Part shown: one piece after another, positions 1 to 14,313 of the stretch | Layout of the letters: the number at the start of each line of letters is the position of its first letter | How positions within the stretch are numbered: the first letter of the stretch is position 1 | NCBI GenBank assembly: GCA_964627275.1 | Contig: CAZVHT010000022.1 | Span: 1-14,313, forward strand | DNA length: 14,313 bases | Reading direction: 5' to 3' | Origin: an uncultured Candidatus Saccharibacteria bacterium | GTDB taxonomy: Bacteria; Patescibacteriota; Minisyncoccia; Phycocordibacterales; UBA6065 | Notes under the pieces: generated by a model | Told to the model about the DNA's origin: nothing | Database searches by the model: none | Seen by the model: only the letters and a program-made list of their open reading frames with translations | Made by a program: the position numbers and the translations under genes

Positions 1-179
<179 letters not shown>

Positions 180-209
180 GCCGTATAATAGAGCATACCC
201 ATTAAAAGC

Positions 210-232
210 TTGACTTTTGTGTATGTTATAGT
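210..232 (+). promoter_or_regulatory. Putative promoter of the 333..794 cassette (extended -10)
   Basis: TTGACT at 210-215. TGtTATAGT at 224-232 fits an extended -10 (TGnTATAAT-like). The spacer to the -35-like hexamer is only 11 nt, so the extended -10 is the likely functional element. Confidence 0.4.
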
Positions 233-332
233 GTACAACACAGGAGTAATAGTAAGTTCTTTGAGAATAGTAGTTTTGGTTGGCAGAAACAAGGATGTAT
301 TTCGGTAAATCGGCACACGCCGCTTCTGGAAA

Positions 333-794
333 ATGTCCTTTTACTGTCAACCTACAAAAATCATGAGTGTAAACGCACTAGACCTGCAGGATGAAGAACG
401 TGGTCAGCAATCGATGCGTGAAGTGACGCAACTGAAAGCCAAGCCGGCTCCAAAGCTCACTGCCAGACATTATGCCTATGAAGGCGATGTCGACAGCGAT
501 CCCGGAATCATTATCTTCGCTCTCAAACCAATGCAGGGTGAAACCTACCGCTTCCTTAACGGGGACGGTAAGATCACTCATACCATTCCTGTTGAAGGAA
601 AGGATCGTTGGGAACGTCGCAGGAACATCTCCAGTGTCATTCAAGCCGAAGCCGCGAAACACGGTCTCGGTGCATCTGCCGTCCAGTTAGATTTCGACGG
701 CATTTATATGAATCGCTGGGATTTATACTGGATTGTGAAACCCCGTGTGGTTCGCAAAACCACGTTCCGTTCGCGCTTCGACCGAACATGGTAA
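333..794 (+). CDS. Hypothetical protein (153 aa; 143 aa if it starts at ATG 363), no family recognised
   Basis: Long ORF with GC-richer codon usage than the neighbouring AT-rich spacers. It is bracketed by its own promoter-like element and a strong terminator. The start is ambiguous (ATG 333 or ATG 363). No Shine-Dalgarno sequence. Confidence 0.6.
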   Translation: MSFYCQPTKIMSVNALDLQDEERGQQSMREVTQLKAKPAPKLTARHYAYEGDVDSDPGIIIFALKPMQGETYRFLNGDGKITHTIPVEGKDRWERRRNISSVIQAEAAKHGLGASAVQLDFDGIYMNRWDLYWIVKPRVVRKTTFRSRFDRTW

Positions 795-844
795 CCTACT
801 CCGGTAAACGATGAATGATCGGTTCAAACATTCATCACTCACCC

Positions 845-879
845 CCCCGCACAGTTTCAACTGAGCGGGGTTTTTGTTT
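845..879 (+). terminator. Rho-independent terminator of the 333..794 cassette
   Basis: CCCCGCaCAGT (845-855) pairs with ACTGaGCGGGG (860-870) around loop TTCA. TTTTTGTTT follows. Confidence 0.8.
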
Positions 880-946
880 GCCTGTTTATCCATAATCTTT
901 ATAAAAAATTTATAATTTCTTTATCTCCATCTGCTAGGATCTTTTT

Positions 947-1333
947 ATGCAAAAAGATTTTGATAGATGGAACGAACTTCAGAAAAAGATACATTCGAAA
1001 GAGTCTTGTGTTTATTGCAATACCAGGGAGATTTGGTGGGCTTCCCTTGGTTTAAATATTGGATCGGAAGAGGACGGTAAGCATGAACTTTTTGAAAGAC
1101 CGGTTCTTATTATTAAAGTTTTTCATAGAAATGCGATACGGATTTTGCCGCTTACGAACAAAATAAAAAACGATCGTTATCATGTCTCAATTTCATACAA
1201 TGAAAGTAGTAGTTCGGTTATTCTTTCCCAACTCAAGACAATAAGTACCAAGAGACTTTCCAGGAAAGTTGGTAGACTCGAGGAGAGACAATTCAACAAT
1301 GTCATAAACGCACTAAAATCGGAATTAGTATAA
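947..1333 (+). CDS. PemK/MazF-family toxin-like protein (solitary)
   Basis: 128 aa. The pattern REIWWASLGLNIGSEEDGK...RPVLIIKVF...LPLT...LSQLKTISTKRL matches, from memory, the PemK/MazF-like fold family. No antitoxin-sized ORF is adjacent. Confidence 0.6.
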   Translation: MQKDFDRWNELQKKIHSKESCVYCNTREIWWASLGLNIGSEEDGKHELFERPVLIIKVFHRNAIRILPLTNKIKNDRYHVSISYNESSSSVILSQLKTISTKRLSRKVGRLEERQFNNVINALKSELV

Positions 1334-1340
1334 AACGAAA

Positions 1341-1356
1341 TCCCCCTCGCGGGGGA
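1341..1356. terminator. GC hairpin downstream of the PemK-like gene (terminator-like, weak)
   Basis: TCCCCC tcgc GGGGGA forms a hairpin. There is no U-tract on the + strand, and the T-rich run lies on the minus-strand side (TTTCGTTTTA). Confidence 0.3.
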
Positions 1357-1472
1357 AATCTCGGAGCCCGAAGGCCTTGTAACTACAAGTATATATCAAT
1401 GTTCAAAGCTGTCAATCTTTTAATCTCGCGAAATAAAGCCTTATTTGCTATAGTACAAACACGATAAAAAAT

Positions 1473-1766
1473 ATGATTTCTCGCGCAGAAATTGAAAAAT
1501 TGGCGAATCTTTCCAGACTGAAACTTTCCGAAGAAGAAATTGTGCGTTTTCAGGGTGAAATGGACGCTATTTTGGCGTATGTGGACAAACTGAAAACGGC
1601 TACTGTCAATAAAAACGGCAGAGAAGCTGAACCTGTTATGTCTGTCAATAAAAACGTCATGAGAGAGGACGTCAATCCGCATGAGTCTGGTGCTTATACA
1701 GATAAGCTAGTAAAGGCGGCGCCGAGACATGATGGTTCTTATATAAAAGTGAAGAAAATCTTGTGA
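1473..1766 (+). CDS. gatC: Asp/Glu-tRNA(Asn/Gln) amidotransferase subunit C
   Basis: 97 aa. The N-terminus MISRAEIEKLANLSRLKLSEEEI...MDAILAYVDKL is typical of GatC. There is a 4-nt GTGA overlap with gatA. Confidence 0.9.
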   Translation: MISRAEIEKLANLSRLKLSEEEIVRFQGEMDAILAYVDKLKTATVNKNGREAEPVMSVNKNVMREDVNPHESGAYTDKLVKAAPRHDGSYIKVKKIL

Positions 1767-3193
1767 AAACCATTGATCTAAAAAATCTCAATATAAAATC
1801 GGCCCACCAGGCTCTGATGCGTGGCGATTATACTGTTCGCGAACTTTGCGAGGCTTATTTGTCGGAAATTAAAAAGAGAGATGGTGATATTCACGCCTAT
1901 CTCGAAATTTATGACGATGTCTTGAAACAGGCCGATCTAGCACAAAAGAAAGTGGCCAGAGAGAATGTTTTGGCGGGTATTCCCATGGCAATCAAAGACA
2001 ATATTTTGATAGAAGACAGGCGCGCCGGTGCAGCTTCAAAAATTCTAGAAGGCTATATTGCTCCATATGATGCGACAGCGATTAGAAAACTAAAAGAGGC
2101 CGGGGTGGTATTCATCGGTCGGACAAATATGGATGAATTTGCTATGGGTAGCTCGACGGAAAATTCAGCTTATGGAGTGACCAAAAATCCGCATGACGCT
2201 AGTCGGGTTGCCGGCGGATCGAGTGGCGGATCGGCGGCGGCTGTCGGTGGTAACTTGGCGCTCGCTGCTCTGGGTTCCGATACGGGTGGTTCTGTTCGCC
2301 AACCGGCGAGCTACTGCGGTGTCGTCGGATTGAAACCCACTTACGGTTCAGTTTCCCGCCACGGTCTCATGGCCATGGGGTCTTCTCTAGATGTCATAGG
2401 CCCTCTCACAAAAACCGTGACGGACGCGGAAATACTTTTTAATTGTATGAAAGGTAAGGATCGCTACGACAGCACTTCGATTGATATAGAAATAAAAAAC
2501 AACAAGTCAAACAGCTCTCCGCGAATTTTAGGCGTGCCGAGACATTTTCTCCGAGGCGAAGGTTTGGATCAGGCTGTCACAAAGTCTTTTGAAGAATCCA
2601 TAGAAAAACTCAAAAAATTAGGATATCAAATTCGCGATATAGAATTACCGAACATAGAATATTCTCTGGCTGTCTATTATGTGCTCATGCCAGCCGAGGT
2701 TTCAGCCAATCTCTCTCGCTTTGACGGCGTAAAGTACGGATTTCACAGAGATGGCAAAGACTTGCTTGACGATTATCTGCTCACACGTGGTGAAGGATTT
2801 GGCAGAGAGGCCCGCAGACGTATCATGCTCGGCACCTATGTACTTTCTGCCGGTTATTATGACGCTTATTACGACAAAGCCTCTGCCGTGCGTGAGCTTT
2901 TGAAATCCGATTTCGCCGAAGCTTTCAAAATCGTAGACGCCATTCTCACCCCGATGGCGCCTACCGTGGCCTTCAAAATCGGCGAAAAAATCGCCAATCC
3001 GATTTCTATGTACTTGGAAGACATATTTACCGTTACGGCGAACCTAGTCGGCGCGCCGGCCATGTCGGTTCCTGCCGGAAACAAGAATATCGGCGACAAA
3101 AAATTGCCCATAGGTCTCCAAATTATCGCTCCGCACGGCCGTGAAGATATCCTCTTTGCTCTCGGAAAAAAATTCTTAAACGAGGTAGAATAG
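1763..3193 (+). CDS. gatA: Glutamyl-tRNA(Gln) amidotransferase subunit A
   Basis: 476 aa with the amidase signature GGSSGGSAAAV and the motifs KDNI and GTDTGGSVRQPA-like. GTG start overlaps the gatC stop. Confidence 0.95.
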   Translation: MKTIDLKNLNIKSAHQALMRGDYTVRELCEAYLSEIKKRDGDIHAYLEIYDDVLKQADLAQKKVARENVLAGIPMAIKDNILIEDRRAGAASKILEGYIAPYDATAIRKLKEAGVVFIGRTNMDEFAMGSSTENSAYGVTKNPHDASRVAGGSSGGSAAAVGGNLALAALGSDTGGSVRQPASYCGVVGLKPTYGSVSRHGLMAMGSSLDVIGPLTKTVTDAEILFNCMKGKDRYDSTSIDIEIKNNKSNSSPRILGVPRHFLRGEGLDQAVTKSFEESIEKLKKLGYQIRDIELPNIEYSLAVYYVLMPAEVSANLSRFDGVKYGFHRDGKDLLDDYLLTRGEGFGREARRRIMLGTYVLSAGYYDAYYDKASAVRELLKSDFAEAFKIVDAILTPMAPTVAFKIGEKIANPISMYLEDIFTVTANLVGAPAMSVPAGNKNIGDKKLPIGLQIIAPHGREDILFALGKKFLNEVE

Positions 3194-3212
3194 CATGTAG
3201 TAATAAAAAGAC

Positions 3213-3800
3213 ATGGATAGCATAAATTTTCTCAACCTCGAGTACATTTACCTGCGGATTTTTGACGCCTTCAAAAATTTCGACATCATAGCCATTCTCA
3301 ACACTTTTATACATTGGGTAAATACCATAAAGCCGTATACGGTCGCTCTCACTATTTTTCTCTTGTATATATTTTTTTATTCGACTATCAGGCTCTGGCA
3401 GGTTGAACTCGCAGAAGAGAAAAAATTTCATTCCAGAATTGCTCTAAAGCAGGCCGAAAACCTTTCCGCTGATCAAGACACGGAACTCAATGACAAATGG
3501 ATCAAGGTCCAAGCTCATATAAACTCCGATAATCCGGCAGAATGGCGACTGGCTGTCTTGGAGGCAGACATCATGCTCGGCGATATTTTGGAGAAGATGG
3601 GCTATCAGGGCGATTCCATAGGGGATAAATTAAAAAGCGTGGATAAAAGCGATTTTTTGACTCTGGATTCGGCGTGGGACGCTCATAAAGTCAGAAACCA
3701 AATTGCTCATGAAGGTACAGATTTCCAGTTGAACGAAAGGGAAGCGAAACGTGTAATAGAGCTGTATAAAAAGGTTTTCGGGGAATTCTATCACCTATAA
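3213..3800 (+). CDS. Membrane-anchored hypothetical protein with a C-terminal helical domain
   Basis: 195 aa with a hydrophobic N-terminal segment (VALTIFLLYIFFYSTI). The C-terminal WDAHKVRNQIAHEG contains an Rx4H spacing like HEPN/DUF4145-type domains. That assignment is inference only. Confidence 0.65.
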   Translation: MDSINFLNLEYIYLRIFDAFKNFDIIAILNTFIHWVNTIKPYTVALTIFLLYIFFYSTIRLWQVELAEEKKFHSRIALKQAENLSADQDTELNDKWIKVQAHINSDNPAEWRLAVLEADIMLGDILEKMGYQGDSIGDKLKSVDKSDFLTLDSAWDAHKVRNQIAHEGTDFQLNEREAKRVIELYKKVFGEFYHL

Positions 3801-3829
3801 ATTTGCTTACACAGGCTGTTTACAATAGC

Positions 3830-3858
3830 TTGCGAGCGCGATTTACATGTTGTATACT
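3830..3858 (+). promoter_or_regulatory. Putative promoter of tRNA-Met
   Basis: TTGCGA (3830-3835), a 17-nt spacer, then TATACT (3853-3858), about 17 nt upstream of the tRNA 5' end. Confidence 0.5.
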
Positions 3859-3874
3859 GTGGCAGTGACATCAT

Positions 3875-3948
3875 AGCGGGGTAGAGCAGCCTGGTAGCTC
3901 GTCAGGCTCATAACCTGAAGGCCGTGGGTTCAAATCCCACCCCCGCAA
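3875..3948 (+). tRNA. tRNA-Met (CAU), initiator-like
   Basis: Manual cloverleaf fold: acceptor AGCGGGG/CCCCGCA with a mismatched 1:72 pair, D arm GAGC/GCTC, anticodon loop CTCATAA, T arm GTGGG-TTCAAAT-CCCAC. The overall sequence closely resembles bacterial tRNA-fMet. CCA is not encoded. Confidence 0.9.
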
Positions 3949-4150
3949 CAAGTACGGACGGGTCAGTCAGAAATGTCTCATTTAGCCTGAATATAGGCGA
4001 CAGAACAGCGGTTCCAAAAGTTCCGGCTGTTTTGTTGTATGTGATACCACTCGGTAGCACCAGTTTTTGAAGCTTCTGTTTTTGTATCGGGTCCATGAAT
4101 CTCCATTGATTGGCGACGGAAAACTGGTATCTGAATAGTTCTGATACAAT
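3949..4150 (-). pseudogene. Possible C-terminal remnant of a site-specific recombinase abutting the tRNA-Met 3' end
   Basis: Minus-strand ORF 3908..4180 reads ...KQKLQKLVLPSGITYNKTAGTFGTAVLSPIFRL... From memory this resembles the K-x-x-L-x-x-L-V-F-P-x-G-I-x-Y...T-x-x-L/N-x-I-F segment near the C-terminus of some serine recombinases. No catalytic N-terminal part is present, and the ORF runs into the tRNA. Confidence 0.3.
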
Positions 4151-4157
4151 TGTATGA

Positions 4158-4670
4158 ATGAAAAAGCTATTCTTCCTCATTGGATCATCAGGCTCTGGAA
4201 AAACTACTGCGGCTAAAACAATCGAAGGAATGAATCTTTCGGATCTTGTTGTTCGCTATTCCGATAGCATTAAGGTTCCCTCAACGGAAGAAATGATTGA
4301 GAAACACGGTAGTCAAGAAGAATGGCAAAGGCAAAATACGATCATGTGGGTCAAGAAAATAAAAGAGAGTCATTTAGATAAGGAAGACGTTCTTTTTGAT
4401 ATCCAATCACGCCCAGCTTTTATAGATGAAGCTTGTACTAAAAATGCTATATCTACTTATGAGGTAATCTTATTTGATTGCTCCGATGATGAGAGAAAGC
4501 ACAGACTCATAAATGAAAGAAAACAGCCTGAACTCGCGAATAACCAAATGATGGACTGGGCACGATATTTGAGGGAACGATGTATTGGAAAGAATCATAC
4601 GATTCTTGATAACACCAACTACACGCCAGAAGAGAGTCTTAAGAAACTCATGGAGATAATGGAAAGATAA
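4158..4670 (+). CDS. P-loop NTPase / small kinase-like protein
   Basis: 170 aa with Walker A GSSGSGKTT at the N-terminus. Size and layout resemble nucleotide or small-molecule kinases. Confidence 0.7.
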   Translation: MKKLFFLIGSSGSGKTTAAKTIEGMNLSDLVVRYSDSIKVPSTEEMIEKHGSQEEWQRQNTIMWVKKIKESHLDKEDVLFDIQSRPAFIDEACTKNAISTYEVILFDCSDDERKHRLINERKQPELANNQMMDWARYLRERCIGKNHTILDNTNYTPEESLKKLMEIMER

Positions 4671-4675
4671 ACTTT

Positions 4676-5413
4676 ATGGCATCGCCAGAAATAAATTTTA
4701 AAGACTTACCGATAGGCCCATACACAGAAGATCTGTTGCAAAAACAATGGACTGGGGTCACTAACATCAAAGGTGTTAAAGAAGGACGTTGTGAGATAGT
4801 TGAGACCCACGGAGAAAAAGCCTTGCAAGTCACTTTTGTTAAAGGAAAGCTCGGTCCAACAGACGGCGGTGCTTCTTGGCGATACAGATTTGAGAAATCT
4901 TTTGAGGAGTTCACAGTCGGATACAAGGTGATGATGGCTAAAGATTTTAAACATGTAAGAGGAGGCAAACTACCCGGTCTCTGCGGTGGATCAAATCCAC
5001 GAGGAGGCACTCAAAATATCAGTGCAGATAATGGATTTTCTGCACGAATAATGTGGCGTGAACTTGGTGCATTAGAACAATATGTCTACTACGCCAATCA
5101 AGATCCGAAAAAGAAGCATGGGACCGATCTCTATTGGAAAGAAAAAGATAAACCCGTTTCTATCATTCCTGGTATTTGGTACACAATCAAGACGTATATA
5201 AAAATGAACACCGTCGGCCAGAAAAATGGAAAGATAATCTCTTGGCTCGACGGCAAAGAAGTCCTCAATGTAGATATTGATTTAAGGAATGACCCTTCAC
5301 TTGGCATTGATTCTTTTCAATTCGTCACATATTTCGGTGGAAACGACGAAACATGGTATCCAGAAAAGAACGAGAAAATATACTTCAAAGATTTCAGCTT
5401 CATTTCTTCGTAA
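4676..5413 (+). CDS. Polysaccharide lyase family 14-like protein
   Basis: 245 aa. Motifs GGKLPGLCGG, GFSARIMWR, W..DG and F.TYFGG..ETW.P match, from memory, the PL14 (alginate-lyase-like) domain. No obvious signal peptide. Confidence 0.6.
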   Translation: MASPEINFKDLPIGPYTEDLLQKQWTGVTNIKGVKEGRCEIVETHGEKALQVTFVKGKLGPTDGGASWRYRFEKSFEEFTVGYKVMMAKDFKHVRGGKLPGLCGGSNPRGGTQNISADNGFSARIMWRELGALEQYVYYANQDPKKKHGTDLYWKEKDKPVSIIPGIWYTIKTYIKMNTVGQKNGKIISWLDGKEVLNVDIDLRNDPSLGIDSFQFVTYFGGNDETWYPEKNEKIYFKDFSFISS

Positions 5414-5416
5414 TTT

Positions 5417-5950
5417 ATGGATATAGAAATCACAGAAGCAACCGTAAATGACGTAACTGGAATATCAGAAGTCCAAAAAGAGACGTGGCTTTCCACTTTT
5501 CCAAATGAGAAATACAACATCACACGCGAAGACATTTTGTCCGAAGATTTTTTCAGTAAAAACAGAATTGAAAAACGTAAGGAAATAATAAGCGATTCAA
5601 AATCCAATACTAAATTCTGGGTAGCGAAAAGCGACGCCAAAGTTATTGGGTATTGTTGTGCTCGGAAACTTGATGATCATAATAAAATCAGGTCAATTTA
5701 TATTCTCCCTGCTTTTCAGGGCAAAGGAATTGGCCAAAAACTCATGAGCAAGATGTTTGAATGGCTTAATCCTACAAAACCCACAAAATTAACTGTGGCG
5801 GTCTACAGCGACAAAGCAATCGCTTTCTATGAGAAGCTCGGATTCGTCAAAGGACAAAGACTCGCTAAAAATCCTGAAGGACCATTTATTACGGGCAAGG
5901 AAGTGCCTGAGATGGAGATGATAAAAGAACCTATAAAGAGGCCAAATTGA
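5417..5950 (+). CDS. GNAT family N-acetyltransferase
   Basis: 177 aa with acetyl-CoA-binding motif A, IYILPAFQGKGIGQKLM, and a FYEKLGF tail. Confidence 0.85.
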   Translation: MDIEITEATVNDVTGISEVQKETWLSTFPNEKYNITREDILSEDFFSKNRIEKRKEIISDSKSNTKFWVAKSDAKVIGYCCARKLDDHNKIRSIYILPAFQGKGIGQKLMSKMFEWLNPTKPTKLTVAVYSDKAIAFYEKLGFVKGQRLAKNPEGPFITGKEVPEMEMIKEPIKRPN

Positions 5951-5976
5951 GCCTTATTTTGAGAGCGCGGATATCC

Positions 5977-6005
5977 TTGACTTTTGTATGTTTTGGGTGT
6001 ATAAT
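5977..6005 (+). promoter_or_regulatory. Near-consensus sigma70-type promoter of the GC-rich operon
   Basis: TTGACT (5977-5982), a 17-nt spacer, then TATAAT (6000-6005). Confidence 0.65.
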
Positions 6006-6112
6006 AGTGTGTAGGATCTAAATACAGATAAAGCAAGGCAACACGCCAAGCAGTATTTGGAGAAGCTTCCCTACTGGGGAGTGTGGTTCAAAGGCCACAT
6101 AGTTCATCACAA

Positions 6113-6367
6113 ATGAAAAACGTTAGCATCGAAAACAGCCCAGTCGCTCAGAAACTCGCTGCAGCTACGCTTACCCGGGCCATCCGCAGCAAGTTCAACC
6201 TCTATCCCCACGAGCAGGCCAAGGGGATCCTCGATATGTGCAGGAAAGATGGCATCGATCCCGTGGAAGCCACGGAGTATCTCACCACCCAACTGCCGTC
6301 GATGATCACGGAGTTCCTTGTGGAAGTCCGTAAGCTCGTGGAAAAGGGTCGGACGGTCAAAGCTTGA
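6113..6367 (+). CDS. Hypothetical small protein, ORF a (84 aa from ATG 6113; ORF track gives GTG 6083)
   Basis: First ORF downstream of the consensus promoter, with GC-rich codon usage. Its stop (6365-6367) lies 5 nt before the next ATG. No family recognised. Confidence 0.55.
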   Translation: MKNVSIENSPVAQKLAAATLTRAIRSKFNLYPHEQAKGILDMCRKDGIDPVEATEYLTTQLPSMITEFLVEVRKLVEKGRTVKA

Positions 6368-6372
6368 GCACC

Positions 6373-6711
6373 ATGAAGACAATCATATCGAATCAGGTGC
6401 CTATGATCGATACCAAGTCAGGTCATTACTATGTCGAACTGGCAGATCATTGCCGAGTCGCGTTCGTAACGGATCTCGCTGGACGACACTGGGTCGAAAT
6501 CACACACATCAACCGGCCGGAGGGTAACCTTCGCCTCACCGTCAAGAGAAACTTCAAGGTGGCCATCTCTGAAGACTTCCTTTTGGAAGAATTCAACGAT
6601 CATGGTGGTAGTTGTTGGGGCATGAACAAGTGTGGTTTCCCCAAGGATATCCTCGGAGACATGGAGGGTTCTCATCTGAAAAGGGTTCATGTGACCCTCG
6701 AGCAGATCTGA
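6373..6711 (+). CDS. Hypothetical protein, ORF b (112 aa from ATG 6373; ORF track gives TTG 6364)
   Basis: Tightly coupled to ORF a with the same codon style. No family recognised. Confidence 0.55.
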   Translation: MKTIISNQVPMIDTKSGHYYVELADHCRVAFVTDLAGRHWVEITHINRPEGNLRLTVKRNFKVAISEDFLLEEFNDHGGSCWGMNKCGFPKDILGDMEGSHLKRVHVTLEQI

Positions 6712-6772
6712 CGTTTGACAACGAGTTGAAGGACTCACTAAAACTTTCAACCTAGGCCCCGATCGGTCTAGG

Positions 6773-6825
6773 TTCTGTCCGAAGATGTGTATCTTCGCTG
6801 ATGAGTCCTAAAGGACGAAACAGAA
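6773..6825 (+). ncRNA. Type III hammerhead self-cleaving ribozyme
   Basis: Stem III is TTCTGT (6773-6778) paired with ACAGAA (6820-6825). The cleavage triplet is GUC, with C17 at 6779. Stem I is CGAAGAT/ATCTTCG (6780-6786/6791-6797) with loop GTGT. The core CTGATGA is at 6798-6804. Stem II is GTCC/GGAC with loop TAAA (6805-6816). GAAA is at 6817-6820. All conserved core positions are canonical. Confidence 0.85.
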
Positions 6826-6920
6826 AGTTCTTTGAATAGTTGAGTTTGGAAGGAAAGAAGCGATTGACTTGCTGGCATAAAGCCATGCGAATCGTAGATT
6901 TCCTCACTAAACTCAACATC

Positions 6921-7340
6921 ATGAAAAAACAATTAATAAAAAAGAAAGTCAGCAAGAAAAAACCGTCTTTCGTGTTCATCGTCGATTCGTACGAGGATGG
7001 CACGCTCCGCCGTGGGCTCGAAGATATGGGGCTCAACCACGAAAACGACTACCACATCACAGGTGCTGGTGGTGCGGACTGGATCATGGCGAATTACGAA
7101 GGACGCCGTATCGCGGACACCCTGAATCTGCTCGTCGTCATGAGCACTTTTCACGGATCGGTCGCACCAGCGGTCGAGCTCTGCAAACAGGTGAAAGCGG
7201 TTAACTCCAAGGCGCGGTTTATCTTCCGGAGCCAGACCTCCAGCCCGTCCGATCCGTTATTCGAAGCCTGTATGGACAAGAGCTTCGAAGACAATAAAAA
7301 ACTCCTCGCGATCATCAAGAAGTTTTTTGGAAAGAAATAG
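6921..7340 (+). CDS. Hypothetical protein, ORF c, with a receiver (CheY-like)/flavodoxin-like pattern that lacks the phospho-acceptor Asp
   Basis: 139 aa from ATG 6921 (in-frame alternatives are ATG 6885 and TTG 6840). It has a Lys-rich N-terminus, then an alternating beta-alpha pattern: FVFIVDS, LNLLVVMS, ARFIFRS, then a Lys in MDKSF. The fold call is inference from this pattern only. Confidence 0.5.
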   Translation: MKKQLIKKKVSKKKPSFVFIVDSYEDGTLRRGLEDMGLNHENDYHITGAGGADWIMANYEGRRIADTLNLLVVMSTFHGSVAPAVELCKQVKAVNSKARFIFRSQTSSPSDPLFEACMDKSFEDNKKLLAIIKKFFGKK

Positions 7341-7395
7341 TGGTATACCCACTCGGTGAAGTAACCGTAGCGCAAGCTAGAAACTTTCAAAAACA

Positions 7396-7424
7396 CCGCA
7401 TGGTTCGCCCAGCGGTTTTGTTTT
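7396..7424 (+). terminator. Rho-independent terminator of the GC-rich operon
   Basis: CCGCatGG TTCG CCcaGCGG forms a hairpin with a UUCG tetraloop. TTTTGTTTT follows. Confidence 0.75.
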
Positions 7425-7463
7425 CGTCGGGATCGTATTCCTGCCAGGTGATATACTTTTCCC

Positions 7464-7985
7464 ATGTCAGATGCACAGAAGGTCGCAAAAACACTAACTC
7501 ACATAATAATCCCGCTTCTCGAAAAATATGATTTTCGATGGGTAATTACGGGTGGGTTTGCCTCTCATGTATATGGAGTGGAGCGTCCTATCACTGATGT
7601 GGATATAGACATCGACACCTCAAAGGACTCACCTGCCTTTAAAGCCTTCACAGGGGAACTCAAGGAATTTATTACCGAACCCCTCAATCATTTTGTTGAT
7701 CAGAATTACGATAACTATAATTTCGAAGTAACATTTGATGGCGTCATATTTGATTTCTGTCCAATGAAGGAGATGAACATTTTTGATAAGGAGACAAATA
7801 AATATATCCCGTTTTATGCAAACGGATTTCCTGATTCAGAAATGGTTGAATGGAATGGTCTTAAATTACCGCTTCTTTCAAAAGAACTCGTTATTAAAAA
7901 TAAAGAGATGTTGGTTTGGCAGAGAGAGTCAGACTTTAAAGATATTGAGCAGCTTAAGAAATTGAATAGTTTAGGTCTTAGATAA
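7464..7985 (+). CDS. Nucleotidyltransferase-fold protein
   Basis: 173 aa. The NTase signature GGFASHVYGVERPITDVDIDID fits G-[GS]-x(9-13)-D-x-D. An extended -10 (TGaTATACT, 7449-7457) ends 6 nt before the ATG, suggesting a leaderless mRNA. Confidence 0.7.
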   Translation: MSDAQKVAKTLTHIIIPLLEKYDFRWVITGGFASHVYGVERPITDVDIDIDTSKDSPAFKAFTGELKEFITEPLNHFVDQNYDNYNFEVTFDGVIFDFCPMKEMNIFDKETNKYIPFYANGFPDSEMVEWNGLKLPLLSKELVIKNKEMLVWQRESDFKDIEQLKKLNSLGLR

Positions 7986-8190
7986 TGACCGACCGACGGT
8001 TTTTCAAAGTCCCCCGCATCACCGCGGTGTGCTTTCTTTTATATAGTGAATTTAGAGGTAGGGTAAAACACAGGGATATAGATACTTGCATCATTCCTCC
8101 TCTCAAACACAGTTCTAACATCCTCCACGACGGCACCACATGTTTATTGCAAGTTGATCTAAAAACCTTTATCCCTAAACGTGAGTTTCA

Positions 8191-8346
8191 TTCTAATAAA
8201 AAGACGGGGTAGGTGGGGTTCCAAGAATATATAGTGCATCAGGCTGTATGTTGAAATTATTACATTGTCTCTCTAGCTAGTTCATACAAACCGCTAATAC
8301 TAGCCATTATCTGGTTCCAATCCTGTCCTACCTGTGCAACAATGAT
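8191..8346 (+). repeat. Copy A of a 156-bp direct repeat (candidate structured RNA or att-type junction)
   Basis: Colinear with 9364-9519 without indels, roughly four fifths identical by eye. Internal hairpin GCTAGT/ACTAGC (8276-8281/8299-8304). The 5' strand GGGGTAGG can pair with CCTACC(T) at 8327-8333. Confidence 0.7.
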
Positions 8347-8498
8347 CTGTACCCCATAAAGTGGACACGGAACGTGTATCTGCTTCCTTTTTGATTTTTT
8401 CACTTTCATTGAATAGGTCAGACATACGAGAATTATAACAAAGAACGTAATCTTGCATAAGGGTACCGTTAATGCTATATTTGCCGTGTATCAACACG

Positions 8499-8546
8499 AA
8501 AAGGGATCCGAAAGGTGTCTGTGCCTTAGGAGCCCTTTTCTTTTTT
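8499..8546 (+). terminator. Rho-independent terminator downstream of repeat copy A
   Basis: Long imperfect hairpin AAAAGGGaTCCgAAaGG ... CCTTaGGAgCCCTTTT, followed by CTTTTTT. Confidence 0.65.
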
Positions 8547-8652
8547 ATGCCACTCTATATAACTTTAAATTTTGCTTCGAGGTATACAGGATGCTTATAA
8601 ACATGATGTGGATAACTTAACCCTTATTTTAAGCCATATTTACAATATTTTA

Positions 8653-8680
8653 TTGCAATCTGGTGATAGTCGTGTATACT
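8653..8680 (+). promoter_or_regulatory. Promoter-like element facing the 3' end of the NYN gene
   Basis: TTGCAA (8653-8658), a 16-nt spacer, then TATACT (8675-8680). Confidence 0.4.
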
Positions 8681-8696
8681 ATTAGTAAGCAACTTC

Positions 8697-8719
8697 GCCG
8701 AGCCTTGTGCTCGGTTTTT
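8697..8719 (+). terminator. Rho-independent terminator (+ orientation), 5 nt beyond the NYN stop codon
   Basis: (G)CCGAGC cttgt GCTCGG(T) forms a hairpin followed by TTTTT. On the minus strand the hairpin is preceded by an A-run and not followed by a U-run. Confidence 0.65.
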
Positions 8720-8724
8720 CCGTT

Positions 8725-9354
8725 CTAGGGTTTTGGTTTTTTAATGACTGTTGGATTTCTCTCAACTGATTCTCTGATAGAATCAAGCGTCACATGCCAC
8801 GATTGCCTGAGTTCCCACGCAAACCCTTTCTCATAAGCTATAAACTTTACTCGCTTTCCTTTTTTCAGAATCTTGTCTTTTGTCCTCAGGAAATCACTAT
8901 CACCACTAAACACATAGACTATATCTAAATCCCCCAAGTCCTCCATAATTTCATCATGCATTTCAATATCGAAATTACATTTATTTCGATAGCCCTTTGG
9001 ATCAGATGGGTCTGTTATTCTCTTTAGGTCTTTAGTCGTAACATCATAACCGATTGATTTATAGTATTTCTCTAGTGTTTCAGCAATACTTCTCTCTGGT
9101 TCAGACCTTGGTTTACCCTTGTATATTCTAGCGTATTTTATTTCACTCAATTCTGAAACCCACGCTAATATTTTTTTGTAGTCACATAGCCACCCAGTAT
9201 CTTTTCCTCGTTTATACAAATTGGAATCATCTATATAAATACCCACCTTTGGTTTCGGGGGTAAAGTCTTTTTAAATTCGTATAACGATAAATATGAGCC
9301 TCTTGCCATGTCTTTTAAAATATCACGTATTTTTGTAGTTTTCAATATCGACAC
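8725..9354 (-). CDS. NYN (LabA/DUF88-like, PIN-related) domain putative ribonuclease
   Basis: 209 aa. VGIYIDDSNLY near the N-terminus and VFSGDSDF...L..GKRV later on are hallmark NYN motifs. The start is uncertain (GTG 9354 or ATG 9309), because a TATACT box abuts the GTG. Confidence 0.8.
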   Translation of the reverse strand: MSILKTTKIRDILKDMARGSYLSLYEFKKTLPPKPKVGIYIDDSNLYKRGKDTGWLCDYKKILAWVSELSEIKYARIYKGKPRSEPERSIAETLEKYYKSIGYDVTTKDLKRITDPSDPKGYRNKCNFDIEMHDEIMEDLGDLDIVYVFSGDSDFLRTKDKILKKGKRVKFIAYEKGFAWELRQSWHVTLDSIRESVERNPTVIKKPKP

Positions 9355-9363
9355 AGTATATTA

Positions 9364-9519
9364 ATTCTATTAAAAAAGGTGGGGTTGGTGGGGTTCCAAA
9401 GATATATAGTGCATCGGCCTGTAGGGTGAAATTACTAGAATGTTTCTCTTGTTAGTTCATAAAAACTACCAATACTAGCCACAATCTGATTCCAACCCCG
9501 TCCTACCTGTGCAACAAGA
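9364..9519 (+). repeat. Copy B of the 156-bp direct repeat
   Basis: Colinear with 8191-8346. GGGGTTGG (9380-9387) pairs perfectly with CCAACCCC (9491-9498). Internal hairpin GTTAGT/ACTAGC (9450-9455/9473-9478). The 3' end GTCCTACCTGTGCAACAAG resembles the tRNA-Met 3' end. Confidence 0.7.
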
Positions 9520-9560
9520 TTCGGCAGATACGGAAAAATTAGAAAATATTATATGGACAA

Positions 9561-9588
9561 AGTAAAAGCGCTCAGTGGAGCGCTTTTA
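9561..9588. terminator. Bidirectional Rho-independent terminator
   Basis: Perfect 12-bp hairpin GTAAAAGCGCTC agtg GAGCGCTTTTAC. The GC core is flanked by T-runs when read on either strand. Confidence 0.7.
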
Positions 9589-9689
9589 CTCATCATTATA
9601 GGAGTACACATAGTTAATACGAAGCTCGGAAGGTTTTCTTTCAAAACCAAGCGTGCCGTGATATGTTGTTACAGAACAGTCAAATATAT

Positions 9690-9763
9690 GTCGGCGTAGC
9701 TCAGGTAGTTAGAGCATAGCACTCATAAAGCTAAGGTCGAAGGTGCAAGTCCTTCCGCCGACA
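9690..9763 (+). tRNA. tRNA with CAU anticodon (elongator Met or lysidine-modified Ile2; cannot be distinguished here)
   Basis: Manual cloverleaf fold: acceptor GTCGGCG/CGCCGAC, D arm GCTC/GAGC, anticodon loop CTCATAA, T arm GAAGG-TGCAAGT-CCTTC. The T-loop has G at position 55, which is unusual. Confidence 0.75.
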
Positions 9764-9809
9764 CAAATACGTGATTTTTTGAGTTTTTTATGCTTAAATG
9801 ATTTTGCAT

Positions 9810-9884
9810 GCGGGTGTAGCTCAGTTTGGTTAGAGCGCTTCCCTGTCACGGAAGAGGTCGCGGGTTCGAACCCCGTCACTCGCG
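9810..9884 (+). tRNA. tRNA-Asp (GUC)
   Basis: Manual cloverleaf fold: acceptor GCGGGTG/CACTCGC, anticodon loop CTGTCAC, T arm GCGGG-TTCGAAC-CCCGT. Confidence 0.9.
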
Positions 9885-9919
9885 CAAGACTAAAAAATCT
9901 TTCTTGTTAAAATAAAGGT

Positions 9920-10375
9920 ATGAAAATAATACTATCAATAATTGTGCTGATAGTAGCATCCGTTTTAATTTTGATGTTTCTTAATCCTATACATTTTGTT
10001 AATCTGAATTTGCTGAAATTAAAGTTTATACAGGTACAGAAGATACAGCTTACAGGAACTAATCTTATTTGGCAGAAAAATTATATTGGAGGTTTAGGAT
10101 CAAACGGCACTGGTGTCTGCAATTATATGATTGGCGAGTTGCGATCATTTGATGGATCGAGAGAAGAGGTGATTGAACAATATAAGAAAGTACTGGACGA
10201 TAATAATAACACTGGAATATTATTTATGAATGATGATAAGTGGCCACTTGATTCTATTCTTTGGGATTGGCGAGGTGAATTTCTTGATCAAAATAATATT
10301 GAAGAAGGAAAATATTATATCGTCTATATTTCTCAAAAATTTCCCGCATTGTTATATAATCGATGTAAGGACTAA
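9920..10375 (+). CDS. Hypothetical protein with an N-terminal membrane anchor
   Basis: 151 aa, very AT-rich, with a hydrophobic N-terminus MKIILSIIVLIVASVLILMF. No recognisable domain. Confidence 0.5.
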   Translation: MKIILSIIVLIVASVLILMFLNPIHFVNLNLLKLKFIQVQKIQLTGTNLIWQKNYIGGLGSNGTGVCNYMIGELRSFDGSREEVIEQYKKVLDDNNNTGILFMNDDKWPLDSILWDWRGEFLDQNNIEEGKYYIVYISQKFPALLYNRCKD

Positions 10376-10492
10376 TTACTCACCAAGTTGAGCATTTCAT
10401 AGGTAAAAATCAAGTTTTATTTTTTTTGCAAAAAGACTGAATATAAACTATAGTAGGCTTTGTATTTTCGAAGTTTTAAATAAATACAGAAT

Positions 10493-10741
10493 GCCGTTGT
10501 AGCTCAGTTGGTAGAGCACGTCATTGGTGGGTCGTAACCCCTGCCCACACAAACGGTAACGTATGTGTGAATCCCGAATAACGGTTAAAGACCCTCTGGG
10601 TCAAGACCGTGGCGTTTATTTTTGCGCCCGAACGACTGACAAGGGTCTCCATAATAAATGGAGAAAGATACAGTCTAGTCCTCCCGCAAGGTGAGGTGTA
10701 AACGAATGACGAGGTCAACAGTTCAATCCTGTTCAACGGCT
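10493..10741 (+). tRNA. tRNA-Thr (GGU) interrupted by a group I intron
   Basis: Exon 1 (10493-10528) and exon 2 (10705-10741) join to a 73-nt cloverleaf: acceptor GCCGTTG/CAACGGC, anticodon stem CGTCA/TGACG, loop TTGGTAA, T arm AACAG-TTCAATC-CTGTT. It closely resembles bacterial tRNA-Thr(GGU). Confidence 0.85.
10529..10704 (+). ncRNA. Group I intron (small, Azoarcus/IC3-like layout), no internal ORF
   Basis: The 5' splice site follows U10528, which forms a wobble pair with G10543 in P1. The P2 hairpin (10546-10569) has a GUAA loop. P4 (10581-85/10606-10), an A-rich J4/5 and P5 (10590-94/10598-602) follow. P6 is 10611-14/10625-28, P7 is GACTG/CAGTC (10634-38/10671-75) and P8 is 10647-52/10658-63. 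J8/7 plus P7' reads AAAGATACAGTC, like the conserved AGATATAGTC. P9 has a GCAA loop (10680-96). The terminal G is 10704. Confidence 0.8.
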
Positions 10742-10798
10742 CAACATACGACCACTACAATATTTGACGATGGTCGTTGAATATAATATGATCGACCT

Positions 10799-11242
10799 GT
10801 GCCTAATCCAAAAAAACTTAGAATAAACTGTCCAATTTGTGGTAAAGAACCTTACCGTTCGGGATATAAATATTGTAGCAATACTTGTCAGCAGGAATAT
10901 CAATACCAATCTTATATTCGAGATTGGAAAGCGGAGAAAATAATTGGTCTACAAAAACTAGGTATAGTTTCTGGATACATCAAGAAGTATTTAAGGAGAA
11001 AATTTGGAAATAAGTGTAGTATATGTGGGTGGGCAAAAATTAATCCAAGTATTGGGTACTCTCCACTAGTCGCTGATCATATCGATGGTAATTGGCGAAA
11101 TAATGTTGAGAGTAATCTCCGGTTGATTTGTCCAAACTGTGATGCATTGACTCCAACTTATGCAGGATTAAATAGGGGAAAAGGTAGGGGGAATCGCATT
11201 CTAAGTAAGAGAGCAAAAGAGGCTAATAAAATATTAATGTAA
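10799..11242 (+). CDS. HNH endonuclease (free-standing, homing-endonuclease-like)
   Basis: 147 aa with an N-terminal CxxC...C..C zinc ribbon. The HNH core is CSICGW...LVADHIDGNWRNNVESNLRLICPNCDA. GTG start. Confidence 0.8.
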   Translation: MPNPKKLRINCPICGKEPYRSGYKYCSNTCQQEYQYQSYIRDWKAEKIIGLQKLGIVSGYIKKYLRRKFGNKCSICGWAKINPSIGYSPLVADHIDGNWRNNVESNLRLICPNCDALTPTYAGLNRGKGRGNRILSKRAKEANKILM

Positions 11243-11255
11243 TTTAATTAACTAT

Positions 11256-11329
11256 GCCAAAGTAGTTCAATGGCAGAACATTACTTTCGTAAAGTAGGAA
11301 TGTGGGTCCGATTCCCACCTTTGGCTCCA
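11256..11329 (+). tRNA. tRNA-Thr (CGU), CCA encoded
   Basis: Manual cloverleaf fold: acceptor GCCAAAG/CTTTGGC, D arm GTTC/GAAC, anticodon loop TTCGTAA, T arm GTGGG-TCCGATT-CCCAC (C at position 55, unusual), discriminator T, then CCA at 11327-11329. Confidence 0.75.
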
Positions 11330-11526
11330 TGAAATATACCCCATAAAGTGAAGTTATAATAAATATATGTACGATTTTGTAAGCAGTATAGCGAATGTAA
11401 TCGGGGAATACGTAAATAAACTGATTGACTTTTGCTCTGGAAAGAAAAATGAGCCGAAAACCGCTGTGCCAGATAAAATTGTCAATAAATCCAAACCGGC
11501 GACTTGGGTGAGAAAGAAGAAATAAA

Positions 11527-12396
11527 ATGAACAAGAATTCACAACGGATGTTGGAAATTGAAAAATTGATGGCCGATTCGGCTTTTTGGGAAAATAAAGA
11601 CCGCGCCCAGACTATTTTGAAGGAATTGAATGGTCTCAAGAGCGAGTTGGCCGAAGCGAACAAATTGGAAAACGGCAATGCCATCATCACTATTTTTTCC
11701 GGCGCCGGCGGAGATGACGCCGAAGATTTTTCTCGCATGCTTCTCCAAATGTACATGAAATACGCCGACAAACAGGGTTGGACTATACATTTTATGCATC
11801 AAAATCAGAATGATCATGGTGGTTATAGAAACGTGACATTTGAAGTTGTGGGAAAGAGCGTGTATGGAACACTTAAGAACGAGTCAGGCGTTCATCGTTT
11901 GGTGCGTATTTCACCGTTTAACGCCAAAAAGATGCGCCACACTTCCTTTTCTCTGGTAGAAGTCATTCCGAAGTTTGAAAAAATAGAACACATGCCTATT
12001 CCGCCGGAGGAAATCAGAATTGAATTCGCCAGATCGTCCGGTCCTGGCGGGCAAAATGTGAATAAACGCGAAACTGCCGTGCGCCTGGTCCACATACCCA
12101 CCAAAATCGCTGTTCATTCCGATTCCGAGCGCTCGCAAGCTCAAAATAGGGAACAGGCCATGAAAATCCTCTCGGCCAAACTCTATAAACTGCGCGAGGA
12201 CGAAAAAATCGCCCGCGAGAAAGGCATGTACATATCAAAAACCACGGACATAGAATGGGGCAATCAGATACGCTCATACGTTCTGCATCCGTATAAAATG
12301 GTCAAGGACCACAGGACGGACGCGGAAACTTCAAATGTGGATGCTGTATTGGGAGGGGAGATTGATTTGTTTATAGAGGCGGAAAAAGGGCTGTAA
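11527..12396 (+). CDS. prfB: Peptide chain release factor 2 (short form, 289 aa)
   Basis: SPF tripeptide (RISPFN), GGQ motif (GPGGQNVN) and a strongly RF2-like core. The N-terminal domain 1 is much shorter than in E. coli or B. subtilis RF2. Confidence 0.9.
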   Translation: MNKNSQRMLEIEKLMADSAFWENKDRAQTILKELNGLKSELAEANKLENGNAIITIFSGAGGDDAEDFSRMLLQMYMKYADKQGWTIHFMHQNQNDHGGYRNVTFEVVGKSVYGTLKNESGVHRLVRISPFNAKKMRHTSFSLVEVIPKFEKIEHMPIPPEEIRIEFARSSGPGGQNVNKRETAVRLVHIPTKIAVHSDSERSQAQNREQAMKILSAKLYKLREDEKIAREKGMYISKTTDIEWGNQIRSYVLHPYKMVKDHRTDAETSNVDAVLGGEIDLFIEAEKGL

Positions 12397-12449
12397 ATTT
12401 GTCAAATTATCAAAGCAAAAACATCGTTAAAACATGTTAGAATGTACAA

Positions 12450-13130
12450 ATGATTCGTTTTGATAAAGTTTCAAAGATATATGCGGATAATTTTGCGGCG
12501 CTGTCAGACATAAATATCAACATAGAGCCAAAGGAGTTCGTCTCCATCGTCGGTCACTCCGGAGCGGGCAAGACGACTCTTATAAAGATGATTATGGCTG
12601 AAGAAAAGCCGACTAAGGGCAAGGTTTATTTTGATTCAATAGATGTCCATAAATTGCGGAACGGCAAAAAGCCACAATATCGCCGCCGAATAGGAACGGT
12701 GTTTCAGGATTATCGTTTGATACCGGGGAAAACGGTGTTTGAGAATATCGCTTTTGCTATGGAAGTGGCAGGCAGAACAGATGAAGAGATTGCTTCGGAT
12801 GTTCCCCATGTTCTCGGCCTAGTCGATCTCGGCAGAAAAATCTGGAGTTTCCCTCATGAACTATCCGGCGGAGAAAAACAACGTGTAGCCATAGCCCGGG
12901 CCATAGTCAATCAGCCAGATCTGATCATTGCCGATGAACCAACCGGAAATCTGGATCCTATAAATACCCACGAAATCGTCCAGGTTCTCAAAAAAATAAA
13001 CAATTTGGGTACGACCGTAATTCTCACCACTCACAACAAAGGTGTCATTGAATCGGTGGGCGGACGCGTCATTACCCTAGAAAACGGCAAAATAATTCGT
13101 GATGATAAAGAGGGTAAATATGCAATTTAA
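12450..13130 (+). CDS. ftsE: Cell division ATP-binding protein FtsE
   Basis: 226 aa with Walker A GHSGAGKTT, ABC signature LSGGEKQR and Walker B LIIADEPT. It lies directly upstream of ftsX. Confidence 0.9.
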   Translation: MIRFDKVSKIYADNFAALSDININIEPKEFVSIVGHSGAGKTTLIKMIMAEEKPTKGKVYFDSIDVHKLRNGKKPQYRRRIGTVFQDYRLIPGKTVFENIAFAMEVAGRTDEEIASDVPHVLGLVDLGRKIWSFPHELSGGEKQRVAIARAIVNQPDLIIADEPTGNLDPINTHEIVQVLKKINNLGTTVILTTHNKGVIESVGGRVITLENGKIIRDDKEGKYAI

Positions 13131-13150
13131 AATCTGATATACTTTAGAAT

Positions 13151-14068
13151 ATGCTATGGATTGCTATAAAACGCGTTTTTAAATCAGGTTTCGTCTCATT
13201 TTGGCGAAACGGTTTTGTGTCTCTGTCCTCTATTTTAATTATTACTCTCACTCTGTTTACGCTGGGCGGCATTGTTTTTGCCGGAGCGCTTCTCAATTAT
13301 TCACTTGAAGAAATAAAGTCAAAAGTAGACATCAATGTTTATTTTGTGCCGAGCGCCAACGAAAACGATATTCTCGCCTTGAAGAATAAACTCAAATCCC
13401 TGCCGGAAGTAGCCAGCGTCGAATACATCACGCGGGCAGATACTTTGGCAAACTTTAAACAGCGCCACAACAATGACGAAATCACTCTCCAAGCTCTGGA
13501 CGAACTAGGCGATAACCCTCTGGGTGCTGTTTTGAATATTCGCGCCAGAGAGACTTCCCAATATGAAGGCATAGCCAAATTTCTCGAGGGAGAATCAGGT
13601 GAGGCTGGAACGTTTATAGACAAAATAAACTATTATCAAAACAAAACGGCTATAGATACGTTGTCGAAAATTATAAACGGAGGCACCACTATCGCTTTTT
13701 TTGTCACATTGGTTCTCGCCATCATTTCTATTCTCATAGCTTTCAATACCATACGTTTGGCCATATATATCGCCCGCGAAGAAATTTCCGTCATGAGACT
13801 GGTCGGCGCCGGCAATACTTTTATCCGTGGTCCGTTTATGGTTGTCGGCCTCTTATACGGTTTTGTCTCCGGAATAATCACCCTTCTAATTTTTTATCCC
13901 GTTACGTATTGGATATCCGGCATAACAAAAACTTTTTTCAGCGGTTTTAGCCTCTTTGGCTACTATACTTCGAATCTCTTGGCGCTTTTTGGTCTCATTG
14001 TGGGTGGCGGGCTCGTCCTCGGCGCCCTGTCCAGTTTTCTCGCCGTGCGCAAATATCTGCGAATCTGA
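13151..14068 (+). CDS. ftsX: Cell division permease-like protein FtsX
   Basis: 305 aa: an N-terminal TM helix, a periplasmic-type loop domain, then three C-terminal TM helices. Position after ftsE supports the call. Confidence 0.85.
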   Translation: MLWIAIKRVFKSGFVSFWRNGFVSLSSILIITLTLFTLGGIVFAGALLNYSLEEIKSKVDINVYFVPSANENDILALKNKLKSLPEVASVEYITRADTLANFKQRHNNDEITLQALDELGDNPLGAVLNIRARETSQYEGIAKFLEGESGEAGTFIDKINYYQNKTAIDTLSKIINGGTTIAFFVTLVLAIISILIAFNTIRLAIYIAREEISVMRLVGAGNTFIRGPFMVVGLLYGFVSGIITLLIFYPVTYWISGITKTFFSGFSLFGYYTSNLLALFGLIVGGGLVLGALSSFLAVRKYLRI

Positions 14069-14088
14069 TTTAGGCCTACAAATAGGCT

Positions 14089-14313
14089 ATGAAAAAAATT
14101 CTGATCGTTTTAATTATCGCTACTGCCGGTCTAGCTCTGATATCTTTGTTTAGAACGGATAAACAAATATATCAATCCGTTTACAGAGAGACCCCCAGAG
14201 AAAAAGTTCGAATTCTATTTGTGGGAGATCTGATGTTTGACCGAACTATACGTACGATCGCCGAAGAAAAAGATTATGACTATCTCTTTTCATGTATAAG
14301 TGATTATTTGCAG
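14089..14313 (+). CDS. CapA-like (poly-gamma-glutamate synthesis/metallophosphatase family) protein, 3' part outside the window
   Basis: Open frame from ATG 14089 to the window end: MKKILIVLIIATAGLALISLF...VRILFVGDLMFDRTIRT. The signal-anchor plus the GDxMxxR motif is typical of CapA-type proteins. It is absent from the ORF track because no stop codon lies in the window. Confidence 0.6.
   Translation, partial: MKKILIVLIIATAGLALISLFRTDKQIYQSVYRETPREKVRILFVGDLMFDRTIRTIAEEKDYDYLFSCISDYLQ

Follow-up and report, generated by a model that had tools for sequence, protein, structure and literature searches.

The window analysed here is a stretch of 14,313 nucleotides from an uncultured Candidatus Saccharibacteria bacterium. 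On its forward strand, three small genes (a, b and c) are bracketed by their own promoter (5977–6005) and their own intrinsic terminator (7395–7424), both of which are conserved in related loci. The original prediction of a self-contained, GC-richer unit held: its GC content is 48.9% compared with 40.9% for the rest of the contig, and the GC3 values of a, b and c (0.69, 0.59 and 0.66) lie above those of the other 15 genes (0.25–0.52). The line counts that had been given as examples were exact (34 of 60 at 6181–6240 and 14 of 60 at 9961–10020). These data support a transcription unit that is self-contained and foreign in composition; it lies between a GNAT gene and a nucleotidyltransferase-like gene. 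The surroundings of the unit showed no mobility genes, terminal repeats or target duplications, and a search for flanking direct or inverted repeats as insertion scars gave nothing convincing. No prophage genes were seen in the window, and the unit had no match in plasmids. The flanking genes are different in every related locus.

The sigma-70-type promoter (TTGACT, 17 nt, TATAAT; TTGAC-N14-GGGTGTATAAT) is located where it had been predicted and matches the consensus at 11 of 12 positions, the joint best score in the window. Since promoter-like sites are no more frequent in the window than expected by chance (36 found, 33 expected), it is the conservation in related loci that argues for a real promoter. 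This promoter type occurs nine times in 80 kb of Patescibacteria loci: seven times before leaders of the a family, once before c in the related locus L010, and once upstream of tmRNA. Upstream of the -35 element, an A/T-rich stretch (ATTGAGCCTTATTTTGAGAG, 5943–5965) overlaps the stop codon of the preceding GNAT gene; it is common to the loci L013 and L009 and is partly retained in the remote locus L057. Its position and conservation suggest the role of an UP element. At the other end of the unit, the expected UUCG-loop terminator is present at 7395–7424, where a stem formed by ACCGCAUGG and CCAGCGGU (7395–7416) closes the UUCG(C) loop and is followed in the fold by UUUGUUUU; the tract TTTGTTTT after the loop reaches 7424. 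An identical copy of this terminator is found in L010 and similar ones in L048 and L004.

Between the promoter and gene a lies a structured 5' leader of about 100 nt (approximately 6012–6112; mapped as a structured element at 6012–6120 from RNAalifold, pair counts and a covariance model). A leader of this length with two small hairpins had been predicted. The leader and its length stood; the number of hairpins did not, as a long bipartite hairpin and a start-codon helix are present besides. In total, the leader is composed of five helices with strong covariation: the bipartite hairpin, with an outer helix (UCUAAAUAC/GUAUUUGGA) and an inner GC-AA-GGC hairpin; two short hairpins, CUUCCC/GGGGAG and GUGG/CCAC; and a small last helix, UUCAU/AUGAA, in which the start codon is paired. 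Among seven close sequences, 99.5% of the cells are paired compared with 32–49% in slid controls, and when 11 sequences are considered both sides have changed in 18 of the 30 pairs. With a covariance model made from the close set only, five remote members of the family were recovered by their leaders (E = 7e-12 to 6e-5); the next-best hit was at E = 0.3. Because a MAFFT alignment of the distant leaders misplaced the first hairpin, an alignment by covariance model was used instead; in it, the first hairpin is still unaligned in L055 and L056. A long-range helix between the 5' end of the transcript and the region before the a AUG, suggested by two sequences, was unsupported by L007, L009 and L013 and was rejected. 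The leader has no match among 4227 Rfam families, and its exact pattern was found at only three loci in the JGI metagenomes.

As judged by this covariation, the a leader is a previously undescribed, well-supported conserved structured RNA. It resembles autoregulatory mRNA leaders and riboswitches, such as ribosomal-protein leaders, in that it has several helices, is tied to one protein family, and pairs the start codon within its last helix; it differs from them in having no Rfam match and in being found so far only in Patescibacteria. If the leader represents a new class, it may sense a ligand or be bound by its own protein, and may control translation through pairing of the start codon.

Gene a (6113–6367) encodes a protein of 84 amino acids with three predicted helices. 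The gene has a dN/dS of 0.12–0.33, and variable columns are distributed 20/16/47 over the three codon positions. A word-indexed homology search identified five close homologs, and the wider family includes about 30 remote clusters of single-domain or tandem two-domain proteins. Among 185,579 genome representatives, the profile of the family hit a single species, a Saccharibacteria MAG, and there was no match in Pfam or PHROG. From these searches, protein a is best described as a member of an unnamed small-protein family, so far found only in Patescibacteria. The predicted structure (pLDDT = 75, pTM = 0.39) gave no match in a fold search, with all E-values above 2 for a model of this low pTM. 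The remote relatives are chromosomal genes that stand alone, and some of the two-domain members share a conserved gene order with cell-wall genes. At least six further genomic contexts contain a but neither b nor c. In three of these, L001, L004 and L009, gene a has its own terminator, forming a monocistronic unit of promoter, leader, a and terminator.

Gene b (6373–6711, 112 aa) begins 5 nt after the stop codon of a, so that the two tightly coupled small ORFs of the original prediction are indeed present. It is an orphan: a search of 5.8 billion clusters returned only the sequence itself, and no match was found in family libraries, the PDB, phages or viral contigs. Its status as a coding sequence is suggested by the length of the ORF and by its composition, with a GC3 that resembles those of a and c.

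Gene c (6921–7340, 139 aa) is preceded by a long imperfect hairpin in its 5' UTR (6839–6917), which ends 3 nt before the AUG. The hairpin has a fold z-score of -5.9 in the window and -5.5 in L010, where it carries G-U and compensatory changes, and an analogous hairpin (z = -4.6) is found before an unrelated gene in L048. An alternative start at ATG 6885 was rejected, as the codon is AAG in L010. Only one homolog of c is known from the searches (P0002 of L010, 71% identity). The AlphaFold model (pLDDT = 75, pTM = 0.71) has five strands alternating with helices and was searched with Foldseek, yielding matches with E = 8e-4 to 1e-2. Receiver domains are among the best of these (TMq 0.5–0.6, with 0.55–0.61 among the best; E = 2e-3 to 1e-2), together with SIS, N-deoxyribosyltransferase-like and TIR domains. 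Protein c is thus predicted to adopt a (βα)5 flavodoxin-like fold that lacks the acceptor aspartate. The third strand (residues 69–75, NLLVVMS) is followed by TFHG and contains no Asp, as is also the case in P0002; the earlier description of a receiver-like pattern with LLVVMS in place of a phospho-acceptor was upheld on the model. In the secondary structure of the model, which was read off in place of a superposition, strand 1 is followed by D22, with E25 and D26 close by, strand 4 is followed by S104 and T106, and K120 is located at strand 5. Pseudo-receivers such as that of CikA (PDB: 2j48) share with c the (βα)5 fold, predicted for c, and the missing Asp at the end of strand 3. In contrast, c had no Pfam match to PF00072 at E-values up to 1 and none in NCBIfam or among PDB sequences, its weak structural scores (TM 0.5–0.6, E above 8e-4) are shared with the SIS, TIR and N-deoxyribosyltransferase-like folds, and there is no kinase or output domain nearby. 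Accordingly, classing c as a receiver is not warranted. None of the three proteins could be assigned to a family, as had been anticipated, with no match in Pfam, NCBIfam, PADLOC, PHROGs or PDB sequences; the PDB sequence searches returned only artefacts (designed repeat proteins, with no stretch that passed).

The internal hammerhead expected between b and the third ORF was identified at 6772–6826 by Rfam (RF00008), with a score of 48.8 bits that exceeds the gathering score of 48.5 by a margin of 0.3 bits (E = 2.5e-8 for the window). The core matches the consensus throughout (CUGAUGA at 6797–6803, GAAA at 6816–6819 and GUC at 6777–6779), and cleavage is predicted after the GUC, between C6779 and C6780. 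In the cmscan alignment and the folds, stem I (CGAAGAU/AUCUUCG) and stem II (GUCC/GGAC) are closed by loops and stem III (UUCUGU/ACAGAA) is open. Flush with the 5' strand of stem III is a stable hairpin (AACCUAGGCC...GGUCUAGGUU, 6749–6774; ΔG = -14.7, z = -5.5). Hairpin and hammerhead together are 84% identical in L048, where they lie between different genes; there, stem I differs from that of the window by two compensatory pairs, and the hairpin is kept with a changed upper stem. Across 31 distinct related ribozymes there are 25 different stem I arms, which are always complementary, and the loops UGUGUA and NAAA are conserved. Of the 36 hammerheads in this subclass, 34 are from viral contigs and 29 have an abutting 5' hairpin; in most of the viral members the first ATG is 12–30 nt downstream. 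By its core, stems and relatives, the element at 6772–6826 is assigned as a type III hammerhead of a subclass that is common in phage contigs. A competing pairing of 6742–6748 with 6823–6829, which could hold part of stem III, is possible in the window and is not conserved in L048.

Genes a, b and c were found together nowhere else in the searchable data. In L010, c is located directly behind a promoter, without a, b or the ribozyme, and similarity to the window sets in again a few nucleotides at most from the position corresponding to the 3' end of the ribozyme (GTACTTTAAATAG compared with GTTCTTTGAATAG). In L048, a cassette that is likewise GC-richer than its own flanks is composed of a, the hairpin, the hammerhead, an unrelated gene (d) and a similar terminator. 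The possibility that d is a tandem a-like protein or a relative of c was dismissed with hhalign probabilities under 1%. An alternative genetic code in L048, considered since few ORFs were listed, was also dismissed; the 2.9 kb that looked empty are occupied by an rpoB ORF truncated by the end of the contig. No relatives of b, c or d were found in IMG/VR contigs or GenBank phages, and the leaders of a and c had no match in viral contigs. From the comparison of these loci, the operon is read as a one-off patchwork of independent gene modules and not as a conserved three-part system, a picture drawn from an exact junction in two loci only, c in one other locus, and few homologs overall.

How such a patchwork would operate can be considered in terms of two modules. 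The explanation that is favored, and regarded as reasonably probable, is that of a horizontally acquired, self-contained accessory unit built of separately circulating modules in which a ribozyme junction replaces a terminator and promoter. Transcription would proceed from the consensus strong promoter to the terminator at 7395–7424. The first module would comprise the structured leader and a, which elsewhere form a complete monocistronic unit, with the orphan b attached by close coupling; the second would comprise the long-hairpin leader, c and the terminator, which elsewhere would be read directly from a promoter of the same kind. The two would be joined by the hairpin and the phage-type type III hammerhead. 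Self-cleavage in vivo between C6779 and C6780 would then release an a-b mRNA and a c mRNA. The 3' end of the former would consist of the stable hairpin and then CUGUC carrying a 2',3'-cyclic phosphate, and the hairpin could protect this end much as a terminator hairpin does. The latter would start with a 5'-OH and present the two ribozyme hairpins followed by its own leader hairpin. RNases that depend on a 5'-monophosphate spare 5'-OH ends, and ribozymes of the RiboJ type shield genes from their upstream context. Since RNA processing at the junction would do the work of a terminator and a promoter, one promoter could drive both modules while each mRNA would keep its own ends, stability and translation context. 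The hammerhead most likely cleaves between a-b and c and would then act as a natural insulator. There is precedent in prophages, where hammerheads are found beside genes within polycistronic RNAs and are active both in vitro and in vivo (PMC3088659). For genomically encoded bacterial hammerheads, the purpose of which is still an open question, one proposed role is to process RNA into transcripts that differ in stability or translation (PMC6765202).

Other roles for the ribozyme have less to recommend them. It would be somewhat surprising, if far from absurd, were the hammerhead a regulatory device for c, acting either through modulated cleavage or as a structured 5' end that enables translation of c without a Shine-Dalgarno sequence. 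Alternative pairing, ions or a protein could tune the reaction, and the pairing of 6742–6748 with 6823–6829, which competes with stem III, is a hint of possibly non-constitutive cleavage; for phage hammerheads, regulation of this step has been suggested (PMC3088659). A Shine-Dalgarno sequence is absent from every gene in the window and strong helices lie immediately at the start codon in the leaders of all three genes a, c and d, and a preprint reports ribozymes that support translation initiation for RNA viruses (bioRxiv 10.1101/2024.05.16.594327). However, the competing pairing is not conserved in L048, the ribozyme is minimal and consensus without any aptamer-like extension, and c stands behind a promoter without a ribozyme in L010, from which it follows that the ribozyme is not required for translation of c. 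A still less probable reading is that of an inactive or irrelevant relic of phage DNA within an ordinary, uncut polycistronic operon. While the Rfam score barely above threshold and the prevalence of the subclass in viral contigs are consistent with a relic, every core nucleotide is consensus, and the compensatory changes that set the window apart from L048 in stem I and in the adjoining hairpin, despite wholly different surrounding genes, argue for selection on the RNA structure. In other systems, hammerheads are also a hallmark of circular-RNA elements and retrozymes (PMC4918200, PMC7761336), and the exchange of modules between genomes might be taken as a sign that the unit belongs to an RNA-level mobile element, such as a circular or retro-mobilized RNA freed by the ribozyme. 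This is the least probable of the alternatives: there is a single ribozyme per unit and hence no excisable segment is defined, neither the window nor the related loci contain a reverse transcriptase or integrase, and the unit ends in an ordinary promoter and terminator.

The proteins had been grouped differently in the original prediction, which combined all three genes and the ribozyme, as a hypothesis, into a single toxin-antitoxin or defence-type module, with the ribozyme setting the ratio of the components. The three genes are small, tightly packed and foreign in composition, and several further observations speak for such a module: the L001 copy of a adjoins GmrSD, a Shedu-type SduA_C and an HTH+SocA_Panacea gene, the L004 copy adjoins DUF6922/AbiEii, a PemK/MazF toxin gene is found at 947–1333 in the window, and the fold class of c also takes in TIR and N-deoxyribosyltransferase-like effector domains. 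The survey of neighborhoods went against the proposal, as the trio with a conserved neighborhood is absent in the reachable data. Moreover, a is monocistronic elsewhere and belongs to a wider family that includes genes in conserved housekeeping synteny, c stands alone behind its own promoter in L010, b is an orphan, and none of the three has a toxin, antitoxin or defence hit in PADLOC, Pfam, NCBIfam or PHROGs. A joint module of this kind is therefore considered improbable, and as the trio is not conserved, it does not recommend itself as a new defence or toxin-antitoxin candidate. For the individual genes, an accessory or defence-island role is conceivable given the defence or toxin-antitoxin genes that neighbor a at two loci.

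Returning to the favored reading of a ribozyme junction between separate modules, the closest known systems are the hammerheads of prophages and other mobile DNA (Perreault et al. 2011, PMC3088659). Like these, the ribozyme in the window is type III with a consensus core and lies between co-directional genes of unknown or accessory role in foreign-looking DNA; the neighboring genes vary by locus, a long transcript is predicted to be cut into gene-length mRNAs, and close relatives with the same stem II, stem III and loop motifs are present in 34 viral contigs. It differs in being part of a Patescibacteria chromosome, within a 1.45-kb unit that has a single ribozyme and no recognizable prophage. 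The distance from the ribozyme to the start codon, which is typically 12–30 nt in the viral examples, is approximately 94 nt in the window and includes the long leader hairpin. A further difference is the sister locus L010, in which c behind a promoter reveals what the ribozyme junction replaces. The unit is also reminiscent of phage morons, having its own promoter and terminator and a non-host composition while lying between unrelated host genes. Unlike a moron, it has no surrounding prophage and is made up of two units of this kind joined by a ribozyme. A comparison may also be made to the synthetic RiboJ-type insulators of Lou and co-workers (2012), in which a hammerhead upstream of a gene reportedly removes everything 5' to it. 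By analogy, the c mRNA would start at a fixed, structured 5'-OH end whatever lies upstream. The junction in the window differs in being natural and in leaving, as predicted, a hairpin-capped 3' end on the upstream mRNA as well.

The hairpin and hammerhead may constitute a natural portable module that lets gene modules stack behind one promoter and shuffle between genomes. That the a leader is a new cis-regulatory RNA class and the hairpin-hammerhead a portable "terminator-promoter substitute" at one and the same time is put forward tentatively, as a joint proposal that is less likely to hold than not. The window, L010 and L048 amount to a natural experiment on the second of these ideas. The comparison is a clean one: with its leader and terminator unchanged, c is preceded by a promoter in one locus and, downstream of other genes, by the hairpin-hammerhead in another, and the same junction also links a to d. 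With such loci, the idea of an insulator or terminator-promoter substitute becomes directly testable with three natural constructs. For its part, the a leader, which comes from the candidate phyla radiation (Patescibacteria), offers an entry point to a protein family specific to this lineage.

The unit opens with a promoter (TTGACT-17-TATAAT, 5977–6005) that matches at 11 of 12 positions and is the joint best in the window. It is followed by a structured leader (6012–6120), gene a (6113–6367, 84 aa), gene b (6373–6711, 112 aa) which starts 5 nt after the stop codon of a, a type III hammerhead (6772–6826; Rfam score 48.8 bits, just over the gathering score of 48.5; E = 2.5e-8), gene c (6921–7340, 139 aa) and a terminator (stem 7395–7416, then TTTGTTTT). 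Every feature of the original prediction (promoter, leader, coupled ORFs, hammerhead, third ORF and terminator) was found to be present, and its GC counts were exact. An upstream ATG at 6885 was ruled out as the start of c since it is AAG in the c homologue, which places the start at 6921. The GC content of the unit is 48.9% versus 40.9% for the rest of the contig, and the third-position GC of a, b and c (0.69, 0.59 and 0.66) lies above that of all other genes (0.25–0.52). The locus is an accessory operon of foreign origin with predicted hammerhead processing, a known kind of arrangement. The stretch between the c stop codon and the terminator is conserved (window 7340–7394 and 6424–6478 of L010, a locus with c alone) and contains a small hairpin, GUGGUAUACCCAC, and a motif, AAACUUUCAA, that recurs just 5' of the ribozyme hairpin (6741–6750).

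Besides four tRNA genes, the window, a whole contig of 14,313 nt from a Patescibacteria (candidate phyla radiation) genome, has gatC, gatA, ftsE, ftsX and a gene for a release factor. Accessory genes are interspersed, with recognisable PemK/MazF toxin, P-loop kinase, PL14 lyase, GNAT acetyltransferase and NYN nuclease domains; a nucleotidyltransferase-like gene has a sub-threshold Pfam match only. No Shine-Dalgarno sequence was found at any gene of the window. The PemK/MazF-type toxin gene is at 947–1333 (Pfam E = 1.2e-14). The 153-aa ORF in a second GC-richer patch (333–794, about 50% GC) gave no Pfam hit and may be another foreign gene; the a-leader model does not match in this patch. Downstream of the unit are genes for a 173-aa protein and an NYN-domain nuclease (7464–7985 and 8725–9354, minus strand), both host-like in composition. 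The 173-aa protein weakly resembles aminoglycoside nucleotidyltransferases as well as the PADLOC candidate PDC-S09 (E = 2e-3).

As originally predicted, a, b and c could not be assigned to a family, with zero matches in Pfam, NCBIfam, PADLOC, PHROGs and PDB sequences. Gene a is genuine: dN/dS is 0.12–0.33, and most of the variable columns fall on the third codon position (47, compared with 20 and 16 at the other two). When 1.84 billion representatives were searched with a profile, about 30 relatives of a were identified, either single-domain (81–99 aa) or tandem two-domain (152–164 aa), none of which matches a Pfam or PHROG family. Two carry an organism name, one a Paceibacterota MAG and the other an unclassified bacterial MAG. 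The two-domain genes of about 155 aa (L052 4001–4471; L056 2501–2968; L057 2501–2968) are consistently flanked by a Mur ligase gene on one side and a gene for an MraY-type glycosyltransferase (PF00953) on the other. This conserved synteny is suggestive of a function in housekeeping or the envelope for the a family at large. The model of a has three helices (pLDDT = 75, pTM = 0.39) and no fold match. Gene b is an orphan and putatively coding, as judged from ORF length and its a/c-like composition only.

The model of c is a (beta-alpha)5 fold (pLDDT = 75, pTM = 0.71). Its best structural matches include receiver domains (TMq 0.55–0.61). The E-values of the matches are modest, however (8e-4 to 1e-2), and comparable scores go to SIS, N-deoxyribosyltransferase-like and TIR folds. 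The description of c as receiver-like but lacking the phospho-acceptor Asp holds for the fold class and for strand 3 (NLLVVMS), which has no Asp. Protein c nevertheless falls outside the receiver family, by its sequence profile as well as by the lack of the acceptor residue.

The unit had been hypothesised to be a single toxin-antitoxin or defence-like module, in which case the three genes should co-occur in other genomes. A search of 5.8 billion protein clusters returned five homologues of a (70–85% identity), one of c (71% identity) and, for b, a match to itself alone. The trio is not conserved together elsewhere; the neighbourhoods show differing arrangements, albeit among few sequences, and the single three-part module is not supported. 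In L001, a Saccharibacteria MAG, the promoter, leader and a are followed by their own terminator within a defence island (GmrSD, Shedu-type protein, YgjP, HTH+SocA_Panacea). In L004 and L009, a and its own terminator precede an unrelated 108-aa gene and DUF6922/AbiEii, while in L007 a is downstream of smpB and tmRNA, and in L013 it is coupled to yet another ORF truncated by the contig end. In three further loci (L048, L011 and L012), the promoter, leader and a (90 aa) lead into the hairpin and hammerhead, after which come a long leader hairpin, gene d and a terminator resembling that of the window; rpoB and a Bro-N gene border this unit. Gene d (163 aa) has no family and is unrelated to a or c. 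L010 has the same promoter type, the c leader, c and a terminator identical to that of the window, with a, b and the ribozyme all absent. Nucleotide similarity to the window starts at the -10 box, spans the leader and a at 84–87% identity, is lost after a, and is regained only at the ribozyme region (L011, L012) or the c leader (L010). Since GTACTTTAAATAG, just 3' of the predicted transcription start in L010, is homologous to GTTCTTTGAATAG, just 3' of the ribozyme in the window, the promoter-driven version of c begins where the ribozyme ends. From these differing arrangements, the window operon is best described as a mosaic of separately circulating modules, with few sequences behind the comparison.

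The promoter might be taken as a signal specific to the cassette. In 80 kb of the Patescibacteria loci, nine copies of TTGAC-N14-RGNGTATAAT are present: seven precede a-family leaders, one precedes c (L010) and one is upstream of a tmRNA. Near-identical promoters, TTGAC-N14-GGGTGTATAAT, are found at window 5977–6005, L007 383–412, L010 5856–5886 and L057 2360–2388, and the spacer is conserved even among very distant a-family members (the window and L057 agree at 26 of 29 positions). The recurring form is probably a strong consensus promoter of these organisms and not a cassette-specific signal. A single minus-strand ORF separates the L007 cassette (648–1036) from smpB and tmRNA, a classic integration hotspot approximately 500 nt upstream. 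The leader hairpins of L009 (84–448) are of the window type, yet its a ORF and terminator match those of L004 exactly, a mix that indicates recombination between variants of the cassette. In L004, the promoter and 5' end are different and probably disrupted; nonetheless, the first-helix pairing is kept.

No part of the unit is more conserved than the leader of a. A bipartite hairpin and two short hairpins, with compensatory changes in these hairpins, are shared by seven close sequences, as is an invariant helix (UUCAU/AUGAA) in which the start codon is paired; 99.5% of cells pair in this set versus 32–49% in slid controls. Leaders of remote a-family members (about 25% identity at the protein level) keep this architecture with different helix sequences, and a covariance model made solely with the close sequences matches them at E = 7e-12 to 6e-5 (next match, E = 0.3). 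In an 11-sequence alignment, which was fitted to the model and so favours the structure, and in which the first hairpin is unaligned in two sequences, 96% of cells pair and both sides change in 18 of 30 pairs. A conserved multi-helix leader whose last helix pairs the AUG precedes every a-family member examined (window 6012–6120; L001 5897–6048; L052 3894–4048; L056 2395–2545; L057 2394–2545; L058 2399–2548; L055 4028–4168), and no Rfam family matches it. It looks like a new, putative cis-regulatory leader, for which ligand sensing, binding of protein a and mRNA stabilisation are candidate roles only.

The hammerhead core is fully consensus, with cleavage predicted after GUC, between 6779 and 6780. 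The L048 ribozyme (48.7 bits) has two compensatory changes in stem I and retains the upstream hairpin (window 6749–6774) with a different upper stem. When IMG/VR was scanned by an exact pattern of the shared stem II, stem III and loop motifs, 34 viral contigs (L014–L047) were identified. Among 31 distinct ribozymes (29 viral, the window and L048) there are 25 different stem I arms, all complementary. In 29 of the 36 cases (34 from viral contigs plus those of the window and L048), a stable, GC-rich hairpin ends 0–5 nt 5' of the stem III CUGUC, at 0–2 nt in all 29, and the first ATG is 12–30 nt 3' of the ribozyme in most viral instances. On these predicted structures, the hairpin-plus-ribozyme layout is a general trait of the subclass and not peculiar to the window locus. 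Three viral contigs contain two such ribozymes 1–1.5 kb apart (for example, L024 6088–6136 and 7518–7566); L043 and L046 are further examples of the subclass. In the window, AACUUUC (6742–6748) can pair with GAAAGUU (6823–6829), overlapping the stem III 3' strand, and the resulting alternative inactive fold is the minimum-energy structure of 6740–6830; this pairing is not retained in L048. Hammerheads flank genes in prophage polycistronic RNAs and cleave in vitro and in vivo (PMC3088659). The window element agrees with that picture and is thus a true representative of a known class, whose purpose has been described as still unresolved (PMC6765202).

A single transcript of approximately 1.4 kb would run from promoter to terminator. 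Self-cleavage would yield an a-b mRNA ending in the 6749–6774 hairpin and CUGUC with a cyclic phosphate, and a c mRNA that starts at a 5'-OH and carries both ribozyme hairpins ahead of the c leader hairpin (79 nt, 6839–6917, z = -5.9). L010 conserves this leader hairpin, and an analogous one precedes d. Since stem III is short (6 pairs), the products should separate. Hairpins block 3' exonucleases, and RNAs with a 5'-OH end escape RNases that depend on a 5'-monophosphate; ribozymes of the RiboJ type insulate a gene from what lies upstream. The junction would stand in for a terminator followed by a promoter, the elements that the modules have elsewhere, where a terminator follows a and a promoter precedes c. 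The likeliest reading, and a moderately probable one, is that the ribozyme junction serves as this substitute, separating the a-b and c mRNAs. With these loci as a natural three-way comparison, an insulator role of bacterial hammerheads becomes testable, and a previously undescribed structured leader is now tied to a protein family observed to date only in Patescibacteria.

Follow-up and report, generated by a model that had tools for sequence, protein, structure and literature searches.

Type III hammerhead ribozymes are typical of viroids, satellites, and retrozymes. Intergenic hammerheads of bacteria and phages have been known since 2011, and the example described here does not define a new ribozyme class. 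Perreault et al. (2011) reported hundreds of bacterial hammerheads, many of which reside in prophages and often flank single genes or short gene blocks (PMC3088659). Three of these gene-flanking arrangements cleave while polycistronic RNAs of ~2 kb are transcribed in vitro, and HHphage, from the haloviruses HF1 and HF2, is located 13 nt before a start codon, with a mapped mRNA 5' end within 3 nt of the cleavage site (PMC3088659). The usual hypothesis is that hammerheads in bacteria and phages serve to split polycistronic transcripts (PMC3088659, PMC6765202). Weinberg et al. repeated this polycistronic-processing hypothesis in a 2019 review and stated that the purpose had yet to be concretely defined; the role of most self-cleaving ribozymes in bacteria and phages is unsettled (PMC6765202).

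We examined a hammerhead in a window of 14,313 nt (the whole stretch of DNA that was analyzed) whose genes encode GatC, GatA, an RF2-like release factor, FtsE, FtsX, four tRNAs, and a MazF-like toxin. Judging from its sequence, the window is part of a Patescibacteria-like bacterial chromosome and not a phage, and a comparison of the whole window with cultured phages yielded only a tRNA-Met match. The ribozyme extends a phage-associated hammerhead subclass to a chromosomal operon of this apparently Patescibacteria-like bacterium, and no paper linking hammerheads and Patescibacteria was found in the literature searched. In addition to this host, the locus contributes an architecture with a hairpin directly upstream of the ribozyme, which is conserved in the subclass, and a set of orthologous junctions at which the ribozyme alternates with a terminator or promoter.

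The locus resembles the prophage and bacterial clusters of Clostridium scindens, Azorhizobium caulinodans, and Agrobacterium tumefaciens, where hammerheads are also intergenic, lie among co-oriented genes, and have been proposed to cut a long transcript into mRNAs of gene or operon length (PMC3088659). Those clusters carry multiple copies (PMC3088659), a form of punctuation that is also seen in the group of viral contigs L001-L013 described below. By contrast, only one copy is present in the window, in a chromosomal operon near which no phage genes were identified. Also unlike those clusters, the closest homologous loci have a terminator or a promoter where the window has its ribozyme. As with HHphage, the hammerhead is located 5' of a gene and would set an mRNA 5' end. 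However, HHphage is a core variant positioned 13 nt from its start codon, whereas the window ribozyme has a canonical core and is separated from the ATG by ~95 nt that include a leader hairpin of ~80 nt.

Given the typical carriers of type III hammerheads, namely viroids, satellites, and retrozymes, one could propose that the motif is a processing site of a circular or mobile RNA of the viroid or retrozyme kind. We consider this barely credible. The window contains one hammerhead on one strand and none on the other, the ribozyme has no flanking repeats, and the locus lies in a bacterial chromosome with gatCA, prfB, and ftsEX, a context unlike that of viroid, satellite, or retrozyme hammerheads. 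Moreover, neither circular nor spliced products could be detected by Perreault et al. when they examined clustered hammerheads of bacteria (PMC3088659).

An earlier inspection of the DNA letters without database searches (the sequence-only reading) had proposed a complete type III hammerhead with all of its elements in the correct order. This proposal holds: each element can be read directly from the forward strand and the predicted fold matches (Table 1). The core (C3-U4-G5-A6-N7-G8-A9 and G12-A13-A14) is complete and aligns to the Rfam consensus at posterior '*', and the stem-closing pairs C6780-G6797 (N1.1-N2.1), G6805-C6816 (G10.1-C11.1), and A6820-U6778 are canonical. The ribozyme shares with the Rfam family RF00008 (clan CL00010) the core, the GUC triplet, A15.1-U16.1, G10.1-C11.1, capped stems I and II, and an open stem III. 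The two differ in that the consensus has a longer loop 2 region, whereas in the window ribozyme a 4-nt deletion reduces stem II to a minimal 4 bp capped by the loop UAAA.

Table 1. Positions of the ribozyme, its parts, and the surrounding genes and RNA elements in the window.
Feature	Position	Strand	Description
Promoter, sigma-70-type (TTGACT-17-TATAAT)	5977-6005	+	11/12 consensus positions
ORF a 5' leader, predicted structured	6006-6112	+	~85-90% identical across ORF a loci, with paired substitutions
ORF a	6113-6367	+	84 aa; function not assigned; Patescibacteria/Saccharibacteria-conserved
ORF b	6364-6711	+	Orphan; 102 aa from ATG 6403 or 115 aa from TTG 6364
Hairpin 1	6725-6751	+	Weak; 3-nt overlap with hairpin 2
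Hairpin 2	6749-6774 (A6749-C6758/G6765-T6774)	+	Up to 10 bp; last two pairs use T6773-T6774
Type III hammerhead ribozyme	6773-6825	+	Sequence reading, Rfam, folding, viral-only model
Stem III	6773-6778/6820-6825	+	6 bp; A15.1-U16.1 = A6820-T6778
Cleavage triplet (GUC)	G6777-T6778-C6779	+	C17 = C6779; predicted scission 3' of C6779 (6779/6780)
Stem I	6780-6786/6791-6797	+	7 perfect bp; loop GUGU
Core CUGAUGA	6798-6804	+	Direct sequence reading
Stem II	GUCC 6805-6808, loop UAAA, GGAC 6813-6816	+	4 bp; G10.1-C11.1
GAA of core	6817-6819	+	Direct sequence reading
ORF c leader	6826-6920	+	AAGTTCTTTGAATAG segment and ~80-nt hairpin (6838-6918) ending 2 nt before the ATG
ORF c	6921-7340	+	139 aa; one homolog, 71% identical, in bacterial contig L014
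ORF d	7464-7985	+	173 aa; weak nucleotidyltransferase-fold similarity (E ~0.01)
Terminator-like hairpin and T-run	8015-8031	+	First one downstream of the promoter

The cmsearch check proposed with that reading gave a positive but narrow result. The full RF00008 (Hammerhead_3) model matches 6772-6826 on the forward strand with 48.8 bits (E 2.5e-8 for the whole window), barely above the Rfam gathering score of 48.5 bits. This thin margin of 0.3 bits arises because stem II and loop 2 are together four nucleotides shorter than in the RF00008 consensus. Aside from tRNAs, the hammerhead is the sole Rfam match in the window, and a permissive Rfam search of 5800-8800 with E values up to 1 revealed neither a second ribozyme nor any other known RNA family.

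Closer relatives are found in viral DNA. The 24-nt string comprising the core, stem II, and GAAAC has exact matches in 13 IMG/VR viral contigs (L001-L013), which define a subclass with a stem II of GUCC-UAAA-GGAC or a covarying equivalent, a loop 1 of UGUGU or UGAGU, and a stable hairpin directly upstream. A covariance model constructed from these hits revealed that several of the contigs have two to five hammerheads per locus, with the copies in L001, L003, L004, L007, L008, L009, and L011 spaced 0.3-3 kb apart. Only the identical pair L002/L012 among the 13 viral contigs scanned reaches the Rfam gathering score, and the short stem III of many members accounts for their lower scores. Variants occur as well, including CUGACGA cores (N7 = C) and a copy in L007 (7467-7531) with a U10.1-U11.1 mismatch closing stem II. 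Contig L002 also carries a Hatchet ribozyme (RF02678; 3955-4102, 67 bits) 3.3 kb from its hammerhead at 621-675, in line with the known tendency of different classes of self-cleaving ribozymes to cluster in phage-like DNA (PMC6765202). By comparison, a search of cultured phages with the 54-nt ribozyme produced only matches at E 0.3 located inside a protein gene.

The viral copies permit a test of the structure that does not depend on the window. In an alignment of 21 viral copies (A6), 94% of the pair cells are canonical, 12 of the 17 base pairs have changed on both sides, and stems I to III all covary. None of 500 shuffled alignments reaches the observed covariation score, and when partners are slid out of register at most 45% of them can pair. 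In a second alignment (A4), stem I is 100% paired and six of its seven pairs have changed on both sides. Furthermore, a covariance model based exclusively on the 21 viral hammerheads (R2) scores the window motif at 73.1 bits (E 4e-17), which is independent evidence that the motif falls within a conserved, structure-constrained ribozyme family. The core, stem II, and loop 2 of the window ribozyme are identical to those of the viral subclass, and stem I length, loop motif, and the upstream hairpin are alike. The viral members mostly have a stem III of 4-5 bp and often occur in several copies, whereas the window ribozyme has a 6-bp stem III and is present once in 14.3 kb. The spacing to the next gene also differs: an ORF begins 22-30 nt after the ribozyme (GAAAC) in 12 of the 21 viral copies, whereas the ATG of ORF c follows ~95 nt after GAAAC with an additional leader hairpin in between.

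The subclass shows strong conservation of both loop 1 (U-G-N-G-U) and loop 2 (NAAA), which suggests a tertiary contact between them, of the kind that speeds hammerhead cleavage at physiological Mg2+; a Watson-Crick pseudoknot is not evident. When the 59-nt RNA spanning 6770-6828 is folded alone, the minimum free energy (MFE) and centroid structures are exactly the hammerhead three-way junction, with loops closing stems I and II and stem III open, as in the Rfam structure line. The marginal Rfam score and the z-score of this isolated fold (-1.8) could be cited in favor of a chance or decayed motif that does not cleave. We regard this explanation as very improbable in light of the E values from Rfam and from the viral model, the intact invariant core, the canonical closing pairs, and covariation both across the subclass and at an orthologous locus (see below). 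On these sequence grounds, the segment at 6773-6825 is a real type III hammerhead and the motif is far beyond chance.

Two hairpins had been noted upstream of the ribozyme, the second of which was thought to share T6773-T6774 with stem III and perhaps to compete with ribozyme folding. Both hairpins are present roughly as described, but they overlap by 3 nt and thus cannot be fully formed at the same time. The shared use of T6773-T6774 was found in the pairing, and hairpin 2 ends 5-6 nt upstream of C6779. Enforcing the structures demonstrates that an 8-bp form of hairpin 2 is compatible with a complete stem III. A stable hairpin is a regular companion of these ribozymes, as it precedes the cleavage site by 0-9 nt (median 4) in 22 of 23 copies (21 viral, the window, and the homologous contig L032), and in the viral relatives its 3' arm likewise abuts or overlaps the 5' strand of stem III.

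In longer RNA contexts, the MFE structure differs from the hammerhead. Under a nearest-neighbor model whose energies include neither tertiary contacts nor co-transcriptional order, the hammerhead fold is 1.4-4 kcal/mol higher, and its helices have in-context equilibrium probabilities of 6e-4 to 0.03. The competing pairings are the full hairpin 2 or GGACUCA (6731-6738) with UGAGUCC (6801-6808). These low probabilities raise the question of whether cleavage is conditional. Hairpin 2, and possibly the 6731-6738/6801-6808 pairing, would then compete with stems III and II; transcription speed, temperature, Mg2+, or a factor would set the cleaved fraction, and what is regulated would be the proportion of full-length to split RNA. 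The shared nucleotides T6773-T6774, the retention of the AA/UU extension of hairpin 2 in L032, and the placement of the viral hairpins all agree with this proposal, and regulated cleavage of phage hammerheads has been raised before (PMC3088659). However, the overlap is just 2 nt and the 8-bp hairpin coexists with full stem III, L032 does not conserve the 6731-6738/6801-6808 pairing, neither a ligand-binding nor a sensor domain is apparent, and the hairpin overlap is explained equally well by trapping of the product after cleavage. Conditional cleavage thus appears unlikely to us, and it keeps some weight because the nearest-neighbor model omits tertiary contacts and the order of transcription.

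The ribozyme was placed by the sequence-only reading between ORF b and ORF c of a three-gene operon. Its intergenic location stands, since the ORF b stop codon (6709-6711) precedes it and the ORF c ATG (6921), which alignment with the L014 homolog shows to be the start codon, follows it. The gene number needs revision: a fourth co-oriented gene, ORF d, lies before the first terminator-like site at 8015. The promoter upstream of ORF a is the only strong forward-strand match within 5800-8600 in a consensus scan, and the promoter and an element upstream of it are conserved at loci carrying ORF a homologs. Consensus scans found no promoter- or terminator-like site on the forward strand from this promoter to 8015. 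A single four-gene transcript is therefore the simplest reading, given one strong promoter, no terminator before 8015, and co-oriented ORFs. By this sequence-based argument, ORF a, ORF b, the ribozyme, ORF c, and ORF d are probably carried on one RNA, with ORF d as the probable last gene of the transcription unit.

Homologs of ORF a with 70-85% identity occur only in metagenome-assembled contigs of Patescibacteria or Saccharibacteria, and ORF a has no match in Pfam, PHROG, NCBIfam, or PADLOC. An HMMER search of 1.84 billion representatives with ORF b returned only itself and weak partial matches, and no ORF c homolog was found in GTDB genomes. Searches of PADLOC, Pfam, and NCBIfam gave no significant match that would identify ORFs a-d as a defense system or a toxin-antitoxin system. 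The region also stands out in composition, with a G+C fraction of ~0.50 at 6001-7500 compared with ~0.38 in the flanking kilobases, a compositional island that takes in ORFs a-c and some of the spacer ahead of ORF d. A large RNA similar to GOLLD, ROOL, or HEARO was considered for the G+C-rich portion at 6000-6830 and rejected, as no Rfam family other than the hammerhead was found there and ORF a is a conserved protein.

Upstream of ORF a, the leader of ~105 nt has conserved nucleotides that are also found upstream of the homologs in L023, L026, and L029-L034. Paired substitutions between loci (GCTTCCC-TACT-GGGGAGT versus GCCTCTC-TACT-GAGGGGT, and GTGG..CCAC versus CGGG..CCCG) point to a second structured leader RNA at this position.

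Homologous loci also bear on the ribozyme. In contigs L032 and L033, the ORF a homolog is 85% identical and is followed directly after its stop codon by a hairpin and a hammerhead, the latter scoring 48.7 bits with Rfam in L032. Conservation of the core and covariation in the stems at such loci had been named as a check on the ribozyme, and both were found, in agreement with the covariation of stems I-III among the 21 viral relatives. Every core nucleotide in L032 and L033 is identical to that of the window ribozyme. Stem I differs between the window and L032 by two adjacent compensatory swaps (CGAAGAU/AUCUUCG versus CGAGAAU/AUUCUCG), loop 2 differs by a U-to-A change, and hairpin 2 is maintained through compensatory changes (GCC/GGT to ATCC/GGAT). 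Contig L032 lacks ORF b and its downstream gene is unrelated to ORF c, which implies that the ribozyme moves together with the ORF a module, on its 3' side.

No hammerhead was detected at the other ORF a loci. Instead, L026, L030, and L031 have a terminator 23 nt past the ORF a stop codon, whereas L023 has, by eye, a 12-bp G+C-rich hairpin followed by UUUUGUGU, which narrowly fails the T-run rule of the scanner. In L034, ORF a runs straight on into the next ORF. The ribozyme is thus present in two of the five ORF a lineages with readable downstream sequence, indicating that it is dispensable for this gene family.

A complementary picture is obtained from the ORF c side. The ORF c leader consists of a AAGTNCTTTNAATAG segment and a hairpin whose 5' arm (GGAAGGAAA) is paired with UUUCC and whose end adjoins the start codon. 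The same leader, with ~90% identity, is found in L014 (6034-6139), L021 (6270-6378, the same as in L018), and L022 (3190-3303), where it precedes an ORF c homolog in L014 and unrelated genes in L018/L021 and L022. It has no Rfam match and could be an undescribed cis-regulatory RNA of Patescibacteria. None of the leaders in L014, L018/L021, and L022 has a hammerhead, and each has a consensus promoter directly upstream (5992-6020 in L014). Homology between the window and L014 starts at ~6826, the 3' edge of stem III. The relatives consequently have either a terminator, on the ORF a side, or a promoter, on the ORF c leader side, at the junction that the ribozyme occupies in the window, which places the ribozyme at a transcript-boundary position.

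Several other interpretations of this junction were discarded. The leader hairpin at 6839-6917 was rejected by eye as an integron attC site, since its GTTRRRY and RYYYAAC ends do not follow the order of such a site. An insertion of 6006-6826 with a target-site duplication relative to L014 was likewise rejected, since the promoter similarity on which it relied reflects a consensus reused across the genome (repeats D14 and D15). In that reading the duplication would consist of CTTTAAATAG-like segments, which are short, A+T-rich, and imperfect, and the event is retained only as an indel or a fusion of modules. The promoter core CTTGACTTTTGT and the upstream element AGCCTTATTT recur in the window and in related contigs (209-227 versus 5976-5994, and 1428-1446 versus 5941-5959). 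As judged from these recurrences, they are a strong-promoter consensus reused by the lineage, and they can mimic locus homology.

The distribution of the ribozyme also bears on whether it has any role in its host. A hairpin-ribozyme module derived from phage or mobile DNA might persist, active or not, as an evolutionary passenger with no selected role in host gene expression. This would fit the abundance of the subclass in viral contigs with two to five copies per locus in several of them, the single copy in a G+C-rich stretch of orphan or poorly conserved genes, and the lack of the ribozyme at most ORF a and ORF c loci. However, two loci that share only 85% identity in their ORF a proteins both retain an intact ribozyme, with compensatory substitutions between them. 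The ribozyme lies at the exact junction that holds a terminator or promoter in relatives, and preservation of the ORF c leader extends right to its edge. In addition, no relatives of ORF a, ORF b, or ORF c were found in viral contigs. We therefore hold a passenger origin of this kind to be quite improbable.

Instead, we favor as the likely explanation that the motif is a genuine and probably active hammerhead that serves as a transcript-boundary element in a four-gene operon. The earlier suggestion that the ribozyme splits a polycistronic RNA and uncouples its halves is supported, as it fits both the single-promoter layout and the terminators and promoters at homologous loci; self-cleavage itself and its consequences for RNA stability and dosage are what we infer. 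In the proposed mechanism, the promoter at 5977-6005 would generate a single RNA carrying ORF a, ORF b, the ribozyme, ORF c, and ORF d. The ribozyme would fold co-transcriptionally as it emerges and cut between C6779 and C6780. The steps that would follow are proposed from the anatomy of the locus and from general knowledge of RNA decay. The upstream product with ORFs a and b would end in the 3' hairpin (6749-6774), followed by a short tail that bears a 2',3'-cyclic phosphate, mimicking the end left by intrinsic termination. Departure of the 7-nt stem III strand would allow hairpin 2 to gain two A-U pairs, which would trap the product and disfavor religation. The downstream product with ORFs c and d would have a 5'-OH and would open with the folded stem I/stem II scaffold, after which comes its native leader hairpin. 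The two RNA halves would then be free to differ in stability and translation.

The comparison among loci is a natural one: an ORF a module is followed by either a hairpin and hammerhead or an intrinsic terminator, and an ORF c leader is preceded by either a hammerhead or a promoter. It supports the view that ribozymes can act as post-transcriptional transcript boundaries and provides matched natural controls for tests of this view. More tentatively, the hairpin and hammerhead may constitute a portable punctuation module common to phages and Patescibacteria that replaces a terminator-plus-promoter pair. In this lineage, such a module would fuse the ORF a and ORF c leader units, once separate in transcription, under one promoter while still yielding an upstream mRNA that ends in a hairpin and a downstream mRNA that carries its native leader. 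We put this forward as a possibility that we doubt more than we believe. If correct, the pairs of loci with the ribozyme (the window and L032) and without it (L014, L023, and L026) would make the role of bacterial hammerheads directly testable. The module would also be a natural counterpart of synthetic ribozyme insulators. RiboJ is an engineered insulator of this type, in which the sTRSV hammerhead and a hairpin are located before a ribosome-binding site, and its cleavage strips variable upstream RNA and thereby fixes the 5' end of the downstream gene. The order of hammerhead, hairpin, and translation start is the same in RiboJ and in the window. However, RiboJ is engineered, whereas the window arrangement is natural and its hairpin is a pre-existing conserved leader that is also found without the ribozyme.

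Assembly data drew our attention to the predicted cleavage site. Logan contig L015 (run ERR3478687) corresponds to 6779-8276 of the window, and its start coincides with the predicted site. A second contig from the same run, L016, corresponds to 3950-6803, crosses the site, and spans the untranscribed promoter region. Each contig has one end within the hammerhead, and the two share only 25 nt, with the 31-mers starting at 6774-6778 missing. We considered and rejected the idea that the L015 breakpoint records in vivo cleavage, given that L016 runs through the site to 6803 and covers the promoter region. This extent indicates that reads cross the site and that the ERR3478687 sample is probably DNA. 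No mention of this run was found in the literature searched. At its other end, L016 (1-28) diverges completely from the window (3922-3949) upstream of 3950, after which the two sequences are identical, with the junction exactly at the 3' end of tRNA-Met (3875-3949). This means either that a variable or integrated island follows tRNA-Met or that one of the assemblies is a chimera.

Additional observations concern the genes surrounding the operon. A PemK/MazF-like toxin gene (947-1333, Pfam E 1.2e-14) is located upstream of gatC. The RF2-like ORF (11527-12396) encodes 289 aa, and its best stretch begins at position 113 of the 353 positions in the prfB model. A programmed frameshift of prfB was considered, but no CUUUGAC-type shift site is visible upstream. 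Given the model start at 113 and no such site, the release factor seems to be N-terminally short. Finally, two direct repeats of 145 nt (8198-8342 and 9373-9517, 83% identical) bracket a minus-strand gene for an NYN-domain protein (8725-9354), and the first repeat partly resembles the 3' end and downstream flank of tRNA-Thr (8326-8363 versus 11313-11350). From their sequence, these repeats may have been left behind by an inserted element or may represent a duplicated attachment site.

Follow-up and report, generated by a model that had tools for sequence, protein, structure and literature searches.

Diverged direct repeats in an island at a Saccharibacteria tRNA-Met gene are probably attachment junctions of tandemly integrated elements

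The window analysed here is the whole stretch of 14,313 nt from contig CAZVHT010000022.1 (assembly GCA_964627275.1, forward strand) of an uncultured Candidatus Saccharibacteria bacterium. It carries a bacterial gatCA–tRNA–prfB–ftsEX locus, and a phage origin of the window was discarded on this ground. A 5.6-kb segment beginning at the 3' end of a tRNA-Met gene holds two diverged direct repeats, copies A and B, with an NYN-domain gene between them. The features on which the argument rests are as follows.

3875–3949, plus strand: tRNA-Met gene of presumed initiator type, ending in CCCCCGCAAC, the proposed integration target (attB half of attL); ARAGORN, and Rfam tRNA at 64.6 bits
3908–4180, minus strand: left-junction ORF of 90 aa, whose first 77 codons (4180–3950) are the putative remnant of the 5' side of a split element gene
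3945–3950, plus strand: GCAACA identity segment (O), the presumed crossover region and left insertion boundary; blastn alignment with relatives L035 and L037 ends at 3950, in agreement with the junction alignment
3951–9555, no strand assigned: 5.6-kb composite island, absent from the close relatives L035 and L037
4158–7985, plus strand: proposed module 1 cargo, eight plus-strand ORFs and a hammerhead ribozyme match (ORF list, Pfam)
6772–6826: Hammerhead_3 match (Rfam)
8191–8346, plus strand: copy A, the putative internal att-type junction (P arm plus O) between two modules
8260–8340, minus strand: putative displaced 3' end of the split gene in copy A, VAQVGQDWNQIMASISGLYELARETM and a stop
8312–8341, plus strand: 30-nt core TGGTTCCAATCCTGTCCTACCTGTGCAACA, conserved without change in two Saccharibacteria contigs and almost so in Paceibacterota
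8336–8341: GCAACA of copy A
8342–8363, plus strand: right flank of copy A (ATGATCTGTACCCCATAAAGTG), where the NYN module would begin
8725–9309, minus strand (to 9354 with a GTG start): NYN-domain (LabA-like) gene, proposed module 2 cargo; Pfam NYN, E = 4e-18
9364–9519, plus strand: copy B, the putative distal att-type junction (P arm plus O), with gene tail at 9435–9515 (minus strand), core at 9487–9516 and GCAACA at 9511–9516
9517–9555, plus strand: about 38 nt between the GCAACA of copy B and host DNA, beginning AAGATTCGGCAG, which resembles the left end of the island, AAGTACGGACGG
9556–9600, plus strand: host DNA resumes, including a terminator hairpin at 9561–9588
11330–11350, plus strand: match to the right flank of copy A, just past tRNA-Thr(CGT)

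A repeat search within the window delimited the repeat core as 8198–8342 and 9373–9517 (145 nt, ungapped, 83% identical), and blastn of copy A against copy B extended the match to 153–154 nt at 83% (E = 8e-38 to 3e-38). No further copies were found in the window with nhmmer. The 156-bp repeat pair of the original prediction is therefore real in both blastn and nhmmer, but it is not free of indels, as one 1-nt indel lies in the 5' A-run and the coordinates 8191–8346 and 9364–9519 are one base out of register at the left end. The stretch between the repeats (8347–9363) encloses, as had been read from the sequence, only the NYN gene, confirmed by its Pfam match, and spacer. Identity between the copies is uniform, with 85.5% over the distal 62 nt and 81.5% over the 81 nt of the gene tail. 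It stays at 82–90% up to GCAACA and falls to 31% immediately to the right, which agrees with the earlier observation that the similarity ends just after a tRNA-like segment. The resemblance of the last 19 nt of copy B to the tRNA-Met 3' end and flank is also genuine and is seen again in other genomes. GCAACA is the common ending of the tRNA-Met, copy A and copy B.

We take the tRNA-Met to be of the initiator type from its near-identity to E. coli tRNA-fMet; its last 50 nt are identical to the tRNA of relative L035. The two close relatives L035 and L037 (FtsE identity to the window 88% and 86%) have a collinear gatCA–tRNA–prfB–ftsEX locus that lacks positions 3951–9555. By blastn, window positions 1446–3950 align to L035 3052–5536 and positions 9556–9888 to L035 5539–5953, and L037 aligns likewise. 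The search for an empty site, proposed as a check at the outset, thus returned two relatives without the 5.6-kb segment, and the breaks lie at the tRNA 3' end and 36–39 nt past copy B. The repeat unit itself was not found anywhere in L035 or L037. The order at the empty site is tRNA…GCAAC-A followed by the host terminator. At the window junctions, the next letters are AAGTACGGACGG after the tRNA, ATGATCTG after copy A and AGATTCGGCAG after copy B, and the same host terminator reappears about 38 nt past the GCAACA of copy B. The intervening 9517–9555 is possibly the stub of a further element, as its first nucleotides suggest. Window positions 8343–8363 match the sequence just after tRNA-Thr(CGT) at 18 of 21 positions, a similarity unique to these two sites of the window. 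This flank sequence was not found after tRNA-Thr(CGT) in L035 and L037, and 11330–11350 is possibly a second att-type scar. The relatives also carry a diversity-generating retroelement (DGR) elsewhere in the locus.

Translation of the left junction indicated that an element gene lies across the insertion boundary. The left-junction ORF runs over GCAACA into the antisense of the tRNA (…DPSVL, then VAGVGFEPTAFRL and a stop) and is in frame with copies A and B (4180–3949 = 231 = 77x3). Residues 10–74 of the homologue P0224 match window positions 4141–3938 in tblastn (60% identity, E = 3.6e-21), its residues 70–94 match positions 8343–8269 at 56%, and both halves are joined uninterrupted in the single ORF of P0224. 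As the left-junction ORF continues in frame across GCAACA and P0224 is uninterrupted, we regard copies A and B as displaced tails of this gene that carry att cores. The split gene has its last 26 codons on the minus strand of each repeat, and the peptide of the repeat units forms the C-terminal end of longer ORFs in P0224 and P0228. Minus-strand frame 1 is open in all units, with about twice the synonymous differences of the other frames, and the stop falls 25–28 codons past VAQVG in most of them. Between copies A and B, by comparison, four codon changes are synonymous and eight non-synonymous; together with the uniform identity, this is as expected for relics.

The split gene is known from its C-terminal 95 aa, and the uninterrupted copies are contig-edge fragments. 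These 95 aa gave no match in Pfam, NCBIfam, PHROG or PDB, and the AlphaFold model of this part (pLDDT 48) was unusable. The C-terminal fragment P0224 contains no His. A full-length gene was not found in scans of viral collections, tblastn against a phage collection or a cluster look-up. A large chromosomal host gene as the source of the displaced 3' end was rejected, since neither a word-indexed nor an exhaustive HMMER search returned a large protein with such a C-terminus; the long HMMER matches (P0223, P0226, P0227 and P0231) are repeat proteins and spurious. A PHP_C match from P0101 (E = 0.05) was dismissed because the adjacent PHP protein matches a different part of the profile and its C-terminus is unrelated. 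The loci L030 and L031 (P0101 and P0102) were not considered further, as they came from a peptide-biased search and their matches, with E values of 0.09 and 8, may be due to chance.

The conserved 75–80 nt of each repeat were found in at least six other source sequences from CPR bacteria, in one to three copies per locus and alongside unrelated genes. The cargo beside the units includes two LRR genes in L007 and an LPD3-like gene in L027, and others occur in L014, L018, L020 and L028. In the window, L018 and L013, the unit is found 3' of the same tRNA-Met and shares its strand. There is no tRNA-Met within the available sequence of the L014, L020, L027 and L028 loci; in L028 and L029 the only tRNA is a tRNA-Asn some 650 nt away from the unit. 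The right flanks of units elsewhere match the left-junction flank of the window (GCAACAAGTTCGGACGG in L028 and GCAACAAGTACGGA in L027_b), and in L007/L013 the tRNA flank AGAGTTGATTTG matches the flank of unit 2, AGAGTTGGTTGG. These flank matches support the attachment reading, as this is the relation expected between B-O-P' and P-O-P' junctions. In L039, the element site matches 13 nt of the tRNA end. A promoter, 5' UTR or terminator role of the core was rejected because its orientation to the neighbouring genes varies (L003/L014 versus the window and L007) and it has neither a hairpin nor a T-run.

Pfam domains in the ORFs of the island are confined to an AAA kinase-like domain, a PL14 lyase, a GNAT domain and NYN. 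No recombinase was found in the island with Pfam on the ten ORFs of at least 75 aa and the 65-aa ORF at 8300–8497, and no transfer genes were detected with Pfam. Nor was an integrase or other recombinase found next to any unit, those in other genomes included. An exact-sequence look-up of the NYN protein gave no match. Homologues of the NYN gene, one of them 84% identical, occur elsewhere in unrelated loci without the repeat, so that a fixed cassette of NYN gene and repeat was rejected.

All the above indicate that copies A and B are probably att junction repeats of two related elements integrated successively, by tandem accretion, at the 3' end of tRNA-Met in a CPR host. The original prediction had offered such junctions as its second reading, and this reading is borne out by the empty site in two relatives, the boundary at the tRNA 3' end, the common GCAACA and the split gene. 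In the proposed pathway, the attachment site of the element family would lie inside the 3' end of an element gene, which in the free or tandem form would read …LSPIFRLNE…PSxL-VA(Q/G)VGxDWNQI…EL…stop across the site. Crossover would occur at GCAACA. Integration would leave the gene body at the tRNA side (remnant 3950–4180), fused in frame to the tRNA antisense, and would leave the last 26 codons with downstream DNA at the far side, where they would constitute the repeat. Copy A would then be the junction of module 1 (cargo 4158–7985) with module 2 (the NYN gene), and copy B the distal junction. We infer that a recombinase mediated integration, and likewise in which order the events took place and what part the split gene plays. 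Since neither module contains a recognisable recombinase, both would be degenerate leftovers that could move, if at all, only in trans or in cis through a related element. Several points count against the attachment reading, among them that no recombinase was found in the island or beside the units and that the available sequence of L014, L020, L027 and L028 has no tRNA-Met. Strict identity between the tRNA end and the unit is limited to the 6 nt of GCAACA, with loose similarity upstream, whereas most tRNA att cores are longer than 6 nt. The core has no dyad symmetry above chance, and the 38 nt between copy B and host DNA are accounted for only tentatively.

A local segmental duplication, in which slippage or unequal crossing-over copied a 156-bp promoter or leader and caught the NYN gene in between with no site-specific recombination, appears improbable to us. 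The distal 62–70 nt of each copy do contain a minus-strand promoter-like match (TCAACA-17-TATATT, 8254–8226 in the window), copy B lies directly upstream of the NYN gene, and the units of L007 are located between tandem paralogous LRR genes, an arrangement that plain tandem duplication could give as well. However, the unit bounds unrelated genes across several phylum-level CPR lineages and the flanks switch exactly at GCAACA, and the segment as a whole is inserted precisely at the end of the tRNA. Nor does local duplication predict a gene tail whose other half is found at the opposite end of the insertion.

More improbable still is that the repeats are functional small-protein genes or leader ORFs that regulate or accompany the cargo, such as the NCBI-called 49-aa ORF at 8260–8409 (P0098), which overlies the gene tail of copy A. 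The coding-like substitution pattern and the stop position shared by most units would fit such genes, an ATG is present upstream in units W_A, L018, L027_a and L028, and genes have been called (P0098–P0100). Yet in six of ten units an upstream in-frame stop is reached before any ATG, GTG or TTG, the N-terminal parts of the unit ORFs are mutually unrelated, and the codon changes between copies A and B reveal no purifying selection. The peptide, which matches no protein family, is moreover only the C-terminal part of the longer ORFs of P0224 and P0228.

The least probable of the explanations that we weighed, and the first reading of the original prediction, is that the repeats encode two paralogous small RNAs with conserved structure, read from the plus strand and terminated at the hairpin downstream of each copy. 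The sequences of the proposed internal hairpin and closing helix are present and used by the minimum-free-energy folds of A and B, which close with the G-rich 5' strand, and the T-to-C changes strengthen the helix in B. The G-rich 5' strand is, however, absent from homologues in other genomes, so that the wobble-to-GC changes rest on two drifting paralogues, and the GCTAGT/ACTAGC hairpin is likewise not conserved outside the window. A plus-strand terminator hairpin does follow each copy, as had been described, but the one at 9561–9588 belongs to the host tRNA and lies directly after tRNA-Met in the empty sites. Rfam gave no family match even at E <= 10, and fold energies resemble those of shuffled sequences (plus strand, z = −0.05 and −0.38; minus strand, z = +1.1 and −1.3). 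Given seven homologous units, RNAalifold returned no consensus structure: it predicted no base pair for the plus strand, and the 5 pairs predicted for the minus strand showed no compensatory change. Conservation tracks the minus-strand reading frame and not RNA structure, and the structured-RNA reading is not supported by these results.

Several other site types were rejected. Taken as a tRNA or pseudo-tRNA, the full 156 nt gave no match to the Rfam tRNA model, and the T-arm- and D-arm-like resemblances are superficial. An integron attC would need inverse core sites (RYYYAAC…GTTRRRY) in an imperfect palindrome, with intI close by; in the repeats, dyad symmetry does not exceed chance, no inverse partner of GTGCAAC occurs within 130 nt, and there is no integrase. 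A dif/Xer site is a 28–30-bp site with two inverted arms at the replication terminus; here there is neither dyad symmetry nor a GC-skew switch, just a local dip over the minus-strand NYN gene. In the TR/VR pair of a DGR, mismatches are confined to the adenines of one copy and a reverse transcriptase lies nearby, whereas those between copies A and B are of every type and no reverse transcriptase is present in the window.

The att-junction arrangement resembles several known systems. Islands that target tRNA genes with tandem accretion and leave integrase-less remnants are described as CIMEs, of the ICESt1/ICESt3 type in Streptococcus (PMC5704250). As in CIMEs, the insertion in the window lies precisely at a tRNA 3' end, att-type repeats occur at the ends and between modules, and the proposed modules have kept att-type sites without integration genes around cargo that is accessory or defence-like. 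The putative att sites are proximal (tRNA end), internal (copy A) and distal (copy B), with no recombinase or transfer genes. Unlike in CIMEs, the host is a member of CPR/Patescibacteria with an undescribed element family, and the window repeat shares only GCAACA with the tRNA and is mostly element sequence, namely the gene tail. The Tycheposons of Prochlorococcus have att motifs that are partial tRNAs, and their intact elements carry recognisable tyrosine recombinases (bioRxiv 10.1101/2020.12.28.424599). They share with the island integration beside tRNA genes in streamlined genomes, successive insertions that push older elements inward, and islands full of degenerate remnants with repeated att motifs. 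The island differs from them in that it has no recognisable recombinase and that the motif it repeats is the tail of a gene, of which 6 nt match the tRNA.

The third comparison is with the SSV-type (type I, "suicidal") integrases of archaeal viruses and plasmids, in which the split gene is a tyrosine integrase and which are described as confined to archaea so far (PMC7253208). In both cases the attachment site lies within translated coding sequence of the element, and integration at a tRNA parts the gene to opposite ends, where it then decays. The putative attP of the window lies inside an ORF split by integration, as the left-junction ORF and the unit ORFs share one frame and P0224 is intact. 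In contrast to the SSV type, the split in the window removes only the last 26 codons, the split gene has no family match and the host is bacterial. On this likeness, the gene across the attachment site might be the element's own recombinase, with CPR bacteria hosting the archaeal "suicidal" design, which we consider doubtful. Integration would then swap the last 26 residues for 13 encoded by the tRNA antisense. In a weaker version, the tail swap may switch some other function of the element according to its integration state.

For the discovery of RNA genes, the locus carries a caution, as diverged direct repeats with seemingly compensatory changes may be att scars. The mobile elements and gene exchange of CPR/Patescibacteria are poorly charted, and the locus provides a sequence-defined integration hotspot, a tRNA-Met next to gatCA. 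The 30-nt core is usable as a marker to find such islands and their cargo (NYN, HEPN, LRR, DUF2726 and similar) across Paceibacterota and Saccharibacteria. If the split gene were indeed a recombinase, bacteria too would have a design so far regarded as exclusive to archaea.

The window is bacterial chromosome, not phage DNA. It reads gatC, gatA, a conserved 195-aa ORF, tRNA-Met (3875-3949), accessory genes and the repeats with the NYN gene, followed on the right by tRNA-Met, tRNA-Asp, tRNA-Thr, prfB, ftsE and ftsX. Its DNA and protein relatives are all Patescibacteria, mostly Paceibacterota. The first tRNA-Met is presumably nearly identical to E. coli tRNA-fMet, hence "initiator-type". Upstream of gatC lies a MazF/PemK-type toxin gene (947-1333, plus strand; Pfam E = 1.2e-14), preceded by a 153-aa ORF (333-794) with no family match.

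Relatives were located with FtsE as anchor. The two closest with long contigs, L035 and L037, carry gatC, gatA, the 195-aa ORF, tRNA-Met, tRNA-Met, tRNA-Asp, tRNA-Thr, tRNA-Thr and prfB in less than 1 kb. By blastn, window 1446-3950 corresponds to L035 3052-5536 and window 9556-9888 to L035 5539-5953, and L037 gives the same pattern. Since these alignments leave out 3951-9555, that stretch is a 5.6-kb insertion, whose left edge coincides exactly with the 3' terminus of the first tRNA-Met. The original prediction had proposed a comparison with genomes lacking the NYN segment, and L035 and L037 indeed have an empty site; blastn finds in them no copy of the unit, by which we mean the last 75-80 nt of the repeat (its 3' part), to which conservation in other genomes is limited. 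Between prfB and ftsE, L035 (7418-10004) and L037 (5678-8174) hold a diversity-generating retroelement made up of a bAvd accessory gene, a candidate target ORF and a reverse transcriptase; no such element occurs there in the window, where positions 12396 to 12404 are contiguous.

A repeat search of the window recovered copies A and B as 8198-8342 versus 9373-9517 (145 nt, ungapped, 83% identity), and blastn lengthens the alignment to 153-154 nt (E about 1e-38). The repeats align at 83% identity, where roughly 80% had been predicted, though not without indels: a single 1-nt indel in the 5' A-run shifts the predicted coordinates by one base at their left ends. An nhmmer profile built from both copies found no third in the window. 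The interval between them holds, as foreseen, the NYN gene and spacer only.

8725-9309, minus strand: NYN-domain gene (Pfam E = 4e-18)
8254-8226, minus strand: promoter-like match at copy A (TCAACA-17-TATATT)

A minus-strand 38-codon ORF (7978-8094) with a strong AGGAGG Shine-Dalgarno lies just downstream, on that strand, of copy A and its promoter-like match.

When metagenomes and GTDB genomes were scanned by pattern, a 30-nt core emerged, TGGTTCCAATCCTGTCCTACCTGTGCAACA, which is identical in copy A and two Saccharibacteria contigs, L014 (= L003 = L006) and L020, and near-identical in copy B and the Paceibacterota loci L007 (= L013 = L015) and L018. Its flanks are unrelated between these loci. 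A genome-wide scan gave one or two exact-pattern matches per genome, beside which L007 has a third, diverged unit at the same locus. The genes bounded by units are likewise unrelated: three units surround two LRR-type genes in L007, and two units 810 nt apart enclose an LPD3-like gene in L027. NYN homologues of other genomes, the one at 84% identity included, are found at unrelated loci that have no unit. The orientation of the core relative to neighbouring genes varies, the core has no dyad symmetry above chance, and the window has no GC-skew switch. The L007 cargo genes (1650-2200 and 2790-3700) are mutual paralogues, each composed of a leucine-rich-type repeat of ~60 nt (20 aa) in long runs. 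Both Saccharibacteria units (L020 5101-5181, L014 4482-4564) lie near homologues of gatA and the 195-aa ORF, at a distance of 2 kb in L014 and immediately behind them in L020; neither locus yielded a tRNA gene, and the L020 unit has HEPN and DUF2726 genes as neighbours.

The suggestion that the repeats are att-type junctions is supported and sharpened. Empty sites read …CCCCGCAAC-A, then the host terminator. The left junction of the window reads …CCCCGCAAC-AAGTACGGACGG…, that of copy A …CCTGTGCAAC-AATGATCTG…, and that of copy B …CCTGTGCAAC-AAGATTCGGCAG…, then 38 nt and the same host terminator (9561-9588). At base level, then, the target shares GCAACA with each of the two repeats; immediately to its right A/B identity drops to 31%. 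Elsewhere, right flanks of units resemble the left-junction flank of the window (GCAACAAGTTCGGACGG in L028, GCAACAAGTACGGA at unit L027_b), and in L007/L013 the tRNA flank matches the unit-2 flank. Such likenesses are what one expects of B-O-P', P-O-P' and P-O-B' junctions (B, B', host arms; P, P', element arms; O, GCAACA). The 38 nt after copy B start like the left end of the island and are possibly what is left of a third element.

All units share an open minus-strand frame, VAQVG(Q/R)xWNQI…(Y/H)EL…stop, in which synonymous differences are about twice as many as in any other frame; in most units its stop comes 25-28 codons on. The unit is not a free-standing gene, because six of the ten lack a start codon and conservation starts abruptly at TTGTTGCAC. 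At the left end of the island, minus-strand ORF 3908-4180 reads …GTAVLSPIFRLNETFLTDPSVL-VAGVGFEPTAFRL*, crossing GCAACA in the frame shared with the units and running into tRNA antisense. An exhaustive HMMER search yielded P0224, a contig-edge protein fragment …KQRLQKVVLPQGMTYRKTNGVIGTAILSPIFRLNEEFRREPSGLVAGVRRDWNQIIQDIRDIYELASEL. By tblastn its residues 10-74 fall on window 4141-3938 (60% identity, E = 3.6e-21), whereas residues 70-94 match both repeat copies (56%); therefore one uninterrupted gene spans the site. Copies A and B are its displaced tails, integration leaving the gene body beside the tRNA and the last 26 codons with downstream DNA at the far end. In L039, the DNA encoding P0224, the site reproduces 13 nt of the tRNA 3' end exactly, in antisense. 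Codon changes between copies A and B number 4 (synonymous) and 8 (non-synonymous), with uniform identity; the copies are decaying relics. The known C-terminal part of the split gene matched nothing in Pfam, NCBIfam, PHROG or PDB, an AlphaFold model of the fragment was too poor for use (pLDDT 48), and viral-collection scans, phage-collection tblastn and a cluster look-up gave no full-length copy. L039 also carries an exact 24-nt direct repeat, GAGCCGTCTGGACTTGTTGCGGGG, at 204-227, spanning the junction of the uninterrupted gene, and 110 nt downstream at 313-336, where diverged, frameshifted unit-like sequence follows.

The other proposal, paralogous structured RNAs, failed every test applied. 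No Rfam family matched, even when filters were relaxed and hits up to E = 10 allowed. The predicted helices do occur in minimum-free-energy folds, but the energies equal those of dinucleotide shuffles (z-scores: plus strand -0.05 and -0.38, minus strand +1.1 and -1.3). On seven homologous units, RNAalifold gave zero pairs on the plus strand; the minus strand gave five, and compensatory changes were absent from all of them. The G-rich 5' strand of the proposed closing helix is absent from homologues, so the T-to-C changes from wobbles to G-C pairs, offered as RNA evidence, rest on two drifting paralogues.

Directly behind copy A lie 21 nt that agree at 18 positions with those directly behind tRNA-Thr(CGT) (11330-11350, plus strand); this sequence is otherwise unique in the window, and L035 and L037 carry other sequence behind that tRNA, which suggests a second integration scar at it. 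The tRNA-Thr(GGT) gene, missed by ARAGORN, is split after the anticodon (10488-10528 and 10705-10742, plus strand); its halves match the uninterrupted gene of L035 at 97.6% and 100% and that of L037 at 100% each. The 176-nt insert (10529-10704) resembles a Group I intron only weakly (11.4 bits, E = 2). The tRNA genes, 2 to 25 nt apart in relatives, are further separated in the window by inserts 9889-10487 and 10743-11255, of which the first holds a 151-aa ORF (9920-10375) and the second one that is HNH/zinc-ribbon-like (10799-11242); a comparable HNH-like ORF precedes the tRNA-Thr of L018. Within the island, between two small unannotated ORFs, a Type III hammerhead ribozyme match (6772-6826, plus strand; E = 2.5e-8) scores at the Rfam gathering edge (48.8 versus 48.5 bits).

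For the island we infer, as most likely, an order of events in which one element integrated first at tRNA-Met, a related NYN-carrying element then entered the resulting distal junction, or both arrived together, and both afterwards lost their recombination genes. No recombinase was found among the island ORFs tested against Pfam. Such a pattern has been described as tandem accretion with cis-mobilizable remnants (PMC5704250), and Prochlorococcus tRNA-adjacent islands show it too. The feature is a CPR-specific system of a well-known kind, of which the CPR member is new. Elements with attP inside their own integrase gene have been described as so far archaea-only (PMC7253208). We consider it rather unlikely that the split gene is a recombinase; if it were, this attP-in-integrase design would reach bacteria.

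Follow-up and report, generated by a model that had tools for sequence, protein, structure and literature searches.

The tRNA-Thr(GGU) gene in the 14,313-nt stretch of DNA analysed here (the window) is interrupted at positions 10529-10704 by an insert that, judging from its architecture and from comparison with related genomes, very probably represents a compact group I intron of the Patescibacteria (candidate phyla radiation, CPR). The insert lacks an open reading frame (ORF) and is predicted to be self-splicing, and we place the probability of this reading at about 0.88. At least 72 distinct genomes share this gene structure, with compensatory changes among them. The kind of intron, its host and its insertion site are already known and the family is widespread, and the general picture of group I introns is unchanged by our findings. 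What is distinctive is the small size of the intron, its P3 helix of 3 bp, its near-invisibility to the Rfam model Intron_gpI and the occurrence of its core on phage contigs.

The split tRNA-Thr(GGU) gene and the layout of its insert

The window carries cellular genes, which encode a GatA-type amidase, a GNAT protein, a PL14 lyase, a release factor, FtsE and FtsX, and several tRNA genes are clustered in it. A programmed +1 frameshift in the release factor gene prfB, between the ORFs 11367-11525 and 11527-12396, was considered and rejected, as there is no CTTTGAC-type site and related loci likewise call a release factor of ∼293 amino acids. All features of the split tRNA gene described below lie on the plus strand. 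The 5′ exon (10493-10528; GCCGTTG...CGTCATTGGT) comprises the 5′ strand of the acceptor stem, the D arm, the 5′ strand of the anticodon stem and loop nucleotides 32-36 (TTGGT). The 3′ exon (10705-10741) contributes A37 and A38, the 3′ strand of the anticodon stem, the variable loop, the T arm, the 3′ strand of the acceptor stem and the discriminator U.

When the 176 nt between the two exons (GGGTCG...AAACG) were removed, a clean cloverleaf with the anticodon loop TTGGTAA was obtained, corresponding to a canonical tRNA-Thr(GGU). Likewise, ARAGORN with introns allowed reported tRNA-Thr(ggt) i(37,176), which denotes an intron of 176 nt after nucleotide 36. The family alignment and the pair counts presented below point to the same boundaries, and these are exactly the ones that had been proposed in a preliminary description of this DNA. 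By contrast with the intron-aware search, neither ARAGORN with default settings nor the Rfam tRNA model at its gathering score called the split gene. A second tRNA-Thr gene, with the anticodon CGU and without an intron, is located at 11256-11329, as had also been noted previously.

Every helix of a two-domain group I core, consisting of P4-P6 and P3-P8/P7-P9 with a P3/P7 pseudoknot, can be drawn for the insert. In the following, intron numbering (1-176) is given in brackets next to the window coordinates, the window coordinate being 10528 + n. The insertion point lies between nucleotides 36 and 37 of the anticodon loop (UUGGU|AA). The anticodon itself, G34 G35 U36 (10526-10528), would provide the 5′ strand of P1 by pairing with the internal guide sequence G15 C16 C17 (10543-10545), with U36 (10528) and G15 (10543) forming the splice-site wobble. 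The segment 10529-10545, to which this guide sequence belongs, also contains the P1 extension, a hairpin formed by G1-G3 and C11-C13. It is followed by P2 (10546-10569; intron 18-41), a hairpin of 10 bp that is capped by a GUAA loop of the GNRA type (10556-10559).

The 5′ strand of P3 is CCC (10573-10575; intron 45-47) and its partner is GGG (10643-10645; intron 115-117), so that P3 measures 3 bp only and forms a pseudoknot with P7. Joined to P3 by J3/4 (GAAUA) is P4 (10581-10586/10605-10610; intron 53-58/77-82), the two strands of which enclose J4/5 (AAA, 10587-10589), the P5 hairpin (10590-10602; intron 62-74) and J5/4 (AA). P6 is a plain hairpin (10611-10628; intron 83-100). The 5′ strand of P7 (AACGACUG, 10632-10638; intron 104-110) contains a bulged C10633 (C105) and pairs with 10671-10676 (intron 143-148), and its G10634-C10675 pair is the one that we take, by analogy with known group I introns, to bind guanosine. 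The P8 hairpin (10646-10664; intron 118-136) leads to J8/7 and the 3′ strand of P7 (10665-10676), which read AAGAUA and CAGUCU, together AAGATACAGTC, and which were aligned to the J8/7-P7 consensus by two covariance models, RF00028 and R1 (see below). Positions 10665-10675 (AAGAUACAGUC) match the expected J8/7-P7′ segment resembling AAGAUAUAGUC, and an A-rich J4/5 is present as well. Near the 3′ end, GU (10678-10679) pairs with AC (10702-10703) to form P9.0 (intron 150-151/174-175), the P9 hairpin (10680-10696; intron 152-168) is capped by a GCAA loop (10686-10689), and G10704 (intron 176) is the omega-G, the terminal nucleotide of the intron. The hallmarks that had been listed for this insert, namely a U·G pair in P1, GNRA loops on P2 and P9, P4 to P8, the J8/7-P7 segment and a terminal G, could all be located.

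Inspection by eye revealed no convincing P10. The alignment of family members was also inspected by eye for a longer P3 or a P3 in another register, and none was consistent across the copies.

Conservation and covariation of the intron family

An exon-anchored pattern, in which the D arm of tRNA-Thr is followed by TTGGT and a non-A base, was scanned against one genome per GTDB species. This yielded 79 loci, nearly all of them in metagenome-assembled genomes of Patescibacteria, with representatives from Saccharibacteria, Paceibacterota/Parcubacteria, Kaiser-, Nomura-, Taylor- and Vogelbacteria. Of these loci, 76 have tRNA-Thr(GGU) interrupted at the identical site, and four of the 76 run off the end of the retrieved sequence. 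The other three matches were discarded: L007 (Halioglobus) is a partial tRNA-Gly duplication without an intron, and the tRNAs at L076 and L078, which have odd loops, are not interrupted. Complete introns, 72 of them distinct, measure 169-214 nt (median 190.5 nt), and all 72, as delimited by their exons, terminate in G. Across the split-gene loci the exons are perfectly conserved.

The P1-P9 structure was tested on an alignment of the 72 distinct introns (A1), with 57 proposed pairs. In this alignment 90.6% of the cells were paired, as compared with 77.0% in column-shuffled alignments and 30-43% when the 3′ partners were slid by 1-3 columns. Compensatory changes, i.e. changes on both sides of a pair, were found in 32 of the 57 pairs. 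They occur at 9 of the 10 pairs of P2, 4 of the 5 pairs of P5, all 7 pairs of P8 and 4 of the 6 pairs of P9, and both pairs of P9.0 are affected, this helix being represented by GU/AC, GC/GC, AC/GU and AU/AU. For P6, 3 of the 5 pairs showed compensatory changes within the CPR set, and this number rose to 4 of 5 when the phage relatives described below were added. P4 is invariant within the CPR set, whereas 3 of its 6 pairs are compensatory once the phage relatives are included. The P1 pairing with the anticodon (GGU/GCC) is invariant in 72 of 72 introns, and the pairs of the P1 extension covary. P7 is invariant in all copies and so is P3 (CCC/GGG, with a U·G pair in a few), for which reason neither helix gains support from covariation. 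RNAalifold, run without a supplied structure, found P1, P2, P4, P5, P6, P7, P8 and P9.

Furthermore, L2 is a GNRA loop in every one of the 72 introns, and the identity of this loop is coupled to P8. A receptor-like P8 (CUAAR..UAUG) is present in 19 of the 28 introns with a GAAA L2, as opposed to 1 of the 44 others. This co-occurrence is the pattern expected if L2 docks on P8, as it does in Azoarcus. The predicted fold of the precursor tRNA in the window is much more stable than the folds of shuffled sequences (z = -4.9). Together with the recurrence in 76 of 79 loci and the abundant compensatory changes, this places the insert far beyond chance.

Predicted splicing and alternative explanations

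Splicing of the precursor would follow the usual course of two transesterifications. In the first, the G10634-C10675 pair of P7 would hold an external guanosine, which would attack after U36. Next, G10704, positioned by P9.0, would take the same guanosine site, and an attack of the 5′ exon on the 3′ splice site would restore the loop UUGGUAA. The GNRA loops L2 and L9 would dock on P8 and P5, respectively, thereby bracing the small core as in Azoarcus. tRNA-Thr(CGU) should not decode ACC and ACU codons. Splicing of the tRNA-Thr(GGU) precursor is therefore presumably essential, and this would explain the strong conservation.

Conceivably, the insert could be a group I intron that is not autonomous and that depends on a protein cofactor or an RNA chaperone for folding or splicing in the cell. 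Such a dependence would fit the short P3, which is just CCC/GGG throughout the family, and the absence of P5abc, P2.1 or P9 extensions. In addition, the minimum-free-energy fold of the single sequence contains P2, P4-P6, P7/P8 and P9, and not the pseudoknotted P3, and the G+C content of the intron is ∼50%, which is much lower than that of the Azoarcus ribozyme. Nevertheless, we consider a need for such a helper unlikely. The two GNRA loops with their co-varying receptor partners, together with P9.0, are the usual stabilisers of introns that fold as RNA only, neither the intron itself nor a linked gene provides a candidate maturase, and the similarly minimal Azoarcus intron of 205 nt self-splices efficiently (PMC13168695).

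A self-splicing group I intron remains the reading that we prefer. A further reading concerns the ORF at 10799-11242, directly downstream of the tRNA gene. The product of this ORF showed weak matches to a Zn-ribbon and to HNH_3, the latter below the Pfam cut-off (18.4 versus 24.8 bits). A free-standing homing endonuclease at this position could cut intron-less copies of tRNA-Thr(GGU) and so mobilise the intron, a process known as collaborative homing that is an established pathway (PMC3984707). In 14 of the 72 loci the split tRNA is indeed followed, on the same strand, by a gene for a homologue of the HNH protein (63-71% identity), 9 of the 14 beginning 100-130 nt past the end of the intron, and many loci with otherwise the same gene order (tRNA-Thr, prfB, ftsE, ftsX) lack the HNH gene. 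However, the low score of the HNH_3 match speaks against this role, and the protein belongs to a very large and well-conserved family (at least 1794 clusters, ∼70% identity), unlike a fast-decaying selfish endonuclease. At two loci (L082 and L084) the surroundings of its gene are unrelated and include no split tRNA-Thr(GGU), and the neighbour that the gene always has is tRNA-Thr(CGU), which also holds for the window and for locus L080. Because of this family size, these contexts and the invariable proximity to tRNA-Thr(CGU), we do not count the HNH gene as part of the intron, and its function as the homing endonuclease of the intron, which we have mostly rejected, appears improbable.

Least probable is that the gene is a pseudogene with an inert insertion, or that the insert is something other than a group I intron (an archaeal-type bulge-helix-bulge intron, the remnant of an IS or a different ribozyme, for example): the gene escapes the default tRNA finders and the insert has no significant match to a family in Rfam, but exon conservation in the split-gene loci is perfect, the helices covary across 72 genomes, the insert has neither terminal repeats nor an ORF, and its helices and junctions are laid out as in group I introns. 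With regard to protein-spliced introns of the archaeal and eukaryal type in particular, the exon-intron junctions are located within P1 and 3′ of P9.0, there is no bulge-helix-bulge, and the site is 36/37 rather than the canonical 37/38; a tRNA splicing endonuclease is not known from bacteria.

Relation to known group I introns and to phage sequences

The Rfam model RF00028 (Intron_gpI) scored the insert at 11.4 bits (E = 2.5 in a search of 451 nt), and the gathering cut-off of 50 was not reached. The preliminary description had looked to a covariance model for recognition of the core. As regards the score, this outcome is formally close to a failure, while the register of the alignment was correct for P1, P2, J8/7-P7′ and P9. 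The same model found no family intron in eight other loci of the family at E ≤ 1, and phage relatives were likewise not found, either at the gathering threshold (12 phage loci) or in E-value mode (the intron region of phage contig L219). The low RF00028 score proved to reflect a limitation of the model rather than of the intron; according to Williams 2020 (bioRxiv 10.1101/2020.01.27.920355), the Rfam Intron_gpI seed contains no bacterial intron.

As an alternative to RF00028, we built a covariance model (R1) on 16 published bacterial tRNA-intron seeds, using their cores from P3 to P7′. The top match of R1 in the whole window was at 10573-10678, which is precisely the stretch drawn as P3 to P7′. 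This match was weak (12.8 bits, E ∼0.016) and skipped P4-P6. On a phage intron with the same core R1 scored 25.6 bits (E = 2e-5) and aligned through P3-P8, and two RF00028-positive introns from retrieved loci, which served as positive controls, reached 43-44 bits. A second covariance model (R2) was built from the tRNA-Thr(GGU) intron family, whose members it scores near 100 bits. It did not match the RF00028-positive introns and is too narrow. Profiles for nhmmer built from 19 or 4 of the Williams seeds, which were transcribed by hand from the supplement, gave no significant match, the hits being marginal and co-linear only (E = 0.31 and 1.2). Single-sequence nhmmer queries yielded nothing useful, and an HMM from IC3-dominated seeds did not match the window. 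Model-based membership is thus weak for the window intron alone and significant for its close phage relative. The short P3 and the unusual junction sequences probably explain the low model scores. The assignment of the window intron to group I, as predicted from its sequence, rests mainly on architecture and covariation. For annotation this has a practical consequence: as the default tRNA finders miss the gene and Rfam misses the intron, tRNA-Thr(GGU) will seem to be absent from genomes of Patescibacteria if split genes are not sought.

With respect to site and host, the intron is of a known kind. Williams 2020 (bioRxiv 10.1101/2020.01.27.920355) extends the four classical settings of bacterial tRNA introns (Leu.3Ug, fMet.2Ug, Ile2.5Ug and Arg.5Ug) to 21, includes Thr.5Ug, Thr.3Ug and Thr.2Ug in its seed alignment and mentions a high frequency in metagenomic assemblies of unnamed phyla. 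The window intron has the Thr.5Ug setting, being inserted in tRNA-Thr after the fifth nucleotide of the loop with U at position -1 and G at omega. This setting of position 5, U-1 and omega-G is also that of Ile2.5Ug and Arg.5Ug, so that the earlier statement that the insertion point is shared with the introns of tRNA-Ile and tRNA-Arg holds. By contrast, the suggestion that tRNA-Thr would be a noteworthy new host is not borne out, given the three Thr settings in the Williams seed and the frequency of the intron in our scan of Patescibacteria. [quoted passage not shown] That title stresses a novel insertion site, whereas the window intron occupies a classical one.

Beyond the setting, the published Thr.5Ug intron and the window intron diverge. 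The two have in common the tRNA-Thr GGU host, insertion after the fifth loop nucleotide, U at -1 and the terminal G. However, the published seed (Rba53) measures ∼258 nt, starts with A and has an IC3-like core (AAAUUCGGGGAAA and GUAGAGACCAGACGGGCGG) with a P3 of 6 bp, while the window intron measures 176 nt and has GAAUAACGGUUAAA and CGAACGACUGACAAGGG with a P3 of 3 bp. In its P4/P6 junctions the window intron looks closer to the seeds Mba143.Tyr.4Ug and Pgr210.Thr.2Ug. The core also differs from that of subgroup IC3, which is characterised by AAAUUCGGGGAAA as J3/4-P4-J4/5, a 6-bp P3, GUAGAGACUAGAC as J6/7-P7-J7/3 and a P6a, instead of which the window has GAAUAACGGUUAAA, the 3-bp P3, CGAACGACUGACAA and a plain P6.

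A further comparison is with the IC3 intron in tRNA-Ile(CAU) of Azoarcus sp. BH72. Both introns reside at the 36/37 site, lack an ORF, consist of P2-P9 plus P9.0, draw the anticodon into P1 and have GNRA loops at L2 and L9. A P8 resembling the 11-nt receptor is found in Azoarcus, where P8 and P5 carry CCUAAG..UAUGG, and in the family variants with a GAAA L2. Conversely, the window intron is 29 nt shorter, its P3 has 3 instead of 6 bp, its J3/4 is GAAUA instead of AAA, and the P5a and P6a extensions are absent. R1, from which the window intron received only the 12.8 bits mentioned above, was built mostly from Azoarcus-like introns. The Azoarcus intron, with its 205 nt, has been described as compact (PMC13168695), and the Williams seeds, which were chosen for shortness, measure ∼190 nt or more as transcribed. 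In view of the family range of 169-214 nt, the earlier remark that 176 nt is very small for this class was justified. At 169-176 nt, the smallest members would be natural group I ribozymes, as predicted, that consist of P1-P9 only, with a 3-bp P3 and two tetraloop contacts, and that fall below the 205-nt Azoarcus model. The comparative alignment of 72 sequences can guide work on minimal ribozymes or on structure. Possibly, the family is the first lineage of a known kind of intron to be characterised.

A pattern anchored in the core (CGAACGACTGACAAGGG, followed after 15-45 nt by ATACAGTC) gave matches in at least 120 metagenome contigs and in 24 viral contigs of IMG/VR. ARAGORN -i labelled many of the metagenome matches as Arg(GCG), Pro(GGG), His(GUG) or Leu(GAG). 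These labels, which would have implied many different tRNA hosts, were mis-parses, as every inspected example was tRNA-Thr(GGU); a second tRNA host for this type of core was not found among the inspected metagenome matches. Some of the metagenome copies of tRNA-Thr(GGU) have A32 in the loop (AUGGU|AA).

On the viral contigs the same core occurs outside any tRNA. In phage contig L219, a capsid-like gene that follows portal-like and scaffold-like genes is interrupted three times, at 6274-6469, 6746-6935 and 7569-7752 (196, 190 and 184 nt). As 5′ boundaries we took a U whose partner is the G in a G(G)CC(C) guide, and as 3′ boundaries a terminal G that follows two bases with complementarity to P9.0. 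Upon removal of the three introns, a single ORF of 440 amino acids is obtained, which has a weak match to a major-head-protein family that spans one of the junctions. The phage introns (IMG/VR contigs L205-L228) are unannotated and, like the window intron, missed by Rfam. A blastn search of the intron region of the window against the Phages database returned only a tRNA-like match of 37 nt.

The similarity between the phage introns and the window intron is extensive. P7-J7/3-P3′ (CGAACGACUGACAAGGG) and J8/7-P7′ (AUACAGUC) are identical, the 3-bp P3, J3/4 and the logic of P9.0 are the same, and the phage introns are of similar size (184-196 nt). Furthermore, the last three nucleotides of the 5′ exon are GGU or GUU in 4 of 4 phage introns examined, with G(G)CC(C) as the pairing partner. 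Differences concern the host, which in the phages is a protein-coding gene that may contain several copies, and compensatory exchanges in P4 (A-U to U-A) and P6 (G-C to A-U). In a set of 19 phage and 37 CPR cores, the P4 exchange from A-U to U-A was seen in 14 sequences, along with extra changes in P6. We tentatively suggest, as a minority reading of these data, that there is a distinct compact lineage of group I introns (169-214 nt, 3-bp P3, CGAACGACUGACAAGGG...AUACAGUC) that is missed by RF00028 and is common to tRNA-Thr(GGU) of Patescibacteria and to phage structural genes, with a GGU/GUU P1 and a G(G)CC(C) guide in both.

In principle, reverse splicing offers group I introns a route of transposition into sites where 4-6 bases are complementary to the guide (PMC3984707). 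It is possible that reverse splicing links the GGU codons in phage mRNAs to the GGU anticodon. In a possible history, a phage intron would have been reverse-spliced into the GGU site of the anticodon loop, or the transfer would have taken place in the opposite direction, with subsequent fixation across much of the phylum. The near-identical core in phage capsid-like genes provides a testable link between phage introns and the tRNA intron of the host.

Compact group I introns in viral contigs

A phage capsid-like gene, located downstream of portal-like and scaffold-like genes in an IMG/VR contig (L219, the same contig as metagenome locus L090; positions 6187-8080), was found to be split by compact introns at three places (196, 190 and 184 nt). 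These introns share their catalytic core with the intron of the window, none of the three was detected by Rfam, and their excision yields an ORF of 440 aa. Another viral contig, L212, carries two unlike group I introns, at positions 4448-4562 and 5099-5361, separated by roughly 580 nt. One member of this pair belongs to the core type that is missed by Rfam Intron_gpI, while the other is a classical match to that model (RF00028, 78.5 bits).

Intron candidates and threonine tRNA genes

On a Saccharibacteria contig that also carries a split tRNA-Thr(GGU) gene (L050), we identified a second group I intron candidate on the minus strand at positions 224-491, which differs from the intron in tRNA-Thr(GGU). 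It scored 38 bits with RF00028, below the cut-off, and 43 bits with R1, the covariance model built from published bacterial tRNA-intron cores. An uninterrupted tRNA-Thr(GGU) gene was present in the Patescibacteria locus L076 (near 885-920, minus strand), where the anticodon loop has the unusual sequence UUGGUCG, with C37 and G38 in place of A37 and A38.

When ARAGORN was run with introns allowed on the metagenome loci (L085-L204), it frequently labelled the split tRNA-Thr(GGU) wrongly as Arg(GCG), Pro(GGG), His(GUG) or Leu(GAG), since these genes can be parsed in more than one splice register. Automated surveys could consequently arrive at too many types of host tRNA.

The gene for tRNA-Thr(CGU) directly adjoins a Zn-ribbon/HNH gene in four different genomic contexts, both with and without a split tRNA-Thr(GGU) (window, 10799-11242 and 11256-11329; L080, 2384-2962; L082 and L084, 2501-3020). 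The encoded protein is small (∼150 aa) and strongly conserved, and the protein database contains at least 1794 clusters of it.

Short release factor and hammerhead ribozyme match

The release factor with PCRF and RF-1 domains that is encoded in the window (11527-12396) and in L080 (913-1794) is only 289-293 aa long. Since its Pfam match begins at profile position 88, the N-terminal part seems to be absent. Upstream of this gene, the window contains a separate ORF of 52 aa (11367-11525), and no frameshift site was recognisable between the two.

Lastly, a Type III hammerhead ribozyme match was detected on the plus strand of the window, part of a CPR-like genome, at positions 6772-6826, in the gap between the ORFs 6364-6711 and 6840-7340. 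It scored 48.8 bits with RF00008, against a gathering score of 48.5. The CUGAUGA...GAAAC core is intact, stems I and II are closed, and the cleavage triplet is GUC.
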